Positions 1-64,000 of a stretch of 64,000 bases of DNA are shown piece by piece. Within the stretch, counting starts at the first letter, position 1; every line of letters starts with the position of its first letter. A program made the translations under genes and the position numbers. The notes beneath the pieces were generated by a model. The model ran no database searches, was not told the DNA's origin, and saw only the letters and a list, made by a program, of their open reading frames with translations. The stretch spans positions 128,001-192,000 of the forward strand of contig JAHPZH010000001.1 in assembly GCA_019058315.1 (NCBI GenBank), read 5' to 3'. Source of the DNA: Candidatus Helarchaeota archaeon. Lineage in GTDB: Archaea; Asgardarchaeota; Lokiarchaeia; Helarchaeales; RDOG01.

Positions 1-369
1 CCACCCCTTCTCATCTATTTGAAATGGAACTTCAATCCATTGATTTGAAGTATTATAGTATAAAATTCGAATGTGACTTTCATTCAAACCTTCTAAAGCA
101 TTAAATATATACGGACTTTCAATCATTTGTATTATTATAGGATAACCAACCCTTGTTAAATTAGGATTATTTGCATCATTAGTAGTTAAATCAAGAATTT
201 CTTCTTTAGGAATATTGATTTCGTTAGCCATATTATTATAATTAATAGGAGGTATAGTAATATTATAATTATAGAGAGAGATAATATTAGCAGTAGTAAA
301 CAAAAATATTGCTGCAACCGTTAAAATTAGGGAAATTTTAAATTTTTTATTTTTCAAATTCTTCACCAT
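1..369 (-). CDS. Secreted/surface protein, N-terminal part only (runs off the window)
   Basis: ATG at 369 preceded by AT-rich intergenic DNA; open frame to base 1: MVKNLKNKKLKISLILTVAAIFLFTTANIISLY...WIEVPFQIDEKGW; basic N-terminus plus hydrophobic stretch fits a signal peptide. Confidence 0.75.
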   Translation of the reverse strand, partial: MVKNLKNKKFKISLILTVAAIFLFTTANIISLYNYNITIPPINYNNMANEINIPKEEILDLTTNDANNPNLTRVGYPIIIQMIESPYIFNALEGLNESHIRILYYNTSNQWIEVPFQIDEKGW

Positions 370-580
370 TATTGAATTCTTATATTTTAAATGGCAAAAA
401 TATAAAATCCAGCATCTTATTTGATATAAAAATTTAATTTATTCTTTATAAATGGGTCTGGAACAATCTAAAATTAAAAATTCAATAGCTTTACATCTAT
501 TGATTATGTTTAGAAAGTGGAAAAAGAATAAAAATTGAAATCAGTTAAAATTTTTTCCTTAATTAGAAAATAAAAATGTT

Positions 581-1237
581 TTAGATATTCTTAAAATAAA
601 ATTTTGAATTATTTAATAGTTCGAGAACTTCATTTTCATTTAAATCATACCAATGTTTATATGCCGAAGCTACTGCAAAATATCTTGTCCTTCTTATGTC
701 AGGACAAATTAAATCATCTATTAAAGGACCGACTTTATCAACTGAACTTCCAGAAGCAGTAGGAACGGCAACAATAATTTTACTAATTGACCTTTTTTTA
801 ATTGAATTAATTGCTGCTATCATAGTAAAACCAGAAGCAAGACCATCATCAACCAAAATCACATCCTTATCCGTAAGATCCAAAAATTTCTCGTCTGATT
901 TATATAAAGAAATTCTATCTTTAATTTCCTTCATTGTCTTTTCAGCTTGCTTTTTAATTTGGTCTTCAGTTAGTCCTAAAGCCATTACTAAACCTTTATT
1001 TAAAATAATTTCTCCATCTCTTGTAATTGACCCAAAACCAGCTTCTGTATTCCACGGAATTTTGATTTTTCTAATAATGAGAATATCAAATGGTATTTTT
1101 AATATATCCGATATTTCCTTGGCAACAGGAACTCCACCATTTGGGATTGCTAGGATTACTGCATTTTTTAAATACAGTTCGTCTTTAAGTTTTTCAGCTA
1201 AAACCCTTCCAGCATGAAACCTAGTTTCATAAATCAT
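581..1237 (-). CDS. Type I phosphoribosyltransferase family protein
   Basis: PRPP-binding loop VILVDDGLASGFTM; AIPNGGVPVA and RKIKIPWNTEAGFGSI typical of the uncharacterised PRTase subfamily. Confidence 0.9.
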   Translation of the reverse strand: MIYETRFHAGRVLAEKLKDELYLKNAVILAIPNGGVPVAKEISDILKIPFDILIIRKIKIPWNTEAGFGSITRDGEIILNKGLVMALGLTEDQIKKQAEKTMKEIKDRISLYKSDEKFLDLTDKDVILVDDGLASGFTMIAAINSIKKRSISKIIVAVPTASGSSVDKVGPLIDDLICPDIRRTRYFAVASAYKHWYDLNENEVLELLNNSKFYFKNI

Positions 1238-1279
1238 TTGCTTTTAATCACCGAATTAAAAAATTGCTTATTGGACCTT

Positions 1280-2143
1280 TTAAAAAGGATCATATTTAGC
1301 AAAGAGAAATGGTATCATCTTCTCTTCGTCCAATTCTTTGAACTCCAAATCAAGAGATATTGAAGTATCGGCTTTTAAGTAAAAAGCACCAATGATTTCC
1401 GACGGTTTTAAAAGACATATGGGATCAAATGGTGATTCATGGAATCCCAACTTTACATTGTCCATTGACCGGAACGAATGAGTTTTATTTACCTTTGCCC
1501 ACAGCTTCATTAGGCGTGGTTTATAAGCATAGTATGGTCCGTCATGACCAAGAAGAGGCCCCATAACTTGATGAAGGTGGTAAGTTGGTTTCTCTAATAA
1601 TTCGGTAAGTATTCTTGAGTCAAGTTCTTTAGGCTCAATCTCTCCCTCTGCTTCAACAAGAGTAATCCCCCTTCGAATGGTTTTACAGGAAAATTTATTC
1701 CCATCTTTTTTGTATTCGAATTGACCTACCTTTTTCTGGGTTCCTATCATCTCGCGTCCCGCCATAGCACCAATATCAGACTCAATAAAGATTGCTATTG
1801 GATAAAATCCTACTGTCCCATTGAAGTCCGCGAAGGCTCCAGTGATATTCTCATAATAACCCATATTTAACCCATCATTACCTTTACCATCGTTTAGATT
1901 TAGCTGCTGTACGAATAAATTAAGCAAAGGCATTGCGGTCATAGTCTTTAAAGGTGGGGGAAGAAATTTCTGGATTATATCGATATCTTTTATTTTAAAA
2001 AGATACGCATAGTATTCAGCGTTAAATAATTCCCAGCGTAATCTTTTTGCCATAGCCTTACTTTCATCTGGATCAAGACCATAAAGAGGTTTTATTTCAT
2101 ATTTTGTTGGATTGGGGTTTGTTTTAAGTATCTCATACTTCAT
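1280..2143 (-). CDS. Acetoacetate decarboxylase family protein
   Basis: FLPPPL and AGREMIGTQKK resemble the ADC-family GRE.WG.PKK Schiff-base lysine motif; SPFDPI near the C-terminus. Confidence 0.8.
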   Translation of the reverse strand: MKYEILKTNPNPTKYEIKPLYGLDPDESKAMAKRLRWELFNAEYYAYLFKIKDIDIIQKFLPPPLKTMTAMPLLNLFVQQLNLNDGKGNDGLNMGYYENITGAFADFNGTVGFYPIAIFIESDIGAMAGREMIGTQKKVGQFEYKKDGNKFSCKTIRRGITLVEAEGEIEPKELDSRILTELLEKPTYHLHQVMGPLLGHDGPYYAYKPRLMKLWAKVNKTHSFRSMDNVKLGFHESPFDPICLLKPSEIIGAFYLKADTSISLDLEFKELDEEKMIPFLFAKYDPF

Positions 2144-2358
2144 ACTGCTCTCCTTCTCAATATTTTTTAATTTGTTTTATTTAATGAAATAAAATATAAT
2201 TTCACTTTTTGTTTTTTGAAATTGATACTTTTATACTACATATAAAAATTTCTTATGAAAAATTAAAAAGAAATATAGTAAATAAAAAGTTACAAACAAA
2301 AAAATAAAACTTATCTTATTTTTATAACATATAATATAAAAAGAAGAGGTATGCATTT

Positions 2359-4602
2359 ATGGAAAATAAAGAACTAAGTCCAAATGAGGATGAAATAAAA
2401 TTTATTCGAACAACATCCACCTTTGATTGTGGAGGACGTTGTCCGATAAAACTTCATGTTAAAAATGACAAAATTCTCCGTGTTGAAGGAGATGATTATG
2501 AAATAGAGGATGAACAGCTTCGAGCCTGCTTGAGATGCCGTGCATTTCGCAAATATGTTCATCATCCAGAACGTTTAAAATATCCTCTTAAGAGGGTAGG
2601 ACCTAAGGGAGAAGGGAAATTTGAACAGATTTCATGGGATGAAGCTTATGAAATAATTGCTAATAAGCTAAAGCATGTAATTGAAAAATACGGAAACTCC
2701 AGCGTTTTCCTAGCTAGTGGTGGAGGTTTTTTGGGTTCCTTTCATGATGGTACTTTTGCAATGATGAGATTATTTAACCACCTTGGCGGTTTTGCCACCC
2801 ATTATGGAAATGTCTCATCTGAGGGTGCCGTTTGGGCGTGTTTAGCACAATATAATTCGGTTTTTGTAGGTCATAGTCGTGAAGATCTATTAAATTCAAA
2901 GCTTATTATACTGTGGGGATGGGATCCAGCAAGAATGATATCTGGGACTAATACTATGTACCATGTAATAAAAGCCAAGGAAGCTGGGGCGAAAGTTATT
3001 TGTATAGATCCAAAATACACCGATTCCGCTGTTGTATTAGCTAATCAATGGATTCCGATTTACCCAGGTACTGATGCAGCGATGATGGTTGCAATAGCTA
3101 ATGTTATGATTAAAGAGGGACTTCATGATCAAGCATTCCTTGATAAATATACTGTTGGATTCGATAAATTCAAAGATTATGTAATGGGAAAAGAGGATGA
3201 GGTAGAAAAAACACCTGAATGGGCTGAAAAAATCACTGGGGTGGATGCTTCGATAATAGAGCAACTGGCTCGGGAGTATGCAACTACTAAACCAGCTGCC
3301 CTAATGGATTGCCAAGGTCCAGCACGCAGTGCTATTGGTGAACAATATAATCGATGTGCCATGACTTTATGTGCAATGACTGGAAATGTAGGACGCCCTG
3401 GAGGAAGTGCTGGGGGAGGTTTAATGGGTATTCGCCCTGGTCATATGTTTTATGGTATGAGAATACCGCCTGGTAAGAATCCAGCAGAAGCAGGTGGACC
3501 AAAGGTAAGCAGATCCCTTAATTTAAAACTTCGCCTGGTTAAACGCGTTCATATTAATAAAATGTTTGATGCCATTGCTAAGGGTAAAGCTGGAGGCTAT
3601 CCGTTTGATGTTAAGTTTGCTTGGTTTGTCAATAATAATTTTTTAAACCAACTTGGTAATACGAATAAATCTGCTGAGGCATTGAAGAAACTCGATTTTA
3701 TGGTTGTTGCGGAGCTATTCTTAACACCCACAGCTAGATATGCAGATATTGTACTACCAGTAACCAGTGCTGCGGAAAAAAATGATTTAACTCGACCTTG
3801 GCCTTCTGGACCTTATTTTACATATGTAAACAAAGCCATTGAACCATTGGGTGAGTGTAAATCAGATTTGACAATCGCTGAAGAATTAGCTGAAAAACTC
3901 GGAATAGATAACTTTGAAAAATATGAGGAAGAAAAAACTCTTAAGAATTTTATTAAAGCGAGACCCGATACAGGTAGAGCGATGCCAAAACGTAAAGATC
4001 GGGAAAAATACAAAGAAACAGCTGTTCATAGACTCAAGTTATCTGAGCCTATCGTCGCATTCAAGGAACAAATTGAAGACCTCGAAAATCATCCTTTCGA
4101 TACTCCTTCTGGAAAGATTGAAATATTTTCTCAGAAAGCAGCTGATATAAAAAATCCACTTTGTCCTCCGATTCCAAAATACATTAGCACATGGGAAGAT
4201 AGAAATGATCCGCTATTTGAAAAATATCCTTTACAACTTTTATCTCCCCATCCCAGAAATAGGGTTCATTCCGAGTTATATAAAGTTAAATGGTTAGCAG
4301 AAGTTGAACCTCATGTTGCTTGGATTAATCCAGTCGATGCTGAACCTAGAGGAATTAAAGATGGGGATGAAATTTATGTATTTAATGATAGAGGGAAGAT
4401 CCTAATAAAAGCATGGCTTACTGAACGTATAATTCCTGGTGTTATAAGTATATCCGAAGGTGCTTGGTACGCCCCTGATGATAATGGCATTGATAGGGGT
4501 GGATGTGTAAATACTTTAACTAAAGATGCATATTCAGCTGGTGGGGCCTCAGCTTTAAAAACATGTCTTGTTCAAATAAGCAAAGTTCAAGGAGGAAAAT
4601 AA
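2359..4602 (+). CDS. Molybdopterin oxidoreductase catalytic subunit, DMSO reductase (DmsA-like) family, no Tat signal
   Basis: DCGGRC..RACLRC Fe-S region, RLKYPLKRVG, ISWDEA, PGTDAAM, TARYADIVLP, TPSGKIEI, molydop-binding C-terminal domain. Confidence 0.93.
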   Translation: MENKELSPNEDEIKFIRTTSTFDCGGRCPIKLHVKNDKILRVEGDDYEIEDEQLRACLRCRAFRKYVHHPERLKYPLKRVGPKGEGKFEQISWDEAYEIIANKLKHVIEKYGNSSVFLASGGGFLGSFHDGTFAMMRLFNHLGGFATHYGNVSSEGAVWACLAQYNSVFVGHSREDLLNSKLIILWGWDPARMISGTNTMYHVIKAKEAGAKVICIDPKYTDSAVVLANQWIPIYPGTDAAMMVAIANVMIKEGLHDQAFLDKYTVGFDKFKDYVMGKEDEVEKTPEWAEKITGVDASIIEQLAREYATTKPAALMDCQGPARSAIGEQYNRCAMTLCAMTGNVGRPGGSAGGGLMGIRPGHMFYGMRIPPGKNPAEAGGPKVSRSLNLKLRLVKRVHINKMFDAIAKGKAGGYPFDVKFAWFVNNNFLNQLGNTNKSAEALKKLDFMVVAELFLTPTARYADIVLPVTSAAEKNDLTRPWPSGPYFTYVNKAIEPLGECKSDLTIAEELAEKLGIDNFEKYEEEKTLKNFIKARPDTGRAMPKRKDREKYKETAVHRLKLSEPIVAFKEQIEDLENHPFDTPSGKIEIFSQKAADIKNPLCPPIPKYISTWEDRNDPLFEKYPLQLLSPHPRNRVHSELYKVKWLAEVEPHVAWINPVDAEPRGIKDGDEIYVFNDRGKILIKAWLTERIIPGVISISEGAWYAPDDNGIDRGGCVNTLTKDAYSAGGASALKTCLVQISKVQGGK

Positions 4603-4604
4603 AA

Positions 4605-5165
4605 ATGCAACTTGGTATTTATTTTAATCAAACTCGGTGTACTGGTTGTAATGCTTGTCGAATCGCCTGTAAAGACTGGAATGACATTGAAGCTGGACCG
4701 GAGAACTGGATGAAAGTATTATATCATGAAGAGGGAAAACTTCCTAATATTTATGTCTGCTACATGATTAGACCTTGTTTTCACTGCATTGATCCTGTCT
4801 GTATTCCTGCATGTCCTATTAATGCAATAACAAAAAGAAAAGAAGATGGTATCGTAATCGTAGATAGTGATAAATGTATTGGTAAGGATGAGTGTGGCAA
4901 TAAATGTTTAAAAGCATGTCCATATGATGCTCCACAATTTGGAGCTGAAAAAAACTCAAAGATGAGAAAATGTACGTTTTGTATAGATCGAATAAAGGAT
5001 AACAAGAAACCAGAATGTATTGATGCTTGCCCAACCAGAGCGCTCGATTCCGGACCTTTAAATGAATTAAAAACAAAGTATGGCAATATTAATGAAACTA
5101 TAGGATTTAAATATTCAGAAAGATGCAAACCAGCTATTATTTTTAAGCCCAAAATCAAGAAATGA
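4605..5165 (+). CDS. 4Fe-4S electron transfer subunit (DmsB-like)
   Basis: CTGCNACRIACK, CFHCIDPVCIPACP, CLKACPY, KCTFC..PECIDACPTRAL; ATG at 4605 after GGAGG, 2 nt after the upstream stop. Confidence 0.93.
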   Translation: MQLGIYFNQTRCTGCNACRIACKDWNDIEAGPENWMKVLYHEEGKLPNIYVCYMIRPCFHCIDPVCIPACPINAITKRKEDGIVIVDSDKCIGKDECGNKCLKACPYDAPQFGAEKNSKMRKCTFCIDRIKDNKKPECIDACPTRALDSGPLNELKTKYGNINETIGFKYSERCKPAIIFKPKIKK

Positions 5166-5260
5166 AGAGCGAAATATCTGGTTAGATTTATACTAAGTCT
5201 TTTAATATAGTATTATTATTAAAAAGATTGTAATATTCCATCAAAAATATGTGATATATA

Positions 5261-6019
5261 ATGAGCTTTGAAAAAAATATTGAGCTCGCAGCTAAATGGA
5301 TAGCAAAATCCAAACACTTTGTTGCATTTACTGGTGCTGGAATTAGTACAGAATCGGGATTGCCAGACTTTAGAGGACCTGATGGTGTCTGGACCAGAAG
5401 AGATAAGGGGCTACCACCACCAAAAACTACAAAACCTTGGCATATGGTGGAACCTAACAGCGGCCATCTAGCACTTGTAGAGCTCCAAAATATGGGCATT
5501 TTAAAGTTCTTGATTTCCCAAAATGTAGATAACTTGCACATAAAATCCGGAATTAAACCTGATTTAATTGCAGAATTACATGGAAATACCACATTAATGG
5601 TTTGTTTAGAATGTGGAAAAAAGGATACTCTTGAAGCCTTTGGCTGGGATAAAAAAATTTGGGGTTCGGGATATAGAACTTCTCCAACCAGTCCTGGACA
5701 ACCTAAATGCAATGTCTGTAAAGGAAGAATAATCTCAAGTATTGTAAACTTTGGTGATTCGTTACCTGAAAAAGATTTGACCCTTGGATTCTATCATGCC
5801 AAGCAATCCGATGTTTTTTTCGTTATCGGAAGTAGTTTAGTCGTTACACCTGCAGCTAACATGCCACAAGTTGCATTACAATCTGGAGCAAAATTAATAT
5901 TGCTAAATAAGGGAGAAACACCATTTGATAATGCTGCACATATTAGGTTCTGGGAAAAAATAGGTGATGTTCTGCCAGAGATTGTAAAAAAAGTGAAAAA
6001 AATAAAAGAAACTAATTAA
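5261..6019 (+). CDS. cobB: NAD-dependent protein deacylase, sirtuin/Sir2 family
   Basis: GAGISTESGLPDFRG, SQNVDNLH, ELHGN, two CxxC Zn pairs, GSSLVVTPAA. Confidence 0.93.
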   Translation: MSFEKNIELAAKWIAKSKHFVAFTGAGISTESGLPDFRGPDGVWTRRDKGLPPPKTTKPWHMVEPNSGHLALVELQNMGILKFLISQNVDNLHIKSGIKPDLIAELHGNTTLMVCLECGKKDTLEAFGWDKKIWGSGYRTSPTSPGQPKCNVCKGRIISSIVNFGDSLPEKDLTLGFYHAKQSDVFFVIGSSLVVTPAANMPQVALQSGAKLILLNKGETPFDNAAHIRFWEKIGDVLPEIVKKVKKIKETN

Positions 6020-6109
6020 ATTTCTTGATTAAAATATTTAATTTTCGTCTAATTTAATTGATTACAATTAAAATAAAAAAAAAAATAGTTTTTAAAATTT
6101 ATTAAAGAA

Positions 6110-7723
6110 CTATATCAACTCTGAAAGCATCTGAATTAAAAGACTTATGTCATTTTGGACATTCTCAATTCTATTCTGTAAATCATTAGCCACATCATCA
6201 TCGATAGATCCAAGCTTATCAGCAATTTTTATAATTTTACTAAGAATGTTCAGTCTTATCTTTATTAAATATACATTTATTTTTGCTTTGAGGATTTTAT
6301 CATTTAGATATGCATCTATTGCGTCATTAATATTGTCTAATGCTTTGTCAGTTAATTTATTTAAAATACATTTTACACATCCTTGGGTTTCGGTCTCGAT
6401 GATTTCGTCTATATCCGTTAGTTGTTGTAATATATCGTTCATCAGCTCTAATATTGGGTCTGGAACTTCTAATTGGCAGTATTTATAATAAAGTCCATAT
6501 GTTCCGTCCCGATTATCCACCCAAATAATATAAATCCTATTATTATATGTTGCGACGACCGCTGGCCATGCTGAAACACCCGTGGCGTTAGTAAGTTGAA
6601 TTCTTTCACTCCAACCATTTTGATCCTTAACTTTATAGTATATTTCAGCATCTCCTGTTATTGCATCAGAATAAGCTAGATGTACCTTATTATCAGGACC
6701 AACTGCAATGTTTCGGTAAAGGGGAGCATAACCATAAGGACCCCAATCTACTATATCAATGAGTTCTATTTCGCTCCAAATATCATTTTCTATATCATAG
6801 GATCTATAATTAAGATCAGTTGAACCTCCTGAAGAATTATACCATTCAATATGAACTATGTTATCCGATCCTATTGCCATAGCTGCTTCAGGCCTATGTG
6901 CTTGAATTGTTACTGGAAATTCATCAGACCATTCTATACCATCATATGAAATATGATATAATGTCTCAAGCGAACCTAACCGCCCATCAGTATACACTAT
7001 ATGAAGATTTCCTATCTGATCTATTTCAAATTCGTAAATACAAGAATCTCCAGAACCATTAGTTACCCGATAATCTTGACTCCAAGTAGTCCCATCAAAA
7101 AATTTGTAATATACTTCTGAATCTTCATTTTGAGGATCGTCTCTTTTATCTGGCCAAACCACATGAATTCTATTATCAATTCCAATTTCAATATATGGAT
7201 ACCATTCTCCGGCTGAAGAATTAGTAATTTGTTCCACTCCGCTCCAGATATTCCCATCGAAAGAATTATAATAGACATTACTACTTTCCCCTACAGCTTC
7301 CATCCAAACAATATGTACTTTATCATCAGGTCCAATAGCTATTGCGGAGTAGACAGAAATATCCGAACTATTAGAGACTTGATAATAGTTAGTCCAAGAA
7401 TTTCCGTTAAAACAAGCATAATAGATTTCATAATTTCCAATTTTATCATCATTCCAAACAACATGTATATTATTATTAGAATCAACTGCAGCATAATGAT
7501 AAGGATGAGATGCTGATAAATTAATAAATTTAGTATCTTCGCTCCAAGAATTAGATGCCATCGAAATTTCTGAATCAGGATTGGGTATATTAGAATTTTG
7601 GTTTATGTTTGTGGATAATATGTCTAAAAGAAGTACTTGACTATTATTTGAGTTAATAAAACTCAGTCCAACAGTTCCTAAGAGCAATATAGTAAAAACT
7701 ATTCCAAATATCGTTTTTTTCAT
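6110..7723 (-). CDS. Secreted beta-propeller (BNR-like repeat) protein with C-terminal helical domain
   Basis: N-terminal signal peptide; about 7 repeats of ~50 aa of the form IAIGPDxKVHIVW..Y....WS; helical C-terminal ~120 aa. Confidence 0.75.
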   Translation of the reverse strand: MKKTIFGIVFTILLLGTVGLSFINSNNSQVLLLDILSTNINQNSNIPNPDSEISMASNSWSEDTKFINLSASHPYHYAAVDSNNNIHVVWNDDKIGNYEIYYACFNGNSWTNYYQVSNSSDISVYSAIAIGPDDKVHIVWMEAVGESSNVYYNSFDGNIWSGVEQITNSSAGEWYPYIEIGIDNRIHVVWPDKRDDPQNEDSEVYYKFFDGTTWSQDYRVTNGSGDSCIYEFEIDQIGNLHIVYTDGRLGSLETLYHISYDGIEWSDEFPVTIQAHRPEAAMAIGSDNIVHIEWYNSSGGSTDLNYRSYDIENDIWSEIELIDIVDWGPYGYAPLYRNIAVGPDNKVHLAYSDAITGDAEIYYKVKDQNGWSERIQLTNATGVSAWPAVVATYNNRIYIIWVDNRDGTYGLYYKYCQLEVPDPILELMNDILQQLTDIDEIIETETQGCVKCILNKLTDKALDNINDAIDAYLNDKILKAKINVYLIKIRLNILSKIIKIADKLGSIDDDVANDLQNRIENVQNDISLLIQMLSELI

Positions 7724-8014
7724 TTTTATCCCATCATTATTAATTTATTGAATCCTCTAATTTTAGAGTGAATATTAATTTTTTTCGCAATATAAAAAGA
7801 TTTCTTTATGAATCTTACTAAAAATAAATAATTAACTTGTGATTTATCAAATATAAAACATTAAAAATTGCGAAATTTATGAAATATTAAATTATAAAGC
7901 CAATATCTTTTATCTCATTGATTTATATTATAGAAGTTGAACCGTCTCAATGATACATAATAATTATAAATTTATTTATAAGAACAGATGAAAGTTGTAA
8001 TTTAGGGTAGACTA

Positions 8015-9154
8015 ATGAATAGGATTAAAATTAAAAACAAAAAACTGGACGAATTTGATTTTCCTTTTATGGGATACACTGGATATACTATAACCAAATT
8101 CTTTGATAACTTTAAACACCTCTCATTTCTACTTGATAAATTAGAAACATCTACAATGCGTAGAGATATGGTAAAAATAAGAGTTGACCGACCAATTTAT
8201 ATTACTGGACTTGCTCGAGCTGGAACAACAATTGTTTTAGAGATGTTAAGCAAACATCCTGATTTAGCTACGCATCGATATAAACATATGCTCATGCCAT
8301 ATCTCCCGCATTGGGTAAGTCAGCTTGCGAAAAGAACTAACATTTACTCAGAACCTTTTGAGCGTTACCATAAGGATGGAATATTTGTTACAAGAGAAAG
8401 TCCTGAGGCTGTAGAGGAAATATTGTGGCAAAAATTTTTTAATAGAGTCTTTAGCGAAAATACTTCAAATATATTTGATATGAAAGTTTCTAATCCAAAA
8501 TTTGAGAAATTTTACCGAAATCACATTCTGAAGCTTATATTAAATCAAAAAAGTTCTCGTTATCTAGCAAAAAATAATTATAACGTTACAAGAATGGAAT
8601 ATCTACTCCGGATTTTTCCAAGCTCTAAATTCTTACTAATTATTCGAAATCCCGTAAATCATATAGCTTCGCTTATTAAACAAACAAGATTATTTTTAGG
8701 AATAGAAATAAAAAAACCACTTTTTAACGAATGGTTAAGAATGATTGGGCATCGTGAATTTGGTCATAATAGTATTTGTATTAATGTAGGTAACACTGAA
8801 CTTATTCATAAAATTCGTAAATTGTGGAAAAATAATAAAACATATGTTAAGGGTTGGGCATATTATTGGGCTTCTATATACAATTATGTTGCTGATCGGC
8901 TTGAGAAGAATAAAAAGCTTAAAAGTGCAACCTTAATGGTGAGATATGAAGATTTATGTAAAACTCCTGCGAAAATAATAGATAAAATACTTACACATAC
9001 AGAGTTACCATTAAGAAAGTTCGAGAAAGTTAAGGATTATTATGTTAGAAATCTACATGAACCTACTTATTACGTTCCAAATTTTTCCGATCAAGAATTA
9101 GAAGACATTATTGAAGTAACTAGTTCAACAACTAAACGCTTTGGTTATGATTAG
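8015..9154 (+). CDS. Sulfotransferase family protein
   Basis: PIYITGLARAGTT (5'-PSB loop), IIRNPVNHIAS (3'-PB motif), VRYEDLCKTP. Confidence 0.88.
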   Translation: MNRIKIKNKKLDEFDFPFMGYTGYTITKFFDNFKHLSFLLDKLETSTMRRDMVKIRVDRPIYITGLARAGTTIVLEMLSKHPDLATHRYKHMLMPYLPHWVSQLAKRTNIYSEPFERYHKDGIFVTRESPEAVEEILWQKFFNRVFSENTSNIFDMKVSNPKFEKFYRNHILKLILNQKSSRYLAKNNYNVTRMEYLLRIFPSSKFLLIIRNPVNHIASLIKQTRLFLGIEIKKPLFNEWLRMIGHREFGHNSICINVGNTELIHKIRKLWKNNKTYVKGWAYYWASIYNYVADRLEKNKKLKSATLMVRYEDLCKTPAKIIDKILTHTELPLRKFEKVKDYYVRNLHEPTYYVPNFSDQELEDIIEVTSSTTKRFGYD

Positions 9155-9159
9155 ATAAT

Positions 9160-9591
9160 TTAAAGAAATTTACTAAAAAATACCTCTCCTATATCTCCTT
9201 CATTTATACCTGTAATATATCCACATTCTTTAAATCCAACCTTTCTATGCCATGCTTGGGGCTCGGGTTCATTTACTTGCGAAGAACTATATAGTACCTT
9301 ATGCCCATTTTTAATCAAATAATCTTCTAAAAAATGTATCATTGCAGTTCCTATTCCTTGTTTCCGGTACCCATCGACAACAAAAATAAGACCTATATAT
9401 GGTATTATCAACCAAAGATACTCAATTCGTAAATAACCTACTGGTTTTCCATCGAACTCAGCAAGAATTATCATCTTATCTTCAATATGCCTTTTAATTA
9501 AAGCTTTTTTAACATGTTTATAGTCCATCTTAATACAAAAATCAAAATCATTGGATTCGGCAAATCTTATTTTTATTTTTTGATTCATCAT
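9160..9591 (-). CDS. GNAT family N-acetyltransferase
   Basis: VVDGYRKQGIGTAM acetyl-CoA motif A; AWHRKVGF. Confidence 0.88.
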   Translation of the reverse strand: MMNQKIKIRFAESNDFDFCIKMDYKHVKKALIKRHIEDKMIILAEFDGKPVGYLRIEYLWLIIPYIGLIFVVDGYRKQGIGTAMIHFLEDYLIKNGHKVLYSSSQVNEPEPQAWHRKVGFKECGYITGINEGDIGEVFFSKFL

Positions 9592-9671
9592 TTATCCCCA
9601 ATTATTAGAATTTTTATCCAATTAATTAAAAAAAGAAAGGATATTTTTTTGTTTATTTTCTAGTTAATTCC

Positions 9672-11417
9672 CTAGTTTTCATTTTCTACTCGTTTTTTAA
9701 ATTTGCGTAATAATTGAGTAAATCTAAGGGGTTTTCCTTGATAATTAAGCTCGGCAAGTGCTTGATCTTGGTAAGCATTAAATATTTTAGTAGATAATAT
9801 TTCCCAATCTCGACATATGGCAAGAGTTTGTTCATCATTTTTCAATAGAGTCTCATGTGACATGATACGATGAAATTCTGCAGCGAGTGGTTCAACTAGG
9901 TCTGGGTCCATTCCTTCAAGAATATCTCTAACGAATTCTTCAGCAGGATACCAATTTTTAACCCTTTGAAAATCGCGATGTATTTGGGTTAAAAGAACAT
10001 TACGAGGACCTTCCCACAATTCATTTATCATAGCATCTCGTTGGAAACGCGGTAAAGATAAAAAATCCTCCATTATACCGTGTCCACCGAAAAAAGATAT
10101 AGCTAATCTTATCATTTCAGGTGCTTCATAAGCTACAACAATTTTTTGTAACATGATTATTTCGCGTAATCGGTACCGTCGTCTTCTTTCAACGAGATCT
10201 TCAATCTCTTGTAAGTTCTTTAAACCAGCGGTAAGCTGTTCATCAAAATGAAGGAATTCTTTATAGATTTTAAAAGCGGCAGCCGCAGTTCTTTTTACTC
10301 CATGGTCTAATCTATTAATTTGATTTATCATAAGTGGAAACAAAGAAGTTGGTATTCCAAATGCCTCTCTAAATTGAGCATATAAATTAGCTTCTCTTGC
10401 AGCACGCAGACCCCCACCAGCTGCTTGGAATCCGACATGAACTCTAGACATTGAAAGCACAATACCGACAATATTAGCAAGTCCCTTTTCTAATGGACCG
10501 ATAGGATAAGCGACAGCTCCGTTATAAGTAATTTCAGCAGTGGGAAGTTCGGCAGTTCCGAGCTTTTGTTTGAGTCTATCTATTGTATATGAATTTCTAA
10601 TTTCACGCTCTTTATTACCTGGAAGCCAAGCAGGTACTGCAAAAACTGCAATTCTTGTTGATGATGGAGTCCCCTTTGGTTTTGCACTTACAATGGCATA
10701 ATCCGCTTGAGTTGCAGAGCAGAAAAATTTTTTGCCATAAATTCTCCAGCAGTTAGAAATACCATCGGGACCTTCAGCTTCTTCAAAGACTGCCTCAACT
10801 AGATTTGAGGGAACATCGCTTCCACCTTGAATTTCGGTAATAAATTGTGAACCGAGAGCGTATTCACGTTCTCCATTATTTATTATTCCATCCCTCATAT
10901 GGGCGAGAATTTTTTTTGCCTCATCTTTTAGTGTATCCTCGTATTTTTCCATAAGCCTGATCATACCATGAGTGCATGCTATTGGACACATCACTCCTGC
11001 CTCGCCATTTTGGGCAAGTAAAAATATTTTGACAAACCTACTCCAAGGGGAATTTTTTTTCGGATCAAAAATACCAAGGTTAAAAATTTCACGTTCTAGA
11101 ATTTCGGTTTCCATACAACGCTTTAAGCGATCAACTCGATGATTATGAGCATCATAATGTTGGATTAGAGTACATTTTATTCGATTTTCAAGTTTATTAG
11201 CCTCTTCTGCAAGGTATTTAAATTTAAAAGATACTTTTTGTGATAGTTCACGAAGTTCACGATCAATTTTCTCGAATTCATTTCCAGTATACTTTTTAAC
11301 TAGAAACTGAAAAAAATCATCATCTTCATAGCAGTTAAAATTATCTCTAACAAATAAATAATCATCAAATGAATATTTATTATTCCTGTCACCTTCTTTA
11401 GCCATTTGGGCACACAT
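9672..11417 (-). CDS. Acyl-CoA dehydrogenase family protein (AidB-like)
   Basis: CPIACT, SQFITEIQGGSDV, GKKFFCSA, RLKQKLGT..PTAEI, FGGHGIMED, ELWEGPRNV. Confidence 0.9.
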   Translation of the reverse strand: MCAQMAKEGDRNNKYSFDDYLFVRDNFNCYEDDDFFQFLVKKYTGNEFEKIDRELRELSQKVSFKFKYLAEEANKLENRIKCTLIQHYDAHNHRVDRLKRCMETEILEREIFNLGIFDPKKNSPWSRFVKIFLLAQNGEAGVMCPIACTHGMIRLMEKYEDTLKDEAKKILAHMRDGIINNGEREYALGSQFITEIQGGSDVPSNLVEAVFEEAEGPDGISNCWRIYGKKFFCSATQADYAIVSAKPKGTPSSTRIAVFAVPAWLPGNKEREIRNSYTIDRLKQKLGTAELPTAEITYNGAVAYPIGPLEKGLANIVGIVLSMSRVHVGFQAAGGGLRAAREANLYAQFREAFGIPTSLFPLMINQINRLDHGVKRTAAAAFKIYKEFLHFDEQLTAGLKNLQEIEDLVERRRRYRLREIIMLQKIVVAYEAPEMIRLAISFFGGHGIMEDFLSLPRFQRDAMINELWEGPRNVLLTQIHRDFQRVKNWYPAEEFVRDILEGMDPDLVEPLAAEFHRIMSHETLLKNDEQTLAICRDWEILSTKIFNAYQDQALAELNYQGKPLRFTQLLRKFKKRVENEN

Positions 11418-11602
11418 TCTTAATATTCTCCTTATTTTTTAATAATTTATTAATAAAAGATTTTCTAATTATTATTTGTATAAATTATTTTATTATTCTT
11501 TATGTTAAAAATCGATATTGTTATTCCTATTCAAATTCAAAATTTTTATAAATTATTTTTTTTACTTCTTTTTAAGTAAATAATAATTGGAGAAGAAAAA
11601 AT

Positions 11603-12241
11603 ATGGAATGGAATCCCTTAAAATGGCCTATGAGTTGTCTTGCTGGCATTTTGATGATTGTATTTTTTTTCATATTCATTCCTACTGCAGTATTACTATT
11701 TCCAAGTTTCAATATCAATCTTGGACCTGTTCACTATTGGATTATGGGTCCTTATAGTATTATAGATAATTATTTGAGTGATTTAGGAAACTATATCTTC
11801 AATCCTAAAGGAGCAGACTTCTTTAATTATGGCTTAATAATTATTGGAATTGCTATGATACCATTTTTTCTTGGAATTTCGCAATTCTGGGAGGAAAATC
11901 CCCACACAGAGATCTTAAAAATAACAAGACTACTTGGATTTGCAGCAGCATTTGCTTTGATTATGATAGGAGTTTTCTCAGAGAACGCCCCTGAGCCATT
12001 ACATGAACTTTGGTCGATGATATTTTTCTTATTAATTCTTATTCTAATGGGTCTCGCAAGTTATGCACTAATCGATGACGACAATTTTATGAAAATTACT
12101 AGTTATTATGGTTTTGGAGCAATTATATTCAATATCATCTTTTTAACGACAGGATCACCCTTCTTGGAATGGATAACGGTTTTTTCGGCATTAGGCTTTG
12201 TTGCTATGTTAATATATGATGTATTTAAAACGGAATCTTAA
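11603..12241 (+). CDS. Integral membrane protein, DUF998-like
   Basis: Multiple TM helices; NYLSDLG, FNYGLI, IGVFSE..LH pattern typical of DUF998. Confidence 0.7.
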   Translation: MEWNPLKWPMSCLAGILMIVFFFIFIPTAVLLFPSFNINLGPVHYWIMGPYSIIDNYLSDLGNYIFNPKGADFFNYGLIIIGIAMIPFFLGISQFWEENPHTEILKITRLLGFAAAFALIMIGVFSENAPEPLHELWSMIFFLLILILMGLASYALIDDDNFMKITSYYGFGAIIFNIIFLTTGSPFLEWITVFSALGFVAMLIYDVFKTES

Positions 12242-12379
12242 GAGATTAGAACTAAATCTAATTTCACCTTTTATTTTTTAAAAAATTCTCCTTTTGAATT
12301 TATCAGTTCCATTAAATTAAAATTTTATAAAGAAAATTAATTTTATAAAAAAAATAATAGTAGATTAAAGTGATTTATT

Positions 12380-12622
12380 ATGGGATGACCATGTCCTCCA
12401 CTTCCTGACCCTTCTGAATCCCCAGATATATACTATGCGGTTCTATGGGTGTTAATGGATCGGAGGAATCAAATTGACCCAGTTCAACTAGGGATCATTG
12501 CTGGAATTATTTGCTTGGCTGTTCTTGCTGTCATCCTTGCTTGGGAAATAAAAAAGTCAAGTTCCAAGGCAAAAGGAAAAGGGATGAAAGCAAACAGTAA
12601 AATAAATAATTCAGAGAAATAA
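12380..12622 (+). CDS. Small single-pass membrane protein with in-frame UGA at codon 3 (selenoprotein candidate; otherwise a 55 aa ORF from 12455)
   Basis: ATG GGA TGA CCA TGT... then open to TAA 12620-12622: MG*PCPPLPDPSESPDIYYAVLWVLMDRRNQIDPVQLGIIAGIICLAVLAVILAWEIKKSSSKAKGKGMKANSKINNSEK; AAGTGAT RBS-like sequence upstream; GC content rises at 12380. Confidence 0.55.
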
Positions 12623-12678
12623 TTAATTTAGGCTACTCTATATTTTAAAATAAAAAGTTTGAAAACAATAAAAATTAA

Positions 12679-13860
12679 TTAAGATTTCTTCTCTTCGAAT
12701 TCTCTTTCTTGTTTCAATACTTTTTCTTTCATATTTGCTACTTTTTCGTATTTTTCTTTAAATTTTTCTTCTTTTTCCCTCATTTCTACAGTGTATTTGA
12801 CATAATCCTGTTTCTTTTGTATGATACTCTGATATCTTTTTTCTAATTCTTTTTCTTTTGTCTGTATCTCTCTTTGTTTATTTTTTAATTCCGTAATTTT
12901 GGCTTTTATATCTAATAATTTTTTATCATAATCTTCACTTTCTTCGATGACTTTTTTATATTTACCGTTAATTTCTGCAAGACTTTGTTCAACTGCTTTA
13001 AGCTTATTAAGCGCAACATTAAGATTCCGTAATTCCGATTCTTTCTTTTGAATATCCTTGTAATTATTATCAATATCTTTTTTTACCTTAGCAATTTCTT
13101 GATTTTTATCCTTTATTTCTTTTTCTTTTAATTTTAATTTTTCTTCAACATTCTCAAATTCTTCTGATTTCTTCTTCAGTTCATTGTATTTCGCATTAAT
13201 TTGTTCTAATTCAGTTCTAATGGTTCCTAATTTTCGATTTAACTCTTCTTCCTTAGCATCTATTACTTTATGTTGTTGACCAATTTCAGCTTCTAATTTT
13301 TGGTTAGACTTTGATTTAGTTTCTATCTCTTTTTTGAGTTGTTCTATTGTATTTTGTTTTTTCTTAAGTTCCTGTAATTTAGTTTCATAATTTTGTTCAA
13401 ATGATCTAAATTTCTGTAGTTTTTGGTTTTGGTTCTGCAATTCAGCTCTAGTTTCGGCAAATTCTTTTTCAACTCTTTGTTCTTCTTTGTTTAATTCTTC
13501 TTGTGTTTTTTTGAATTCGTCTTCTTTTGCCTGAACTTCAGCTTGCTTATTTATAATTTCTTCTTTTAAATTCATTAAGTTTTGTAATTTTTGGCTCATT
13601 TTTTGTTTTTTAATTTCATTTTCTTTCATTAAATTCTTTACATTTTCATATTTTTGTCTAAGCTCCAGTTCTCTTGCAGATAAACTTTCTTTGCGCGTTT
13701 CAATATCTTGTATATTTTGATCAAACTCTATGGCAGCACTTTTTACTTTCGCCATTAATCTTTCTAGTTTTAATTCCCTCTCCTTAAGCTCTTGCTCCTT
13801 TTTCTCAAGCTCAAGACGTTTTGATTCTAATTTCTCTTCATCCATACAATTACTTTCCAT
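12679..13860 (-). CDS. Long coiled-coil protein
   Basis: 393 aa, E/K/Q/L rich, no proline, heptad pattern along the whole length. Confidence 0.8.
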   Translation of the reverse strand: MESNCMDEEKLESKRLELEKKEQELKERELKLERLMAKVKSAAIEFDQNIQDIETRKESLSARELELRQKYENVKNLMKENEIKKQKMSQKLQNLMNLKEEIINKQAEVQAKEDEFKKTQEELNKEEQRVEKEFAETRAELQNQNQKLQKFRSFEQNYETKLQELKKKQNTIEQLKKEIETKSKSNQKLEAEIGQQHKVIDAKEEELNRKLGTIRTELEQINAKYNELKKKSEEFENVEEKLKLKEKEIKDKNQEIAKVKKDIDNNYKDIQKKESELRNLNVALNKLKAVEQSLAEINGKYKKVIEESEDYDKKLLDIKAKITELKNKQREIQTKEKELEKRYQSIIQKKQDYVKYTVEMREKEEKFKEKYEKVANMKEKVLKQEREFEEKKS

Positions 13861-14045
13861 TATTAAACCATTATTAAATTAATAATAAATTATTAATATT
13901 AACAACTATTTTGAGTTTCGATTTTTCTATAAAGCATTCTTTAAAATGAATTCAAGAATTATTCAAATAATAAAAAATAAAGGATATTTCTAAAAAAAAG
14001 AAGGATAAAATTTAAGTAAAATTCTGTTAATTTTACATCTTTCAG

Positions 14046-15014
14046 TTAATTTATTTTATTTTTTCTTCTTTCAATTATTTTTTTTGCTATGTAATTAAAT
14101 ACATCTCTGACATTTTCCCCAGTTTTTGCTGAAGTTTCAAAGAATTCGTATCCAAGCTCATTTGCTTTTTTCTTCCCGTTTTCCAAAGAAACATTTCTTT
14201 GGTTTTTTAGATCGCTTTTATTTCCAACTAATAAAAATAATCCATCATTTTTTGCATAAGGTCTTATTTCTTCTATCCAGCGATCAATCTCTATAAAACT
14301 ACTTGGATCTGAAATATCATACATAAGTATAAAAGATTCGGTATTTGGATAATAATTTCTTCTAAGTTGTTTGAAAGTTTTTTGGCCAGAGACATCCCAA
14401 GCGGTGAATGAACAATGTGTATTCGTGTTACAATCATAAGTATGTTTCTTTATATCAACACCTAAAGTTGGAATATATTCCACTGCAAATTCACCATCGG
14501 AAAATTTATTTAATAATGAGGTCTTACCTACTCCAGGTTCTCCTGCTATTATGATTTTATAAAGAACTTTCCTTTTTGCTTTGGTTTCTGGTTTGGTTTT
14601 ATCTATTGATGAATATTTCTTAAAAGTACTCAAATTCTCAAAATCAAATTCCGTCTCTAATATGTTTGAGAAATTAACAAACCTATTGATCTTTCCATCC
14701 CATCCATCAAGGTTGCCGAATTCTTCTAAGAATCTGTTTCCAATAGAATTCATAATATCTTTCATCATAACAATTTCATCTGTTCGGTCACAACCAAGAA
14801 CAACAAAAATAGTACCAAAATTCATATAAACAAATTTTGCATCTTTCAGAACCAGACTATCAATTGCTCCTTTTCCACTGGCTTTAGCAAAATTATCAAT
14901 AGCAATGAAAAATCCTGAAAGTAAATCTTGACTTATTCGGGATTTAACTTCGCCGAAATCTTTATAATATAAATTTTCGCCACTATTTCTAATTATCCAG
15001 ATGTTGTGGATCAT
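14046..15014 (-). CDS. Longin-like domain fused to Rab-like small GTPase
   Basis: N-term MIHNIWIIRNSGENLYYKDF..LLSGFFIAIDNFA (longin-like); C-term GEPGVGKT, YIPTLG, WDVSGQ, NKSD, ETSAK; ATG 15014 matches the start of the paralog. Confidence 0.88.
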   Translation of the reverse strand: MIHNIWIIRNSGENLYYKDFGEVKSRISQDLLSGFFIAIDNFAKASGKGAIDSLVLKDAKFVYMNFGTIFVVLGCDRTDEIVMMKDIMNSIGNRFLEEFGNLDGWDGKINRFVNFSNILETEFDFENLSTFKKYSSIDKTKPETKAKRKVLYKIIIAGEPGVGKTSLLNKFSDGEFAVEYIPTLGVDIKKHTYDCNTNTHCSFTAWDVSGQKTFKQLRRNYYPNTESFILMYDISDPSSFIEIDRWIEEIRPYAKNDGLFLLVGNKSDLKNQRNVSLENGKKKANELGYEFFETSAKTGENVRDVFNYIAKKIIERRKNKIN

Positions 15015-15155
15015 AAAAAAATCCACTCCTCGTAATTTTATGAATCATAGAAATATATAATATTTGGATTATATATATTCTATTGCTTTACTTCAAAATG
15101 TCTTAAAAAAGGAGTTTTTTAAGGATAAAAGCAATTATTCCCCTGTTTATTATTA

Positions 15156-16130
15156 TCAATTTAGTTTTAAATGCTTATTATTGTCTCTTATTTTTTCTCC
15201 GATAAAATAAAACAAATTATTCACATTAAATCCAGTCTTTGCAGAAGTTTGAAAAAATTCAAATCCAAGTTCACTTGCCTTTCTTCTTCCTACCTCTGGA
15301 GAAATAACTTTTTCTCCATTTAAATCTATTTTGTTCCCAACTAATAAAAAAATACTATCCTTTCTAGCATAAGGTTTTATTTCATCTACCCATCTATCAA
15401 TTTCTTCAAAACTATTCAAATTAGAAACATCATACAAAATTACAAAAGATTCCGTATTTGGATAATAAATTTTTCTAAGTTTTTTAAAAGATTTTTGCCC
15501 TGATACATCCCATGCAGTAAATGAGGCATTTATATCTGAATTAAGATTATAGGAGTGTTTTTTTACATCAACTCCTAAAGTTGGTATATATTGAGAGTCA
15601 AATTCACCTTTAGAAAATTTATTCAATAAAGAGGTTTTTCCTACCCCAGGATTTCCTATTACCACGATCTTATAAGCGATATTATTTCTTGGTTTAAGTT
15701 TTCTTTCATTTTCGTCAATTGAAGATTTAGATTTACGTATGATACTCGACTTTTCAAATTTGAACTCTGTATCTAAAATATTAGAAAAATCTCTAAATTT
15801 AGAAAGTTTTCCGTCCCAATCTTCAAGATCTCCGTATTTTTCTAAAAATAAATTTCCAATATCTGCCATTATTTCTTTTAGCCCATTAATTTCCTCTGAT
15901 CGATCACAACCAAGAACGATAAAAATAGGATCTAGATTCATATAAATGAATTTTGCATCCTTCAAAATTATACTATCTATATTTCCCTTTCCACTTTCAT
16001 TAGCAAAATTATCGAGTGCAACAAAGAACCCAGAAAATAAATCATTATCAATATTTGATGTTGTTTTATTAAAATTTTTATAAAATAAGTTTTGTCCGCT
16101 ATTTTTTATTATCCAAATGCTATTTATCAT
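15156..16130 (-). CDS. Longin-like domain fused to Rab-like small GTPase (tandem paralog)
   Basis: MINSIWIIKNSGQNLFYKNF..LFSGFFVALDNFA; GNPGVGKT, YIPTLG, WDVSGQ, NKID, QTSAK. Confidence 0.88.
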   Translation of the reverse strand: MINSIWIIKNSGQNLFYKNFNKTTSNIDNDLFSGFFVALDNFANESGKGNIDSIILKDAKFIYMNLDPIFIVLGCDRSEEINGLKEIMADIGNLFLEKYGDLEDWDGKLSKFRDFSNILDTEFKFEKSSIIRKSKSSIDENERKLKPRNNIAYKIVVIGNPGVGKTSLLNKFSKGEFDSQYIPTLGVDVKKHSYNLNSDINASFTAWDVSGQKSFKKLRKIYYPNTESFVILYDVSNLNSFEEIDRWVDEIKPYARKDSIFLLVGNKIDLNGEKVISPEVGRRKASELGFEFFQTSAKTGFNVNNLFYFIGEKIRDNNKHLKLN

Positions 16131-16380
16131 AAATCTAGGAGCTCCTTTTTAGTACATAAATTTTGGTCTATCGGAATATAACAATATAATGATATACCAA
16201 TAATTTATATACAAAACACCTACTTATATTTTTCTATTATTTTTTAAGATGATGTTAAATAATTAAGAATTTTAAATTGATTTTAAAAATAGTAAATATT
16301 TGGGAGGATTTAACTTAATTAATCGTTATTTTACTATAGACCAATAATATGAAAATAAATAAAAAAATGGGAATAAGATT

Positions 16381-18225
16381 TTAAGAATTTTTTAAATCCT
16401 CTATAACATATCTAAGTCCTAGTTCAATTAATTTCTCTTTTTTTGGAGTTCCCTTTTCCAAATCCCAACCTCGTTCATCATAATAATCATCCAGTAGTTT
16501 ATTTGCTAACTCATTAGTAATTTTTACTCCACCATAGAAATATTTAATCCTCTTTTTAATCAATTTCTCAGGAAACTCATCATGTTTCCTATTAAAACCC
16601 TCCCTAACGTTAGCAACTTTAAGAAGATTCCATGACCTTTCAGCTGCTTTCATAAGTTCTTCTCTACTAATTTCAATTCCAGTTACAAAGGAATATAGTT
16701 CAGTACAAAGTTTGGCACTATAAAATCTATTAATTTGTGCTCTCGCACATATTCCTAACGAACCTAATGCAGTAAACCACTCTTCGGAATATTTAGTAAG
16801 CCGTCCAATATTCAATCCCATCTCCTTAATGGGTGGTTTAAATATTCTATCCATTGCATCTTCTGGAACGCCCATTCTATCAAAATGAGATCTGAAATCA
16901 TCTAGCTTACGTCCTGGGGCAAAGTAAGTAGGAGAACCACCCGCAGCATCATGACTTCCTCTAGGATTAACAAATTGCTCAAATTCCATTGTTCCAAGAT
17001 TAAACATCTTTGGATCTAAAATTAAATTTTGTTTTTTAACTAATGGAATTTTCTTAACGGCTTCTTTACCAAATCGATTAATTACACCTTCAAATCCATC
17101 TGCTAAAATATCTCCAAATCCTTTTCGATATGAAATATTCTCAAGTAATTTTGATAACGTTTCAAAATCATTTTTTATCTCTAAATCAGTTTCTTCAAAA
17201 GTTAGGATTCCTCGTTTATATAAACTTTTAACTAAGGGAAATAACGCCATAATTGTTATTGAATCCAGCCCATATCTATTCATTAAATCAAAACTTTTAA
17301 TATTTTCATCATAAGTGCCAAAATTCATTGCAAGAAGTGCATACGCATTTACCACAGATGCTTCATACGATACTAATCCCTCAAACCTTCCTTCTTTTAT
17401 CTGAATTACATCTTTATCTCCAATTGGACAAGATGGGCATGCTATCCTCGCTTTTTTCAAATTATCAAGATAAAAATCCTTAGGTACAATGGGTGCTGTC
17501 CGAATTAATCCAAATTTGACCCAATCTTCACGATGTTTATAATTTCTTATTCGCTCGTATAACTCTTTATGTATTTTCATTAATTTTTTTGGCTCTGCTA
17601 CATTTACACCCTTGCTCCCATGAGCAATGATGGCCTTTAGATTTTTTGACCCCAATACCGCACCTGCCCCTCCTCTTCCAATGGTTGAAATTTTATCAAC
17701 TAAAGCAATTGAATATTTAACCAAATTTTCTCCTGATTGCCCAATTGAAATAATTCCACAATTACCATGAAGTTTCCATAAATCATCCGCAGTTTGATTT
17801 GTATCTTTTCCCCATAAATTAGTTGCATCTTCTAAACTCACATTATCATCAAAAATTTTTAGATAAATAGGAGAATCTGCTCTCCCAGTAATTATTATAT
17901 GATCATAACCTGCATTCTTCAACATCATTCCAAAACTCATTGACCCTCCTGTCCAAGCAACTGCATTATTCATTGGCACTTTCGTTGTTATATATATCCT
18001 AGAAGTTGAAGGTAAAATAGTTCCAACAAGTGGACCTACACCAATTACTATAGGATTATCCGGGGAAAAAGGATCTATTTTTGGAGTGAAAATATCATAG
18101 AATAATTTTATATTGATACCAAGACCGCCAATGAAGTCTTTAATAAGTTTATCATCAAGTTTTTTTAGTTTTATTTCTTTATTAGTCAAATTTACATGTA
18201 ATATTTTCCCAGAATAACCAAACAT
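16381..18225 (-). CDS. Aldehyde:ferredoxin oxidoreductase (tungstopterin AOR family)
   Basis: GYSGKILHVNLT, FIGGLG, GRGGAGAVLGSKNLKAI, CPSCPI, YGLDSI, LGICAR, YYDERGWD..GTP. Confidence 0.92.
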   Translation of the reverse strand: MFGYSGKILHVNLTNKEIKLKKLDDKLIKDFIGGLGINIKLFYDIFTPKIDPFSPDNPIVIGVGPLVGTILPSTSRIYITTKVPMNNAVAWTGGSMSFGMMLKNAGYDHIIITGRADSPIYLKIFDDNVSLEDATNLWGKDTNQTADDLWKLHGNCGIISIGQSGENLVKYSIALVDKISTIGRGGAGAVLGSKNLKAIIAHGSKGVNVAEPKKLMKIHKELYERIRNYKHREDWVKFGLIRTAPIVPKDFYLDNLKKARIACPSCPIGDKDVIQIKEGRFEGLVSYEASVVNAYALLAMNFGTYDENIKSFDLMNRYGLDSITIMALFPLVKSLYKRGILTFEETDLEIKNDFETLSKLLENISYRKGFGDILADGFEGVINRFGKEAVKKIPLVKKQNLILDPKMFNLGTMEFEQFVNPRGSHDAAGGSPTYFAPGRKLDDFRSHFDRMGVPEDAMDRIFKPPIKEMGLNIGRLTKYSEEWFTALGSLGICARAQINRFYSAKLCTELYSFVTGIEISREELMKAAERSWNLLKVANVREGFNRKHDEFPEKLIKKRIKYFYGGVKITNELANKLLDDYYDERGWDLEKGTPKKEKLIELGLRYVIEDLKNS

Positions 18226-18453
18226 TTATTCCTCCACCCTTTCTAATGCTTTATATAAACAATATTTAGCACATAGACCGCAATTATTGCATTCACTTGT
18301 AAAACTAATCTTTTTTGTATGGTCAATAGTTTGAATTCGTATAAATGCTTCCGATGGATTGAAGATCTTTCTATGAGTAAAAGAACATATAAGTTGACAA
18401 GTTAAACAGCCGGTACAATTTTGATCGTGAATAATAATTTTATTGGTTTGCAT
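18226..18453 (-). CDS. 4Fe-4S ferredoxin, AOR-associated
   Basis: CTGCLTCQLIC and CNNCGLCAKYC; abuts the AOR start. Confidence 0.9.
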   Translation of the reverse strand: MQTNKIIIHDQNCTGCLTCQLICSFTHRKIFNPSEAFIRIQTIDHTKKISFTSECNNCGLCAKYCLYKALERVEE

Positions 18454-18512
18454 AAAAACATCTCTTAAAAAAAAGAAAATATAATGTGGTTTATTATAAT
18501 GAATTTTTAGAT

Positions 18513-20264
18513 CTATTCTTTTGCCGCTTGTATTTTTTGTAACTCTTTTTGTAACAATGATCTTCTCATAGTTTTACCAACAGGTGTTTTAGGTATCATG
18601 CCTATGAATTCAACCTGTCTAGGGTATTTATAGGCAGCCATATTTTCTTTAGCCCAATCAATAATTTCCTGTTCGGTAATCTTGTCAACATATTCCGGTT
18701 TTATTTTAATAAATGCTTTAATAGTTTCGCCAGACAATTCATCAGGTATTCCTATAACTCCACAATCCATAACTGCAGGATGCTCGAATAACCCATCTTC
18801 AACTTCTGCGGGTAACACTCGATATCCTTTATATTTGATTTGCTCTTTTGTTCTACCAACAATGAAGAAAAATCCATTTTCATCCATATATGCCACGTCT
18901 CCTGTTCGTAGCCAGAGATTACCCTTCTCGTCTTCTATTAATGTGTTCTTAGTTGCTTCTGGATTTCTCCAGTATCCTTTCATTACTTGAGGTCCTCGAA
19001 GTAGCAGTTCTCCCTGTTGTCCTGGTTCTAATTCGGTAATATAATCGGGTGGTTCTACAATTTTTGCATCGGTGTCAACAACGGGGAAACCAATGCTTTT
19101 GGGGTTTATTTCTTCCCAAGACTGTGCCCAATGGCATAAGCAATTTACTTCAGTTAGTCCATAACCATTAGTAACTTTCAATCCCGTACGATCCCCCCAA
19201 ACTTTTGCAACTTTATACGGTAAGGGTGCTGAACCAGAACCACAAGTTTCTAATGCGGAAAGATCTCGCGTTTTAAAATCCGGATGATTTATTAGGAAAT
19301 TATATGCGGTTGGAACTGTAGTAAATCCTGTTATTTTATAGCGTTCTAGCAATTCTAGAGTGAGACCTGGGTCAAACGAGGACAGGATGATCAAGGATCC
19401 CGCACTCGCAACACTAACGTTTAGGATAAAGAATCCCATAGCATGACATAAAGGGTTTGTGGTTATGGTTCTAGTAGCTCCAATTGTTTTAAAAGCTTCT
19501 TCATAGGAACCTTTCCAGGTACCTGCTGTTGAAGTACCAAAAAACTGGAAAGCGTTGGAAATAAGATTCGAATGGGTTATCATCACGCCTTTAGGTAGTC
19601 CTGTAGTTCCGCCTGTGAATAAGAGACCTGCTAAATCTTCCTTAACATCGATTTTTACATTTGGTTCTTTCGGTGGATATTTTTTTAATAATTTTGTAAT
19701 CGTTAAGTCATCTTCCTTATCAGATGATACTTTTACTATATTCTCAACCCCTGCTTCTTTACAAGATCGTTTAACCATTCCAAAGAATTGTCTATCCGTA
19801 ATAAAAACTTTAACTATACCTGCACTATCTACGATATGTTTAATTTCTTTCTTTTTCAATAAATAATTAACAGGTATTAAAATACCGCCTGACATTCCTA
19901 CTGAGAAGGTAGCAAAGGCAAATTCGGGGCAGTTTGGTGTCATTATCGCTACACCATCACCTTTCTTAAGATTGAACTCAGAGATTAGGGCGTTACTTAA
20001 TACATTGGAATAATATTCTGTCTCATAGAATGTATATTTCGAGTCATTTAACTGGGGGAAATGCATGCAAACATTATTTGGAAAATCATTTGCTGATTTT
20101 TTTAAAAAATCAGGAAATCCGTTAAGTTTAGGATATTTAACCGTCTTAGCTACTTCTGGTGGTCTCTTTCTTAACCAAACTCTGTCTGGCCTTACCCATG
20201 GGCTCTCGTTTTCAGTATCTATTAGATCTAACCATTCAAAAAACATACTTTCATCTTCACTCAT
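18513..20264 (-). CDS. Long-chain fatty acid--CoA ligase (AMP-binding family)
   Basis: FTGGTTGLPKG, GYGLTE, RTGD, GRTKEQIK, PKTPVGK. Confidence 0.92.
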   Translation of the reverse strand: MSEDESMFFEWLDLIDTENESPWVRPDRVWLRKRPPEVAKTVKYPKLNGFPDFLKKSANDFPNNVCMHFPQLNDSKYTFYETEYYSNVLSNALISEFNLKKGDGVAIMTPNCPEFAFATFSVGMSGGILIPVNYLLKKKEIKHIVDSAGIVKVFITDRQFFGMVKRSCKEAGVENIVKVSSDKEDDLTITKLLKKYPPKEPNVKIDVKEDLAGLLFTGGTTGLPKGVMITHSNLISNAFQFFGTSTAGTWKGSYEEAFKTIGATRTITTNPLCHAMGFFILNVSVASAGSLIILSSFDPGLTLELLERYKITGFTTVPTAYNFLINHPDFKTRDLSALETCGSGSAPLPYKVAKVWGDRTGLKVTNGYGLTEVNCLCHWAQSWEEINPKSIGFPVVDTDAKIVEPPDYITELEPGQQGELLLRGPQVMKGYWRNPEATKNTLIEDEKGNLWLRTGDVAYMDENGFFFIVGRTKEQIKYKGYRVLPAEVEDGLFEHPAVMDCGVIGIPDELSGETIKAFIKIKPEYVDKITEQEIIDWAKENMAAYKYPRQVEFIGMIPKTPVGKTMRRSLLQKELQKIQAAKE

Positions 20265-20385
20265 TTTGATTCACCTTCAATTTTAAGATTGAATTAATTG
20301 AATTATTTTTTTGTCTTTATCCCTAATTATTTTAAATTAATTGATTATTTTTTTGTATATTAAGAATATCTATATTTTAATAGAT
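20265..20385 (-). promoter_or_regulatory. Conserved 5' leader/promoter of acyl-CoA ligase copy 1
   Basis: Shares GAAGGTGAA (RBS), GGGATAAAGAC (20313-20323) and TACAAAAAA blocks with 22171-22290. Confidence 0.5.
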
Positions 20386-20424
20386 AAAAAATGTTAATAT
20401 TGTCAATCTGACAATTTTTAGATT

Positions 20425-22170
20425 TTATCCTTTAGCTGCTTTTATGTTCTGAAGTTCTTTTTCTAATAATGCTCTTCTCATTGTCTTTCCAACAGGAGTT
20501 TTAGGTATCATGCCAACAAATTCAACCATTCGAGGATATTTATAACCAGCTAAATTCTCTTTAGCCCAATCAATGATTTCCTGCTCAGTAATTTTCCCAA
20601 CATATTCAGGTTTCAATTTGATAAATGCTTTAATTGTTTCACCAGCTATTTCATCAGGCACCCCGATAACACCACAATCAAGGACTGCAGGATGCTCAAA
20701 TAATGAATCTTCAACTTCTGCAGGTAATATCCGATATCCTTTATATTTAATTTGCTCCTTAGTTCTTCCCACAATGAAGAAAAATCCATTTTTATCCATT
20801 ATAGCAACATCTCCCGTTCTTAACCAAATATTACCGTTTTCATCTTCGACCAATGTTCTTTGAGTCGCTTCTGGATTTTTCCAGTATCCTTTCATTACTT
20901 GGGGACCCCGAATAAGCAATTCTCCACGTTCTCCTGGTTTTAATTCGGTAATGTAGTCGGGTGGATCGACTATTTTTGCATCGGTATCAATAATTGGGAA
21001 GCCAATACTTTGAGGATTTATTTCTTCCCAAAAGCCTGTTCCAAGGCACATGCAAGTCACTTCAGTTAAACCATAGGCATTAGATACTTTTAATCCTGTA
21101 CGTTCTCCCCAAATTTTTGCAAGTTTATAAGGTAAAGGAGCTGAACCAGAACCACTAGCTTCTAATGAGGAAAGGTCTCGAGTTTTAAAATCTGGATGAT
21201 TAATTATAATATTATACGCTGTTGGGACTGAAGAAAATGATTTTATTCGGTATTTCTCCACCATCTTTAGAACTCCACCTGCATCAAAAGATGAAAATAA
21301 AATTAAAGAAACTGCCCCTGCAACACATAGATTCAAGATATAAAATCCCATTGCATGACATAACGGATTAACTGTTACAGTTCTTCCTGTTCCCATCTCT
21401 TTGAAGCCATCTTCATACCCTTTCCAGGAGGAACCAAAACCAGTAGAAAAAGCTTGGAAGCAATTAGATATAAGATTCGAATGAGTCAACATTACACCTT
21501 TTGGTAGACCTGTAGTTCCACCTGTGAATAAAAGTCCCGCCAAATCCTCATACACATTTATTTTTACATTTGGTTCTTTTGGAGGATATTTTTCCAATAA
21601 TTTTTGAACGGTTAAGTCATCAGGGTTATCAGAGGATATTTTTATTATATTTTCAATACCAATTTCTTTAGAAGCTCGTTTTACAATTCCAACAAATTGT
21701 CTATCTGTTATGAAAACTTTAACTATTCCTGCCGAATCAACAATGTGTTTAACTTCTTTCTTTTTTAATAAATAATTGACGGGTATTAAAGTAGCACCCG
21801 TCTGCCCAGTAGCGTACGTTGCAAAGACAAATTCAGGGCAATTTGGGGTCATAACAGCAATTCCATCACCCCTTTTCACGCCAAACTCGGAAATTAGGGC
21901 GTTGCTTAATATATCGGCATTATATTTAGTTTCATAAAATGTATATTTTAAATTTGTCTGGGTAAAATGCATACATACATTATTAGGAAAATATTGAACT
22001 GTTCTTTTCAAAAAGTCTGGGAATCCGTTAAGTTTGGGATATTTTACGGTCTTAGCTGCTTCGAGAGGTCTATTTTTTAACCAAGGGCGGTCTGGTCTGA
22101 CCCATGGACTATCATTTTCCATATCTAATACATCTAGAAAGTTAAAATCATAATTCTCCTTTTCGTTCAT
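20425..22170 (-). CDS. Long-chain fatty acid--CoA ligase (tandem paralog)
   Basis: FTGGTTGLPKG, AYGLTE, RTGD, PKTPVGK; clearly homologous to 18513-20264 along its whole length. Confidence 0.92.
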   Translation of the reverse strand: MNEKENYDFNFLDVLDMENDSPWVRPDRPWLKNRPLEAAKTVKYPKLNGFPDFLKRTVQYFPNNVCMHFTQTNLKYTFYETKYNADILSNALISEFGVKRGDGIAVMTPNCPEFVFATYATGQTGATLIPVNYLLKKKEVKHIVDSAGIVKVFITDRQFVGIVKRASKEIGIENIIKISSDNPDDLTVQKLLEKYPPKEPNVKINVYEDLAGLLFTGGTTGLPKGVMLTHSNLISNCFQAFSTGFGSSWKGYEDGFKEMGTGRTVTVNPLCHAMGFYILNLCVAGAVSLILFSSFDAGGVLKMVEKYRIKSFSSVPTAYNIIINHPDFKTRDLSSLEASGSGSAPLPYKLAKIWGERTGLKVSNAYGLTEVTCMCLGTGFWEEINPQSIGFPIIDTDAKIVDPPDYITELKPGERGELLIRGPQVMKGYWKNPEATQRTLVEDENGNIWLRTGDVAIMDKNGFFFIVGRTKEQIKYKGYRILPAEVEDSLFEHPAVLDCGVIGVPDEIAGETIKAFIKLKPEYVGKITEQEIIDWAKENLAGYKYPRMVEFVGMIPKTPVGKTMRRALLEKELQNIKAAKG

Positions 22171-22290
22171 TATAATTCACCTTCCATTCTAATATTCATT
22201 TAATTGTATTTTTCAGTCTTTATCCCCTATTTATTTTAATTGATAGTTTATTTTTTGTACATTTATAAATTTAATATTTTAAGTTTATAT
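22171..22290 (-). promoter_or_regulatory. Conserved 5' leader/promoter of acyl-CoA ligase copy 2
   Basis: GGGATAAAGAC at 22216-22226 and GAAGGTGAA RBS, in the same order and similar spacing as upstream of copy 1. Confidence 0.5.
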
Positions 22291-22329
22291 AACCTATTAA
22301 GTATTAGCAGTTAATAATGGAGTTTTTTT

Positions 22330-22917
22330 ATGAAAAAACCTTTGTTCTGCTTAAAATGCGGAGAAAAAATAGCTGAAGATGCTAAAATATGTGATAAATG
22401 CAAGAGTGATGCTTCAAAAAGTCCAAATCCTCTAAAAATTGAGATAAATGATATCAGTCAGAAATCTTGTTTTAATTGTAAATCAAAAAATTTAGCTCCT
22501 CTAATGTTTATTTACCACAATGGTATACCTCCAGGACGAGAAGGGCATAATGTCGTCTACGGTCATTTTTTAATCGTTGAGTGTTTAGATTGTAGGACAG
22601 GTTTTATAGAAAAAATGGACCACGATTGTTGGTCTTACGACGAAATTTGGGATTTAAATGAATGGTATGTATTAAATGAATATAATATGGGGATACTAAA
22701 AAATATATTAGAAAATTGCCCGCAGCCTCTCTCTTCATTATGCACTTGTACTCTTCACAAAACATTTAGGTCAGAAATATATTCATTACCAACCGAGCCA
22801 TGGGAAAGTGTTTCTAAAGATTTTAAACACGTCCCAAAATTTGATAAAAAACATGTACATGAAATATCATTGAAAATAGAAGGTACCAAACCAAATTTAG
22901 AAATTATATTAAAATAA
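22330..22917 (+). CDS. Zinc-ribbon-containing hypothetical protein
   Basis: CLKCG..CDKC N-terminal zinc ribbon, further CFNC, CLDC, CP..CTCTLH. Confidence 0.7.
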   Translation: MKKPLFCLKCGEKIAEDAKICDKCKSDASKSPNPLKIEINDISQKSCFNCKSKNLAPLMFIYHNGIPPGREGHNVVYGHFLIVECLDCRTGFIEKMDHDCWSYDEIWDLNEWYVLNEYNMGILKNILENCPQPLSSLCTCTLHKTFRSEIYSLPTEPWESVSKDFKHVPKFDKKHVHEISLKIEGTKPNLEIILK

Positions 22918-22936
22918 AGTTAAAAAACATAGTTAA

Positions 22937-23839
22937 TCATTGAGATTTCTTTGATTTTAAATCCTTCAATATGAGTTTAATTTGATCAAACGCATCCATA
23001 ATTCCATCAAATCGAGTTTGTAAACCTCTTTTCCACGAAGGTCCTGTTTCTGTATAGATATAAAATATATTTTTACGAATTGCCTCAAACACAACATCAC
23101 CAACTTGATCAGCTGAAGTTCCGTAATCCCATAATTTTGGAAGTTCTTCAGCCAATTTTTCAAGTTCGGGATAATTTTTTTTAACTCTATCTATGCACGG
23201 TTCATAATCAGAATCACAAAATTCTTCTGGACGATTTCTTTCGCTATTAGCAATTTTAGTGTTCACTATTCCTGGACAAAGAACTGAAACATTAATTTTC
23301 TTTCTCAATAGCGTCAAACATGATCTTAAACTCTCAGAAAGACCTATTACTGCATGCTTAGAGACAGTATAGATTCCATTCCAAGCTTCTCCAAGTAGTA
23401 ACCCCGCCATAGATGATGTATTAACAATATGACATTCATTATCTTGCTCAATCATTATAGGAATAAAAACTCGGATCCCATGAATAATACCCCATAAGTT
23501 TACTCCTAAAGCCCAATTCCAATCAGATAAATTTAACTCCCAAAGAATTCCTGGAGCGGCAACCCCAGCATTATTACATAATATATGGACTTCTCCAAAC
23601 GCATCAATCGTTTTTTTGGCTAATATTTCAATATTTTCGGCTTTTGAAACATCTGTCAATACAGATATTACCTCTATCCCAGATGATTTTAATTCTTGTT
23701 CGGCTTGATTTAGAGAATCTTTTTCAATATCACACAATACTACTTTCATACCCTCTTTCGCAGCTCTTCTGGCTATACCAAGACCGATTCCGCTTGCCGC
23801 ACCAGTTACAACTGCTACTTTATCTTTAAATTCTTTCAT
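22937..23839 (-). CDS. Short-chain dehydrogenase/reductase (SDR)
   Basis: TGAASGIG, NNAGV, NTSS, YTVSKHA. Confidence 0.93.
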   Translation of the reverse strand: MKEFKDKVAVVTGAASGIGLGIARRAAKEGMKVVLCDIEKDSLNQAEQELKSSGIEVISVLTDVSKAENIEILAKKTIDAFGEVHILCNNAGVAAPGILWELNLSDWNWALGVNLWGIIHGIRVFIPIMIEQDNECHIVNTSSMAGLLLGEAWNGIYTVSKHAVIGLSESLRSCLTLLRKKINVSVLCPGIVNTKIANSERNRPEEFCDSDYEPCIDRVKKNYPELEKLAEELPKLWDYGTSADQVGDVVFEAIRKNIFYIYTETGPSWKRGLQTRFDGIMDAFDQIKLILKDLKSKKSQ

Positions 23840-23942
23840 AATTTTTAAGCTCTTTTTTTTTTAATAATATTAATAAAATAACATAGAATTACTAATCTTA
23901 AAAATTAAAAATTATAATAATAAATAACGATACTTTATCTAA

Positions 23943-25637
23943 TCAGACTGTTGTCCAACGTGGTTGTGGTTTTAAATTCCATGCTTGAGTTGCATACTCA
24001 CTTACCATTCTGTGAGTGTTGAAATAAGGTATTAATCGAATTGCCTGTTTCATTCTTTCAATCCAATCATTTTGCTTATTATAATATGTTGGAATAATCT
24101 CATCTTCTAATGTTTCATAAATATCATTTGCGTCTGCCTCATCATTATTAATTTCTGCATTTGGCTCGTTTGGTTTTGGTCCAATTTTCCAGCCTGCCAT
24201 GCCACCGCTTATTGCGTAGCCTTCTATAAACCAACCATCTAGTACAGAAAAATTTAAAACACCATTATGTGCTGCTTTCATTCCACTCGTTCCCGATGCC
24301 TCCATGTATCTCATGGGATTATTTAACCATACATCTACACCAGCAGTCATTAATGCGCCTAAGTCCATATCATAATTTCCTAGAAAAGCAAGACCAACCC
24401 TATAATTATCCCATAAATATTGTGAAGCCCAGAAGATATGCTTTATTATATTTTTTCCATCTTGATCCCTTGGATGAGTCTTCCCACACCATATAAACTG
24501 TGCTCTACCTTTTGCTATTTTTCCCAATCTATCAATATCGTTCAGAATCAAAGTGGCTCTTTTATATTTTGTCACTCTTCTTGCGAATCCAATTGTTAAT
24601 AATTTTTGATCTGAAAGTACCCAACTATGTGATTTTTCATAATCTAATAGCTTTGATTTTATTTTTTGATGGATTCGCCAAATTTCATTTGAATCTAAAA
24701 GATAGGCTCTATCAAAAACTGAAGGATCATGTTTCCAATTTGGAAGGGCTTCTCTGTAATAATCTGCAAATTCAGGGTGTATCCACCTTACTGTATGAAC
24801 GCCGTTAGTAATTCCGTGTATTTTATAATTTGGGTACATTTTCTGTGCTACTTCACTGTGTTTTTTAGAAACACCGTTGATATATCTTGAGAAATATAAA
24901 GCTAAATGAGTCATGTTTAATTGGTCTTTTCCTGCATATTTCTTAATCTCTTCTGGTATAAGTGAATTTCTAAAAACATCATAAACTAATCCATAATCAA
25001 ACCTATCATGTCCTGCGGGGACTGGTGTATGAGTAGTAAAAACGGTTCTTTTTCTGACTTCATCGACATCTTTCAAATCTCTTAATAATTCTAAAGTAAG
25101 AAATGCCGCATGCCCCTCATTACTATGAAAAGTATGAATATCATTATATTTCATAGCTTTTAGAATTTTAACACCACCAATACCTAATATGATTTCTTGA
25201 CAAATTCGTTGAAATGGTGTTGCATCGTATAAAACTCTCGTGAAATTTTTTTGCCATTCCTCATTTCCTTCAATATCAGTGTTCAAAAGATAAACTGGAA
25301 CTCTGTGTCCTGTATGTCCAATAATTTCATAAACCCAAGCATCAACTAAGACATCTTTTCCTTGAATATTGACCTTAACTGTTACAGGGGCTTTATCAAG
25401 AACAGATCCAAAGTCCCATCTAACATCTCGCTCAATTTGGGTCCCATCATGGCCAAGCATTTGATAGAAATATCCAGAGTTGTAAGCAAGCGTCACAGCT
25501 ATAATAGGTATCTCCAAATCTGCACAAGATTTTAAAGTATCTCCCGCAAGTACTCCTAAACCACCAGAATAGGTAGGAATATCCGCATTAAGTCCAATTT
25601 CCATGCTGAAATAAGCAATTTTAGGAACGATTTTCAT
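23943..25637 (-). CDS. glgP: Alpha-glucan (glycogen/maltodextrin) phosphorylase
   Basis: AYFSMEIGL, YSGGLGVLAGD, NEGHAAF, FTTHTPVPAGHD, GFARR, EASGTSGMKA (PLP lysine). Confidence 0.95.
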   Translation of the reverse strand: MKIVPKIAYFSMEIGLNADIPTYSGGLGVLAGDTLKSCADLEIPIIAVTLAYNSGYFYQMLGHDGTQIERDVRWDFGSVLDKAPVTVKVNIQGKDVLVDAWVYEIIGHTGHRVPVYLLNTDIEGNEEWQKNFTRVLYDATPFQRICQEIILGIGGVKILKAMKYNDIHTFHSNEGHAAFLTLELLRDLKDVDEVRKRTVFTTHTPVPAGHDRFDYGLVYDVFRNSLIPEEIKKYAGKDQLNMTHLALYFSRYINGVSKKHSEVAQKMYPNYKIHGITNGVHTVRWIHPEFADYYREALPNWKHDPSVFDRAYLLDSNEIWRIHQKIKSKLLDYEKSHSWVLSDQKLLTIGFARRVTKYKRATLILNDIDRLGKIAKGRAQFIWCGKTHPRDQDGKNIIKHIFWASQYLWDNYRVGLAFLGNYDMDLGALMTAGVDVWLNNPMRYMEASGTSGMKAAHNGVLNFSVLDGWFIEGYAISGGMAGWKIGPKPNEPNAEINNDEADANDIYETLEDEIIPTYYNKQNDWIERMKQAIRLIPYFNTHRMVSEYATQAWNLKPQPRWTTV

Positions 25638-25768
25638 ATTTTCATCTCAAGTTCACTTTTTAAATATCAAATTAAGTAATCTTCAATAGAATTTAAATTT
25701 AGCATAATATCATAAAATGTAAAATTAAACTTTTTCAATAATCAAAGATTTATATCTTCAAAAAATTT

Positions 25769-27901
25769 GTGATTGATATGAAAGAAAAAATCAATTTTGC
25801 ACTAGTTTTTCATTTTCATCAGCCAATAGGTAATTTTGATCATGTAATTGAGCATGCTTATCAAAAATCATATTTACCATTAATTAAAATGATTAAGAAA
25901 TTTCCAAAAATTAAAGTTAGTCTTCATTATACTGGCTATTTACTAGAATGGCTAGAAAAAAATCATCCAGAATATGATGATATATTAAAAGAGATGTCAA
26001 ATGAAGGGCAGATTGAAATAATTGGTGGAGCTTTTTACGAACCAATTATACCAATAATTCCTGATAGAGATAAGAAAGCTCAAATTGAATTATTAAGAGA
26101 TTATATCAAAAAACATTTTAATTTAGATATAAAGGGATTTTGGTTAGCAGAAAGGGCTTGGGAACCCCATTTGCCTAAAATCTTGAGTGAATGTGGCATT
26201 GAATATATATTAATTGATGATTTTCATCTAAGAGCGAATGGTCTTTATGAAGAAGAAACATTTTTTCCTTATATTACCGAGGAACAAGGTTACATAGTAA
26301 AAGTAATACCAATAAACGAACCTTTAAGATATATGGTTCCATGGAAACAACCTTGGGAACCAGTAGAATATTTAGAAAAAAATAAAAATACAGAAGGAAG
26401 TAGATTAATTACTCTCATTTCAGATGCAGAAAAGATGGGTGTTTGGCCTGCAGGTGATATGACGACTTATGATATATGTTATGTAAAAGGATATGATGGA
26501 ACACCTTGGCTTGAATCTTGGTTTCGACGGCTCACAGAAGGTATGGACAGTTGGCTTAATATGCTTCATATAAGCGAATATTTGAAAAATTATAAGCCCA
26601 AGGGTCTAATTTATATGCCTACAGCATCATATGATAAAATGTCATATTGGGTTCTGCCTACTCGTGCAAGAAGGAGCTTGGAAAACCTCATTCAAAAAGC
26701 AAAATGGAAACAATTCGGAGAACCCTTTTCAGATGAACTTCTACAATTTTTAAAGGGAGGATATTGGAGAGGATTCCTCGTAAAATACCCCGAATCTAAT
26801 TTAATGCATAAAAAAATGTTATATGTAAGACAAAAACTTATAAATTATGAAGAAGAGTTTGGAAAAAGTGAGAATTTAAAAGAAATTTGGATTGACATCT
26901 ATAAAAGCCAATGCAATGATCCTTATTGGCATGGTCAATTTGGAGGAGTATACTTTTCATTTATGCGCGAAACAATTTATTCATGCCTGATAAATGCAGA
27001 AAGAAAAATTGATAAATTATTAAAGCAAAGAAACCAGCCAACTAACAATTTATATGAAAAAGATTTAACTTTTGATGGCAGATCTGAAATTTTGATGGAA
27101 AATGAGTTTTTAAATGTATATATTCAACCTCATTACGGAGCCAGCATATTAGAAATTGATATCAAAAACGCAACCCATAATATTTTAAATGTATTTACTA
27201 GAAAAGAGGAAGCATATCATGATCCTAAAGAGAAATTTCCAATTGATCGATGGAGAAAACAAGCTTTTATTGACCATTTTATTCAAAATGCTTTTATTAT
27301 GAACCAATTACAGATTCCAATCGATAAACTAGAGGAAAATTCATTAGAGAAAAAAGTCTATTTTGATGAATTCGAAGAAAGGGGTAATTTTGCAGGAACT
27401 ACTTATGAATATGAAATCACCTCTAAAGAAGAAAATCAAATAGCAAATTTAACTAAGAAGGGTAAGATTAAAGGGAATAATGTTCAAATCGATAAAGTAA
27501 TCGTTTTAAAAAATAAAACAATCGAAATTAAATATAAAATTATTAACAATTCAAAGGAAAAATTGGACACTCATCATTATGTTGAATTTCCAGTATATAT
27601 TGATTCTGATATTTCACAAAATATAATATTAGCAAATAATAACGAAATAAATGTTAAAAATATTTCTAATTGGAAAGGTAGTCAATTACACATCAAGAAT
27701 TCAAAGAAAAATTTGTTTCTGACAATTTCTACGCAAAAATTTTGCAATTTTTTAATTTATCCATTAATGACCTATGTAACTACTGATGGAGGATATGATA
27801 CCTTATTTCAAGGAGCGGTAATTGGCTTACAGAGTAAAATAGAATTAAAACCAAGTGAGGTTTATAATAACTCAATCATTATTGATTTTAAGGACGAATA
27901 A
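25769..27901 (+). CDS. GH57 alpha-amylase/4-alpha-glucanotransferase
   Basis: HFHQP, WLAERAWEP (nucleophile E), SDAEKMG (acid/base D), QCNDPYWHGQFGG, C-terminal beta domain; ATG alternative at 25778. Confidence 0.9.
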   Translation: MIDMKEKINFALVFHFHQPIGNFDHVIEHAYQKSYLPLIKMIKKFPKIKVSLHYTGYLLEWLEKNHPEYDDILKEMSNEGQIEIIGGAFYEPIIPIIPDRDKKAQIELLRDYIKKHFNLDIKGFWLAERAWEPHLPKILSECGIEYILIDDFHLRANGLYEEETFFPYITEEQGYIVKVIPINEPLRYMVPWKQPWEPVEYLEKNKNTEGSRLITLISDAEKMGVWPAGDMTTYDICYVKGYDGTPWLESWFRRLTEGMDSWLNMLHISEYLKNYKPKGLIYMPTASYDKMSYWVLPTRARRSLENLIQKAKWKQFGEPFSDELLQFLKGGYWRGFLVKYPESNLMHKKMLYVRQKLINYEEEFGKSENLKEIWIDIYKSQCNDPYWHGQFGGVYFSFMRETIYSCLINAERKIDKLLKQRNQPTNNLYEKDLTFDGRSEILMENEFLNVYIQPHYGASILEIDIKNATHNILNVFTRKEEAYHDPKEKFPIDRWRKQAFIDHFIQNAFIMNQLQIPIDKLEENSLEKKVYFDEFEERGNFAGTTYEYEITSKEENQIANLTKKGKIKGNNVQIDKVIVLKNKTIEIKYKIINNSKEKLDTHHYVEFPVYIDSDISQNIILANNNEINVKNISNWKGSQLHIKNSKKNLFLTISTQKFCNFLIYPLMTYVTTDGGYDTLFQGAVIGLQSKIELKPSEVYNNSIIIDFKDE

Positions 27902-27903
27902 AA

Positions 27904-30399
27904 ATGACAATCGATGATGATAGATTCGTTTGCATTCACGGACATTTCTATCAGCCACCCAGGGAAAATCCTTGGATTGAAGAAATAGAATTAGAAGACT
28001 CTGCAGCACCATTCCCAAATTGGAATGAAAAAATTACCCATGAGTGTTATGCACCTAATGCATACGCTAGAATTTTGGATAAAGATGGTAAAATATCTAA
28101 GATTAAAAATAATTATGAAAAAATGAGCTTTAATTTTGGACCCACTCTATTAGATTGGCTTGAAAAAAAAGTTCCATCTGTTTATAAGAAGATACTAGAG
28201 GCAGATGAAAATAGTAAAAAATTTAATGGAGGACATGGTAACGCTATTGCTCAGATATATAATCATATTATTATGCCTCTAGCTTTGAAACATGATAAAG
28301 AGACCGAAATTATCTGGGGCATTAAAAGTTTTCTACGGGATTTTAAAAGAAAACCTGAAGGGATGTGGCTTTCTGAAACTGCAGTCGATTTAGAAACAAT
28401 CGAGCTCCTAATAAAGCATGGTATTAAGTTCATAATTCTATCACCTCATCAAGCTTCAAAAATTCGAAAAATAGGCACAGAAGATTGGACTGATATTGAT
28501 GTCCAAAGTCTAGATACTTCAAGATGTTATAAGTTAAATATTTCTGATGATAAATCAATCGCCATTTTTTTCTATGATAAGGGTTTATCCAGTGATATAG
28601 CATTTAATGGGATCCTAAAAGAAGGAATTCGATTCATTGATCGCATTACTTATTCATTTGATCCATCCAAAAATACTCCTCAATTAGTAAATGCTGCTAC
28701 TGATGGAGAGAGCTATGGACATCATAAAAAATTTGCAGAAATGGCTCTTGCCTATGCACTAGAATATATTGAATCAAGAAAACTTGCGACAATTATAAAT
28801 TATGGTTATTATTTAGAACTTTTTCCACCCCAATATGAAGTAGAAATTTTAGAAAATACATCATGGAGTGATTCTCAAGGTGTTGAGCGATGGAGAAGTG
28901 ATCTTGGGGATTCCATTTCTGAAAAACCTGGTTGGAATCAAAAATGGAGAACTCCTCTTCGAGATGCTATGAATTTCTTAAAAGAAAAAGTAGATGTTCT
29001 CTATGTTCAAGAGGTCTCAAAATATCTTCAAGATCCTTGGGATGCTCGTAATTATTATATTGATGTTGTAATTAATCGAACCGATAAACAAAGAGAAAAA
29101 TTCTTCTCAAAATATCAAAAGAAAGATTTAGATGAGGAGGAGATACATAAAGTTATCAGTTTAATGGAAATGCAAAGAAATGCTCTATTAATGTTTACTA
29201 GCTGTGGTTGGTTCTTTGATGATATGGGAATTGAAACCAAACAAATTCTAAAATACGCAATTAGGGTTATTCAAATAGCAAGAGAATTTAACTGGGATTT
29301 AGAAAATGAATATAAGAATATAATGAAAAAAGCCAGAAGTAATATAGCTCCCTATAAAACTGGTGATATGATATTTGAAGAGGTAAAAAAGGAATATATT
29401 GTTAATTTTGAAAAAGCAATTTCCAATTATGCATTATTATCAACAATGGTTCCTATGGAAAAAGAATGTGAACTTTATGTCTATAGAGTTCGTAATTTAG
29501 ATCATGTAAGATTGGAGTATGGATTCGCTGTTTGCGTTATAGGCTACTTAGAAATCTTTTCCAATTTAACTTGCCATTTTGAAAAGTCTATGTTTATTGG
29601 GATAAAAATGGAAAGAGATTTTATAGCAGGTGCAAAAATAATCCAAGATTTTGATGAATATGAGCGAAATAAAAAAACATTGATGAAAATTTTTGAAGGT
29701 GAATCAATAACAGAACTGATTAGAGCAGTTGATCATATTTTTAAAGATCACATCTTTGGGATTACAGATTTATTCTTTAAGGAACGAAAAGAAGTTTTAA
29801 ATAAGTTAATAACCTCTAATTTTATATTTTTAGACACAGAATTTAATCAATTTTATAATATAAATCTCAAATTCATGAGATATTTGAAAAATATTAGTGT
29901 ACAAATTCCAGATAAATTCAAACTTGTACTAGAATATGTGTTAAATCAAGATTTGACACAAGAATTTGATAATTTTTTAAAGGAAAAAAATTATGAAAAC
30001 CTAGAAAAGACATTACAAAAGGCTGAATATTGGGGAATTAAATTAAATACAACAAGATTTGACAAAGAAATCACAAGAACCATTATTAATCTATTAAATA
30101 CAATTTTAAAATCAAGTTTAAAAAATCCAAATGCAATAACTTATCTCGAACAAATCGAAGAGGCATTAAATTTCGCAGTTAAATACAAACTTAATATTAT
30201 TATGTGGGAAATTCAAAATGAATTTATCCATATAATTGAAGAAAATATAGAATTGCTTAAGGAAATTAAAAGAATGAAAAGATCAGAAATAGATTTCAAA
30301 TATGTCCAAATTTTAAGTTTAATAAATACTATTGGAACAAATCTTAATCTTGATATTGAAATAATTATGAGATCGATAATTGGAAGTAAAATGATATAA
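27904..30399 (+). CDS. GH57 glycoside hydrolase, DUF3536 type
   Basis: HGHFYQPPRENPW, GMWLSETAVD, ATDGESYGHH, MFTSCGWFFDD. Confidence 0.9.
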   Translation: MTIDDDRFVCIHGHFYQPPRENPWIEEIELEDSAAPFPNWNEKITHECYAPNAYARILDKDGKISKIKNNYEKMSFNFGPTLLDWLEKKVPSVYKKILEADENSKKFNGGHGNAIAQIYNHIIMPLALKHDKETEIIWGIKSFLRDFKRKPEGMWLSETAVDLETIELLIKHGIKFIILSPHQASKIRKIGTEDWTDIDVQSLDTSRCYKLNISDDKSIAIFFYDKGLSSDIAFNGILKEGIRFIDRITYSFDPSKNTPQLVNAATDGESYGHHKKFAEMALAYALEYIESRKLATIINYGYYLELFPPQYEVEILENTSWSDSQGVERWRSDLGDSISEKPGWNQKWRTPLRDAMNFLKEKVDVLYVQEVSKYLQDPWDARNYYIDVVINRTDKQREKFFSKYQKKDLDEEEIHKVISLMEMQRNALLMFTSCGWFFDDMGIETKQILKYAIRVIQIAREFNWDLENEYKNIMKKARSNIAPYKTGDMIFEEVKKEYIVNFEKAISNYALLSTMVPMEKECELYVYRVRNLDHVRLEYGFAVCVIGYLEIFSNLTCHFEKSMFIGIKMERDFIAGAKIIQDFDEYERNKKTLMKIFEGESITELIRAVDHIFKDHIFGITDLFFKERKEVLNKLITSNFIFLDTEFNQFYNINLKFMRYLKNISVQIPDKFKLVLEYVLNQDLTQEFDNFLKEKNYENLEKTLQKAEYWGIKLNTTRFDKEITRTIINLLNTILKSSLKNPNAITYLEQIEEALNFAVKYKLNIIMWEIQNEFIHIIEENIELLKEIKRMKRSEIDFKYVQILSLINTIGTNLNLDIEIIMRSIIGSKMI

Positions 30400-30418
30400 T
30401 CTTTTGTGGTGATATGAT

Positions 30419-32143
30419 TTGAGTCCAGAAGTTAAGGGATATTTTTCTTTTGTATTACACTCTCATCTACCTTATGTAACAAACCATGGCATTTGGCCAC
30501 ATGGTATGGATTGGTTAAACGAGGCTAGCGCAGAAACATATATTCCCATCCTCAATACGCTTTATCAATTGAGAGATGAGGGATTTAAACCAAGATTAAC
30601 CATAGGATTGACTCCAATTCTATGTGAACAAATGAGAAATGGTACATTTATTGAGGGCTTTATTAACTATCTAGAAAACAAGATAACGATGGCAGAAGAT
30701 GATAAGAAATTATTTATTGAGTGGAAATCTGAAAATCTAATCAGATTAAGTGACATGTGGAAGCAATTTTACACCGATATTATTGTTGATTTTAAAGAAA
30801 AGTATAATAGAGATTTGGTTAATGCGTTTAAAATCCTCCAAGACGAGGGAATAATAGAAATAATTACATGTGCTGCTACTCATGGATATCTACCACTCTT
30901 AAGTCAAGATTATAGTATTGAAAATCAAATTAAAGTAGGAATTCAAAATTATAAAAAACATTTTAAAAAAGCCCCTATTGGAATCTGGTTACCTGAATGT
31001 GCTTATAGACCCGCTTACAATTGGAAAAATCCAATTTTTACAGATGAACATGAATATGCTAGAAAAGGGGTAGAAGAAATTCTTAATTCGAATGGAATTA
31101 AATATTTTGTAATCGACACACATCTCCTAATGGGTGGAGAAGCCATAGGAGTTTATGCAGCACGATTTGAAGCTTTAAAAATGCTTTGGGAAAATTTCAA
31201 AAGACAATACAAACCTCCACCTGTAGATTTTAATAAATCTCCCTATAGATCATATCTGGTTTCGTCCACTTCTAATTTTGAAGCTCAGGTCGCCATCTTT
31301 GTAAGAGATCCAAAAACTTCAATCCAACTATGGTCTGCCGAACATGGTTATCCTGGGGATGGATGGTACTTAGAATTTCATAAGAAACATTTTCCATCCG
31401 GTCATCGATATTGGCGAATCACGTCTGTTAAATCTTCCCTCGGTGATAAATTGGAATATGTCCCTGAAAATGTTGAAGCGAGATTAGTGGAAAATGCAGG
31501 TCATTACAAGCAACTCATTAAAGATATTCTATTTGATTTTCATTATAAGAATAACAAAGAATTAGGTATAGTAATTGCACCATACGATACTGAGCTTTTG
31601 GGTCATTGGTGGTTTGAAGGCCCCCGGTTTCTCTATAAGGTTTTAAAATGGGTAGAAATGGACCCTGAAATCGAATTAACAACTTGTGGAAAACATTTGA
31701 CAGAATTTCCACCGATTAATATAGTACATATACCTGAAGGCTCTTGGGGAGAGGGTCAAGGGCACTGGATTTGGCTAAACGAATGGACCACATGGACCTG
31801 GGAAAAAATTTATGAAATTGAAAGGAAACTTAAAGCTATTTTCGAAAAATATAGGGGCACCAAAGATGAAAACTTGGGAAGAATAATTGTCCAAATCGAA
31901 CGAGAGAATTTACTCTTACAATCTAGCGACTGGCAATTTCTCATTTCAACTTGGAGTGCTCGGGATTATGCGGAAAATCGAGTAGCACAGCATTATAACC
32001 GCATCAATAAACTTATCGGAATACTAGAAGTCTATGAAAATACCAAAAATCTCTTACCTGAGCATCAAAATTATTTAAATAAACTCGAATCCATTGATAA
32101 TATATTCGGAGCTGAAATCGAAGAAGTTCTAGACTTAAAATAA
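30419..32143 (+). CDS. GH57 1,4-alpha-glucan branching enzyme (DUF1957 type)
   Basis: LHSHLPYV, GIWLPECAY, PYDTELLGHWWFEGP, QSSDWQF; TTG start after GGTGA. Confidence 0.92.
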   Translation: MSPEVKGYFSFVLHSHLPYVTNHGIWPHGMDWLNEASAETYIPILNTLYQLRDEGFKPRLTIGLTPILCEQMRNGTFIEGFINYLENKITMAEDDKKLFIEWKSENLIRLSDMWKQFYTDIIVDFKEKYNRDLVNAFKILQDEGIIEIITCAATHGYLPLLSQDYSIENQIKVGIQNYKKHFKKAPIGIWLPECAYRPAYNWKNPIFTDEHEYARKGVEEILNSNGIKYFVIDTHLLMGGEAIGVYAARFEALKMLWENFKRQYKPPPVDFNKSPYRSYLVSSTSNFEAQVAIFVRDPKTSIQLWSAEHGYPGDGWYLEFHKKHFPSGHRYWRITSVKSSLGDKLEYVPENVEARLVENAGHYKQLIKDILFDFHYKNNKELGIVIAPYDTELLGHWWFEGPRFLYKVLKWVEMDPEIELTTCGKHLTEFPPINIVHIPEGSWGEGQGHWIWLNEWTTWTWEKIYEIERKLKAIFEKYRGTKDENLGRIIVQIERENLLLQSSDWQFLISTWSARDYAENRVAQHYNRINKLIGILEVYENTKNLLPEHQNYLNKLESIDNIFGAEIEEVLDLK

Positions 32144-32294
32144 ATTAAAAATATCATTTAATTCTTAAATATGTTATAGATTGAGCCAATTTTAATATAG
32201 ACTGAAAAGACATAAAATTAATTTTAATAATTTTATTTTTTACAATTTCACAAATTTAAATCATTAACTAATATTTCTAATCAGTTATAACCAT

Positions 32295-33905
32295 TCATTT
32301 ATTAGCTATAAAAATCTTAAATTTATTAAAATCGAACTCGAATTCCTTTTTCTTATCATTAAATAATTCCCAGATGCGGAAAGCGGGGTAATAGATAGTA
32401 CTGGCAATATAATATAACTCGATTTTAATGGGAAGCTCGTTTTCACTAAACAATTTAAAGAGAGGAAAACTCCCAACTGGCATATGAAGCCAGCCAACGA
32501 CAAAAGCATCTTTTGGATCATTTATATTCTGACAATGTGTGATATTGAAATATGGAAAAATGGAAAGGAGTTTTATCAAATAGTTAATTTCACCTATTGT
32601 AGATGCATTAACTTTGATAAAATAGACCTCTAATTGGTCTGTTCCATAAACAAATGGGAACCTAATCCCATGACTTTCCAACTGTTCTCTACGAGTTTTT
32701 ATTTGTGGTAATGGTGCTCTACATATGTTTTTAAGATATTGATCTGAAACATTAGTATTTCCCTGAAGATATTCAAAAATTTTTAATGTTAATAAATCTA
32801 TATCCCCTTGTGTGGGTTTTACAGGTTCATACATTTTATTATTTTTTGTATATTCGCACTCTTTAAAATGTGTATCTACCTTATTCCAGTCTATTATGGT
32901 CTTCCCCTCATGTGGGTTATAAAATTCCAGTGAGAAGTGACATATTGGAATAATATATGTTTTATATGCATTTATTGAGATTTTACACGATTTTTCAACG
33001 TATCTATGCATCTTTTCAAGATATTTTATAGGGACAGAGGGGACTAAGAGAGTGAATTTCTTGTTTGTGGATTTAATTTTGTATTTTCTATAAGAATAAT
33101 TCGATTTCACTCGAATATCGGTCGGAATCATAAATAATAATGATTGCATACCATAATAGTGACTATCCACCCACAAGACTTGTCGTAGCAGTTTTATGGA
33201 TATAAGTTCGTCTAAGTGCTTTCTAACAGTTTTATAGGACTTCCCCATTCTATCTACGAGTTCTTTTACATATTTAGGACTTTTATCAATCGAAGCACCT
33301 TTGGAGTATAAATTTTCAAGATAGAGGTTAATTTCTTCTACATCTTGGGAATAAAATGGTAAAATTGAATTTAATATTTCAATTTCTAGGGGGTTTAAAC
33401 TGAATTCTTGTGATTTCCAAGCATAATAATAGAGTATTTCTTCAAATAATTCAGAATTTATTTCCAAATTCTTAAAAGATCTTAAAGTTTTTAAAAACTT
33501 ACTAAAATCCTTAAATCGGGGTCTAGGGCGAGCAGGGTGAGCGAAATTTAATAGGCTTGTTACGGGATGGTAATAATTTTCTGCCGAGACCGCTAGATCA
33601 TTTATACAATCAACATTCCAAGGGAAAAATTTGGTGATATTATAATGTTTACTTATATAATCAGTTACCTCAATTCGTTTATTACTAGGCATAAGCATTA
33701 GAACTATTGTGGCAGCTAAATCATAACTTGTATCATAATTACCGATTTTTTCGATCTTGGGAACGAAACTTTTTGCTATTGTAATCCTTTTATCAAGTTC
33801 CTCTGGGATATTTTTAATATGATCTAAATCTAATTCGTTTAAGGGATCTAGTTCGAAATTTCGTATAATTTTCTTTAGATAAACCACCGGATCAGCTATT
33901 TTCAT
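32295..33905 (-). CDS. Hypothetical protein with two HTH-like segments (possible tandem Lrp/AsnC-like regulator)
   Basis: LVDRMGKSYKTVRKHLDELISIKLL and DLLTLKIFEYLQGNTNVSDQYLKNICRAPLPQIKTRREQLE resemble winged HTH units. Confidence 0.55.
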   Translation of the reverse strand: MKIADPVVYLKKIIRNFELDPLNELDLDHIKNIPEELDKRITIAKSFVPKIEKIGNYDTSYDLAATIVLMLMPSNKRIEVTDYISKHYNITKFFPWNVDCINDLAVSAENYYHPVTSLLNFAHPARPRPRFKDFSKFLKTLRSFKNLEINSELFEEILYYYAWKSQEFSLNPLEIEILNSILPFYSQDVEEINLYLENLYSKGASIDKSPKYVKELVDRMGKSYKTVRKHLDELISIKLLRQVLWVDSHYYGMQSLLFMIPTDIRVKSNYSYRKYKIKSTNKKFTLLVPSVPIKYLEKMHRYVEKSCKISINAYKTYIIPICHFSLEFYNPHEGKTIIDWNKVDTHFKECEYTKNNKMYEPVKPTQGDIDLLTLKIFEYLQGNTNVSDQYLKNICRAPLPQIKTRREQLESHGIRFPFVYGTDQLEVYFIKVNASTIGEINYLIKLLSIFPYFNITHCQNINDPKDAFVVGWLHMPVGSFPLFKLFSENELPIKIELYYIASTIYYPAFRIWELFNDKKKEFEFDFNKFKIFIANK

Positions 33906-34046
33906 TATCTATACCACAGATAAAACATGATCTAATGTTCATTAATGGTAATTGATATTTGATAATGTCTACCAAACTCGTTAATACATCTTTTTATTAC
34001 ATCAATAAATTACAATTACATATTAATTTTTTTTATTTAATAAATT

Positions 34047-35642
34047 TCAAATTTTAAATATACTATCATATGAGTTATTAAAAATAATTAAAGGGACAAC
34101 ATAATTATCTTTTCTATATTTTAATTCATAAAAAATCTCCCTAATTAAACGATCAAATTTATAAATTTCACAGCCTTTTTGGAAAGTATTTAAATCTACT
34201 TTTTCTCCATTATCGAATATTTTTACATATTTATCATAATAGTTTTTTATTAGATTTCTAATTAAATAATCAGTCCATAGTTTTGCCTCGGTCATTGTTG
34301 TAGATAATGATCCTATTTCCTCCTGAAATTGGTTTTTTGCATCAGCAAAACTCTCTACTACTTTCAAACCTTCCTTAGTAAGTGAAGAGGTATGGAGAAC
34401 ACTATTTACTTCAATATAATGAAAGGCAGTTATTAATGAAGCCAAATCTCTAAAAATTAAATCTCGTTTCCATATTTCTTCTCTAGGTCGGTTGGGATCT
34501 CCTTCCAAATCTGTTATATATAATTTTTTCTGACATTTTTCATTAGATTTAACTAAAATCTGTGCAAGATGTAAGTCTTGATGAACTGTAATTTTATCAA
34601 GACTAATGAAATTTTCCAAAACTTGCGAATCTTTTCGAATTTGACTAAAATTTCTAGAAATATTTTTAAAAATCTTTAAATTTTCATCTCTATGTTTTAG
34701 AATTTCATCCATTATTTTTTTTTGAGAATCTTTGAATGATTGAATATCTTCATTCGTGAACTTTTCTTTTTCAAATTTGTGAAATTTTAGATTTAAAGAT
34801 TTTTGATGAAAATTAATAACTAAATCTACTAGCCCTAATAAATTAAGGTTTAAATTTGAATCATTAATCAAAGCAACTTGGTGTTCGGGAGAAGGATATT
34901 CTAATCTATGTATTAAATTTTCCCAAAAATAATAACCTAAATCATTATCAAATATCAAAAATTCTTGTAAATTAAAGCAGATAATTTCTTCTCCGTTTCC
35001 TAACTTAGCAAAACCTATAGGTTGAGGCAAATTTTCATAATTTAATTTAAAAAGTTCTCTAATCAATATTGGTTCTCTTGAAGTTGAAATTTTCCTGTAT
35101 GATTTTAAAAATAAATTACTTTTCTTCCCCTTTATCTTTGTCAAAAAATTCGTGGTTTCCCCTTTTTTAAAAACTTCCGAATTTACCAATTCGAAATTTT
35201 CTATTAATTGCTCATTTTCTAGATCAAATTTAAAGTAGTTCCCTTTTTTCAATTCTTGAGTTGTCTGTTTTTGAAAATTTTCAATTAAAAGGTTTATAAA
35301 ATCTTGAGAACATTCAGCTTGACATATATAAAATTCAGAAGAATTAGTATTTATTACAATTTCAGGTGAACTGTCAATTTTTTGTTTATCTAAATAATAA
35401 ATTAGTGGTAAAAAAAAGGATGTTCTAGTATTAATTGCATTTATATTTAGAAAATAACCAAATATCTTTAAACCCGATTCTTCTTTAAAAAATAGATCCC
35501 CAGCTAATTCTAAATCAAACTTATCAACATTTGATAATCCTGACCATCTTTGCTGCTTTAACCAAGGTTTTAGAAATGGTATAATTAATCCTAAATTATC
35601 CCAAATCTCAGAATGGTCTTTTTGAATGTTAATTTGAAACAT
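34047..35642 (-). CDS. Maltokinase-like (Mak/Pep2) kinase
   Basis: WLKQQRW N-terminus, HQDLHLAQIL, TDLEGDP, RDLASL, YELKYRKDNYVVPL match maltokinase motifs HGDLHLGQVL/DFEGEP/RDVAGM/YE..NRP.W..IPL. Confidence 0.8.
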   Translation of the reverse strand: MFQINIQKDHSEIWDNLGLIIPFLKPWLKQQRWSGLSNVDKFDLELAGDLFFKEESGLKIFGYFLNINAINTRTSFFLPLIYYLDKQKIDSSPEIVINTNSSEFYICQAECSQDFINLLIENFQKQTTQELKKGNYFKFDLENEQLIENFELVNSEVFKKGETTNFLTKIKGKKSNLFLKSYRKISTSREPILIRELFKLNYENLPQPIGFAKLGNGEEIICFNLQEFLIFDNDLGYYFWENLIHRLEYPSPEHQVALINDSNLNLNLLGLVDLVINFHQKSLNLKFHKFEKEKFTNEDIQSFKDSQKKIMDEILKHRDENLKIFKNISRNFSQIRKDSQVLENFISLDKITVHQDLHLAQILVKSNEKCQKKLYITDLEGDPNRPREEIWKRDLIFRDLASLITAFHYIEVNSVLHTSSLTKEGLKVVESFADAKNQFQEEIGSLSTTMTEAKLWTDYLIRNLIKNYYDKYVKIFDNGEKVDLNTFQKGCEIYKFDRLIREIFYELKYRKDNYVVPLIIFNNSYDSIFKI

Positions 35643-35691
35643 TATAAATATATAAAATTTGAAACATTAAAATAAAATCGGAAATAATAGG

Positions 35692-36546
35692 GTGAATAAT
35701 TTTTTGAATTTAGGAGAAATAAAAAATCATATTAAAAATATGTATGCAATTGCTTTACTTTGCGCCTTTTTTAATGTATTTTGTGTTGAATTTTGGGTTA
35801 GAGGAATATATTTTTTTACTAAAAATCAATTTTTTTTCCCCTTTGACTCCATTATTGGATTATTTGCAAATTATTTCATCTATTTTTTATTCGTGGACTA
35901 CTTAATTATAAAATATCGTTTAAAAGATTACCACATTTTACTAGTTGGGATAATTTACGGATTTATCATGGAAATTTATTTTACACAAGCCCAAAATTAT
36001 TATGCTGATATTCCTTCCTTTTTATTTTACACTATAACAATAAATTTGGTATGGTGGGGTTTGATTCAAACGGATTTGGCTTGCTATTTTGCAAATAGAT
36101 TAGTCGAAAGGGAAATAAGCGATTTAAGACCCAATCACTTTTCATGGATAATTTTCCTTAGTTTTAACGCAATATCTATTTTGTTTTCACGAATTTATGT
36201 AACACCAATAATAATAAACTCATTTATTTTATTCATAATATCTAATGTTGCTCTTATTCTATTAATAATTCTCTTAGTTTTCTCTATAAAGAAATTTAAA
36301 CCAAAAATCTATGAATTTAAAAATGTTTTACTATTTGATATCATTTTAATAATATTTTTCTGCTTTCCAATCTTCATAACATTAGCATTTCCAAATACTG
36401 AAGGATTTGTTTCAGTAATTAATACTGTACTGCATCCAATTGGTATGGAAACAGCGCTTTGGGCATTTTGGATTGTATTTTTTATTTTGGTTATATGGAG
36501 AATTTATAAAAAACAAGAAATTCCTATTAAAAATTTAAAAGAATAA
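35692..36546 (+). CDS. Multi-pass membrane protein
   Basis: About 8 hydrophobic helices; GIIYGFIME motif; start could be ATG 35740. Confidence 0.65.
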   Translation: MNNFLNLGEIKNHIKNMYAIALLCAFFNVFCVEFWVRGIYFFTKNQFFFPFDSIIGLFANYFIYFLFVDYLIIKYRLKDYHILLVGIIYGFIMEIYFTQAQNYYADIPSFLFYTITINLVWWGLIQTDLACYFANRLVEREISDLRPNHFSWIIFLSFNAISILFSRIYVTPIIINSFILFIISNVALILLIILLVFSIKKFKPKIYEFKNVLLFDIILIIFFCFPIFITLAFPNTEGFVSVINTVLHPIGMETALWAFWIVFFILVIWRIYKKQEIPIKNLKE

Positions 36547-36564
36547 AAAATAGTTGAAAGATAT

Positions 36565-38004
36565 ATGAAAGTGGTATTAGTATCCTCAGAATCTGTTCCC
36601 TACGCCAAAACCGGCGGATTGGCTGATGTTACTGGTGCACTTTCTCGAATAATGGTAAAAAGGGGAATAAATATTATAAGCTTTTTACCATTTTATAAAC
36701 AGATTGATAAAAAAGCTTTTGAATTTAAGAATTTAAGAAAAAATCTAGATATTCCAGGGTTCAATGAAAAATTCAGCTTATTAAAACATCAAAATGAAGA
36801 AACTAATTTAATTACATATTTTATTAAGAATGAAAAATTCTTTGATAGAGAAGAAATCTACGATGATTATCCTGATAATCCTGATAGATTCATATTCTTT
36901 TCTAAAGCAGTTTTAAAATCATTAGATATCATTGATTTTATTCCTGAAATCATACATTGTCACGATTGGCAAACTTCTGCGATACCAATCCTACTTAATA
37001 ATAAACTATTTAATCCCGATTTATTTAAAAATGTGAAAATTTTATTGACAATACACAATTTAGCATTTCAAGGGATTGGAAATAAAGAAATTTTGCTTGA
37101 ATTAGGATTAGACAATTCATATTTCGTTCCGGAAAAACTCGAGCACTATGAAAAAGTCAATTTATTAAAGGGTGGTATTATTTATTCTGATTTTATAAAT
37201 ACCGTATCTAAAACATATGCTCAAGAAATATTAACTGATAAGCTAAGTTTCGGCTTAAAAAGAGAACTTACTTCTAAAAAAAATCATCTTACCGGCATTT
37301 TAAATGGAATTGATTACGATATTTGGTCTCCTGAAATTGATACTGTTATTTGGAAAAATTATTCTTATAAAACATTAGAAAATAAGGAATATAATAAAGA
37401 AAATCTAAGAAAAAGGTTGGGTTTTTCTCCAATTCCTGGTCCCTTAATAGGAATGGTATCTAGAATAACTTCTCAAAAGGGTTTTGATTTAATAATTGAG
37501 AGTTTTGATCAAATAATGAAACTAGAATTACAGCTTGTTATTTTAGGTGAAGGACAACTAAAGTATTATAAAATTCTCAATAATTTAGCTGAAAAATATA
37601 ATAATAAATTTATTATCAAATTAGAGTATAATGATAAGTTAGCACATCAAATTGAGGCAGGATGCGACATTTTTTTAATGCCATCTTCATTTGAACCCTG
37701 TGGTTTAAATCAAATGATTAGTTTAAGATACGGAACAATTCCAATTGTATATGAAACGGGTGGCTTAGCAGATACAATCAAAGATATTCGTTTTAATAAA
37801 CAAGGAAATGGGTTCACATTTAAAGAGTATAAAAGTGAAGAATTATATGAGACTATTAAACAAGCTTTGAAATTGTATCATGATAAAGAATTTTGGAAAA
37901 ACCTGATTAGGAATGCAATGGAATGCAATTATTCTTGGGAAGTTTCAGCAGAAAAATATTCTGAACTTTATAAGAAGTTGATTAATTCTAAAAGAGAAAA
38001 ATGA
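36565..38004 (+). CDS. glgA: Glycogen synthase (GT5)
   Basis: KTGGLADV, IHCHDWQT, TIHNLAFQG, GILNGID, QKGFDL, PSSFEPCGLNQ, TGGLADT. Confidence 0.95.
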   Translation: MKVVLVSSESVPYAKTGGLADVTGALSRIMVKRGINIISFLPFYKQIDKKAFEFKNLRKNLDIPGFNEKFSLLKHQNEETNLITYFIKNEKFFDREEIYDDYPDNPDRFIFFSKAVLKSLDIIDFIPEIIHCHDWQTSAIPILLNNKLFNPDLFKNVKILLTIHNLAFQGIGNKEILLELGLDNSYFVPEKLEHYEKVNLLKGGIIYSDFINTVSKTYAQEILTDKLSFGLKRELTSKKNHLTGILNGIDYDIWSPEIDTVIWKNYSYKTLENKEYNKENLRKRLGFSPIPGPLIGMVSRITSQKGFDLIIESFDQIMKLELQLVILGEGQLKYYKILNNLAEKYNNKFIIKLEYNDKLAHQIEAGCDIFLMPSSFEPCGLNQMISLRYGTIPIVYETGGLADTIKDIRFNKQGNGFTFKEYKSEELYETIKQALKLYHDKEFWKNLIRNAMECNYSWEVSAEKYSELYKKLINSKREK

Positions 38005-38092
38005 AATAATATTCAATTTTTAAACTCTTCTTAAAAAATTTAAAAGCTACATATAATTAAATCAAATTAGATTTTGAAATGGAGGTTCTATA

Positions 38093-38638
38093 TTGGAAAT
38101 TGATAATAAAATTTCATTAATTTTTAGTAGACTATTGCTTTATTTAGTTATTATTCCCATATTTTTATTAATAGAAATGTTGATTCTAGCTGCCCCTATT
38201 AAAAAAGAACTATATGGTGAACTTGTATATCGAGTTTGGTTCAATATTGGAATGGTTATTGTGTTTTTAATTCTTTATATTCCCGCATCGATTTTAACGT
38301 TTATTAGTATACGTAAAAATGATGTCAGATCCTTAAGAATTGGATTTGTGTTAGGATTCTCCTCTTGGTTTCCTGGTTTTTTTGCTATTTCAAATATAAT
38401 AACATCTTTTATACGAAGATCAGACCAAATCATTTGGGGGTTATTTGGTATATCAATATTACATCCATCTTTAGAAATTAATCCATTAAATTTACTAATA
38501 ATACTAGAAATTAATGTTCCTAAGATTCCAATTTTGCTATTAATTCTTTTAGGATTAAACATAGGTGTATTTTTTATATATTTGGCATTTTCAGCTCATT
38601 TAAAAAGTTTTTTTAATAAATCACTTTGGATATATTAA
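38093..38638 (+). CDS. Membrane protein
   Basis: TTG start after GGAGG; four hydrophobic segments. Confidence 0.65.
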   Translation: MEIDNKISLIFSRLLLYLVIIPIFLLIEMLILAAPIKKELYGELVYRVWFNIGMVIVFLILYIPASILTFISIRKNDVRSLRIGFVLGFSSWFPGFFAISNIITSFIRRSDQIIWGLFGISILHPSLEINPLNLLIILEINVPKIPILLLILLGLNIGVFFIYLAFSAHLKSFFNKSLWIY

Positions 38639-38691
38639 AAATTATATAAGATTTTAATATCACTTAATCACAAAAATAAGGAATTTTAGAC

Positions 38692-40062
38692 TTGACCTCA
38701 AAAAATATTATTCAAAATGATCGATTTTTAGCAAAAGTAAATATAGAAATGACTCCGGAAATTTCAGCTTCACTAGGTGCTGTTTATGGAACTTATCTCA
38801 ATAATGAGGGTGTTATTGCTGTTGCACGTGATTACAGACAAGATTCTCGTATGTTAAAAAGAGCATTCATGGCAGGTGCAATGAGTGCAGGAATCAAAAT
38901 TTTGAATCTATTTGCAGTTCCAACCCCCGTTTTACAATTTGCTATCAAAAGATTTGGTATAGATGGGGGTGTAATGTTCAGTTCTGCCCATAATACTAAA
39001 GAAAATGTTGTGTTTAAAATTTATGAACCTGCTGGAGTAGAGTTTAGAGCGAAAAAAATTGAAGATTTATACAATAATTACCTTAATTCTAAAATTACTA
39101 GGGTAGGACCAAAAAAAATCGGAAGTATTTCAAGTGCGGAAAATGTTATGGATGTATATCAAGCTGCTATTACTCAATTCATCGATATAAATCTGATATC
39201 GAATGCAAAATTGATTATTGTTGCAGATTGTGCTGACGGTCCATTAGGAAAGGTACTCACACCTATAATAAATAACTTAAAAATTGATAGTATATTACTG
39301 AATACTCAGGAACCTGATTTGAATCAAGTTTTGCCCAATCTAAATTCTATAAGACGAGTATCTAAGATTATTCGAACTTCTGAAGCAAATCTGGGGATAT
39401 GTTTTGATACAGATGGCTCAAAAGCACTCTTCTTAGATGAAAATGGAAATTTTATTGAATCTGATGATTTGCTTACACTTTTTATATCTGAATTAATTGA
39501 ATCTCCACTCTCGCAAAAAAAAGTAATTGCTACTGAATCAACAACTAAAATAATAGATGAAATGTTGAAAAAAGTCAGTGGGAGTGTAACAAGAGTAGAA
39601 AATAAGCCGGGATCCGTTTCAAGTCTATTAAAATTTGGTAGGTACGATTTCGGTGCGAGTGACAGTGGGAAATACAGATTTCCAGAATATGCCCCTTTTT
39701 CGGATACTGTTTTAACTACTTTAAAAATTTTAGAACTTGTAGTGAAAAAAAATCTAAAACTTAGTGAGCTCATTCAAAGAGTTCCTAAATCTATAAAAAT
39801 ATACAAAGAATTATCAGTTGAGCGAGATATTTTAGAAAGTTTTCCAATAAAAATTGCACAAAACCTTGAAGAACATGTTGAAAATTTTAAATTAATAGAT
39901 ACCTTAATCGGAATTAAAATATTTTTAGGTATTGATAAAGGTTGGATTAATATTAATCCACATCTTGATCAAAATTTATTATTATTATCCGCAGAATCAA
40001 CAGATAAAAAATATATTCAGGAAATTTTTAGGATATTGAAAGATATTGTTCTCGAGAATTAA
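38692..40062 (+). CDS. Phosphoglucomutase/phosphomannomutase-fold protein with degenerate catalytic motifs
   Basis: VARDYR.SRMLKRA, PTPVLQF, DCADG; phosphoserine loop reads SSAHN and metal loop DTDGSK. Confidence 0.8.
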   Translation: MTSKNIIQNDRFLAKVNIEMTPEISASLGAVYGTYLNNEGVIAVARDYRQDSRMLKRAFMAGAMSAGIKILNLFAVPTPVLQFAIKRFGIDGGVMFSSAHNTKENVVFKIYEPAGVEFRAKKIEDLYNNYLNSKITRVGPKKIGSISSAENVMDVYQAAITQFIDINLISNAKLIIVADCADGPLGKVLTPIINNLKIDSILLNTQEPDLNQVLPNLNSIRRVSKIIRTSEANLGICFDTDGSKALFLDENGNFIESDDLLTLFISELIESPLSQKKVIATESTTKIIDEMLKKVSGSVTRVENKPGSVSSLLKFGRYDFGASDSGKYRFPEYAPFSDTVLTTLKILELVVKKNLKLSELIQRVPKSIKIYKELSVERDILESFPIKIAQNLEEHVENFKLIDTLIGIKIFLGIDKGWININPHLDQNLLLLSAESTDKKYIQEIFRILKDIVLEN

Positions 40063-41240
40063 TCATAACATATTTCTTGATCTGGAGTTAATGATTTATT
40101 CTCCAATTTAACATTCTCTCTTATTTTACAATTAGTAGGAATTATTGTATTCTCTAGAATTGTTACTTTATTTCCAATTTCTACATTATCACAAATTATT
40201 GAATTTTTTATCAAACATTCATTTCCAATTTTCACGTTATCCCAAATTATTGATTCTCTGATATGAGTTCCTTCTCCAATTTCTACATTTCTTCCAATTG
40301 AAGTTAGCATTTCTATTACTGCACTTTTTTTTATTTTGCATCTTTCACCAATTGCAACGTGTGGATCTATAGCAATATTTTCTCCAAATTCGATTGTATC
40401 AATATTTTCAAACCATTTAAAGGGATCTTTCTCTTCACCTACTGGGACTATAGGCCAAGACCATTTACGAAGAAGATCCCAATTTGTATATTTATAATAT
40501 TGTGGATTTCCAGCATCCATCCAATAATATTTTGAAATATATCCATAAATAGGATAATCACTTGCCAAAAGATAGGGGAAAACGTTCTTGCCGAAATCCA
40601 TAAGATTGATTTCGTTTAAAATATCTAAAATTTCTCTTTTAAAATAATAGATACCCGTATTTATAAGATTTGTATGTTTAAGTAGCGAATTTTTTGAAAC
40701 TAAACTTGAAAGATATAATTCATCATGACCAGGCTTTTCAAGAAATCCTTGAATTCTTTGGTTACCATTAAGTACAATAACTCCAAATTGTCTAGGCTGA
40801 TCACTAGACAACAAAGAAATCGAACTGAATGCATTTTTCTTTATTGAAAAGTCCATAAGCTCTTTCATATTTATGTTTGTTATTATATCTGCCATAGAAA
40901 TAATAATATTATCACAATCAATTAAATTAGAAACTTTCCGTAAAGCATCAGCTGTGTCTAGCGAATCCACATTAGGTATACGAATTTCAAGACCCCAATC
41001 AATACCCCAATCAATTTCCTCAATATACTCAACGATTTTTTCCCCTAAATGTCTAACAACGATAATAATTTTTTTGATACCTGCATATCTGAGCAAATCA
41101 ATTGCATAATGGACCATTGGCTTATTAGCTATCTTTATCATGGGTTTTGGCATATTCCATGTTAGAGGCATTAATCTACTTCCCTTTCCACCCGCTAGGA
41201 TTACTCCACACCAATCTTCCAATTGTATGCTCCCACTCAA
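40059..41240 (-). CDS. NDP-sugar pyrophosphorylase with left-handed beta-helix C-terminus
   Basis: ILAGGKGSRLMPLT..PKPM, FLEKP, INTGIY, DFGKNVFP, YWMDAG; hexapeptide repeats at the C-terminus. Confidence 0.9.
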   Translation of the reverse strand: MSGSIQLEDWCGVILAGGKGSRLMPLTWNMPKPMIKIANKPMVHYAIDLLRYAGIKKIIIVVRHLGEKIVEYIEEIDWGIDWGLEIRIPNVDSLDTADALRKVSNLIDCDNIIISMADIITNINMKELMDFSIKKNAFSSISLLSSDQPRQFGVIVLNGNQRIQGFLEKPGHDELYLSSLVSKNSLLKHTNLINTGIYYFKREILDILNEINLMDFGKNVFPYLLASDYPIYGYISKYYWMDAGNPQYYKYTNWDLLRKWSWPIVPVGEEKDPFKWFENIDTIEFGENIAIDPHVAIGERCKIKKSAVIEMLTSIGRNVEIGEGTHIRESIIWDNVKIGNECLIKNSIICDNVEIGNKVTILENTIIPTNCKIRENVKLENKSLTPDQEICYD

Positions 41241-41377
41241 AATATTTGAAAATTTTTTAAATTCGACTTAAACCGTTCATATCTAATTTATTTGTTCATT
41301 TATAATATAGAATTAAAAAATAAAAGGTATTGTATTGATGTAAATAATGAGTTCTCAAGAATTAAATTTCATAGAAA

Positions 41378-42412
41378 GTGAAGAAATTGAAATTGGATAA
41401 AATAGAGATAAATATTGAGCAAATTCTTCCTGAACCTCTACGAAAAGTAGGAAAAGAGAATTATATTAACGAATTACGTTTACATCCTTTATTAAAATGG
41501 TTCTGGGCTGCAATAGCACCAGCTAGAGAAGAATATCAACCTTATAAAGTGCAAGAAGATATTATTAAAGAGCTGTTAACACCTAGAGTACATTATTTTC
41601 TTGATCCGGAGAAAAATACACCCAAAGATCCCCTGTATGGCAGAATAAAACTTAATGAAGCGATAATTTTTCCGAATCTCTGGAGTTGGGCAAAAATTGC
41701 TGTTTGTCGTCTTACAGAAAAAGAATTTATGTTATTAAAAAATATCTCTATTGAACAATTATTTGATGGATTTTTAGCTTCAGAGCAATTTTTCAAAATC
41801 CATTATGAAAAGGGAAAAGATAAGAACCTATATCCCTCCATCAATATGAATTTTTTAAGACCTTCAGCATCGTCCGTTGTACATCCACATTTTCAATTGC
41901 TTATAACACCAATTCCTACCCCACTACTAGGGATGTATTTAGAACAAAGTAAATCATATTTTCAAGAGAATAAAACTTCATTTTTTGAAGATTATATAGC
42001 ACTTGAAAAACAAAATCATGTTCGTTTTTTGGGTGAAATTGGAAGGGGAGAGAATAAAGTGACATTTTTAACTGCTTGGTGTCCAATTGCAGGGAGAGAT
42101 GAAGTATTTTTTATTGGTCCAAAATCTGCGTTTCCGCTATCTGATAAATGTTGGAATAATATTGCCGAAGGTTTTCATCGAATTTTTGAAGGTTATCATG
42201 AAATGGGAATACGATCAATTAATTTTAACATTAATTCAGATTTATATAATTCTACTAAAGATTATTTTAGAATCTTTGGCACAATTTGGTCTCGACCTTT
42301 GAAAAATTTAGATGTCAGCGATAGAGGTTTTGCTGAAATAGGTTTTAAAATGGCTTTAACTTATCGGCTCCCCGAAAAAGTTGCTGAAACTTTAAAAAAA
42401 TATTGGAAATAA
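41378..42412 (+). CDS. GalT-like HIT-family nucleotidylyltransferase
   Basis: ELRLHPL, FPNL, NF..PSASSVVHPHFQ (HxHxQ active site), PEKVAETLK. Confidence 0.75.
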   Translation: MKKLKLDKIEINIEQILPEPLRKVGKENYINELRLHPLLKWFWAAIAPAREEYQPYKVQEDIIKELLTPRVHYFLDPEKNTPKDPLYGRIKLNEAIIFPNLWSWAKIAVCRLTEKEFMLLKNISIEQLFDGFLASEQFFKIHYEKGKDKNLYPSINMNFLRPSASSVVHPHFQLLITPIPTPLLGMYLEQSKSYFQENKTSFFEDYIALEKQNHVRFLGEIGRGENKVTFLTAWCPIAGRDEVFFIGPKSAFPLSDKCWNNIAEGFHRIFEGYHEMGIRSINFNINSDLYNSTKDYFRIFGTIWSRPLKNLDVSDRGFAEIGFKMALTYRLPEKVAETLKKYWK

Positions 42413-42448
42413 TCACATTTTTATTCCATAGACCATATAACTTTCTTT

Positions 42449-43024
42449 ATGTCAAATCTTAATGAAGAACTTATTGAGGCTGCTCGGAATGGAAATATGC
42501 AAGGAGTAATTATGGCGTTAGGGAAAGGTGCAGATGTTAATTATAAAGATGAAAATGGTCGTAATGCTTTAATGTATGCTGCTTATAACGGATTTGCTCA
42601 GATTATAGTGCTATTCCTTGCCGAAGAAGCAGACTTGAATGCAGTGAGTGATGCAGATTATACTGCTTTGGATTATGCTTGTAAAAATGGACAAATGGAA
42701 GTTATGAAACTTTTAGTTGAAAAAGGAGCAAAACTTGGTGATAGGGATAGTGTATTAATGTTTGCTTGTGATAATGGCTCACTTGAAGTTGCAAAATTAG
42801 CTATTGAAGAAGGTGCAGATGTAAATCTTAAAGGAGAGGCTGGAATGACAAATTTAATGTATGCTGCCTGGAAAGGTTATAAGGATATAGCCAAATTACT
42901 CTTAGAAAATGGAGCTGATGTGAACGCAAAAGCAAGTAGCGGTTATACCGCCTTAAAATTTGCTTCTAGCTATAAGCATGATGAAATTGTAGACCTCTTA
43001 AAAAAATATGGGGCAAAAGACTAG
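42449..43024 (+). CDS. Ankyrin repeat protein
   Basis: Repeats of G.TALM.A...G..E.VKLLLE.GADVN. Confidence 0.93.
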   Translation: MSNLNEELIEAARNGNMQGVIMALGKGADVNYKDENGRNALMYAAYNGFAQIIVLFLAEEADLNAVSDADYTALDYACKNGQMEVMKLLVEKGAKLGDRDSVLMFACDNGSLEVAKLAIEEGADVNLKGEAGMTNLMYAAWKGYKDIAKLLLENGADVNAKASSGYTALKFASSYKHDEIVDLLKKYGAKD

Positions 43025-43048
43025 TTTATTTAATTTTGAAAAAACAAA

Positions 43049-43852
43049 TTGGATACTTGGGTAATTTTAATGCCAAATGAGATTGAAGGTAAAGACTCCA
43101 ATGAATGGTTTCTAACTGGATATTCATTTTATGAATTTGATAATTATCATTCAGCAATAGAATGTTTTGAAAAAGCGGTTAAAATAGATCCACAGAATGT
43201 TGATGCTTGGGTTAATATGGGAAGTTCTTATTTGGGTTTACAGGATTATCAAAAAGTGATCGAATGTAACGAAAAAGCAATTAATATTGATCCAAATCAT
43301 AAAATAGCATGGTACAATACGGGAAAAGCCTATTTTGGATTAGAAAATAATCAGAAATCCCTAGAATGTTATAAAAAAGCTGTTGAGATCGACCCTCAAC
43401 TAAGTCAGGCCTGGAATAACATGGGAACTATCTATGTTATTTTGGAAAAATATCAGAAAGCGATTGAATGTTTCGAAAAAGCTATCAAAATCGACTCTCG
43501 AGCTGATGCATGGAATAATATGGGTGTTATTTACCTTAATTTACAAAAATATAAAAAAGCAATTGAGTGTTATAAAGAAGTTGTTAAATTAGAGCCCCAA
43601 AATAGCAATGCATGGAGTAATATGGGAGTGGTATACCGTAGGTTAGAAGAATATCAAAAATCAATTGAGTGTTACGAAAAAGCTACTGAAATCGACCCTC
43701 TATATGCTGATCCTTGGATAAATATGGCAGTAGTGTACGAAAAATTAAAAAATTATCAAAAAGCGATTGAATGTTGCGAAAAAGCCTTTGAAATTAACCC
43801 CAATGATGAAGAGGTTTTGAAATATATTGATTTTTTGAAATCAAAACTCTGA
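43049..43852 (+). CDS. Tetratricopeptide repeat protein
   Basis: About 7 repeats AW.NMG..Y..L..YQKAIECYEKA.EIDP; likely true start ATG 43070. Confidence 0.93.
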   Translation: MDTWVILMPNEIEGKDSNEWFLTGYSFYEFDNYHSAIECFEKAVKIDPQNVDAWVNMGSSYLGLQDYQKVIECNEKAINIDPNHKIAWYNTGKAYFGLENNQKSLECYKKAVEIDPQLSQAWNNMGTIYVILEKYQKAIECFEKAIKIDSRADAWNNMGVIYLNLQKYKKAIECYKEVVKLEPQNSNAWSNMGVVYRRLEEYQKSIECYEKATEIDPLYADPWINMAVVYEKLKNYQKAIECCEKAFEINPNDEEVLKYIDFLKSKL

Positions 43853-43934
43853 TTTTTAAAACTCTAAATATTTTCTTTTTTATACATTATTTGGACTAGC
43901 AATAAATTTATTATTTTATAGATTAGGTTTACAT

Positions 43935-44510
43935 ATGCATTTAAATTTTCATGCTGCTATTGGAATTCTCATTTCTATGATATTTTCACAGTATCTATCA
44001 AATTTTCAGATCGATTTTATTATTTTCGCTTCGATGATCATCGATCTGGATTTTTTATTTTCAAAATTTGCCCAAAAACATAACCATCGAAGATTAATAA
44101 CACACACATTCTTCCCCTATATAATTATAGCGCTAATCAGTGTATTTTTAATTAATATCACCCCATTATGGTTTTATTTCTTTCTTTTTAGTATCTGCGC
44201 CATAATTCATGTTTTTGTTGATTTAATTGATTGGGGTATATCCCCGTTTCTTCCCTTTAAAAAAGATTTTGTGGGAGGTATTTTGGAACGACCTGAAACT
44301 AATGAAGATGAGCCATATTGGATTCGTCGTTGCTATTTTGTTAATAGATATTACAGCTCAAAATCTATTATTAGCATAGAACTAATTATTGGTGTTCTAG
44401 CTTTCTTATCTATACTGTATTTTGCCCCAGATTATTTCGAAATCATTACAATCTATATTTTTTGGCTAGTAATACATTTAGTTCAATATCTCTTATGTCG
44501 TAGGCGATGA
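43935..44510 (+). CDS. Membrane-bound metal-dependent hydrolase (YdjM-like)
   Basis: H...H N-terminus, IDLD, HRRLITHT, HVFVDLID motifs with TM helices. Confidence 0.8.
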   Translation: MHLNFHAAIGILISMIFSQYLSNFQIDFIIFASMIIDLDFLFSKFAQKHNHRRLITHTFFPYIIIALISVFLINITPLWFYFFLFSICAIIHVFVDLIDWGISPFLPFKKDFVGGILERPETNEDEPYWIRRCYFVNRYYSSKSIISIELIIGVLAFLSILYFAPDYFEIITIYIFWLVIHLVQYLLCRRR

Positions 44511-44535
44511 CTTAGATTTTATAATATGTATAAAA

Positions 44536-45561
44536 TTATTCTCTACCCAATTCATATCCATAAATTCCTTTATGGATAATTTCACCTTTTTTTAATTGAT
44601 CAAGACCATGAGAAATTTTCATTAAAATTTGAGGTTTTGTTAAATCTATGATATCTAGTAATTCTTTATTTTCTGATGCAAAATTTGCTAATTGTCTTCT
44701 ATTACCCTTTTTAATATGAAATAATATTCTAATTACTAACATTGAATTAAAACTGGAAATGCTTCTTAAGACATTATCTCCCGAAATTAATTGAATTTTA
44801 TCTTCTAAATTTAAATCATTAATAATTGCTTGTAATAATTGTAATTTTTCATTTTTATTTCCCCTAAGATGTTTAGTAAAAATATTCCAAAATTCTTTTT
44901 CTAATCCATACTCAATTAGCCAACTTCGAAAAATTTCTATTGAAAAATAATTTTTTATTTTACTGATATCTTTAATTGCTTCTTTTATGACTAATTTTAA
45001 CATATCTGTTTTAAATTTCATAGTTCGAAATTTATTCTGTAAAAATTCGTATATTTTAGTGTCTTTATAAGCTTCTTTTAATTTCTTACTATCGCTAATA
45101 TTTGCTTCAAATAATCTTTTCTGGATTTCAACTATTTCTAAATCATTTATTTCTTCAGGTTCAAATTTATACTCTTTTTGAATTTGTGTTCCTTTCGAAG
45201 CATATTCTCCAGATTTTAAAATATCAAATTCTCGCTGTAATAGATTAATATCTTTTGCAGTCGGAAGAGAATCCATTTTAGAGATTATTTCTTGCATATT
45301 TCGCAGTATTGCTAATTGTTGTTCTTGAAAATCTTTTTGGTCTTTTCTTAACTTTTCAATCTCTGAAAAATCCTGAACAACAGGTTTGGCTTTTTTTTTC
45401 TTACTTTTTTCCTTAACTTCTTCTATACAATCAACACAATAGAATTTCTTTCTATATTGAGTTAAATCATCTTTAGGAAATTTTTTTTCACAATTACTAC
45501 AAAAATAATCTTTAATTTCTTCTTCAGCATCTTCTTCAATATCAAATAAAAGTTTACTCAA
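44536..45561 (-). CDS. Hypothetical protein: N-terminal C4 zinc finger, coiled coil, C-terminal winged-helix-like end
   Basis: CSNC-x17-CVDC; helical middle; ISHGLDQLKKGEIIHKGIYGYEL resembles a wHTH recognition helix plus wing; TTG start 2 nt after the upstream stop. Confidence 0.7.
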   Translation of the reverse strand: MSKLLFDIEEDAEEEIKDYFCSNCEKKFPKDDLTQYRKKFYCVDCIEEVKEKSKKKKAKPVVQDFSEIEKLRKDQKDFQEQQLAILRNMQEIISKMDSLPTAKDINLLQREFDILKSGEYASKGTQIQKEYKFEPEEINDLEIVEIQKRLFEANISDSKKLKEAYKDTKIYEFLQNKFRTMKFKTDMLKLVIKEAIKDISKIKNYFSIEIFRSWLIEYGLEKEFWNIFTKHLRGNKNEKLQLLQAIINDLNLEDKIQLISGDNVLRSISSFNSMLVIRILFHIKKGNRRQLANFASENKELLDIIDLTKPQILMKISHGLDQLKKGEIIHKGIYGYELGRE

Positions 45562-45563
45562 TA

Positions 45564-45938
45564 TTATTCCTCCTCTAACCCAAATTTCTCTTCTAATTTA
45601 TCTATTAATTCTAAATCAACTGTTTCTTGAAAATGAGAGAGATATAATTTCGGGTTTTTTAATATTATTTTATGATTTTTCTTTACCCAAAGAAAAAAAT
45701 TAAATAACATTTTAAATCCATTAATTAAATCACCATTATTTTTTGTTTTCGGCTTTTCGCTCACTTCTTTTTCGGATTCATCAATATAAGCCGTTAATGC
45801 TCCTCTAATTAAGTCAGTTACATTATTAAAATTCATTTCTTCTGCTTTTTTAGTTAAAATCTCCTTGGAAATTTGAGTTCTAAATGTTATAGGCTTCTTT
45901 TTTTCTTCATCTTTTAATTTTGGTCTGCCACGATTCAT
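45564..45938 (-). CDS. Ribbon-helix-helix-like DNA-binding protein
   Basis: MNRGRPK..KKPITFR (beta ribbon) ..KEILTKKAEEM..NVTDLIRGALTAYI (two helices), typical RHH/CopG pattern. Confidence 0.7.
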   Translation of the reverse strand: MNRGRPKLKDEEKKKPITFRTQISKEILTKKAEEMNFNNVTDLIRGALTAYIDESEKEVSEKPKTKNNGDLINGFKMLFNFFLWVKKNHKIILKNPKLYLSHFQETVDLELIDKLEEKFGLEEE

Positions 45939-45949
45939 GCTATAATTAT

Positions 45950-46060
45950 TGTCTTACACATATTTAAATGTGTCTTACACAAAATATCATTTGTAATACA
46001 AAAAAATTTTTCAAAGTATCCATTTTTTAATGTAAGACGGAAATTCCTTTTTGTAAGACA
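45950..46060. promoter_or_regulatory. Array of five TGT-N3-ACA/G boxes overlapping the TATA box of the RHH gene
   Basis: TGTCTTACACA at 45950 and 45971, TGTAATACA at 45992, TGTAAGACG at 46031, TGTAAGACA at 46052; TTTAAATA (minus strand) at 45961-45968 between the first two. Confidence 0.75.
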
Positions 46061-46079
46061 AAAAATTATGTGCTAGATC

Positions 46080-46410
46080 AAGTATCAAGAAAAAATTTGA
46101 CCTCAAGAAATTTTAATTTTGATCATAATCAAAATCCTGAAAAAAATTAATTCAAAAAAAAATACATAATCCAGAAAAATTTGATCTTGAATTAAGTCTG
46201 AACTTGAAAAAAAATTTGTTAAAAAAAAAATTTTTTTAGTTTGTAATCTCAAAAAAATTTTAAATTGAAAAATCCAAATTTCAAAAATTTTATTCAAAAA
46301 AAATCTCAAAAAATCTGTCTTCAAAAAATGTTAATTATGTAAATCTTGATTTTGAAAAAACTTAGTCTCAAAAAATTTTATTTTAGAATTAAAAGATCGA
46401 AAAAAATTTC
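46080..46410. repeat. Strand-biased A-tract low-complexity segment (repeated YTCAAAAA / TGAAAAAA)
   Basis: YTCAAAAA near 46151, 46248, 46280, 46293, 46305, 46320, 46367; TGAAAAAA near 46138, 46205, 46353. Confidence 0.6.
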
Positions 46411-46530
46411 TTATGAGCATGATTCATAATTTAACCTTGATTTTATTAATTTTCGATTATATGATAAAAATAAACTGGTTTATTCTAAAAATTTTAACAA
46501 AAAAATTATGAAGATATATATATCTCCTCG

Positions 46531-46920
46531 TATTTTATTCTATTACTGATTCTCTTATTTTTGAGATTGGAATGATCCTTATGGAACATATGACGTAGCG
46601 AATAGGATTCCGGAAATTCAAGAAATCACTTTAGGATCAAAATTTTAATCTAGTGATTTAAAGGTCAATAAGTATTACATATTTATGACTTTATAAATTC
46701 CTGGATCTTATTCAGCGAGTATCGTTCGGAGGTTAAATAAGCCAAAACAAGGCTACTATGCGATTCGTTGAATAATAAAAGGATCAAATTACTAAAAAAT
46801 TAATTCTATAAATTACAATAGAGATTTTTCTAATATGGGTTAGGCTACACCATTTACCGCATTCTAAGCGCAATATAGGAAGGTTTATAAACAATGGACT
46901 GATCATAGAATACAAAATAA
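46531..46920 (+). ncRNA. Candidate large structured non-coding RNA of unknown class
   Basis: Hand-found helices: 46536-46543/46905-46912, 46573-46580/46779-46786, 46600-46618/46695-46713, 46623-46630/46652-46659, 46660-46674/46680-46692, 46709-46720/46763-46774, 46740-46743/46751-46754, 46823-46836/46873-46885; G-U pairs favour the + strand; no ORF of 60 aa or more. Confidence 0.6.
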
Positions 46921-46989
46921 ATCAAAAATGAAAAAAAAGAAATAAAATAATGAAATGTCTCTAAAAACTGAAAAATAGGTGGTGAAAAA

Positions 46990-47211
46990 TTGGTAAAAAA
47001 AATCAAAGTCAAAGTACTCTCGGTAAATGGACATGAAACTTATTCAGTCGCAATTCAAAAAATTCCTGAATTTATGGAATCACAATTAGACAATAATCAT
47101 GTTGCATATTGTGAACCTATGAAAAAGATTGTTGAAACTGAAACAGAACTAGAATATATCTTAGAAATGGTTAGTGAAATTACAATCATCCCTAAAATTC
47201 GTGGAGGTTAA
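46990..47211 (+). CDS. Ubiquitin-like (beta-grasp, ThiS/MoaD/SAMP-like) small protein ending in Gly-Gly
   Basis: 73 aa; N-terminal IKVKVLS..GHETYSV strands; C-terminal EITIIPKIRGG; TTG start after AGGTGGTGA. Confidence 0.65.
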   Translation: MVKKIKVKVLSVNGHETYSVAIQKIPEFMESQLDNNHVAYCEPMKKIVETETELEYILEMVSEITIIPKIRGG

Positions 47212-47212
47212 T

Positions 47213-47938
47213 ATGAAAAATCAGAAAAATAAACAAATTCGCTTAAAATTATCTCATGATTGGTCCAAGTTTAATGGAAAAGAATTTGAAAAAGTTAGAA
47301 ATCAACGAAATTTTCAGATTGGTGAAATTTTAAAGAAAGCAGATCAATTTTATTTGACCACAAAAAAGGGTCTTAAAGAAATTACGAAAAAATTTGCTTA
47401 TAAAAAAATAATCAAACATGAAAAGATTAACCCTGAGGAACTTACGAAAGGTTATTTTCCTAGAAGCGGATATCGAAGATCATTTGGTTCTAAAAAGAAA
47501 ATTGTGATAAAACATAACAAAACACCTGGCCTATACTGCTATGAACGCTACTTGGGAGCATCAATTAAAGCAGGAATTTCAATAACTCTCCATACAAGTA
47601 ATAAAAAAGTTAAAGATCTCATTAAAATATTTAATGCTCGAATTGGTCGTCCATATCAGCCACCAACATTTTCTCCTGAAGCTATAAACAAGGCAAAGAA
47701 AGAATTGAAAAATTTGATAAAAATTAATAATCAATTAAAAGTTGTAAATGATAATTTGGTGGTTACTAGTAAAAATGGAAGAATTTATAATATAAATCTT
47801 CTTTCTGGAGCTGTTTCATCTAAAAAGAAAAGTTATATTTGTACTTGGAGTTCAACCACAAGACTACCTTTACCTGATGAAATTATTGCTAAAGCTTTAA
47901 CTATTGCTTATAAACCAAAACAAATTAGAACGCTATAA
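47213..47938 (+). CDS. Basic hypothetical protein, translationally coupled to the ubiquitin-like gene
   Basis: ATG 47213 one base after the upstream TAA, preceded by GGAGGT; Lys-rich; C-terminal VVTSKNGRIYNINLLSG..YIC..LPLPDEIIAKAL..IRTL. Confidence 0.75.
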   Translation: MKNQKNKQIRLKLSHDWSKFNGKEFEKVRNQRNFQIGEILKKADQFYLTTKKGLKEITKKFAYKKIIKHEKINPEELTKGYFPRSGYRRSFGSKKKIVIKHNKTPGLYCYERYLGASIKAGISITLHTSNKKVKDLIKIFNARIGRPYQPPTFSPEAINKAKKELKNLIKINNQLKVVNDNLVVTSKNGRIYNINLLSGAVSSKKKSYICTWSSTTRLPLPDEIIAKALTIAYKPKQIRTL

Positions 47939-47942
47939 TTAA

Positions 47943-47974
47943 GGCGATGATGATTTTAAGCAGCGATCTGAGCT
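47943..47974 (+). ncRNA. Box C/D-type K-turn hairpin in the intergenic region
   Basis: GGC-G-ATGATGA (box C, 47947-47953) ... CTGA (box D, 47968-47971)-GCT, with flanking and internal pairing. Confidence 0.5.
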
Positions 47975-48012
47975 AAAAAGCCGGGAAATTAAGGATCTAA
48001 AGGTGTCAATAC

Positions 48013-48294
48013 ATGTCTGGCGAAGGTTGGAAGACTTACAATCGACGAATAAGATATCGAATGAATAATGCTATTAAGAGGCTCAAAAATAATATTAATT
48101 CTAATATCTTTATTGAAATTTTTTTAAAAAAACCAGTTAAACCACGAGGTTGTCCATGTTGTGCTTATTCAAAAAAACATTATATGTCCCCAGTTAGAAT
48201 TAACCATCCAAAGAAGAATAAACACCATAACAGCACTCTAATGCGAAATTCCTATCAAATACTTGCTAAATTAAAAAAATCTACAAGAATTTGA
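48013..48294 (+). CDS. Small basic protein with CPCC and HPKKNKHHN motifs
   Basis: 93 aa, R/K rich, AAGGTG RBS; paralog of the next ORF. Confidence 0.65.
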   Translation: MSGEGWKTYNRRIRYRMNNAIKRLKNNINSNIFIEIFLKKPVKPRGCPCCAYSKKHYMSPVRINHPKKNKHHNSTLMRNSYQILAKLKKSTRI

Positions 48295-48300
48295 AGTCAA

Positions 48301-48549
48301 ATGTATATAAAGTTTAAAAATCGATTCAAAAGAAGACAAATAAAAGGCTTACGTGCTAGAATTAGGTCAGATTTAACCCATAAAAAATTTGATGATGCTA
48401 ATAATTGGTTCTTACAATTACATTATAGATACTACTATTATCATGCTCGTAGATCCCATCCAAAACATAATCTTCATCATAATAATACAAGAAATCGTTA
48501 TTTTATACGAAAATTAAGGGTCGTAAAAGCCTTTAAACAAAAATTTTAA
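48301..48549 (+). CDS. Small basic protein with HPKHNLHHN motif
   Basis: 82 aa, R/K/H rich; shares a motif with the upstream ORF and is in the same frame. Confidence 0.65.
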   Translation: MYIKFKNRFKRRQIKGLRARIRSDLTHKKFDDANNWFLQLHYRYYYYHARRSHPKHNLHHNNTRNRYFIRKLRVVKAFKQKF

Positions 48550-48568
48550 AGAAAACTCTCCTTTTAAC

Positions 48569-49831
48569 TTAGCGTTCTGGGTGTTGTATACTTTTTGGAA
48601 TCCATTGTATTTCAGCGCCCCGTTTTTTTAATTTTTTAACCACTTTCTTAGTTGGGTTGCCCTGTTTTTTCAATGTTTCTGTTAAAGTAATATTTTTTAA
48701 CAATTCGCACTCCAATAATGATTCGGGGAGGACAATATTTTCATTTTCTTGAAGATTTAATCTCTTTAATGATGATATTTTACCGATTGAGTAAGGTAAT
48801 GTGTTTAAAGCACAATTACTTGCATCTAATTCTTCAAGTTGAGTTAATGTGCCTATTTCAGCTGGTAATTTCTTAATTGGGTTTTCTCCTACATTAAGAG
48901 ATTTAAGAGATGAAAGTGAGCATAAAGATTCTGGAAGTGTTGATAAATTATTTCTCCAAACTCCAAGAACTCTTAAAGATTTTAAATTTCCGATTGATTC
49001 TGGGAGCTGGGAAATCGAATTATCATATAAATTAAGTTCTTCCAAAGATTTCAAATTTCCAATACAAGCCGGAACGTTTTTAATTTGATTATTGCTTAGC
49101 TGGAGATGAGTTAAATTCTTTAAAGAACAGAGCCAATTTGGTATTTCTTCAATTCCTCCTACTTTCACGCTAGATCCTGGAGGGTCTGTACGAGGTTCTG
49201 GCCATTCCTCCCTCGCGTTATCATTGGCATAAAGTTGTTCTAATTCTTTTAATCCGCTTAACACTTCTGGGAGCTTTGTAAATCTATTACCACTCATCCA
49301 TAATATCTTCAAAGAAGTTAGATTACTGAAGCTAGGTGGAAGATCTGATAATTCCATTTCATAAGGACTACCTGTTAAATATAACTCTTCAAGATTTACA
49401 AGGGCATCTAATGAATCGGGTATTTCTTTTAATTGATTTCCTCCTAAATGGCATCTCCGAAGTGAACTCAGCGAAGTAAACATAGCTTTTGGTATATTAT
49501 TTAATTGATTATTATGAAGATAAAGATCTTCAAGATTTGAGAGTGAACCTAAAGATGTGGGAATATTTTTTAATTGACCTTCATAAACCCAAAGTGTTTT
49601 AAGAAATTTGAGAAACCCAATGGTATCTGGCAATGATTTTAAATTAAATTTATGGAGTCCAAGACCTATGACATGATTATCTTCGGCAGCAAACCCGACT
49701 GTGTCGTGTTCAATAGAATTTACAAGTAAAAGTCTTCTATTTAATTTTTTTTCTATGGTTCTAAGAACTTGTGCTTCGATTCGAGGGAGTTCAGCTTTAT
49801 TAAAATTAATAAGTTCAGATTCCATATACAA
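48569..49831 (-). CDS. Leucine-rich repeat protein
   Basis: About 13 repeats of LxxLxLxxNxLxxLPxSIGxL. Confidence 0.93.
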   Translation of the reverse strand: MYMESELINFNKAELPRIEAQVLRTIEKKLNRRLLLVNSIEHDTVGFAAEDNHVIGLGLHKFNLKSLPDTIGFLKFLKTLWVYEGQLKNIPTSLGSLSNLEDLYLHNNQLNNIPKAMFTSLSSLRRCHLGGNQLKEIPDSLDALVNLEELYLTGSPYEMELSDLPPSFSNLTSLKILWMSGNRFTKLPEVLSGLKELEQLYANDNAREEWPEPRTDPPGSSVKVGGIEEIPNWLCSLKNLTHLQLSNNQIKNVPACIGNLKSLEELNLYDNSISQLPESIGNLKSLRVLGVWRNNLSTLPESLCSLSSLKSLNVGENPIKKLPAEIGTLTQLEELDASNCALNTLPYSIGKISSLKRLNLQENENIVLPESLLECELLKNITLTETLKKQGNPTKKVVKKLKKRGAEIQWIPKSIQHPER

Positions 49832-49837
49832 ATTCCC

Positions 49838-51025
49838 TCAGATTATTCCTTGCTTCTTTAAATTTACTAGATCATCTTCTGAATAATTTAAAAGATCACA
49901 AAAAATTTCTTTATTATTAACACCAAGATCAGGAGCTTTAGTATCTACAGATCCTGGGGTTTTAGAATACTTTAAAATAACTCCAGGAATGGTTGCCTTT
50001 TCAACTCCTTTAAATTTAAACTTAGTAATTAACATATCTCTAGCCTTTAGTTGAGGATGATCTCTAATTTCATCACTTTTAATAACAGGTCCACACGGAA
50101 TTCTTTCTTTTTCAAGGATATCTATTATTTCATCTCTAGTATGTTCTAAGGTCCATTCATCGAGATATGCGTCCCATTCTTCAGCATTTCTAATTCTTTT
50201 CATAGGATTGCTAAAACGTTTATCACGATATAATTCTGGTTTCCCTATGCAATTACAAAGTCTTTCAAATTGTTTTTCTGTAATACACACAATTGCAACT
50301 CGGTTATCATCGCCAGTTGGATATTGATTATAAGTAGGTAAGATAATAGGTGAGTCTAAATCCCTTTCTTTTGCGACATCAATAAATTCTCGAGCATGTG
50401 CAAAAAAATTCATAGCATACATCATGTCATGCATGCTTAAATCAATTGCTTGTCCAACTCCTGTCCTCTCACGGTAAAATAGTGCTTGTGAAATTCCAAG
50501 AGCTATAAAATTTCCCGCAGAAATGTCTGCTATCGGCATTCTTGGAGCTTTTTTAATATTCATTGTGTGCAAAACGCCCCCAACTGCTTGGGCAATAACA
50601 TCAAATGCTGTTTTCTTACAATATCTTTCAATGCCTTTCTGACCAAACCCAGAAATTGCTGCGTAAATTAATCGGGGATTGATTTTTTTTAACACAGTTT
50701 CATAATCAAGATTCCATTTAGCTAATGTGCCTGGAGTAAAATTTTCAAGTAAAACATCGCATTCTGTTATTAGTTTTTTAAAAATCTCTTGTCCTTCTTT
50801 TACTCTTAAGTTTAAAGTTATTGATTTCTTATTTCTATTTAATATACAGAAAAGTGGTGCAACTTGCTTATCGAACATTAGAAAAATTCTAAAGGCTTCT
50901 CCAGCACCAGGAGGTTCTATTTTTATAACTTCTGCTCCTTGATCTGCCAATAACATAGAGCCCCAAGGTCCAGAAAGAAATTGAGAAAGATCTGCTACTC
51001 TTATTCCTTCTAATAATTTTGCCAT
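49838..51025 (-). CDS. CoA transferase family III (CaiB/BaiF)
   Basis: LEGIRVADLS, GAEVIKIEPP, NRNKKSITLNL, ENFTPG, AFDVIAQA, APDLG. Confidence 0.93.
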   Translation of the reverse strand: MAKLLEGIRVADLSQFLSGPWGSMLLADQGAEVIKIEPPGAGEAFRIFLMFDKQVAPLFCILNRNKKSITLNLRVKEGQEIFKKLITECDVLLENFTPGTLAKWNLDYETVLKKINPRLIYAAISGFGQKGIERYCKKTAFDVIAQAVGGVLHTMNIKKAPRMPIADISAGNFIALGISQALFYRERTGVGQAIDLSMHDMMYAMNFFAHAREFIDVAKERDLDSPIILPTYNQYPTGDDNRVAIVCITEKQFERLCNCIGKPELYRDKRFSNPMKRIRNAEEWDAYLDEWTLEHTRDEIIDILEKERIPCGPVIKSDEIRDHPQLKARDMLITKFKFKGVEKATIPGVILKYSKTPGSVDTKAPDLGVNNKEIFCDLLNYSEDDLVNLKKQGII

Positions 51026-51192
51026 GATTATTCAAGTCTTTTTATTTACTATAAAATTAAAACAACATAATTCCAATTTAGAATTAATATTTAAATTATT
51101 TTCAGATAAAATGGTGATATTTTGGTTTAAAATTAATTTGAAATGAGTTGTAATATAAATATAAAAAATTCCTAAAAAATACTAGGGTTTAT

Positions 51193-51948
51193 ATGATAAG
51201 ATCTAAATTTTTAATAACTTCTATAGGCAGTATATTTTTTACGGCGATTTCATTCCTATATGCTATTATTCAAGATTTTATTCCTTTCTTAAAAATTAAT
51301 AACACTCAATTTTTTTTCTTGATTTGTCCAGGATTAATCTCAATAGCGATTGGATTTTTGAAGTACTATCAAGAATGTGAAAGTAAATACGCAAAGATAT
51401 TACCTTTAGTAGTTTTTATTCTTGCTTTAGTTATTAGTGCCCTTTTAATTATATATTACTCCCTATTGACAATTTATGAGTCGAATATTATATTTATACA
51501 AAATTATTTTACTTTATGGGCTATTTCGCACCATTTTTTTTGTCTATTATTTTTTTTAATTTCATTCTATTTCTTTTTAGCTTCATATGATGAGAGACAT
51601 TCTTCAACTTCAAGTGAAAGTACAAGTATTATTTCACTTAAAATATTAAGCGGTCTTGCAATATTAATTTTAATTTGCTATCATTGGAGTTGTTATAGTG
51701 TATATTATCAATCACAATTAAAGGATATTACGCTTAATTACACTGAAGAAATTGGATCTTTTTATGGTGGAACTTGGAAATTTAAATATAGCGATGAAGA
51801 GATTTTTGGTTTTATAATGGCACTAATTTTTCTTATAAAAAGTGGAATTGTTTTTGATTTAAAACGATGGACATTGTCTTTTTGGTCTATTGGGGTAATA
51901 GGGATCCTTATTAGTCTAATTATGTATTTTGAATATACTAGAGACTGA
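51193..51948 (+). CDS. Multi-pass membrane protein
   Basis: About 7 hydrophobic segments, no recognised motif. Confidence 0.6.
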   Translation: MIRSKFLITSIGSIFFTAISFLYAIIQDFIPFLKINNTQFFFLICPGLISIAIGFLKYYQECESKYAKILPLVVFILALVISALLIIYYSLLTIYESNIIFIQNYFTLWAISHHFFCLLFFLISFYFFLASYDERHSSTSSESTSIISLKILSGLAILILICYHWSCYSVYYQSQLKDITLNYTEEIGSFYGGTWKFKYSDEEIFGFIMALIFLIKSGIVFDLKRWTLSFWSIGVIGILISLIMYFEYTRD

Positions 51949-51952
51949 ATTT

Positions 51953-53062
51953 TTATTGGGATTTCCATCCTCCGGGTAAAAATCCAAAATATTTTTCAAC
52001 AGCTTCATCAGCGGGCTTAAAAACTGACATTTCCACGGATCCTTCTAAATAATTGGAAAATTCAGATTCAAAAAAATCAGTAAATTTGTTCAATGCTATT
52101 TTTAAAGTCCCTGATGATGTATTAGAAACAATGAAAGCACCCATACTTTCTCTTAAATCCAATAAAATATGATGGTCTCCAAAGATAATCTCTTTCATTT
52201 GTGATTTAATCCCGAAAGCTTCTTCCATAAAGGCTCGTATTCCTGAAATCATGCCAGAGATAAGACCCTCATCAAGTTTTTTAGAAGGATCAAAAATTTT
52301 AGTAAAAAGATTAATTCCTGAAGCATTAATTACCATAAGACTCTCAACCTCAAAGGGTAAAACAAAAGCAACGTCTGGATCTTTTACGTATGCCATTCCT
52401 TGCAAAGCCACACTAATTCCACTGACTAATAACATTAATGCTGGAAAAAAAATGATCATTCTAACTATAGAGGCAATTATATTTCCAAAAACTCCAAATA
52501 CAGCGCCCACTATAAACCAAATTGCTTGATCTTTTTGTGCAGAAGTAACTGCAACTTTTCTAACTCGATATGCAGTTATTATGTATTCTAGACCAATTCC
52601 TAGTAGAATTATTGCCTGAATAATGGAGAATAAAGTAGAAGGTCTTGTTAAATATCCAAAATTTTGAATATCTTCTAATCTTAAATAACTGTAGAATGGA
52701 TTAATTATCATCAATACGATAGTCCAACTTACTGCACAAGCAAAGAAAATAGCCCTTGGCATATTTATTTTATCATAATTTATAATTTCTAGAAATAAGA
52801 AGAGAGCATAAAATCCTAAATAGGAAGAAGTTATAGCAACAACTGCAAAGGAATAAGCAGCGATTCTAGGTTCGAATATTGGATAAAATGTAGAACCTAT
52901 TGCCCAAAAATTAGCAAGAGCAAAATAGCTTGCAAAGATTAAAGTAGATGAGTTTCTCGATTTAAAATAACTATGTATTAATATTATTATAATTATAGTC
53001 ATAATTATAACTGCAATTATTCCTATGATTAAATGGGGATAAAACGTACTTCCAATTGGCAA
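51953..53062 (-). CDS. Seven-TM membrane protein with C-terminal longin-like domain
   Basis: Seven hydrophobic helices, then LMVINASGINLFTKIF..LISGMISGIRAFMEE..LNKFTDFFESEF. Confidence 0.75.
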   Translation of the reverse strand: MPIGSTFYPHLIIGIIAVIIMTIIIIILIHSYFKSRNSSTLIFASYFALANFWAIGSTFYPIFEPRIAAYSFAVVAITSSYLGFYALFLFLEIINYDKINMPRAIFFACAVSWTIVLMIINPFYSYLRLEDIQNFGYLTRPSTLFSIIQAIILLGIGLEYIITAYRVRKVAVTSAQKDQAIWFIVGAVFGVFGNIIASIVRMIIFFPALMLLVSGISVALQGMAYVKDPDVAFVLPFEVESLMVINASGINLFTKIFDPSKKLDEGLISGMISGIRAFMEEAFGIKSQMKEIIFGDHHILLDLRESMGAFIVSNTSSGTLKIALNKFTDFFESEFSNYLEGSVEMSVFKPADEAVEKYFGFLPGGWKSQ

Positions 53063-53212
53063 ATAATTACTCCCTTTTTTTTATTATTTTTTATTATTAT
53101 TAGTTATAGATTTTAAAATTATATTTTAAAATATCACGATTACAGTATTAAAATAATTATAAAATACTATGAATGTTCATAGTAAATGTTTTTTTTAAAT
53201 AGGTGAAGAATT

Positions 53213-54502
53213 TTGACAGAATTAAAAGAATGTGTAGTAGTTGATGCTATCAGATCCCCTCTTGGGCGATCTGGTTGGAAAGCCGCTAAAAAGAAAGGAC
53301 AATTATATTATTCAACAGCTCACGAATTAGCATCTCAAGCACTTTCGACCCTAGTGAAACGAGTTCAAAACAAAGCACCAGATTTCAAACCTGAAATGAT
53401 AGAAGACGTTGGCTGGAGTGTTTCCGCCCAATTTGGTGAACAAGGTGGAAACCTTGGCAGAATTGCAATCCTTGTTGCTGACTTACCAAACCAAATTGCA
53501 GGATGGACCGTTGATCGCTACTGTAATGCGGGATTACAAGCTATAAACTCCCAAGCACAAGCAATCATGACTGGATGCGGTGATATTATGGTTGCAGGAG
53601 GTTGTGAATTTATGTCAAAATATCCTCTAGGATCTTCTATTTTAGCAGAGGTTAAAGATGGGCGTAAAAATAAACCGCATAAGAAATTCATAAAGAAGAC
53701 AATAATAATGGGACTTGCCGCAGAAAAGGTGGCGGCAAAGTGGAAACTTAAACGAGAAGAATTAGATGAATTCAGCGCCTCAAGCCACCGTAAAGCGGTG
53801 AAAGCGATGCGAGATGAAGAATGGTACAAAAAACGAATTTGTCCACTTGAGGTGGAAGAATATGATCCAAAAACTGATAAAAAAATAAGAGATGAAAATG
53901 GGAAGACGAAAATCAAAATAGTTAATAAGGATGAAACACCCAGAGCAGTTTATTTAGATAACCCCGAAGCAGCAATGGAAAAAATTAGAAGTTTAAAACC
54001 TCGTTTTCAAGCCGATGGTGTAGTAACAGCGGGAAATTCGAGTCAAATTTCAGATGGAGCTTCAGCTGTTATGCTTATGTCACGTGAAAAAGCAGAGGAA
54101 TTAGGATTAAAACCAATGGTTGTTATACGTTCAATGGCAGTATCTGGATCAGATCCAATTTTAATGCTTGAAGGTCCTATTCCTGCCCAAGAAAAAGCAT
54201 TAGCCCGTTCGGGGATGGAAATGTCAGAAATGGATATTATTGAACCGAACGAAGCTTTTGCCAGTCCTGTCTTGGCATTTGCAAAACATTTTGAATATGA
54301 TTTTATGGATCCACGTGTTAACCCTACTGGTGGTGCTATTGCTTTAGGACACCCAATTGGAAACTCTGGTGTGTTATATTTTGTAGAAATGATATGGGAA
54401 CTAATTCATAAAAATAAGCGATGGGGCATCGAAACTCTTTGTGGTGGTGGTGGAGTTGGCATTGCAACTATTGTGGAAAATGAAAAAAAGTTCAAACCTT
54501 AA
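53213..54502 (+). CDS. Thiolase (acetyl-CoA C-acyltransferase)
   Basis: DRYCNAGL (active Cys), TAGNSSQISDGA, NEAFA, GGAIALGHPIG, LCGGGGVG. Confidence 0.94.
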   Translation: MTELKECVVVDAIRSPLGRSGWKAAKKKGQLYYSTAHELASQALSTLVKRVQNKAPDFKPEMIEDVGWSVSAQFGEQGGNLGRIAILVADLPNQIAGWTVDRYCNAGLQAINSQAQAIMTGCGDIMVAGGCEFMSKYPLGSSILAEVKDGRKNKPHKKFIKKTIIMGLAAEKVAAKWKLKREELDEFSASSHRKAVKAMRDEEWYKKRICPLEVEEYDPKTDKKIRDENGKTKIKIVNKDETPRAVYLDNPEAAMEKIRSLKPRFQADGVVTAGNSSQISDGASAVMLMSREKAEELGLKPMVVIRSMAVSGSDPILMLEGPIPAQEKALARSGMEMSEMDIIEPNEAFASPVLAFAKHFEYDFMDPRVNPTGGAIALGHPIGNSGVLYFVEMIWELIHKNKRWGIETLCGGGGVGIATIVENEKKFKP

Positions 54503-54565
54503 TTTTTAGAAATTAAATAAATTAAAAAATTTTCAAAACCTCTTTTTTTAATTAGGTGAAAAATA

Positions 54566-55150
54566 TTGTTAGAATTAAAATCAAAATATTTTGAAAAAGC
54601 TGGTAAGGAAAATACTGAAGAAACATTAAAAATTGCTAAGAGTTTTGCTGAAAAAAAAGGAATTAAAGATATAGTTGTTGCATCCACTGTTGGAGAAACT
54701 GGAGTACAAGCTGCAAAAATATTTCCTACAAGTGATTATAATTTGGTTGTAGTCACTCATTCTTATGGATTTATGAAAAATATTAAGCAAGAACTTGATG
54801 ATAATAATAGAGCCATATTAGAAAAGAATAAAGTAAAAATTTTATCAGCGACTCATGCATTTTCTGGAGTTGAAAGAGCATATAGAACAGGGTTGAAACC
54901 TCAAATATGGTTTCCAGTTGAATTAATTGCGAAAACAATAAGGTCAGTTTTTGGACAGGGAACAAAAGTGTGTATGGAAATTGGACTTATGGCAGCTGAC
55001 GCTGGCTTGATAGACATGGAAAGTGACGTTATTTGTATAGGAGGAACTGGAAGAGGGGCTGATACGGCAGTAATACTGAAACCTGCTTATTCATCATACT
55101 TCTTAAAAATGAAAGTAAGAGAAATTATATGTAAACCAAGAGATTTTTAG
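54566..55150 (+). CDS. Pyruvate kinase C-terminal-like (alpha/beta) domain protein, conserved archaeal family
   Basis: YFEKAGKENT, IVVAST.GET, VVVTH, FGQGTKVCMEI..MAADAG, GGTGRGADTA, EIICKPR. Confidence 0.85.
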   Translation: MLELKSKYFEKAGKENTEETLKIAKSFAEKKGIKDIVVASTVGETGVQAAKIFPTSDYNLVVVTHSYGFMKNIKQELDDNNRAILEKNKVKILSATHAFSGVERAYRTGLKPQIWFPVELIAKTIRSVFGQGTKVCMEIGLMAADAGLIDMESDVICIGGTGRGADTAVILKPAYSSYFLKMKVREIICKPRDF

Positions 55151-55152
55151 TA

Positions 55153-55710
55153 TTATTCGCTAGAAAACCCTAATTCCTCTATTTCTTGTAATAATTGTTG
55201 AACAGCTTGCTGAACATCGGTTTCTGATTTTGCTCCAACACAAACAATTTTTCCACTAGCAAAAATTAGGAATACAACTTTTGGTGTTTGCATTCTATAA
55301 ATAAGACCCGGAAATACTTCAGGTTCATATAATGCTCTCTCTAAACTTATTGACATTAAATCTAAGTTTAATCTTAAATTAAGATCTCCACTAGCAACAA
55401 TATTCTGAATCTTTATTTCGGGTTCACTTGTTACTTTTGCCCCAAACTTCTTTATAACTTTTAAAACTTTTTCGGTAATGGGGCCAACATCTTTCTCCTT
55501 TTTCAACCCTGTTAAAACAAGCTTTCCTGTAGAAAAAACTAGGATAGTACTTTTTGGATTTTGTATCCGAAAAATTAGTCCCGGAAAGGTGTCGGGATTA
55601 TATTCCGTATTTTTATTCTTCATAGCTATATTATTTAGGTCAATAATTTTCTCAATTCCAAATCTAACGGAGGCAACAATATTCACAATTTTATACGTCG
55701 GTTTTGACAA
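55153..55710 (-). CDS. tbp: TATA-box binding protein
   Basis: Two repeats NIVAS..EYNPDTFPGLIFR..LVFSTGKLVLTG and NIVAS..YEPEVFPGLIYR..LIFASGKIVCVG. Confidence 0.97.
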   Translation of the reverse strand: MSKPTYKIVNIVASVRFGIEKIIDLNNIAMKNKNTEYNPDTFPGLIFRIQNPKSTILVFSTGKLVLTGLKKEKDVGPITEKVLKVIKKFGAKVTSEPEIKIQNIVASGDLNLRLNLDLMSISLERALYEPEVFPGLIYRMQTPKVVFLIFASGKIVCVGAKSETDVQQAVQQLLQEIEELGFSSE

Positions 55711-55878
55711 ATAAAATCCTCTTTTATTGGTTATAAATCTAAAATTTCATGAATTTTTACATTTTCTTGGCAAAATATGTTTAAAAAATTAAGATTATCC
55801 ACATTTATAAATAAAGTGTTTTTAAACCTTATAAATATTCTTTATAAATGAAGTTTTTTATTTATAAAGGATTTTTTA

Positions 55879-56979
55879 TTATCCCACGGTAAATTTATCC
55901 ACTGACCCGCCAAGCGGATCTTTAATTATAACTCCTTTTTTATTAATAATATTTCCGATTAGTTTCCCCTCAATTTTATGTTTATCACAAATTTTCTGCA
56001 TTATTTCTAAATTATCTTTAGAAGTTACAATACAAAAACCAATTCCCATATTAAAAGTCCTATATGCTTCAACATTAGAAATGTTGGTAATTCTTTGAAT
56101 GTCTTGAAAAATCATTGGAGGTTTTGGAAGGGATGTAAGTTCAAATCCGATTTCTTTAAAACTTAGCCTCATAAGTTTTGAGAATGCACCACCTGTAATA
56201 TGAGCTAGTCCATGCACTTCCACGTTCTTAATTATATCTAATACTACTTTTACATAGATTTTTGTAGGTCTTAAAAGTTCATCTCCTATTGAATGCCCAG
56301 TATCACAGAATTCGTCTGTGACTTTACATTTTTCTTTTTCAAAATATGTTTTTCTCGCCAAAGTTAAACCATTTGAATGGATACCATTACTTTCCAAACC
56401 AAATATTATATCATCAACTTCAATTTTTTCCCCATTGATGACTTCTTCTTTCTGGACAAACCCTAAACTTACTCCTGCTAAGTCAAATCCCTTTTCTTTA
56501 ACTGATCCTTTAATAATATCCGGAATGATTGCTGTTTCTCCTCCAATAACTGCCATATTTGCTTCTTTAGCTCCAGCGACAACTCCTTTCATTATCTCTG
56601 AAACGATTTGATCATCAATTTTTTCGACTGCTAAATAATCAAGGAGACAAATAGGTTCGGCACCTATACAGATTAAATCATTGGCATTCATAGCGACAAG
56701 ATCAATACCAACAGTATCATATTTATTCATCATTTGTGCAACTAAGACTTTTGTGCCGACTCCGTCAGCGTGTAGCGCTAAGCAAATATTTCCTACATCT
56801 ATTAAGCTAGCATAATGCCCATATTCACCAAGAACTCCTCCAAACTCTCCTTTACGAAATTTGAAAGTTTCTTTTATTAGTTCCCCAATTATATTATGTG
56901 CATCTTTCGCTTTCTTTACACTTACACCAGATTTTTCATATGTATATGAATCTTTCACAGAATCCGTCTTTAATTTCAT
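55879..56979 (-). CDS. purM: Phosphoribosylformylglycinamidine cyclo-ligase (AIR synthase)
   Basis: YEKSGV, DGVGTK, GIDLVAMNANDL, GGETA, SNGIHSNG, AHITGG, TFNMGIG. Confidence 0.96.
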   Translation of the reverse strand: MKLKTDSVKDSYTYEKSGVSVKKAKDAHNIIGELIKETFKFRKGEFGGVLGEYGHYASLIDVGNICLALHADGVGTKVLVAQMMNKYDTVGIDLVAMNANDLICIGAEPICLLDYLAVEKIDDQIVSEIMKGVVAGAKEANMAVIGGETAIIPDIIKGSVKEKGFDLAGVSLGFVQKEEVINGEKIEVDDIIFGLESNGIHSNGLTLARKTYFEKEKCKVTDEFCDTGHSIGDELLRPTKIYVKVVLDIIKNVEVHGLAHITGGAFSKLMRLSFKEIGFELTSLPKPPMIFQDIQRITNISNVEAYRTFNMGIGFCIVTSKDNLEIMQKICDKHKIEGKLIGNIINKKGVIIKDPLGGSVDKFTVG

Positions 56980-57126
56980 TTCTTGTTACCAACAAACTAT
57001 TTTTTATAGACATAATTACAAAGATAATTGAGATTTTAAAATTTTTAATAATTTTAGATTAAATTAATATTATAAAAGAGAATAATTCTGATCTGAATTA
57101 AAATCTATTTCAAATCTATTAATTGG

Positions 57127-57501
57127 TTGAATATTATGAGTAAAGAAACTAGATTAAAGCATAGAGCGAAACCAAAAAAACAAGAAATCAAAATCAGTGA
57201 AGAAGAAAAGAAGCTTTTAGAGAAAATGAAGGATTTGGATAAAGGTCCAGAAATAACTAATGAGGAAGCATCAGTCTTGGATATTTTAACAAAAAGGAAA
57301 ACAATTGACCAAATCACTCGTGAATTTAACCTCGCTCTAAAACCTTTAGGAAAACCAATCCTCTCTAAAGATCAAATCCTCAAGCTTTTAGATAGTTTGG
57401 AACAAAAGATGCTAATTAAAAAAATCGAGGCACCAATTGGCACGGTCTATGTGGATATAAAGCATCTAAGATATAAAAAATTTGGCACAGATAAGCTCTA
57501 A
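57127..57501 (+). CDS. Hypothetical protein, winged-helix-like
   Basis: EASVLDIL..KTIDQI..ILKLLDSLEQKMLIKK pattern; ATG alternative at 57136. Confidence 0.55.
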   Translation: MNIMSKETRLKHRAKPKKQEIKISEEEKKLLEKMKDLDKGPEITNEEASVLDILTKRKTIDQITREFNLALKPLGKPILSKDQILKLLDSLEQKMLIKKIEAPIGTVYVDIKHLRYKKFGTDKL

Positions 57502-57533
57502 TATTGCAATCTACTTAAAAAGCAAAAAAGAAT

Positions 57534-58064
57534 TTATTTAGAAAAATGACTAGCACAATCAACAGCTAATTTTTGAAAAGTATCTTGAACATTTAAGCCG
57601 GACTTAGCTGAAGTCATGAAATAAGTTATACCTAATTCATCAACAAGTTTTTTAATTTCTTCTTCATTAACTACAATTTGGTTAGTTAAATCTGACTTAT
57701 TACACATTAGAACAAGAGGTATCTTTTCACCCGCACCAGTTAAAATATCTGTTACCCATTTTTTAACATTATCAAAGGTTTCTTTTCGAGTTAAATCAAA
57801 AGCTATTATTCCTCCATGGGCTCCACTATAGTAAAAAGATCTAATCGATTGAAATCGATCATGTCCTCCAATATCCCAAACTGTCATTATAACTTGTGCA
57901 TCGGGCAATTCAATAACTTTAAGATTAAAATCTGCTCCAATTGTTGGTAGATATGATGTATCGAATTTGTTTTCAGAAAATCTTCGAATCAAAGAAGTCT
58001 TTCCGACTGCCGGATCCCCAATTACCACAATTTTAAAAGCTAATTTCTTCTCAATACTTGGCAT
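57534..58064 (-). CDS. Rab-like small GTPase
   Basis: GDPAVGKT, YLPTIGADF, WDIGGH, RSFYYSGA, NKSD, TSAK. Confidence 0.92.
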   Translation of the reverse strand: MPSIEKKLAFKIVVIGDPAVGKTSLIRRFSENKFDTSYLPTIGADFNLKVIELPDAQVIMTVWDIGGHDRFQSIRSFYYSGAHGGIIAFDLTRKETFDNVKKWVTDILTGAGEKIPLVLMCNKSDLTNQIVVNEEEIKKLVDELGITYFMTSAKSGLNVQDTFQKLAVDCASHFSK

Positions 58065-58202
58065 AATAAATGACTCCCTTTATTCTTTCATTTTTTAATG
58101 TTTGATATTTTTTTAAATCTTTATTCAATAATTGTACAATAGGATTATTTTCATTATTTAAATAATTTTATCTTCAATAATAATAAATTAATATATTAAA
58201 AG

Positions 58203-58472
58203 ATGAATTATATGGTTTGGAGATACGTATTTTTTATTGTTTCCGTTATAATAACTATTTTATCATTTTTCCTTTACATTTTTTTTGATTTTCCATTTTT
58301 ATTCTTTTTATTATTTTTACCTCCTTTTTACTTATTTAATCGAAATAAGAAATCACAAGTTATTTCTCCCCCTCAACTCAAATGTAAAAATTGTGGAAGG
58401 GAGATTTATCAAAAAAATTATAAATTTTGTCCCTATTGTGGCGATAAACAAGATTGGAATAATAAAGAATAG
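58203..58472 (+). CDS. Small membrane protein with C-terminal zinc ribbon
   Basis: Hydrophobic N-terminus, then CKNCG..FCPYCG. Confidence 0.75.
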   Translation: MNYMVWRYVFFIVSVIITILSFFLYIFFDFPFLFFLLFLPPFYLFNRNKKSQVISPPQLKCKNCGREIYQKNYKFCPYCGDKQDWNNKE

Positions 58473-58561
58473 AATGATTAATTAAAATTAAGATAAAGAT
58501 TAAATTTTCACATTTTCAAAAATAATTAAGAAATGGTTTTGAAAAGCGAAAGGTTATTTTT

Positions 58562-59335
58562 ATGGCTTATTTTGATGTGCATTGTCATTTAGCTATATAT
58601 CCAAATATTCAAAAAATAATTGAAAGGGCTAAAAAATTATCAATATCTATTATTGCAGTGAGTATGGACCTTTCAGATAATAAAAAAACCTTGGATTTAG
58701 CTGAAAAATATAATAATGTATTTCCAATGTTAGCCTTACATCCCTTTTCACCGATATCAAGGAGTGCTCCAAATTTAGAAGAAGCAAAACTAGTTGCTAC
58801 TATGATTGAGAAAAATCTTAATAAGCTAGCAGGTATCGGAGAAGTTGGACTAGATCATTATTTTTTAAAAGATAAGAATTCTTACGCAATTCAAAATGAA
58901 GTATTTAATTATTTTTTAGATCTTGCAGAAAAATATCAACTAGGAATTACTGTTCATGGAAAAAATGCGGAAAGGGAAGTATTTGAACAATTAAAATCGA
59001 GAAAAATTCACTCTATTAGTATCCATTGGTATTCTGGTCCACAAGATTTAATAAATGAGGGTATTAAACGAGGTTATTATTTTTCAATAACACCTGCAGT
59101 ATTGTATTCTGCTAAACACAGAATCGTTGTTGAAAAAGTCCCACTTGAACAATTATTAACCGAATCAGATGGTCCTGTTAATTATAAAATTAAAAATAAA
59201 TCGATAACAGGTGAACCAATTCATGTAGCTGATGTTGTTTCAGAAATCGCTAAAATAAAGAACCTTGAAACCGAAAAAGTCAAGCAAAAATTATATTTAA
59301 ATGCAAAAAAAATATATGAAAAATCTAACCTTTAA
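58562..59335 (+). CDS. tatD: TatD family hydrolase
   Basis: DVHCHL, LHP, GIGEVGLD, HWYSG, LLTESDGP. Confidence 0.92.
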   Translation: MAYFDVHCHLAIYPNIQKIIERAKKLSISIIAVSMDLSDNKKTLDLAEKYNNVFPMLALHPFSPISRSAPNLEEAKLVATMIEKNLNKLAGIGEVGLDHYFLKDKNSYAIQNEVFNYFLDLAEKYQLGITVHGKNAEREVFEQLKSRKIHSISIHWYSGPQDLINEGIKRGYYFSITPAVLYSAKHRIVVEKVPLEQLLTESDGPVNYKIKNKSITGEPIHVADVVSEIAKIKNLETEKVKQKLYLNAKKIYEKSNL

Positions 59336-59344
59336 ATTTTTTAA

Positions 59345-60517
59345 ATGTTAATTGATGTTTTCCTCATGCAAAATATTATTATCTGGCTTCAAATAAACAC
59401 TGCGAATTTTTTACGAGAGTGGCAGATAAGCAGTTTATTAGTTCAAGCTGCATTATTATTGGTTGGTTTTGCAATCTATTTTAAAATGGGGATCTCTGTT
59501 CCGGAAGTTCCAGATTTAAGAGTATATTATTATAAACTTTCACAATTTTTTGGAATTTTTTCATTTAGTATTGTTATAAACATTGCTGGAGTCTATTATG
59601 CATCAAATTTACAACTTTCATATATGTTAAAAACCTTATCTATTGGAATAGGACTTTTAGATATAACTATATTAATCAGAAATTTGAATAGATTGGAAAT
59701 TATCAAGCTTAATAAAAATATATTATATATATTATTAGGAATGACTGGTTTTGTTCTAATTCTTAGCTTAGCTCCTAATAATATAATTGCTCCAATAATT
59801 TCTCTCCCAATTTGGTTCTTAATTCCCTCTATCTTCTTCTATATCTCATATCGTAAAGAAGATAAACTGCGCTTCCAAAGTATTTTTCTCGCTCTAGGGT
59901 TTTTATTATTTTTTGGAGGAGTAATCGAAATTCCAAATATACTTGATTCTTTAATTCCTAATATTCGCTATTCTTCGGACTCTATTTTTTCCCTTTATTA
60001 CAATTTCTTAAGTTTTGGAATGACATATATCGGTTTAATATTAGTTTTATACTTTGGACAGGTAAATTATTTAAAAGAAACAAAATGGTTAGCAAGAATA
60101 AATTCAATTTATGTTTTGAGGAAAACTGGGGAATTTATTGTTTATAAAGAATTTAAAACTGATGATATTTCTCCAAAAATAGCTGAAAAACAAGAGCTGA
60201 TTAAGGAAATTATTGAGAGCTCAATTAAATCACAAAAATCCTTAAAATTATTACTTGGAAATCTAATTAAATTAGATAAGTCTATGAAAATAATAGAAAA
60301 AGAGGATAAAGTCTATATTTTTAAAGAGGGGATTCATGTAAATGCTCTATTAATTACAAATGAGAAGGGAGAATTCTATGAAAACAAATTACAAAGATTT
60401 GTGAGAAATTTTGAATTATATTATGATGAATTTTTATTAAATTGGACTGGAAACCTTGATCTTTTTGAAACTTCTTATGCATTAATTGATCAATATTTTC
60501 CAATAGGAGGGGAATAA
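59345..60517 (+). CDS. Multi-TM membrane protein with C-terminal longin-like domain
   Basis: About 7 TM helices, then INSIYVLRKTGEFIVYKEF..LQRFVRNFELYY..WTGNLDLF. Confidence 0.7.
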   Translation: MLIDVFLMQNIIIWLQINTANFLREWQISSLLVQAALLLVGFAIYFKMGISVPEVPDLRVYYYKLSQFFGIFSFSIVINIAGVYYASNLQLSYMLKTLSIGIGLLDITILIRNLNRLEIIKLNKNILYILLGMTGFVLILSLAPNNIIAPIISLPIWFLIPSIFFYISYRKEDKLRFQSIFLALGFLLFFGGVIEIPNILDSLIPNIRYSSDSIFSLYYNFLSFGMTYIGLILVLYFGQVNYLKETKWLARINSIYVLRKTGEFIVYKEFKTDDISPKIAEKQELIKEIIESSIKSQKSLKLLLGNLIKLDKSMKIIEKEDKVYIFKEGIHVNALLITNEKGEFYENKLQRFVRNFELYYDEFLLNWTGNLDLFETSYALIDQYFPIGGE

Positions 60518-60519
60518 GA

Positions 60520-61581
60520 ATAGAAATCTATTATTTCTTCAGGGAGATAGAATTAGCTAACATCCAAATCGCTTTTACTTTATTATTAATTTCATTCTTA
60601 AATACAATAAGAAAAGTATACAAACCAGAAGATACTTCATTAGGGATATACAATACAGGTTTAGCTAGTTTTTTTCTATGTAATGCACTAAATTTTATTT
60701 TTAGATATATCGATCTATATTATCCTTCATTTATTCATTATGAAATGTTAATATATTCTAGAATTGTAATCATGATTGGAGTAACTTCATTAATTGCAAC
60801 ATTTGAAATATCAAAAATTTTGAAATCAAAAGGTATCGTTACTATTTCATTTATTATCGTGACTATAATTAGTAATATTATTGCTCCGATGTCGATAATC
60901 ATAATGTTCATCTCAGGTATTATGCATGTAATTGCTTCTACTGTATATTTCTACTTTGCAATAAAAGAAAAAGGTCTTATTCGCTATCAAGCCTTTTTTA
61001 CTGGTTTAGGAATTTTCGCCGTATTAATAGGAGCAACACTTCGCCCTTCAGATATTAAAACAATTTTTCCTAATTTAGTTCAATTTTTTCAAGCTAATAT
61101 CATATTACCCATTGAAATTTATCCATTTTTTCTAATTTATGCTGGATTATTGTTAATGGTTATATTTCAAGTTAATTTCATCATCAAACTTCAATGGATG
61201 AAACAAATTAAAAGTCTATATTTGCTTACTCCTTCTGGAATATCTTTACTTGAAAAGCATTATGAAGACAGAACTCCCACTAAATACTCCCAAGATAAGA
61301 ATATTGATATTAGAAATATTCTTGATAAAATTGATAAAGAGAAAAAAATTGAAAAATTGGATTTAAACAATTCAAAAATATTATTGGGCTATGGTGATCG
61401 AATTATTGGCGTCTTAGTAGTAAATGAAGCCTTAATGATATTGTCCAAAAAATTAAAAAAATTTATTAAAGACTTTGAATGTTTATTTCGCGATATTTTA
61501 CCCAAATTAGAAAATGTCAATTTAGAGATATTCAAACCAGCCTATGTCCTTCTAAATCGCCAATTTTCACCCTCGAATTAA
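60520..61581 (+). CDS. Multi-TM membrane protein with C-terminal longin-like domain (paralog of the upstream gene; probable ATA start)
   Basis: Frame open from 60490; ATA at 60520 follows GGAGG (60506-60510); the extension YFFREIELANIQIAFTLLL aligns with NFLREWQISSLLVQAALLL of the upstream paralog; C-term IKSLYLLTPSGISLLEKHY..LKKFIKDFE. Confidence 0.7.
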   Translation: MEIYYFFREIELANIQIAFTLLLISFLNTIRKVYKPEDTSLGIYNTGLASFFLCNALNFIFRYIDLYYPSFIHYEMLIYSRIVIMIGVTSLIATFEISKILKSKGIVTISFIIVTIISNIIAPMSIIIMFISGIMHVIASTVYFYFAIKEKGLIRYQAFFTGLGIFAVLIGATLRPSDIKTIFPNLVQFFQANIILPIEIYPFFLIYAGLLLMVIFQVNFIIKLQWMKQIKSLYLLTPSGISLLEKHYEDRTPTKYSQDKNIDIRNILDKIDKEKKIEKLDLNNSKILLGYGDRIIGVLVVNEALMILSKKLKKFIKDFECLFRDILPKLENVNLEIFKPAYVLLNRQFSPSN

Positions 61582-61703
61582 TTAAAAATACTCAAATAAA
61601 TACAAAATTTTTATAAATTTAATTATCCATTAAAAAAAATCAAGATAAGATATAATTAATTTAAATATTTTTAATATTTTAATAAAATCTGGTTATTAAA
61701 GTC

Positions 61704-62009
61704 ATGAAAAATAATAATGAGCAAAGTGGATATCCGTTTGGAATTTATTTATGTGAATGTGGCATATTATATATTTGGTATCCCGATTCTAAGAAGGATC
61801 CGAATCTAAACTTCTTTCCAGAAACCGTTAAGTGCGAATGTGGATTAGAAGTATGTATTACTGAAAAATTACGAATAAAAGATATTTGGACTGATTTAGT
61901 TCCCTCTTTTTTACAAACCTCAACTAAATATAAGTTTAAAAAACTTATGATGATAGATGAGGAACATGTGCATTTAGTATGGCAAACTGGCAAAGATTTT
62001 ATTAATTAA
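61704..62009 (+). CDS. Small Cys-rich protein (two CECG motifs, probable zinc binding)
   Basis: LCECGIL and KCECGLE. Confidence 0.6.
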   Translation: MKNNNEQSGYPFGIYLCECGILYIWYPDSKKDPNLNFFPETVKCECGLEVCITEKLRIKDIWTDLVPSFLQTSTKYKFKKLMMIDEEHVHLVWQTGKDFIN

Positions 62010-62215
62010 GGTATGATATAACAAAAATACTTTAAAGATCTCATAAATTTTCTTCTCTAAATATTAAAAATCTTATATTTGTTTATATTAAATCATTTTT
62101 CTTTTATAAAATCAAAATTTAAGACCGATAAATAATATAAAAGAATATAAATAAATTAAGTTAATTTTAAATTAAACCAAAAGAGATAGTGATATTCACT
62201 AGAGGCAGTCGATAA

Positions 62216-62743
62216 TTGATTTACAACCTTTTTATTTTAACAAAATCTGGCATAGCGATTTTTTATAAAACTTATTCGCCAGAATCTATTATTAATAATG
62301 AGGTTATGGTAGCTGCTTTTTTTTCAGCAATGTTTTCGTTTTCTAACAATCTTACAGGACGTTCTCTAGATTTATTACGTGTAGGCGAAAGACAATTCGT
62401 TATAAAAGAAACAGCTGATTTATTAATTATAGTTTTAGTCGATAATGACGATAATATGTCCGAGATTCTTGAAAAATTAGACTCTTTAGTTGATTTTTTG
62501 TATAAGAACTATAGTGTATATATTACAAAAAGAACGTTTGACGGAGATTTAGAACGTTTTGCAGGTATCGAGCTAGAAATTGATAATATAATATTAAAAA
62601 AGCCAGTTTCTAAAACAAGTAGTAGTGTTTTGGAAACTCTTGAAGAAATTAAAAGATTATTGAACACTCGTAAGAAAGGTACAAAATTAAAATTGGATAA
62701 GTTATTGGATGAAAAAATAAAAGAAGCGAAAAAACAATCTTAA
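62216..62743 (+). CDS. Longin-like domain protein
   Basis: MIYNLFILTKSGIAIFYKTY..MVAAFFSAMFSFS..FDGDLERF; TTG start. Confidence 0.75.
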   Translation: MIYNLFILTKSGIAIFYKTYSPESIINNEVMVAAFFSAMFSFSNNLTGRSLDLLRVGERQFVIKETADLLIIVLVDNDDNMSEILEKLDSLVDFLYKNYSVYITKRTFDGDLERFAGIELEIDNIILKKPVSKTSSSVLETLEEIKRLLNTRKKGTKLKLDKLLDEKIKEAKKQS

Positions 62744-62795
62744 TAATCTTGTACTACTAAAGAAATCTTGTTAAACTCTTTTTTTTTTAGATTTG

Positions 62796-63908
62796 TTAGA
62801 TAATTATTGAAATTGTAAACATCGCAATACTACAAATAACTGGATTTAATATGTTATCTGATGCTTTTATTGGTGGAGAATAAAAATCAATTAGAAATAG
62901 AACTAATGCACCAGTTAAACTAATAATTATACCTTCTAATAAATTGCCATCAGGATATTGGGGAAGTAGAACCAAATATGATAGAAGTGAAAAACCAAAG
63001 CCGGCAATAAAACCACCAATACAACCTTCCCAAGTTTTTCTAGATTTTCCTCCATGTAATTTATGCTTTCCATAACTAATTCCAATAATTGTAGCAAATG
63101 CATCTCCTAATGCGGCAATTGCTATAGTTGCCATACCTATTTTTGGTGGAAAAAATAAAACTGCAAATAAACCTCCTGCAGCTAAATAAATATGTGGTCC
63201 AAAAAAATATCGTTCTTTTTCTCGATAAATATTACTTACTGCCTTTATCGGGTAATAACGGAATTTATAAAGCCTAATGAGGTCAGAAAAAGATGCAATA
63301 AAAAAAACAATTAATATCGCGAAAACAGTTATCATCTGACCTGCATTTGGGATTATATATGGTGTTTTCATCCAGATTAATGCATGAACTATAAAGAAAA
63401 ACTGTGTATAACCATGTGTTGTTCCCATTGCAGTAGCTGATGAAAAAACTGCTATAGAAACAAAATCACCAATAAATAAATAACAGATAAGTACTGCATC
63501 AATAACTGTATGGAAAAGTTTTCGTGCAATTTCTAAATCCATGGGCGCAATTGCATCTTTATGTATTACTTTCTTTTGAGCTTCTTCGGTTATATATTTT
63601 TTTTGAATATATTCTTTAATTGCATAAACTCCAAAGAAATATATTAGAATTGGAATGAAAAGAAGAATAGTATTTGGAAAAGGAGGAGTTAACGGAAGGT
63701 TCATTGCTGCGGAAGGGTCATATGGGCTCTCCAGCATAACTAATAAACCACGTAAAAAGAAATATATTCCTATAACAATTATTACTATTGATGTAATCAC
63801 TGTTGAATAATAAGCTTCTTTATTATCAAAATTTTTTGCAGTTTTTATAAAAACTACTGAAATTATTAGTAGGATTACCCCTATTACCGCATTAGCAATT
63901 CCAAAAAT
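62796..63908 (-). CDS. CTP-dependent membrane kinase/cytidylyltransferase family (dolichol/phytol kinase-like)
   Basis: EIARKLFH, GDAFATIIG..YGK, KTWEGCIG, SDNILNP; frame is open upstream of GTG 63800 to an ATT at 63908 behind AGGTGA. Confidence 0.8.
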   Translation of the reverse strand: MFGIANAVIGVILLIISVVFIKTAKNFDNKEAYYSTVITSIVIIVIGIYFFLRGLLVMLESPYDPSAAMNLPLTPPFPNTILLFIPILIYFFGVYAIKEYIQKKYITEEAQKKVIHKDAIAPMDLEIARKLFHTVIDAVLICYLFIGDFVSIAVFSSATAMGTTHGYTQFFFIVHALIWMKTPYIIPNAGQMITVFAILIVFFIASFSDLIRLYKFRYYPIKAVSNIYREKERYFFGPHIYLAAGGLFAVLFFPPKIGMATIAIAALGDAFATIIGISYGKHKLHGGKSRKTWEGCIGGFIAGFGFSLLSYLVLLPQYPDGNLLEGIIISLTGALVLFLIDFYSPPIKASDNILNPVICSIAMFTISIII

Positions 63909-64000
63909 TTTTTTCTCACCTATAATTGAATGTATTAATAGATAGGAATAATACTTTTATTATTATCTTGGGACTTAAGAAATTGAATGAAGTTAACTGA

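Follow-up and report, generated by a model that had tools for sequence, protein, structure and literature searches.

An Asgard-restricted gene pair couples a Gly-Gly beta-grasp protein to a predicted E2-like partner

We analysed a 64,000-nt stretch of contig JAHPZH010000001.1 from Candidatus Helarchaeota archaeon (the window), in which the conserved core of a block at 44536-48549 is a two-gene module encoding a 73-aa ubiquitin-like protein (Ubl) and a 241-aa partner with an E2-like domain (E2L). This gene pair lies outside every described family and occurs only in Asgard archaea. The explanation that we favour, and to which we give about an even chance, is that the Ubl is a Gly-Gly beta-grasp modifier or carrier bound by a minimal E2-type domain of its partner, as the structural models would have it. 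The evidence consists of the modelled folds, the invariant Gly-Gly and Cys residues, the obligate adjacency of the two genes and the predicted interface between their products. The remaining features of the block (Table 1), namely the RHH/zinc-finger arm, a ~390-nt RNA-like element, a K-turn hairpin and a small basic protein, are not shared beyond the closest relatives; the last three are additions in a single lineage and lie outside the core.

Table 1. Features of the block, with positions in the window
Feature	Position	Strand	Description
341-aa protein, N-terminal CxxC-x17-CxxC zinc ribbon	44536..45561	-	ORF; always follows the RHH gene
124-aa RHH-like protein, probable autorepressor	45564..45938	-	Pfam and PHROG matches below cut-off
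Putative operator array	45950..46060	.	Two direct TGTCTTACAC, one degenerate box, two inverted TGTAAGAC; read from sequence
A-rich degenerate tandem array	46080..46400	.	Unit ~16-17 nt, A6-7 plus TTGATC-like
Conserved non-coding element, candidate structured leader or ncRNA of the Ubl operon	46531..46920	+	
73-aa Ubl, C-terminus IRGG	46990..47211	+	Beta-grasp model, Gly-Gly tail
241-aa E2L	47213..47938	+	Barrel ~5-62, variable middle ~64-145, modelled UBC/UEV/RWD-like domain ~151-241
Box C/D-like K-turn hairpin	47943..47974	+	Between the E2L and basic-protein genes
93-aa basic protein, copy of the next gene	48013..48294	+	ORF
82-aa very basic protein, third gene of the operon in this lineage	48301..48549	+	ORF

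All six open reading frames of the original prediction lie where it had placed them, as do the operator boxes, the A-rich array and the box C/D-like hairpin, and the gap of 1,051 nt at 45939-46989 is indeed the longest ORF-free stretch of the window. GC drops to 23-26% over the block, and none of its six proteins scores above the curated threshold of any family in Pfam, PHROGs, NCBIfam or PADLOC. The description of the block as one self-contained six-gene locus has to be given up. One close relative, L011, carries the non-coding element and the Ubl and E2L genes without the RHH/zinc-finger arm, the operators or the A-rich array, the 93-aa gene is missing from relatives, and distant relatives retain the Ubl-E2L pair only.

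The 73-aa protein had been proposed to be ubiquitin-like, and its modelled fold together with its invariant C-terminal GG bears this out. Its AF2 model (pLDDT 86.8) has a bbabbab topology, and the leading fold matches are all beta-grasp proteins (PB1, Z 6.0; SUMO1, 5.3; MoaD, 5.3; TtuB, 5.2); in Foldseek the model reached probabilities of 0.96-0.99, yet E-values of about 6e-3. The GG is present in 15 of 15 Ubl sequences, at identities down to 17%. Two of these sequences continue for 12 aa beyond it, an extension that resembles those of Ubl precursors and suggests processing like that of a modifier. The E2L ATG lies 1 nt past the Ubl stop codon, with GGAGGT within the last codons of the Ubl gene. 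In locus L038, however, the two genes are 104 nt apart and the GG is still invariant, so the tail is not a by-product of this ribosome-binding site. No Ubl family of Pfam, such as ThiS or ubiquitin, matched any of the 15 members at E <= 0.1, and neither Pfam nor NCBIfam gave a match to the 73-aa Ubl.

No E2 had been recognised in the block from its sequence, and here our models lead to a different result, as the C-terminal domain of the 241-aa protein is modelled as a UBC/UEV/RWD fold whose invariant Cys sits where an E2 would have its own. DSSP assigns to the AF2 model (pLDDT 83.6) a helix at 155-171, four strands at 175-203, then Cys210 and a helix at 220-233, a predicted topology that fits a minimal UBC core. 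Cys210 falls 7 residues past strand 201-203 and 10 before helix 220-233, which in the model places it between strand 4 and helix 2, in the loop that carries the catalytic Cys of an E2. The E2L family comprises 45 cluster representatives from a search of 1.8 billion proteins; Cys210 is invariant in 28 of 28 E2L sequences, and G37, D222, K227, L229 and P235 are also invariant. In a wide VIA-align search, most of the 50 matches listed are UBC, UEV or RWD domains aligned over residues ~146-241 (Z 3.6-4.9), including the VPS37A UEVL (4.9), FANCL (4.8), an RWD domain (4.8), the Vps23 UEV (4.6), Ubc9 (4.5), E2S (4.5) and a bacterial BubCD-BubB-BubA entry (3.6); a Z of 4.9, the best among the matches listed, is below the 7-8 often reached by unrelated models. 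The top fold matches among those listed include the non-catalytic UEV and RWD domains. The N-terminal barrel is weakly similar to ribosomal protein S4e (Z 4.3).

Other searches with E2L returned little. Foldseek with the 241-aa model found nothing significant, a PDB profile search found nothing, the sequence has no Pfam match to UQ_con, and hhalign gave 0.2-0.3% against the canonical (three) and Bub-like E2s of the genome; DUF7737 matched weakly in 7 of 28 members. The E2L family alignment has no conserved His-Pro-Asn (HPN) motif upstream of the Cys, a motif that is also missing from some prokaryotic E2-like families.

That the 73-aa protein is functionally coupled to the 241-aa protein, as originally suggested, is supported both by the arrangement of their genes and by modelling of the complex. 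The two genes are adjacent in all 17 distinct loci that have upstream DNA, in unrelated neighbourhoods; the gene directly upstream of E2L encodes 71-98 aa and ends in GG wherever it was read. The pair is present in 11 of 400 genomes of the phylum and in 4 of 32 other families, is absent from the sole other genome of the same family, and all named members of the E2L family are Asgard. The upstream non-coding element was not detected at distant loci. The Ubl-E2L complex model scored 0.77, a mark that 58 of 80 solved complexes and 2 of 110 mismatched pairs attained; the best control scored 0.01. Three runs agreed on at least 91% of contacts, with a partner pLDDT of at least 85. The predicted interface of ~95-100 contacts joins E2L 209-219 and 222-241 to Ubl 67-73, so that the buried Ubl tail lies on the Cys loop and the C-terminal helix, a pose in which a thioester-ready complex and a stable non-covalent heterodimer look the same.

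The absence of E1, E2 and JAB genes noted in the original prediction holds for E1 and JAB, since neither these nor an E3 gene stands beside the pair in any locus examined (~17), and is not supported for E2 in view of the modelled domain. Outside the locus the genome encodes eight ThiF-type E1-like proteins, eight JAB matches (six above the Pfam cut-off) and five canonical E2s. No family in Pfam, NCBIfam, PADLOC or PHROG names the pair, and a literature search found no paper describing it.

Among known systems, E2 (UBC), UEV and RWD domains resemble E2L in its predicted core, which runs from a helix through a four-strand meander and the Cys loop to a second helix, with the invariant Cys between strand 4 and helix 2. 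Like an E2 with its Ubl, E2L is predicted to bind a beta-grasp protein ending in Gly-Gly, with the Cys loop and the helix after it as the contact surface. Unlike E2s, E2L lacks sequence similarity (hhalign 0.2%), HPN, helices 3 and 4 and a Pfam UQ_con match, and it adds an N-terminal beta-barrel and a variable middle domain. The Bub (6E) and Bil operons and CBASS Cap2/Cap3 encode the Ubl or target, E1, E2 and JAB together (Bub, PMC10557695; Ubl structures, PMC11601603). The Asgard pair shares with them a prokaryotic Ubl gene coupled to an E2-like gene, a patchy accessory distribution and the match to the Bub complex (Z 3.6), but has neither E1 nor JAB in cis in ~17 loci and no PADLOC match. 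A separate Bub-like cluster lies ~70 kb away in the same genome, and its Ubl and E2 have no profile similarity to the Ubl-E2L pair. With ThiS, MoaD, SAMP, TtuB and Urm1 the Ubl has in common a beta-grasp fold of ~70 aa, a ...P-x-[VI]-x-G-G tail, the fold matches to MoaD and TtuB (Z 5.2-5.3) and an E1 that is usually encoded elsewhere; it differs from them in having no Pfam ThiS match and a partner that is modelled as UBC-like rather than MoaE-, ThiG-, TtuA- or E1-like.

The left arm of the block looks like an autoregulated unit, in keeping with the RHH-controlled unit first proposed. The 124-aa protein matches Pfam RHH_1 with E 0.0026 and 18.1 bits, under the 20.5 cut-off, and PHROG 876 'transcriptional repressor' with E 0.0019, and the strand-helix-helix at its N-terminus is kept in three orthologues. 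Five putative operator boxes straddle a TATA-like ATATTTAAAT, which is 22-31 nt from the RHH ATG and lies between the TGTCTTACAC boxes at 45950 and 45971; a degenerate box, TGTAATACA, follows at 45992, and inverted TGTAAGAC boxes at 46031 and 46052. All five are kept in relatives L014 and L015 (three loci with the window), and their placement suggests operators set over the RHH promoter. A search of 5.8 billion proteins found just two homologues of the 341-aa protein, both adjoining an RHH gene and the same spacer; its matches in Pfam, PHROGs and NCBIfam are weak zinc-ribbon ones only, and none of these families matched the coiled-coil and wHTH parts proposed for it.

Within the gap, the A-rich array differs in length between relatives, is absent from L011 and in L014 contains an assembly gap and repeats in higher-order units of 65-66 nt. 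The single-copy ~390-nt element is conserved above the flanking coding DNA (L015, L012) and contains no ORF conserved across relatives. Its + strand folds at -83.8 kcal/mol (z -2.65 vs shuffles), compared with a z of -0.95 for the - strand. In five sequences the covariation term of +1.96 gives no net support, many pairs are broken in L012, and double changes occur at 14 pairs, with compensatory changes in a few stems; Rfam has no match. A conserved TATA-like TTTATAAA lies inside the element at 46884-46891, so part of the element may be promoter DNA. Selection on the element originally called a structured RNA is supported; its RNA structure has weak support from the + strand z-score and none from net covariation.

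The K-turn hairpin called earlier is conserved in 4 of 5 close loci, as GAUGAUGA ... CUGA and the closing stem are kept in the window, L008, L011 and L012; it is degenerate (CCGA) in L013, and the motif is absent from distant loci. Archaeal box C/D K-turns, mRNA K-turns included, are bound by L7Ae. The hairpin resembles them in its consensus box C (RUGAUGA), box D (CUGA) and short closing stem, and lies between two operon genes; it differs in having only ~14 nt between the boxes and in occurring only in the closest relatives. This spacer leaves no room for guide sequences and is too short for a guide sRNA. The two basic proteins that follow are paralogous, as had been suggested, with a common HPKxNxHHN motif and 29% identity. 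Positions 47980-48272 have no counterpart in L008 and L011, where the alignments join across them, and orthologues of the 82-aa protein are encoded at L008, L011 and L012, at 46-73% identity, with L038 probably encoding a relative. The third gene of another family codes instead for an 82-aa 2x[4Fe-4S] ferredoxin-like protein, next to a homocitrate-synthase-like gene.

Several features would also fit proteins that form a stable heterodimer without covalent linkage, or that act as carrier and synthase, with no conjugation enzyme, an explanation that we consider somewhat unlikely. The C-terminal domain would then be a UEV/RWD-type binding module, or a pocket taking the Gly-Gly tail as MoaE takes MoaD; sulfur could travel on the Ubl as a thiocarboxylate, with Cys210 being structural or a persulfide site. 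The non-catalytic UEV and RWD domains among the best fold matches listed, the missing HPN motif, the lack of E1, JAB and E3 in cis, the presence of MoaD and TtuB among the Ubl matches and the large interface with its buried tail all favour such a pair, and the ferredoxin gene beside the homocitrate-synthase-like gene hints at metabolism. However, a domain that served for binding alone would not be expected to keep a Cys at the E2 position in all 28 sequences, no MoaE-, ThiG- or TtuA-like fold is among the VIA-align matches listed, and the extension past GG in two Ubls suggests modifier-like processing.

The block as a whole invites two further explanations. Were it a domesticated mobile element or defence island, which is unlikely, the RHH/zinc-finger arm and repeat array would be the remnant of a plasmid-type partition or replication-control system and would have brought the Ubl-E2L pair along as cargo, for instance as a system that tags proteins against viruses in the manner of Bil or Bub. 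An RHH gene adjoining a tandem repeat array recalls ParR/ParG-type centromeres, and the low GC, the patchy distribution noted above and the varied contexts, which at L054 include a type III CRISPR-Cas cluster and at L056 an integrase at a distance of 1.3 kb, point the same way. Against this, a relative at 83-89% nucleotide identity has the block in synteny, between the same flanking genes. The block has no second copy in the genome, no NTPase partner for partition, no PADLOC or PHROG match that reaches the cut-off and no relative in an IMG/VR search, and no integrase, transposase or terminal repeats were found in it, which agrees with the original prediction as regards integrases. Quite improbable is the ribonucleoprotein first suggested, in which the ~390-nt RNA would assemble with the basic proteins (241, 93 and 82 aa) and the K-turn. 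The conservation of the element beyond coding DNA without a conserved ORF, its + strand z-score, the compensatory changes in a few stems, the conserved K-turn motif, the very basic proteins and the weak S4e likeness of the barrel can be cited for it. Net covariation is nil in the five sequences, however, no Rfam family fits, the TATA-like box may make part of the element promoter DNA, and one shallow clade accounts for every occurrence of the element, the K-turn and the basic protein, whereas the Ubl-E2L pair is far more widespread.

We therefore return to a modifier or carrier bound by an E2-type domain, and read the module as a sequence-orphan Ubl-E2 system that relies on an E1 encoded elsewhere, with putative chemistry. 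The Gly-Gly tail would be activated by an E1-type adenylating enzyme, for which the eight ThiF-family genes of the genome are candidates, and would then be handed as a thioester to the invariant Cys210. Transfer would follow to targets picked by the N-terminal beta-barrel of the partner, with the very basic product of the third gene as a possible target in this lineage. In this genome and its closest relatives the module may also have gained lineage-specific layers of control, in which a divergent RHH repressor would act on operators over its own promoter, and the A-rich array, the ~390-nt leader and the K-turn before the third gene may add further layers.

All six open reading frames of the block at 44536-48549 are present where the original prediction had placed them, and its 1,051-nt spacer is, as predicted, the longest ORF-free stretch of the window. 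No second copy of any block gene or of the spacer is found in the genome (5.8 Mb, ~30% GC, 12 contigs). None of the six proteins scores above a curated cut-off in Pfam, PHROGs, NCBIfam or PADLOC, and an ESM Atlas feature search gave no usable match for the 241-aa protein (E2L), the zinc-finger (ZnF) protein or the 82-aa protein. The 124-aa protein keeps the N-terminal strand-helix-helix segment expected of an RHH protein in both its orthologues, but falls just short of RHH_1 (18.1 bits against a cut-off of 20.5). The 341-aa ZnF protein, with two homologues (in the related loci L014 and L015), bears a CxxC-x17-CxxC ribbon.

Positions of features in the window, in the E2L protein and in related loci
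Feature	Position	Observation
Spacer	45939-46989	
Putative operator boxes (TGTCTTACA)		over RHH promoter; conserved in three loci
A-rich tandem array		unit about 16-17 nt; length variable; assembly gap in L014
~390-nt element	46531-46920	better conserved than coding DNA in L015 and L012; no conserved ORF
TATA-like TTTATAAA	46884-46891	conserved; inside the element
U2 snRNA match	47879-47992 (-)	overlaps E2L gene end and K-turn hairpin
K-turn hairpin	47943-47974	
Most of 93-aa gene	47980-48272	no counterpart in L008 or L011
93-aa/82-aa ORF junction	48292-48303	93-aa ORF stops with TGA; 82-aa ORF begins two codons on, same frame
E2L small beta-barrel	residues about 8-57	AF2 model
E2L hairpin plus helix	residues about 96-144	AF2 model
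E2L C-domain	helix 155-171; four strands 175-203; short strand with Cys210; helix 220-233	AF2 model
Tandem duplicate in relative L011	L011:1481-1579	74%, diverged; element's first ~100 nt, exactly where window homology stops
Inverted piece of E2L gene 3' end in relative L012	L012:119-168	76% over 50 nt; ~800 nt upstream of Ubl gene
Second Ubl-E2L pair of the L008 relative	L054:527-8604	Helarchaeota MAG contig, L008's assembly
Bub-like cluster (L063)	G000:C3:100000-107100	same contig, about 70 kb upstream of the locus, outside the window

A gene of 71-98 aa lies directly upstream of the E2L gene in every locus with upstream DNA, which bears out the predicted pairing of a ubiquitin-like protein (Ubl) with a partner. 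The 73-aa Ubl of the window matches no Pfam Ubl family. Its AF2 model (pLDDT 86.8) has the bbabbab order of a beta-grasp, and its fold matches are all of the ubiquitin superfold (PB1, Z 6.0; SUMO1, 5.3; MoaD, 5.3; TtuB, 5.2), with Foldseek probabilities of 0.96-0.99 at E of about 6e-3. Across an alignment of 15 Ubls, no position is invariant except L10, G14 and the C-terminal Gly-Gly, which closes a tail of the pattern P-x-[VI]-x-G-G; two of the 15 carry 12 additional residues beyond it. The ubiquitin-like identity first proposed from sequence is supported by the model, the uniform matches and the invariant tail. In the window, a GGAGGT ribosome-binding site falls within the last codons of the Ubl gene. 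The GG ending as a by-product of this site is ruled out, since it persists in the uncoupled pair of L038, where the Ubl and E2L genes stand 104 nt apart.

The E2L family alignment comprises a conserved N-terminal domain (about residues 1-70) and a conserved C-terminal domain (about 155-241), with G37, C210, D222, K227, L229 and P235 invariant. Among close relatives the last 24 residues are identical and synonymous sites differ, indicating selection on the peptide. For the AF2 model (pLDDT 83.6), Foldseek returned nothing from the PDB at E <= 0.001, and TM scores in an Atlas shape search were all 0.40 or less, DUF4132/DUF7737 proteins being among the matches. In a fold search independent of Foldseek, covering 48,161 chains, most of the 50 matches listed are UBC, UEV or RWD domains over E2L ~146-241, led by VPS37A UEVL (Z 4.9), FANCL (4.8), RWD domains (4.8 and 4.7), Vps23 UEV (4.6), Ubc9 (4.5) and E2S (4.5). 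UBE2F, Ube2K, Ube2W, Ubc13, UBE2O, UFC1 and Atg10 are also among the matches listed, as is a bacterial BubCD-BubB-BubA entry (Z 3.6); others listed fall on the N-terminal barrel (S4e-like, Z 4.3) or on the middle domain (chemokine-like). E2 enzymes carry their catalytic cysteine at the position where E2L has its invariant Cys. The Z values are modest and would be unconvincing in isolation; the E2-like reading is carried by the uniform match list, the invariant Cys at the E2 catalytic position and the obligate pairing with a GG-ended beta-grasp gene together. The match list and the cysteine also speak against the earlier view that no E2 is recognisable in the block.

Sequence comparison gives no corresponding link. 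Aligning the E2L C-domain with the genome's three canonical E2s by hhalign gave 0.2%, the HPN motif is missing from the family alignment, and PDB profile searches for E2 or Ubl relatives returned nothing. Weak matches to DUF7737 (7 of 28 E2L members, best E 0.009) lead only to another uncharacterised domain, on which our literature search turned up nothing except its co-occurrence with DUF4132. A modelled complex of the E2L C-domain with the Ubl stood up to its controls, scoring 0.77 against 0.01 for the best of them; 58 of 80 solved complexes attain this mark, as do 2 of 110 mismatched pairs. Separate runs agree in at least 91% of contacts with a partner pLDDT of at least 85, and the predicted interface joins E2L 209-219 and 222-241 to the Ubl tail (67-73). 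This model supports Ubl-E2L binding, but demonstrates neither binding nor chemistry.

The 241-aa protein has four close homologues (50-82% identity). L014 and L008 are 100% identical in their overlap and represent one single relative, in which the whole block lies at 83-89% nucleotide identity between the same neighbours as in the window: a YdjM-family gene to one side, LRR and CoA-transferase genes to the other. L015 aligns with the window at 73% over both left-arm genes (ZnF and RHH) and the full spacer. The right arm of L011 is 82-85% identical to the window, with homology starting exactly at 46531 and an unrelated 461-aa repeat protein encoded upstream. Because homology to L011 begins only there, RHH/ZnF arm, operators and A-rich array can be separated from the rest, and the block is not the self-contained locus first envisaged. 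L011 also carries a tandem duplicate of the start of the element, and in L012, this relative only, the unit is bracketed by inverted copies of an E2L 3'-end segment; the inverted fragment may be the remnant of a second copy or the trace of a rearrangement. A synteny comparison drew on the only other genome of the family and on three from the order, where the flanks of the locus are on different contigs and too divergent, and contigs from four DNA runs yielded close strains only, at low depth.

The ~390-nt element folds on the plus strand at -83.8 kcal/mol (z -2.65, matched by 2 of 100 shuffles), and on the minus strand with z -0.95. RNAalifold predicts 83 pairs, 14 with a double change, and a distal stem changes from GAU/AUC to UAU/AUA between L015 and the window; broken pairs in L012 offset the double changes, leaving a covariation term of +1.96. 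The foldable element of the original prediction is conserved and folds better on the plus strand, with no net covariation. Its presence in homologous loci, put forward as a test, does not extend to distant Ubl-E2L loci, where neither nhmmer nor a covariance model built on its core detected it; the covariance model finds a single occurrence in the genome. An exact scan of genome, metagenome and viral collections for its invariant 19-mer gave short chance matches only. Since the TATA-like motif lies inside the element, part of it may be promoter DNA. A TTAGGATCGAA motif also occurs upstream in another family, in a different stem context, and as a link between families it is unproven. Among the public runs listed for the region none is of RNA type, so they are uninformative on expression. 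In our reading, one shallow clade carries the element as a conserved cis-regulatory leader or as a small RNA gene, with a predicted structure.

Downstream, both predicted basic paralogues are present, but the 93-aa protein is an extra copy absent in close relatives, given that L008 and L011 lack a counterpart and L012 has a single basic gene. A read-through fusion of the 93- and 82-aa frames cannot, for the same reason, be a conserved feature. The ~80-aa basic third-gene protein is common to L008, L011 and L012, and probably L038; in another family its place is taken by a gene for a small 2x[4Fe-4S] ferredoxin-like protein, with a homocitrate-synthase-like gene after it. The predicted K-turn hairpin is likewise present, but confined to five close loci and degenerate in one of them. 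The U2 snRNA match, at 23.3 bits against 46 (E 0.14), was dismissed as chance, and Rfam found nothing else at E <= 1 over 43500-49500.

Searching 1.8 billion representatives with the E2L family profile recovered 45 proteins, and those with names belong to MAGs of Helarchaeota, Promethearchaeota and Freyrarchaeum; wherever a relative of the locus is named, it is an Asgard MAG. In a six-frame survey covering 400 genomes of the phylum, 11 carry the E2L family; it occurs in 4 of 32 other families and is missing from the sole other genome of the window's own family. Variant pairs occur. The E2L of the second pair in the L008 relative (280 aa) has an internal duplicate of the C-terminal ...AKxLTIAYKP motif, and a type III CRISPR-Cas cluster (Cas6, three RAMP genes, Cas10) stands 1.3 kb away. 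At L043, L044 and L051 (genomes G110 and G111) the Ubl ORF runs 12 residues past GG, and the E2L genes, of 176-177 aa, lack the N-terminal barrel and stand as two tandem copies. At L046-L048 (genomes G003-G005) the E2-like domain makes up the N-terminus of a ~280-aa protein whose C-terminal part is unrelated, and a 75-aa gene ending in GG again immediately precedes it.

No E1 or JAB gene adjoins the pair at any locus examined. Elsewhere, the window's genome has eight ThiF-type genes, eight JAB matches (six above Pfam's cut-off) and five canonical E2s. The Bub-like cluster, which is part of this set, encodes a 230-aa fusion of Ubl and E2, a separate 102-aa protein with the ending ...PIGGH, a 120-aa E2-like protein, a JAB protein and a ThiF-type E1. 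Its Ubl and E2 differ from the Ubl-E2L pair in having no profile similarity to them, hhalign being null for the E2L C-domain against the Bub-like E2 and for Ubl against Ubl. With just 43% identity to a similar gene beside the cluster, the 461-aa gene of L011 is a paralogue rather than a link between the two loci.

Every functional statement rests on models plus gene context. To us, the chances are roughly even that the pair is a Ubl-E2-type module: an E1 would be supplied in trans, the Ubl would be held as a thioester on Cys210, the N-terminal barrel would select targets, and RHH repressor, leader and K-turn would add layers of local control. The main rival, in which E2L binds the Ubl non-covalently in the manner of UEV/RWD domains or the two form a carrier pair like MoaD/MoaE, is possible though somewhat doubtful. 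The ribonucleoprotein first suggested is built on non-core parts of the block, and we judge it improbable.

A mobile or defence origin, itself rather unlikely, would be compatible with the Ubl-E2-type module as its biological role. The patchy distribution and the loci beside type III CRISPR-Cas genes and an integrase speak for it; against it stand the synteny of the block, its single copy in the genome, PADLOC and PHROG searches without a match, and an E2L alignment against viral contigs (IMG/VR) that found no relative.

Our literature search found no description of the Ubl-E2L pair, nor a family model. A Ubl with an E2-fold partner is an already known type, of which this would be a sequence-orphan, E1-less, Asgard-restricted variant. 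The fullest reading, which we consider unlikely, is of an Asgard-restricted modifier with a one-cysteine E2-type enzyme and no dedicated E1, JAB or E3 (borrowing a housekeeping or eukaryote-like E1, or using different chemistry), placed in one lineage under a new ~390-nt structured leader RNA and an L7Ae-type K-turn, as an independent UBC-fold offshoot among the archaea nearest to eukaryotes. No known group is more closely related to eukaryotes than the Asgard archaea, and eukaryote-like E1/E2/RING sets are already present in them. To our knowledge, few cis-regulatory RNAs are known in these archaea, and the non-coding element and K-turn would be of interest in their own right if transcripts were found. 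Ubl and E2L offer a simple two-protein system for studying E2-Ubl recognition. Together they would be a second Ubl-plus-E2-like pair, lacking sequence relatives, found in this phylum only and always missing its own E1, and a new branch in the evolution of UBC folds and Ubl tagging.

Follow-up and report, generated by a model that had tools for sequence, protein, structure and literature searches.

A conserved non-coding element of a new family lies beside a ubiquitin-like/E2-like gene pair in a small clade of Asgard archaea

A gene gap in an archaeal genome raises the question of whether the sequence in front of a small ubiquitin-like gene is an RNA, a control region or only spacer. We analysed a 64-kb stretch of DNA (the window) from a genome of 5.8 Mb in 12 contigs with about 30% G+C. 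An earlier note, made from the letters of the window, had described positions 46531-46920 as a candidate for a highly structured non-coding RNA of about 390 nt. The genome is archaeal, with RNase P RNA and SRP RNA of archaeal type found on contigs other than that of the window, and the closest relatives of the adjoining genes come from sources named Candidatus Helarchaeota, Hodarchaeota or Promethearchaeota archaeon, which are Asgard archaea. The element sits in a 1.05-kb gap between a leftward RHH-like gene, which ends at 45938, and a rightward gene for a ubiquitin-like protein (UBL), and a gene for a basic partner protein begins one base past the stop of the UBL gene. The element is about 330-340 nt in size with a G+C content above that of the surrounding spacer. 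Between the RHH gene and the element, 46000-46420 is 16-18% G+C with many imperfect A/T-rich direct and inverted repeats, and this repeat stretch is not conserved in homologous loci.

46541-46883, + strand: candidate RNA, a conserved non-coding element, marked by conservation, single copy, non-coding sequence and the absence of an Rfam match
46990-47211, + strand: UBL, 73 aa, ending in RGG, with the Gly-Gly C-terminus kept in homologs
47213-47938, + strand: basic partner protein, 241 aa, pI 10.3, with a predicted beta domain, a K/R-rich linker and an E2/RWD-like domain that carries an invariant Cys210

Known RNA families were searched for using Rfam 15. At gathering thresholds there was no match in the whole 64-kb window, inside the element there was none at E values up to 10, and the 11 homologous loci described below gave none at E values up to 1. 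The sole Rfam match at E <= 10 across 45900-47100 was rnk_leader at 46035-46122, which is outside the element. ARAGORN found 0 tRNA or tmRNA genes in the window. Archaeal RNase P RNA (RF00373, C5:112710-113080, 158.8 bits) and archaeal SRP RNA (RF01857, C10:11707-12014, 95 bits) were both detected elsewhere in the same genome; as neither model matches here and both RNAs sit on other contigs, the element is neither of the two. The earlier statement that the stretch carries no RNase P, SRP, intron or tRNA signature was thereby confirmed. The literature that we searched held no description of large conserved non-coding RNAs specific to Asgard archaea.

BLAST-type DNA searches of 40 relatives returned A-rich low-complexity matches only, and a cleaner DNA query over the order matched the genome of the window alone. 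Homologs were reached by searching with the partner protein and then fetching the contigs. The element was found in this way at 11 loci of Helarchaeota-type Asgard archaea, always 5' of the UBL and partner genes, and it is conserved specifically there, upstream of the UBL homologs to which the earlier note had pointed. Four loci form a close group consisting of the window, L032, L035 and L037, the last three with partner proteins 81%, 70% and 53% identical to that of the window, respectively. In this group the alignment with the window covers 360 nt, beginning right behind a TATA-like box and ending shortly ahead of the UBL gene; in L037 the flanks are unalignable with the window and the element aligns. 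The distant group consists of seven loci (L025, which equals L038, in G005; L027, which equals L040, in G003; L052 in G006; and L054, L057, L058 and L059) with partner proteins of 28-34% identity. Here the gap 5' of the UBL gene is 550-900 nt long and contains a conserved stretch of about 340 nt.

Neither nhmmer nor covariance models gave cross-detection between the close and distant groups. The two groups have in common their position and size, a run of T close to the 5' end, a pair of TATA-like boxes spaced about 315-370 nt and an 11-nt motif, TTAGGATCRAA, 118-136 nt past the first box.

46631-46641, + strand: motif TTAGGATC(A/G)AA, the only sequence common to both homolog groups

The distance of this motif from TATA box 1 is 118-121 nt in the close group and 132-136 nt in the distant group. 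It is exact or has at most 2 substitutions in 10 of the 11 loci (the window has TCA for TCG) and is interrupted in L058, and its purine covaries with the pyrimidine in the 3' strand of the local hairpin, as A-U, G-U or G-C. Since the groups do not detect each other, their homology rests on synteny, size, two TATA boxes and this one 11-nt motif, and on these grounds we regard them as probably homologous.

The distribution of the element follows that of the partner gene. The element is single copy in its own genome (G000, close type). The order is represented by seven genomes. The distant-type model R1 gave one match each in G003, G005 and G006, all of which carry the partner gene, and G001, G002 and G004 have neither element type and no partner gene. 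Element and partner gene therefore strictly co-occur in these seven genomes. Among the 151 genomes of the class that were searched, the close-type model matched only G000. We conclude that the element is real, and that it is a conserved, non-coding, single-copy member of a new family linked to the UBL/E2-like pair in a small Asgard clade.

Selection on the element was assessed by comparing the window with L032 and L035. Nucleotide identity over 46524-46883 was 85.8%, as compared to 84-86% for the UBL coding sequence, 80-88% for the partner coding sequence and 48-78% for the 200 nt upstream. Conservation of the element thus equals that of the adjacent coding sequences and is above that of the flanks. 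It is strongest in a block with no variable column after 46727 until 46811 in these three close sequences, whose coding genes differ by 12-20%.

46728-46810, + strand: 83-nt block identical in the window, L032 and L035, which holds GGAGGTTAAATAAGCC and the AGCC/GGCT hairpin
46740-46743 with 46751-46754, + strand: AGCC/GGCT hairpin within the identical block

Conservation at this level could in principle come from a small protein-coding gene of which the element is a relic. Six-frame translation does show one unusually open frame (from GAT at 46565 on, 46565-46774) with two TAA stops in the window, and in L035 (1611-1820) the same frame runs over 72 codons without a stop, with CAA where the window and L032 have TAA. 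Read by eye, the motif of the distant loci can also be taken as a short ORF with third-position differences. The pattern of change does not fit such a relic. Substitutions are spread evenly over the codon positions (11:10:10, and 28:28:26 with L037 included), L037 has indels of 1, 2 and 11 nt inside conserved sequence, the frame has no ATG, GTG or TTG at its head in the window or L035, and the window and L032 share both TAA stops yet remain conserved downstream of them. A protein-coding gene or recent pseudogene was rejected because of the even substitutions, the frame-breaking indels and the missing start, and we consider descent from a coding gene very improbable. The element is non-coding.

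The short ORF readings deserve description in their own right. In most distant loci (L025:845-870 and the equivalents in L027 and L052) the motif is readable as a 7-codon mini-ORF, ATG TGG ATA TTA GGA TCG AAN followed by a stop. By eye, an ORF of 5 to 7 codons starts from the ATG of TCCACATG and often ends in the conserved TAG of TAGCG, and several differences in these mini-ORF readings fall at third positions, again by eye.

Folding of the window sequence was evaluated against dinucleotide shuffles. Each of the helices quoted in the earlier note was found in the sequence, at the position given for it or at most 1 base off, and the minimum-energy fold of the window element includes most of them. 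The + strand had a folding energy of -83.8 kcal/mol against -66.9 +/- 6.4 for 100 shuffles (z -2.65, 2 of 100 as good), and a second fold run gave z -3.1 with none of 200 shuffles as good. The - strand gave z -0.95 with 100 shuffles and -0.65 with 200. As background, 49 evenly spaced 390-nt segments of the same 64-kb window were folded; these had a mean z of 0.03, a standard deviation of 1.02 and a minimum of -2.61, with 3 of the 49 at z <= -2. The + strand thus does somewhat better than its shuffles, but its z is only at the edge of the window background. Because of this, and because the region was picked by eye, folding energy by itself is not decisive. In the homologs z-scores were weak, with a mean of about -1.4 on the + strand and -1.2 on the - strand. 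The argument that G-U pairs single out the + strand as the one selected at RNA level is accordingly not general, as homolog z-scores are similar on both strands.

Such values bring up the reading that the element is functionless AT-rich spacer which folds by chance. Its z lies within the tail of the window background and, as described below, the window-only fold is not conserved, both of which would be expected of spacer. Neutral spacer would not be conserved like coding sequence next to unalignable flanks, nor keep a fixed place in 11 loci and occur together with the operon, and this reading is scarcely credible.

Comparison with the homologs separated the helices that are kept from those that are not. 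In the window-only fold of 131 pairs, changed pairs remained canonical in 10 of 32 cases in L032, 7 of 28 in L035 and 19 of 69 in L037. Slid controls matched or beat this fold in pair preservation, so the full nested fold is not conserved. The individual helices fared differently, as counted by the pairs that can form in each close sequence.

Terminal helix, 8 pairs: window 8, L032 6, L035 5, L037 2
12-bp helix, 12 pairs: window 12, L032 12, L035 11, L037 7
Closing helix, TGATCCTT (46573-46580) with AAGGATCA (46779-46786), 8 pairs: window 8, L032 8, L035 8, L037 7
Long helix, about 46598-46615 with 46698-46716, + strand, enclosing the hairpins 46623-46659 and 46660-46693, 19 pairs: window 17, L032 17, L035 17, L037 14

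The AGCC/GGCT hairpin is kept in the homologs. The outer stem of the first hairpin (46623-46659) has 8 of 8 pairs in the three close sequences and 3 of 8 in L037, where a different hairpin takes the place of the second one (46660-46693). In the long helix, 7 of the 17 consensus pairs are invariant, 5 have one-sided changes from G-U to A-U or G-C and 1 is changed on both sides. The helices that stood up to this comparison are therefore the closing helix, the long helix, the AGCC/GGCT hairpin and, in three close sequences, the two hairpins, and those that fell are the terminal helix and, in L037, the 12-bp helix. A structured RNA of about 390 nt closed by a terminal helix, as first proposed, is not borne out, since conservation is lacking in the outer helix, the 12-bp helix and the 3' domain. 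Judged from these alignments, only about half of the described folding appears to survive comparison with relatives.

What is left is a candidate 5' domain. Its consensus was built for the close group using RNAalifold and covariance model R2 with 61 pairs.

46573-46786, + strand: consensus 5' domain, predicted to consist of the closing helix, the long helix, two hairpins and the GCC/GGC hairpin

In the R2 consensus 93.0% of cells are paired as compared to 28-48% with slid partners, 7 pairs are changed on both sides as compared to 0-3 in slid controls, and the covariation score of 0.099 (slid controls 0.017-0.040) was reached by none of 500 shuffles; this consensus and that of the distant group were each counted on the same 4-7 related sequences that gave them, which inflates the contrast with controls. 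The call for covariation is thus answered in part, as the 5' domain shows some, in a consensus taken from the same related sequences, and the window-only fold fails. The block 46728-46810 is mostly unpaired in the consensus structure. For the 3' third of the element (46793-46883) there are RNAalifold predictions only, and these are weak.

The distant-group consensus, model R1, contains only two solid helices, a long-range GGGGAA/TTTCCC helix with an extension of T-run and A-run, and TCCACATG/CATGTGGA. The latter is invariant save in L058, in which the 5' strand is altered and pairs in a shifted register. In these helices 83.8% of cells are paired as compared to 40-53% in controls, with a covariation score of 0.207 as compared to 0.05-0.13, and the inflation just mentioned applies to these figures too. 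No consensus fold was obtained for the variable part that the TCCACATG/CATGTGGA helix encloses. The structure conservation index was low in both groups, 0.48 in the close and 0.10 in the distant group. A closed multi-branch 5' domain is thus plausible and partly supported by the comparison of sequences. Three further pairing or motif ideas were tried by eye and dropped: in the distant loci, a pairing of ATCCAC with a further GTGGAT block, which only about 4 of the 7 have; CACCA (46848-46852 region) pairing with the Shine-Dalgarno sequence of UBL, which is lost in L037; and a reading of GGGG...TCCAC as an origin recognition box, in which the parts are in the wrong order.

The mode of change inside the helices bears on whether the element acts as RNA or as DNA. 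A DNA-level control region would consist of protein-binding sites around two tandem promoters, with the helices as by-products of inverted-repeat operators. A long invariant stretch with little predicted pairing (46728-46810), the two TATA-like boxes, the similar minimum-energy z on both strands in several homologs and an enrichment of GATC-containing GGATC motifs in the close group (4-5 against 1.1-1.6 expected, P 0.003-0.05) would all suit such a region, but the GATC enrichment is absent in the distant group. Typical archaeal promoters are compact, and about 340 bp of continuous conservation at the level of coding sequence is far longer than these. Several switches between G-U, A-U and G-C, together with double changes, keep pairing in a manner that is meaningless for duplex DNA, and variable hairpins are swapped for other hairpins. 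The wobble transitions count only at the RNA level and so favour the RNA reading. We think a DNA-level control region unlikely, while giving it real weight.

Two promoter-like boxes frame the element.

46513-46523, + strand: TATA-like box 1, putative promoter of the element, conserved at its 5' edge
46884-46897, + strand: TATA-like box 2, TTTATAAACAATGG, probable promoter of the UBL operon, from alignment with the distant loci

Box 1 is the AT-rich TATA-like run that had been noticed just upstream; it was found at 46513-46523 and is kept in the homologs. It reads GATATATATAT in the window and L032, AATTTAAATTT in L035 and GATATTTATAT in L037, and in the 7 distant loci TTTAAATA or TTTATATA is located at the 5' edge of conservation, directly past the stop of a same-strand upstream gene. 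Box 2 aligns with CTGAAAC-N-TTTAAATA-NNA-YGG, which is invariant in the 7 distant loci, where purine-rich GAAA(C) precedes the box. Two BRE/TATA-like boxes flank the element in all loci. From their sequence we infer that box 1 is the promoter of the element and box 2 that of the UBL operon. Taken with what is known of archaeal promoters, the boxes suggest transcript starts near 46545 and near 46915. With starts at these positions, the last 40 or so bases of the 390-nt stretch described at the outset would be operon promoter and 5' UTR, and they are probably operon promoter rather than RNA structure.

The same layout could belong to a ligand- or signal-sensing 5' leader of the riboswitch kind, in which the box 1 transcript enters the operon and alternative folds set expression with no protein partner. 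The position immediately 5' of the operon is kept in all loci. No conserved oligo-T terminator was seen ahead of box 2 in the window or in the homolog sequences read, so that read-through into the operon is possible. The candidate 5' domain, closed and multi-branched, has invariant unpaired blocks. The window contains mutually exclusive helices, with the 3' strand of the long helix used in the 12-bp helix as well, but this alternative 12-bp helix has only 7 of its 12 pairs in L037. Further against a leader, box 2 is strong and invariant and at every locus separates the element from the start of UBL, and with a BRE/TATA-like box in this position the operon mRNA need not include the element. Nor was an expression platform found: neither a terminator hairpin nor a conserved helix that sequesters the ribosome-binding site was seen in the window or homolog sequences, and no riboswitch family of Rfam matched in the element or the homologous loci. 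A sensing leader is in our judgement an unlikely explanation, if one that merits attention.

The proteins encoded downstream offer a possible ligand. UBL homologs at 10 loci end in AGG, HGG or RGG with GH, EP and GG invariant, and no Pfam family matches UBL. The partner is very basic, with 54 K+R against 16 D+E. It had no Pfam or PADLOC match and no usable language-model match, and no nuclease, RT or Cas domain was recognised. Its structure model consists of a confident beta domain (8-68), a disordered K/R-rich linker (71-125) and an alpha/beta domain (130-241). Foldseek searches of the PDB with two partner models gave nothing at E <= 0.001, with a best value of 0.33 for one of the two. Kinship with DUF4132/DUF7737 proteins was rejected, as the atlas shape matches reach a TM of only 0.25-0.33.

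Residues 152-240 of the partner have a predicted topology like that of an E2/RWD fold, with a helix at 155-171, four strands, the invariant C210 and a helix at 220-233 in that order, and Cys210 lies in the loop preceding a conserved helix (AKALTIAY). The N-domain (residues 1-72; window 47213-47428) was folded alone with a pLDDT of 87. The best 50 chains for 152-240 were mostly E2, RWD and UEV proteins (Z 3.6-5.1, rmsd 3.0-4.7 A, 70-92 residues aligned) and the four best fold matches of the N-domain were all ribosomal protein eS4 (Z 5.2-4.3, rmsd 2.6-4.9 A, 59-68 residues; next Z 3.8), where matches at Z of about 5 or less may reflect an arrangement that is common. From these models the partner looks like an eS4-like beta domain followed by a Lys/Arg-rich linker and an E2/RWD-like domain, and the eS4 likeness is a weak hint that the N-domain may bind RNA.

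A model of the UBL-partner complex reached an ipSAE of 0.78 as compared to 0.01 for the best control, a mark that 58 of 80 solved complexes but also 2 of 110 mismatched pairs attain (rough counts, made with our own alignments); if similar complexes have already been solved, the pass may come from likeness to them. At least 93% of the contacts are the same between runs, and the partner has a pLDDT of at least 79. The contacts join UBL residues 65 and 67-73 to partner residues 209-219 and 222-241, and the partner is predicted to bind the Gly-Gly tail of UBL beside Cys210. Pfam recognised no E1, RING or JAB gene among the neighbouring genes scanned.

The reading that we prefer, tentatively and at somewhat less than an even chance, is that the element is a clade-restricted RNA which binds the basic partner, either in feedback control of the operon or in a scaffolding role. 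In this proposal, 46541-46883 would either be the gene of a non-coding RNA or make up the promoter-proximal stretch of a long transcript, with transcription beginning about 25 nt past box 1 (46513-46523) and directed at the UBL operon. The element would be inherited along with the minimal ubiquitin-like/E2-like gene pair. The 5' domain and the long invariant, mostly unpaired blocks could form a binding platform, for which the most plausible ligand would be the very basic partner encoded 300 nt downstream, with its eS4-like domain and Lys/Arg-rich linker. Bound in this way, the RNA might regulate expression of the operon by feedback, or it might serve as scaffold or gate for the UBL/E2-like reaction. 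Transcription of the element, its strand, the ends of the RNA, protein binding and an effect on the operon are all things that we infer. A bolder version, in which the element is the RNA subunit of a hitherto undescribed RNA-dependent ubiquitin-like system of Asgard archaea and a dedicated, roughly 330-nt RNA encoded next to them scaffolds, targets or switches UBL and an E2-like enzyme with an eS4-like, RNA-binding domain, we hold to be a long shot.

Compared with known systems, the element resembles operon-linked cis-regulatory leaders in being conserved, non-coding and directly 5' of co-inherited genes that it would control, and in its candidate multi-branch domain, long-range closing helix and invariant unpaired blocks. 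As with the autoregulatory leaders of ribosomal proteins, which mimic rRNA sites, a downstream product with a weakly eS4-like domain is a candidate binder. Unlike cis-regulatory leaders, the element belongs to no Rfam family, has a separate promoter-like box before the first gene and no expression platform found, and at about 340 nt is longer than most leaders. It shares with omega-RNA/TnpB-IscB, retron msr/msd-RT and tracrRNA-Cas9 a promoter-like box of its own and a position beside a basic protein to which it is tightly linked and with which it co-occurs, but it differs from these systems in being single copy without mobile-element features and in having a partner that looks E2-like. With archaeal RNase P RNA and SRP RNA it has in common the single copy, the 300-400 nt class and a G+C content above that of the surrounding spacer; unlike them it is patchy in distribution and not universal.

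The ubiquitin-like systems of Asgard archaea are relevant to how ubiquitin signalling arose in eukaryotes. If the element is transcribed, it would found a new family of RNA, bound genetically to a minimal UBL/E2-like pair, and provide a concrete and testable case in which RNA helps to regulate or operate a ubiquitin-like module. Should it prove to be no more than a DNA control region, it would be of an ordinary kind, yet unusually long and well conserved.

Public sequencing runs included no RNA run listed as containing the stretch. Contigs from four sediment or mangrove DNA runs were compared with the window, and the contig of run X6 differs at 4 positions. Run X2, a sediment metagenome, gave a 354-nt contig over 46579-46932 with 18 differences from the window, and a second, more divergent contig that spans 46595-46670; more natural variants of the close type therefore exist. 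In L035 the 5' part of the element is present a second time, as a partial copy (1481-1578; nhmmer E 3.6e-7, covariance model E 0.005) directly upstream of the full one. L054 (about 1000-1200) and L058 (about 930-1150) have an extra conserved stretch between TATA box 2 and UBL, which by eye resembles a small basic ORF. In the distant loci L025, L027, L052, L054 and L057 the gene order is an unknown gene of 235-400 aa, the element, UBL, the partner and a two-cluster ferredoxin of 81-85 aa, often followed by an HMGL-like gene of the homocitrate/isopropylmalate synthase type.

Follow-up and report, generated by a model that had tools for sequence, protein, structure and literature searches.

A conserved gene pair of Asgard archaea, encoding a Gly-Gly-terminated small protein and a basic cysteine-containing partner, that looks like a stripped-down relative of ubiquitin-like or sulfur-carrier systems

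Here we characterize a pair of adjacent genes in a Candidatus Helarchaeota archaeon that is real, conserved and, in the literature searched, undescribed. The first gene encodes a small protein that ends in Gly-Gly, and the second encodes a larger basic partner whose C-terminal domain carries an invariant cysteine. Modelling of the complex supports the view that the two proteins bind each other via the Gly-Gly tail, and the pair looks like a stripped-down relative of ubiquitin-like or sulfur-carrier systems. The explanation that we favour, with a confidence that stops a little short of even, is a complex of cognate proteins that brings a ThiS/ubiquitin-type Gly-Gly tail to the invariant Cys of a DUF7737-related, maybe E2-like domain, with activation supplied in trans. 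Its main rival is a purely non-covalent complex, and a sulfur-carrier role comes next.

The gene pair and its conservation

The window, by which we mean the whole 64-kb stretch of DNA that was analysed, is C3:128001-192000 of a 5.8-Mb, 12-contig genome (about 30% GC). The features of the locus, in positions of the window, are as follows.

46531..46989, + strand: conserved non-coding leader upstream of the pair, maybe a long 5' UTR or an RNA
46978..46985, + strand: Shine-Dalgarno-like GGTGGTGA, read from the sequence, 4 nt upstream of the small gene's TTG start codon
46990..47211, + strand: gene of the small protein that ends in Gly-Gly (73 aa, pI 5.6) and is a candidate member of the ThiS/MoaD/ubiquitin-like group
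47203..47208, + strand: Gly72-Gly73 codons GGA GGT, which double as the Shine-Dalgarno sequence of the partner gene in this genome
47213..47938, + strand: partner gene (241 aa, pI 10.3), coupled in translation to the gene before it
47234..47422, + strand: conserved N-terminal domain of the partner, about residues 8-70, beta-rich
47663..47935, + strand: C-terminal domain of the partner, residues 151-241 (helix, four-strand meander, Cys210 segment, helix)
47840..47842, + strand: Cys210 codon TGT, invariant across the family members examined
47876..47878, + strand: Asp222 codon GAT, invariant, at the start of the interface helix
48301..48549, + strand: possible third gene, encoding an 82-aa very basic protein (weak alignment)

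The small ORF has a TTG start, a C-terminus reading EITIIPKIRGG and a TAA stop at 47209-47211, and the ATG of the partner at 47213 lies one base past that stop. The original prediction, which was made from the letters of this DNA, had read the 73-aa ORF, its peptide strings and the position of the ATG correctly, as every one of them is present in the sequence. Alignments with homologues begin at this ATG and not at the GTG at 47174. The partner is strongly basic, as had been proposed, with 54 K+R against 16 D+E, and consists of two conserved domains, between which lies a basic linker that varies apart from a near-invariant S-K-x-K motif. G37 is invariant and L13, W17 and F25 are near-invariant in the N-terminal domain, all of them outside the predicted interface. 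The Cys-containing C-terminal domain is likewise borne out: the protein has cysteines at 109 and 210, and only Cys210 is conserved. Across the family sequences examined, neither Cys210 nor Asp222 ever varies, whereas Lys227 does.

Judged by their orthologues, both ORFs are genuine genes, well beyond chance ORFs, because the two genes stay side by side in at least 12 distinct contexts, among orthologues whose identity falls to 20-30%. Word-indexed searches found close homologues of both proteins in MAGs labelled Helarchaeota and Hodarchaeota, and overall the pair is seen in Asgard archaeal MAGs that bear the labels Hel-, Hod- and Lokiarchaeota. A full HMMER profile scan delimited a partner family of 45 clusters at 50% identity (59-379 aa), none of whose representatives is fused to a large protein or to DUF4132, and a profile search with the small protein returned 25 members (called at 52-85 aa, with an aligned length of 70-75 aa for those that are full-length). 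Among 61 related genomes scanned, the partner is present in the window's genome and in each of the three genomes that represent one sister family. None of the 50 genomes sampled from the next family yielded a meaningful score, the sole match there (G058, E 0.0035) being weak and probably a spurious one.

A small gene of 64-85 aa precedes nearly all partner genes with readable upstream DNA. This pairing was seen in the window and in L001, L004, L016, L020, L021, L025, L027, L028, L044, L046, L068 and L070; the preceding gene encodes 70-73 aa except in L002 and L045, and the Gly-Gly is there in each one translated. The exceptions to pairing are L018, which is a tandem second copy of the partner, and L047, a short contig with a small basic protein in front. 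On the evidence of gene order, the pairing of the two genes is thus obligate and conserved.

On the Helarchaeota contig L001, the pair sits in the same neighbourhood as it does in the window (LRR protein, CoA-transferase, thiolase, TBP), and on the other contigs its flanks differ. The leader is about 82-87% identical to L001, L002 and L004, a conservation that equals that of the coding part, and its similarity in L004 starts at 46531; gene-free leaders of 0.3-1 kb are also found at distant loci. Rfam has no family on this locus or on six related loci, the only match being a sub-threshold one to U2 (E 0.074). Downstream, the 82-aa gene is a possible third member of the system. Small basic proteins similar to its product come after the partner in other clades.

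We consider it very improbable that the two genes are a toxin-antitoxin, defence or mobile-element cargo pair whose ubiquitin-like appearance is superficial. Such a pair would account for the coupling of two genes whose products are a small acidic and a larger basic protein, for the low GC of the locus (0.26) and the RHH regulator that adjoins it, for the integrase 1.3 kb away from one orthologue and for the patchy distribution among related genomes. However, the pair is single-copy in its own genome, and a related MAG has it at the same place on the chromosome, flanked by housekeeping genes. It has no PADLOC, PHROG or Pfam toxin match, NCBIfam also giving nothing relevant, and antitoxins are not marked by an invariant terminal Gly-Gly.

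The Gly-Gly end and the predicted complex

All small proteins in a 29-sequence alignment (29/29; 70-75 aa, down to 20% identity) stop exactly after Gly-Gly, and the only invariant columns are G14, H15, G72 and G73. The original prediction had cautioned that the Gly-Gly might be incidental, with GGAGG serving merely as the ribosome-binding site for translation of the next gene, and GGA GGT or GGA GGG codons do stand 8 nt before the partner ATG in the window, L001 and L004. This caveat is overturned by comparison of the orthologues, which leaves it a negligible probability. The Gly-Gly is retained where it is written GGT GGT (L025, L046), GGG GGC (L021) or GGT GGA (L027), and also where the small gene and the partner are separated by 38 nt (L046), 92 nt (L070) or 104 nt (L027); L046 and L027 have their own purine-rich, Shine-Dalgarno-like stretch directly before the partner start. 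Because Gly-Gly is kept with other Gly codons and with gaps of up to 104 nt, selection on it acts at the protein level. The homologues keep both of the elements on which the original prediction had staked itself, namely the terminal Gly-Gly and the partner Cys.

With regard to its relatives, the small protein resembles the ThiS/MoaD/SAMP/Urm1 carriers in its size of about 70 aa, in its invariant free C-terminal Gly-Gly, in a hydrophobic-Pro-x-x-Gly-Gly tail like that of the genome's own ThiS genes and in the position of its gene next to that of a tail-receiving protein. Two of the nine ThiS-family genes of the genome end in LPKIKGG and LPKIAGG, and hhalign of the small family against this set gives 64-71% probability over the last 21 residues only, compared with <1% for controls (reversed and unrelated profiles). 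The small protein differs from these carriers in that its similarity is limited to those 21 residues and in that it has an invariant Gly-His in its first hairpin; no Pfam ubiquitin-like family (PF02597, PF00240 or related) was matched by 11 members at E up to 10. An ESM Atlas feature search retrieved only unnamed phage-type clusters (0.92), with ThiS at 0.81, and PDB sequence searches with both profiles yielded chance matches only. Modelled alone from a shallow alignment of 5 sequences, the small protein reaches an AF2 pLDDT of 45 and lacks the expected helix and last strand, and a fold search with this model was empty; in the model of the complex, its pLDDT is at least 84. The small protein is thus a candidate for the ThiS/MoaD/ubiquitin type and may have a beta-grasp fold.

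The model of the complex has an ipSAE of 0.78 (0.78, 0.79 and 0.76 in three runs), whereas the best of three controls has 0.00. The ipSAE mark is reached by 58/80 solved complexes and by 2/110 mismatched pairs, figures that apply to our model approximately, since it was built with our own alignments. The three runs share at least 92% of contacts. On the partner side, the interface comprises residues 151-164, 172, 209-219 and 222-241 and lies wholly in the C-terminal domain; on the side of the small protein, it comprises residues 8, 10-15, 35-38, 40, 45-47, 65 and 67-73, and it takes in the invariant Gly-His and Gly-Gly of the small protein as well as Cys210 and Asp222 of the partner. The contacts with the least predicted error join tail residues 67-70 to helix 225-231 and residue 211, and partner residues 209-219 touch the tail. 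The model thus places the tail on the Cys210 segment, in agreement with the earlier suggestion that tail and Cys would meet. To our knowledge, no like complex is known, and the score is therefore unlikely to echo a known structure. A charge co-variation between tail residues K69/R71 and partner residue 223, noticed by eye, was rejected because the pattern is broken by L025.

If the small protein is read as a beta-grasp, its contact segments in the model would match strands beta1, beta3, beta4 and beta5, in the sheet order beta1-beta5-beta3-beta4, together with the tail. Ubiquitin lays its Ile44-type face on the crossover helix of the E2, as established by E2~ubiquitin structures, and in our model the sheet face of the small protein lies on the helix that follows the Cys while the tail lies on the Cys segment. 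By analogy, the geometry may resemble that of closed E2~ubiquitin, and also that of carrier-synthase pairs such as MoaD-MoaE. As in molybdopterin synthase (MoaD-MoaE), a Gly-Gly protein and its neighbour form a tight complex, here a predicted one, with the tail beside conserved residues; in contrast to that system, the partner has neither the fold nor the sequence of MoaE, is strongly basic and has no molybdopterin gene context.

The same model bears on the main rival explanation, according to which the two proteins associate as an obligate heterodimer by non-covalent contacts only, with the small protein as a regulatory or stabilizing subunit of a basic partner that perhaps binds nucleic acid; the Gly-Gly would then be kept for threading a narrow pocket, and Cys210 would be buried and structural. 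We regard this explanation as rather unlikely, while noting that it accommodates several observations: all residues 67-73 are in contact in the complex model, the pLDDT of the small protein is 45 alone and 84 in the complex, and the pI of the partner is 10.3. However, a tail held in a pocket would allow other small residues or an extension, and the Gly-Gly stop is absolute in 29 diverged members. Gly-Gly followed by a stop is what proteins with an activated carboxylate have, and the tail motif matches that of the genome's own ThiS family.

The C-terminal domain of the partner

The original prediction had proposed a likeness of the partner to the C-terminal module of DUF4132-type proteins, and this likeness proves real, though weak. 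The window partner matches Pfam DUF7737 (PF24879) at 14.6 bits, below the 27-bit gathering score, and sub-threshold matches occur in 7/30 members (best E 0.0088). With five bona fide domains from another Asgard genus as the DUF7737 reference, hhalign of the partner C-terminal profile gives 61% probability (E 8e-5), against <1% for controls, and aligns Cys210 on the Cys in the LCIVP motif of those domains. When the partner model was compared by shape with the ESM Atlas, DUF4132+DUF7737 clusters took rows 1, 2 and 6, the first with a TM by query of 0.40 and 140 residues aligned over 23-241; Atlas feature searches with the partner and with its C-terminal part gave nothing usable. The C-terminal domain is thus DUF7737-like, weakly but specifically, with a moderate similarity in profile and shape, and the partner has no DUF4132 part. 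DUF7737 is the C-terminal module of the bacterial DUF4132/MolR-like giants, and its beta-meander and Cys strand can be aligned with the partner; the archaeal protein differs from these giants in being 4-7 times smaller and without a DUF4132 Pfam match, and from DUF7737 in lacking an insert of roughly 25 residues before the last helix.

In another Asgard genus, DUF7737 domains fused to a Ras GTPase keep the Cys, and these genes have no small Gly-Gly gene within 1.5 kb. DUF7737 is therefore not always paired, and Cys210 may therefore be structural, as the non-covalent explanation would have it. The location of Cys210 in a hydrophobic strand (I-C-V) also speaks for that explanation.

The possible relation of this domain to E2 enzymes comes from its predicted structure. 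The AF2 model of the partner, built from a shallow alignment, has a pLDDT of 43 overall and of 60-80 over residues 160-240, and it comprises a helix (155-171), four short strands (175-203), Cys210 and a helix (221-233). Exhaustive structural alignment of this model with 48,161 PDB representatives gave matches with low Z scores, 4-5.7; by our count, about 36 of the 50 chains listed are of the E2/UEV/RWD (UBC-like) kind. These matches include FANCL (3k1l; Z 5.0, rmsd 2.9 A, 67 residues aligned), an RWD domain (2daw; Z 5.0, 3.9 A, 84 residues), Ubc9 (4y1l; Z 4.8, 3.5 A, 76 residues), E2S (1zdn; Z 4.7, 3.8 A, 85 residues), Atg10 (3vx7; Z 4.5, 4.2 A, 86 residues) and a bacterial E2 (8tyz_C; Z 4.5, 4.0 A, 85 residues), and many further E2, UEV and kinetochore RWD chains are also among the matches listed. 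A Foldseek search of the PDB with the same model returned nothing at E <= 0.001, no UQ_con, RWD, UEV or Prok-E2 Pfam match was obtained for 30 partner members, the HPN motif is absent from the partner, and comparison with the E2s of this genome by hhalign gives 0.2%. In E2 enzymes, the catalytic Cys is found after the fourth strand and before the second helix. Cys210 lies between strand 201-203 and helix 221-233, a match to the E2 Cys that is positional and not one of superposition. The predicted core of the partner (helix, four-strand meander, Cys stretch, helix) may thus share the order of elements of the E2 (UBC) fold, Atg10 and the bacterial Bil/CBASS-type E2 (8tyz), and we treat E2/RWD likeness of the modelled domain as a lead.

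Activation, sulfur chemistry and a possible mechanism

The ThiS/MoaD/SAMP/Urm1 carriers work with E1 enzymes of the ThiF/MoeB/UbaA type, whereas the pair described here has no linked E1. The original prediction of a unit without E1, E2 or JAB is right for the window and its neighbourhood: no ThiF/E1, UQ_con/E2 or Prok-JAB match was found in the 64-kb window, the nearest E1 lies at C3:106304, about 68 kb from the pair, and six longer orthologous contexts contain no E1, E2 or JAB. It does not hold for the genome, which elsewhere encodes eight E1-like ThiF-family proteins, about five UQ_con E2s, several ubiquitin-like proteins and several JAB proteins besides the nine ThiS-family members, and which has three complete Ub-E1-E2-JAB clusters (on C10, C2 and C6). 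Because eight ThiF-family genes are present elsewhere in the genome, activation in trans is possible. No E1 orthogroup tracks the pair across seven related genomes, in a rough comparison of incomplete MAGs that left out 11 E1 loci. That no context has a linked E1 or JAB is also what a non-covalent heterodimer would lead one to expect.

A third explanation makes the small protein a sulfur carrier and the partner the enzyme that uses its sulfur, as in MoaD-MoaE, ThiS-ThiG or CysO-CysM: an E1-like enzyme would thiocarboxylate the Gly-Gly, and the partner would use the sulfur for a cofactor, for RNA modification or for Fe-S chemistry, perhaps via a Cys210 persulfide. This role, which we judge distinctly unlikely, would suit the ThiS-type tail, which the model buries in the partner in the manner of carrier-synthase complexes, as known from established MoaD-MoaE structures. 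Frataxin-like folds also occur among the matches of the partner model, and in one clade a 2x[4Fe-4S] ferredoxin gene follows the pair. However, this neighbour is clade-specific, the partner is unlike MoaE, ThiG, CysM, TtuA and PP-loop enzymes, and no motif for a cofactor or a nucleotide is present in its domain of 90 residues. In Deinococcus radiodurans, the drA0165-drA0166 operon, whose product DRA0166 carries DUF4132, is strongly induced on depletion of the repressor DdrO, as part of the DNA-damage regulon (PMC8533742). DUF4132 has been loosely tied to molybdate metabolism (PMC8533742), which would favour sulfur-carrier chemistry, but the expression of moeA and moeB was unchanged (PMC8533742).

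The cognate complex with activation in trans, which we prefer, could work as follows. The free Gly-Gly end of the small protein would be its working part, and the C-terminal domain of the partner would grip the beta-sheet face and the tail, holding the tail beside Cys210 and Asp222. One of the eight E1-like enzymes encoded elsewhere may adenylate the Gly-Gly end, and the activated end would then be handed on to Cys210, in the form of an E2-like thioester or by sulfur relay, while the free basic N-terminal domain and the linker of the partner would engage the target. We infer the beta-grasp fold, the E2-like fold, the E1 in trans and any covalent step from the comparisons and models described above.

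A bolder extension, which we think unlikely, is that DUF7737 has gone unrecognised as a minimal E2-like (UBC-fold) domain whose Cys is catalytic. In that case, no natural Ubl-E2 unit would be smaller than the Asgard pair, which would draw on an E1 in trans and would be the archaeal counterpart of the bacterial DUF4132-DUF7737 systems. If true, this would for the first time give the DUF4132/MolR family a mechanism, and it would add a new branch to the prehistory of ubiquitin signalling. Asgard archaea, which among known organisms are the closest to eukaryotes, have eukaryote-like ubiquitin cascades, and a separate, conserved Gly-Gly/Cys pair outside any assigned family would add a parallel ubiquitin-like or sulfur-carrier route in these organisms. 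Through its link to DUF7737, the pair, with only 73 and 241 residues, may also serve as a small and tractable model for the large DUF4132/MolR proteins of bacteria.

Ubiquitin-type genes elsewhere in the genome

The genome to which the window belongs (G000) contains 8 ThiF-family and 9 ThiS-family genes in total. Three separate clusters, at C10:103-106 kb, C2:154-157 kb and C6:266-271 kb, combine ubiquitin-like, E1 (ThiF), E2 (UQ_con) and JAB genes, and these look like eukaryote-like ubiquitin cascades. At a distance of 68 kb from the pair, locus L012 of the same genome (C3:104804-108418) encodes a 357-aa JAB/MPN+ protein followed by a 363-aa protein in which an apparently ubiquitin-like N-terminal part of ~90 residues is joined to a ThiF-type E1 domain.

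Partner domains and neighbours in related loci

The partner family shows internal domain shuffling, as seen in three of its members (P0019, P0056 and P0057): one carries two C-terminal domains, another carries two N-terminal domains, and in the third the C-terminal domain comes first, with about 270 unrelated residues after it. Another Asgard genus encodes proteins that join Ras/Roc small GTPase domains to a DUF7737 domain at the C-terminus (L040:697-1833 and L043:109-1845); no small Gly-Gly gene occurs within 1.5 kb of these fusions. In the sister family (L016, L020, L021/L018 and L068/L069), the pair is flanked by a conserved 211-aa protein, for which no Pfam family was found, and by a 2x[4Fe-4S] ferredoxin of 82-86 aa, after which comes a homocitrate-synthase-like gene. 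One genome of this clade (G006) has a tandem duplication of the partner gene.

Leader and flanks of the pair

The small gene is preceded in the window by a gene-free stretch of roughly 0.5-0.75 kb (46246-46989). Compared with three related loci (L001, L002 and L004), the identity of this leader is 82-87%, equal to that of the genes, and its similarity to L004 begins at 46531. Leaders of 0.3-1 kb also lie ahead of the pair in distant loci. The leader matched no Rfam family.

Leader lengths in distant loci
L070: about 950 nt
L027: about 640 nt
L068: about 600 nt

Two genes in the window diverge from the pair, and this flank is not kept beside the pair in L004 or in the distant loci.

Divergent flank
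within 44536-45938, minus strand: RHH-type protein, 124 aa, weak PF01402 match
within 44536-45938, minus strand: 341-aa protein bearing a CxxC...CxxC zinc ribbon at its N-terminus

Small basic proteins near the partner

The window differs from L001, L002 and L004 by an extra segment of roughly 290 bp (47980-48272). Of two small basic ORFs here, the one at 48013-48294 comes first and lies in this segment; the one at 48301-48549 is kept in all three loci, its counterpart in L001 being 79 aa long. Similar basic proteins of 69-80 aa are encoded downstream of the partner gene at L027 and L070 and upstream of it at L047. The small basic protein near the partner may be a third component of the system.
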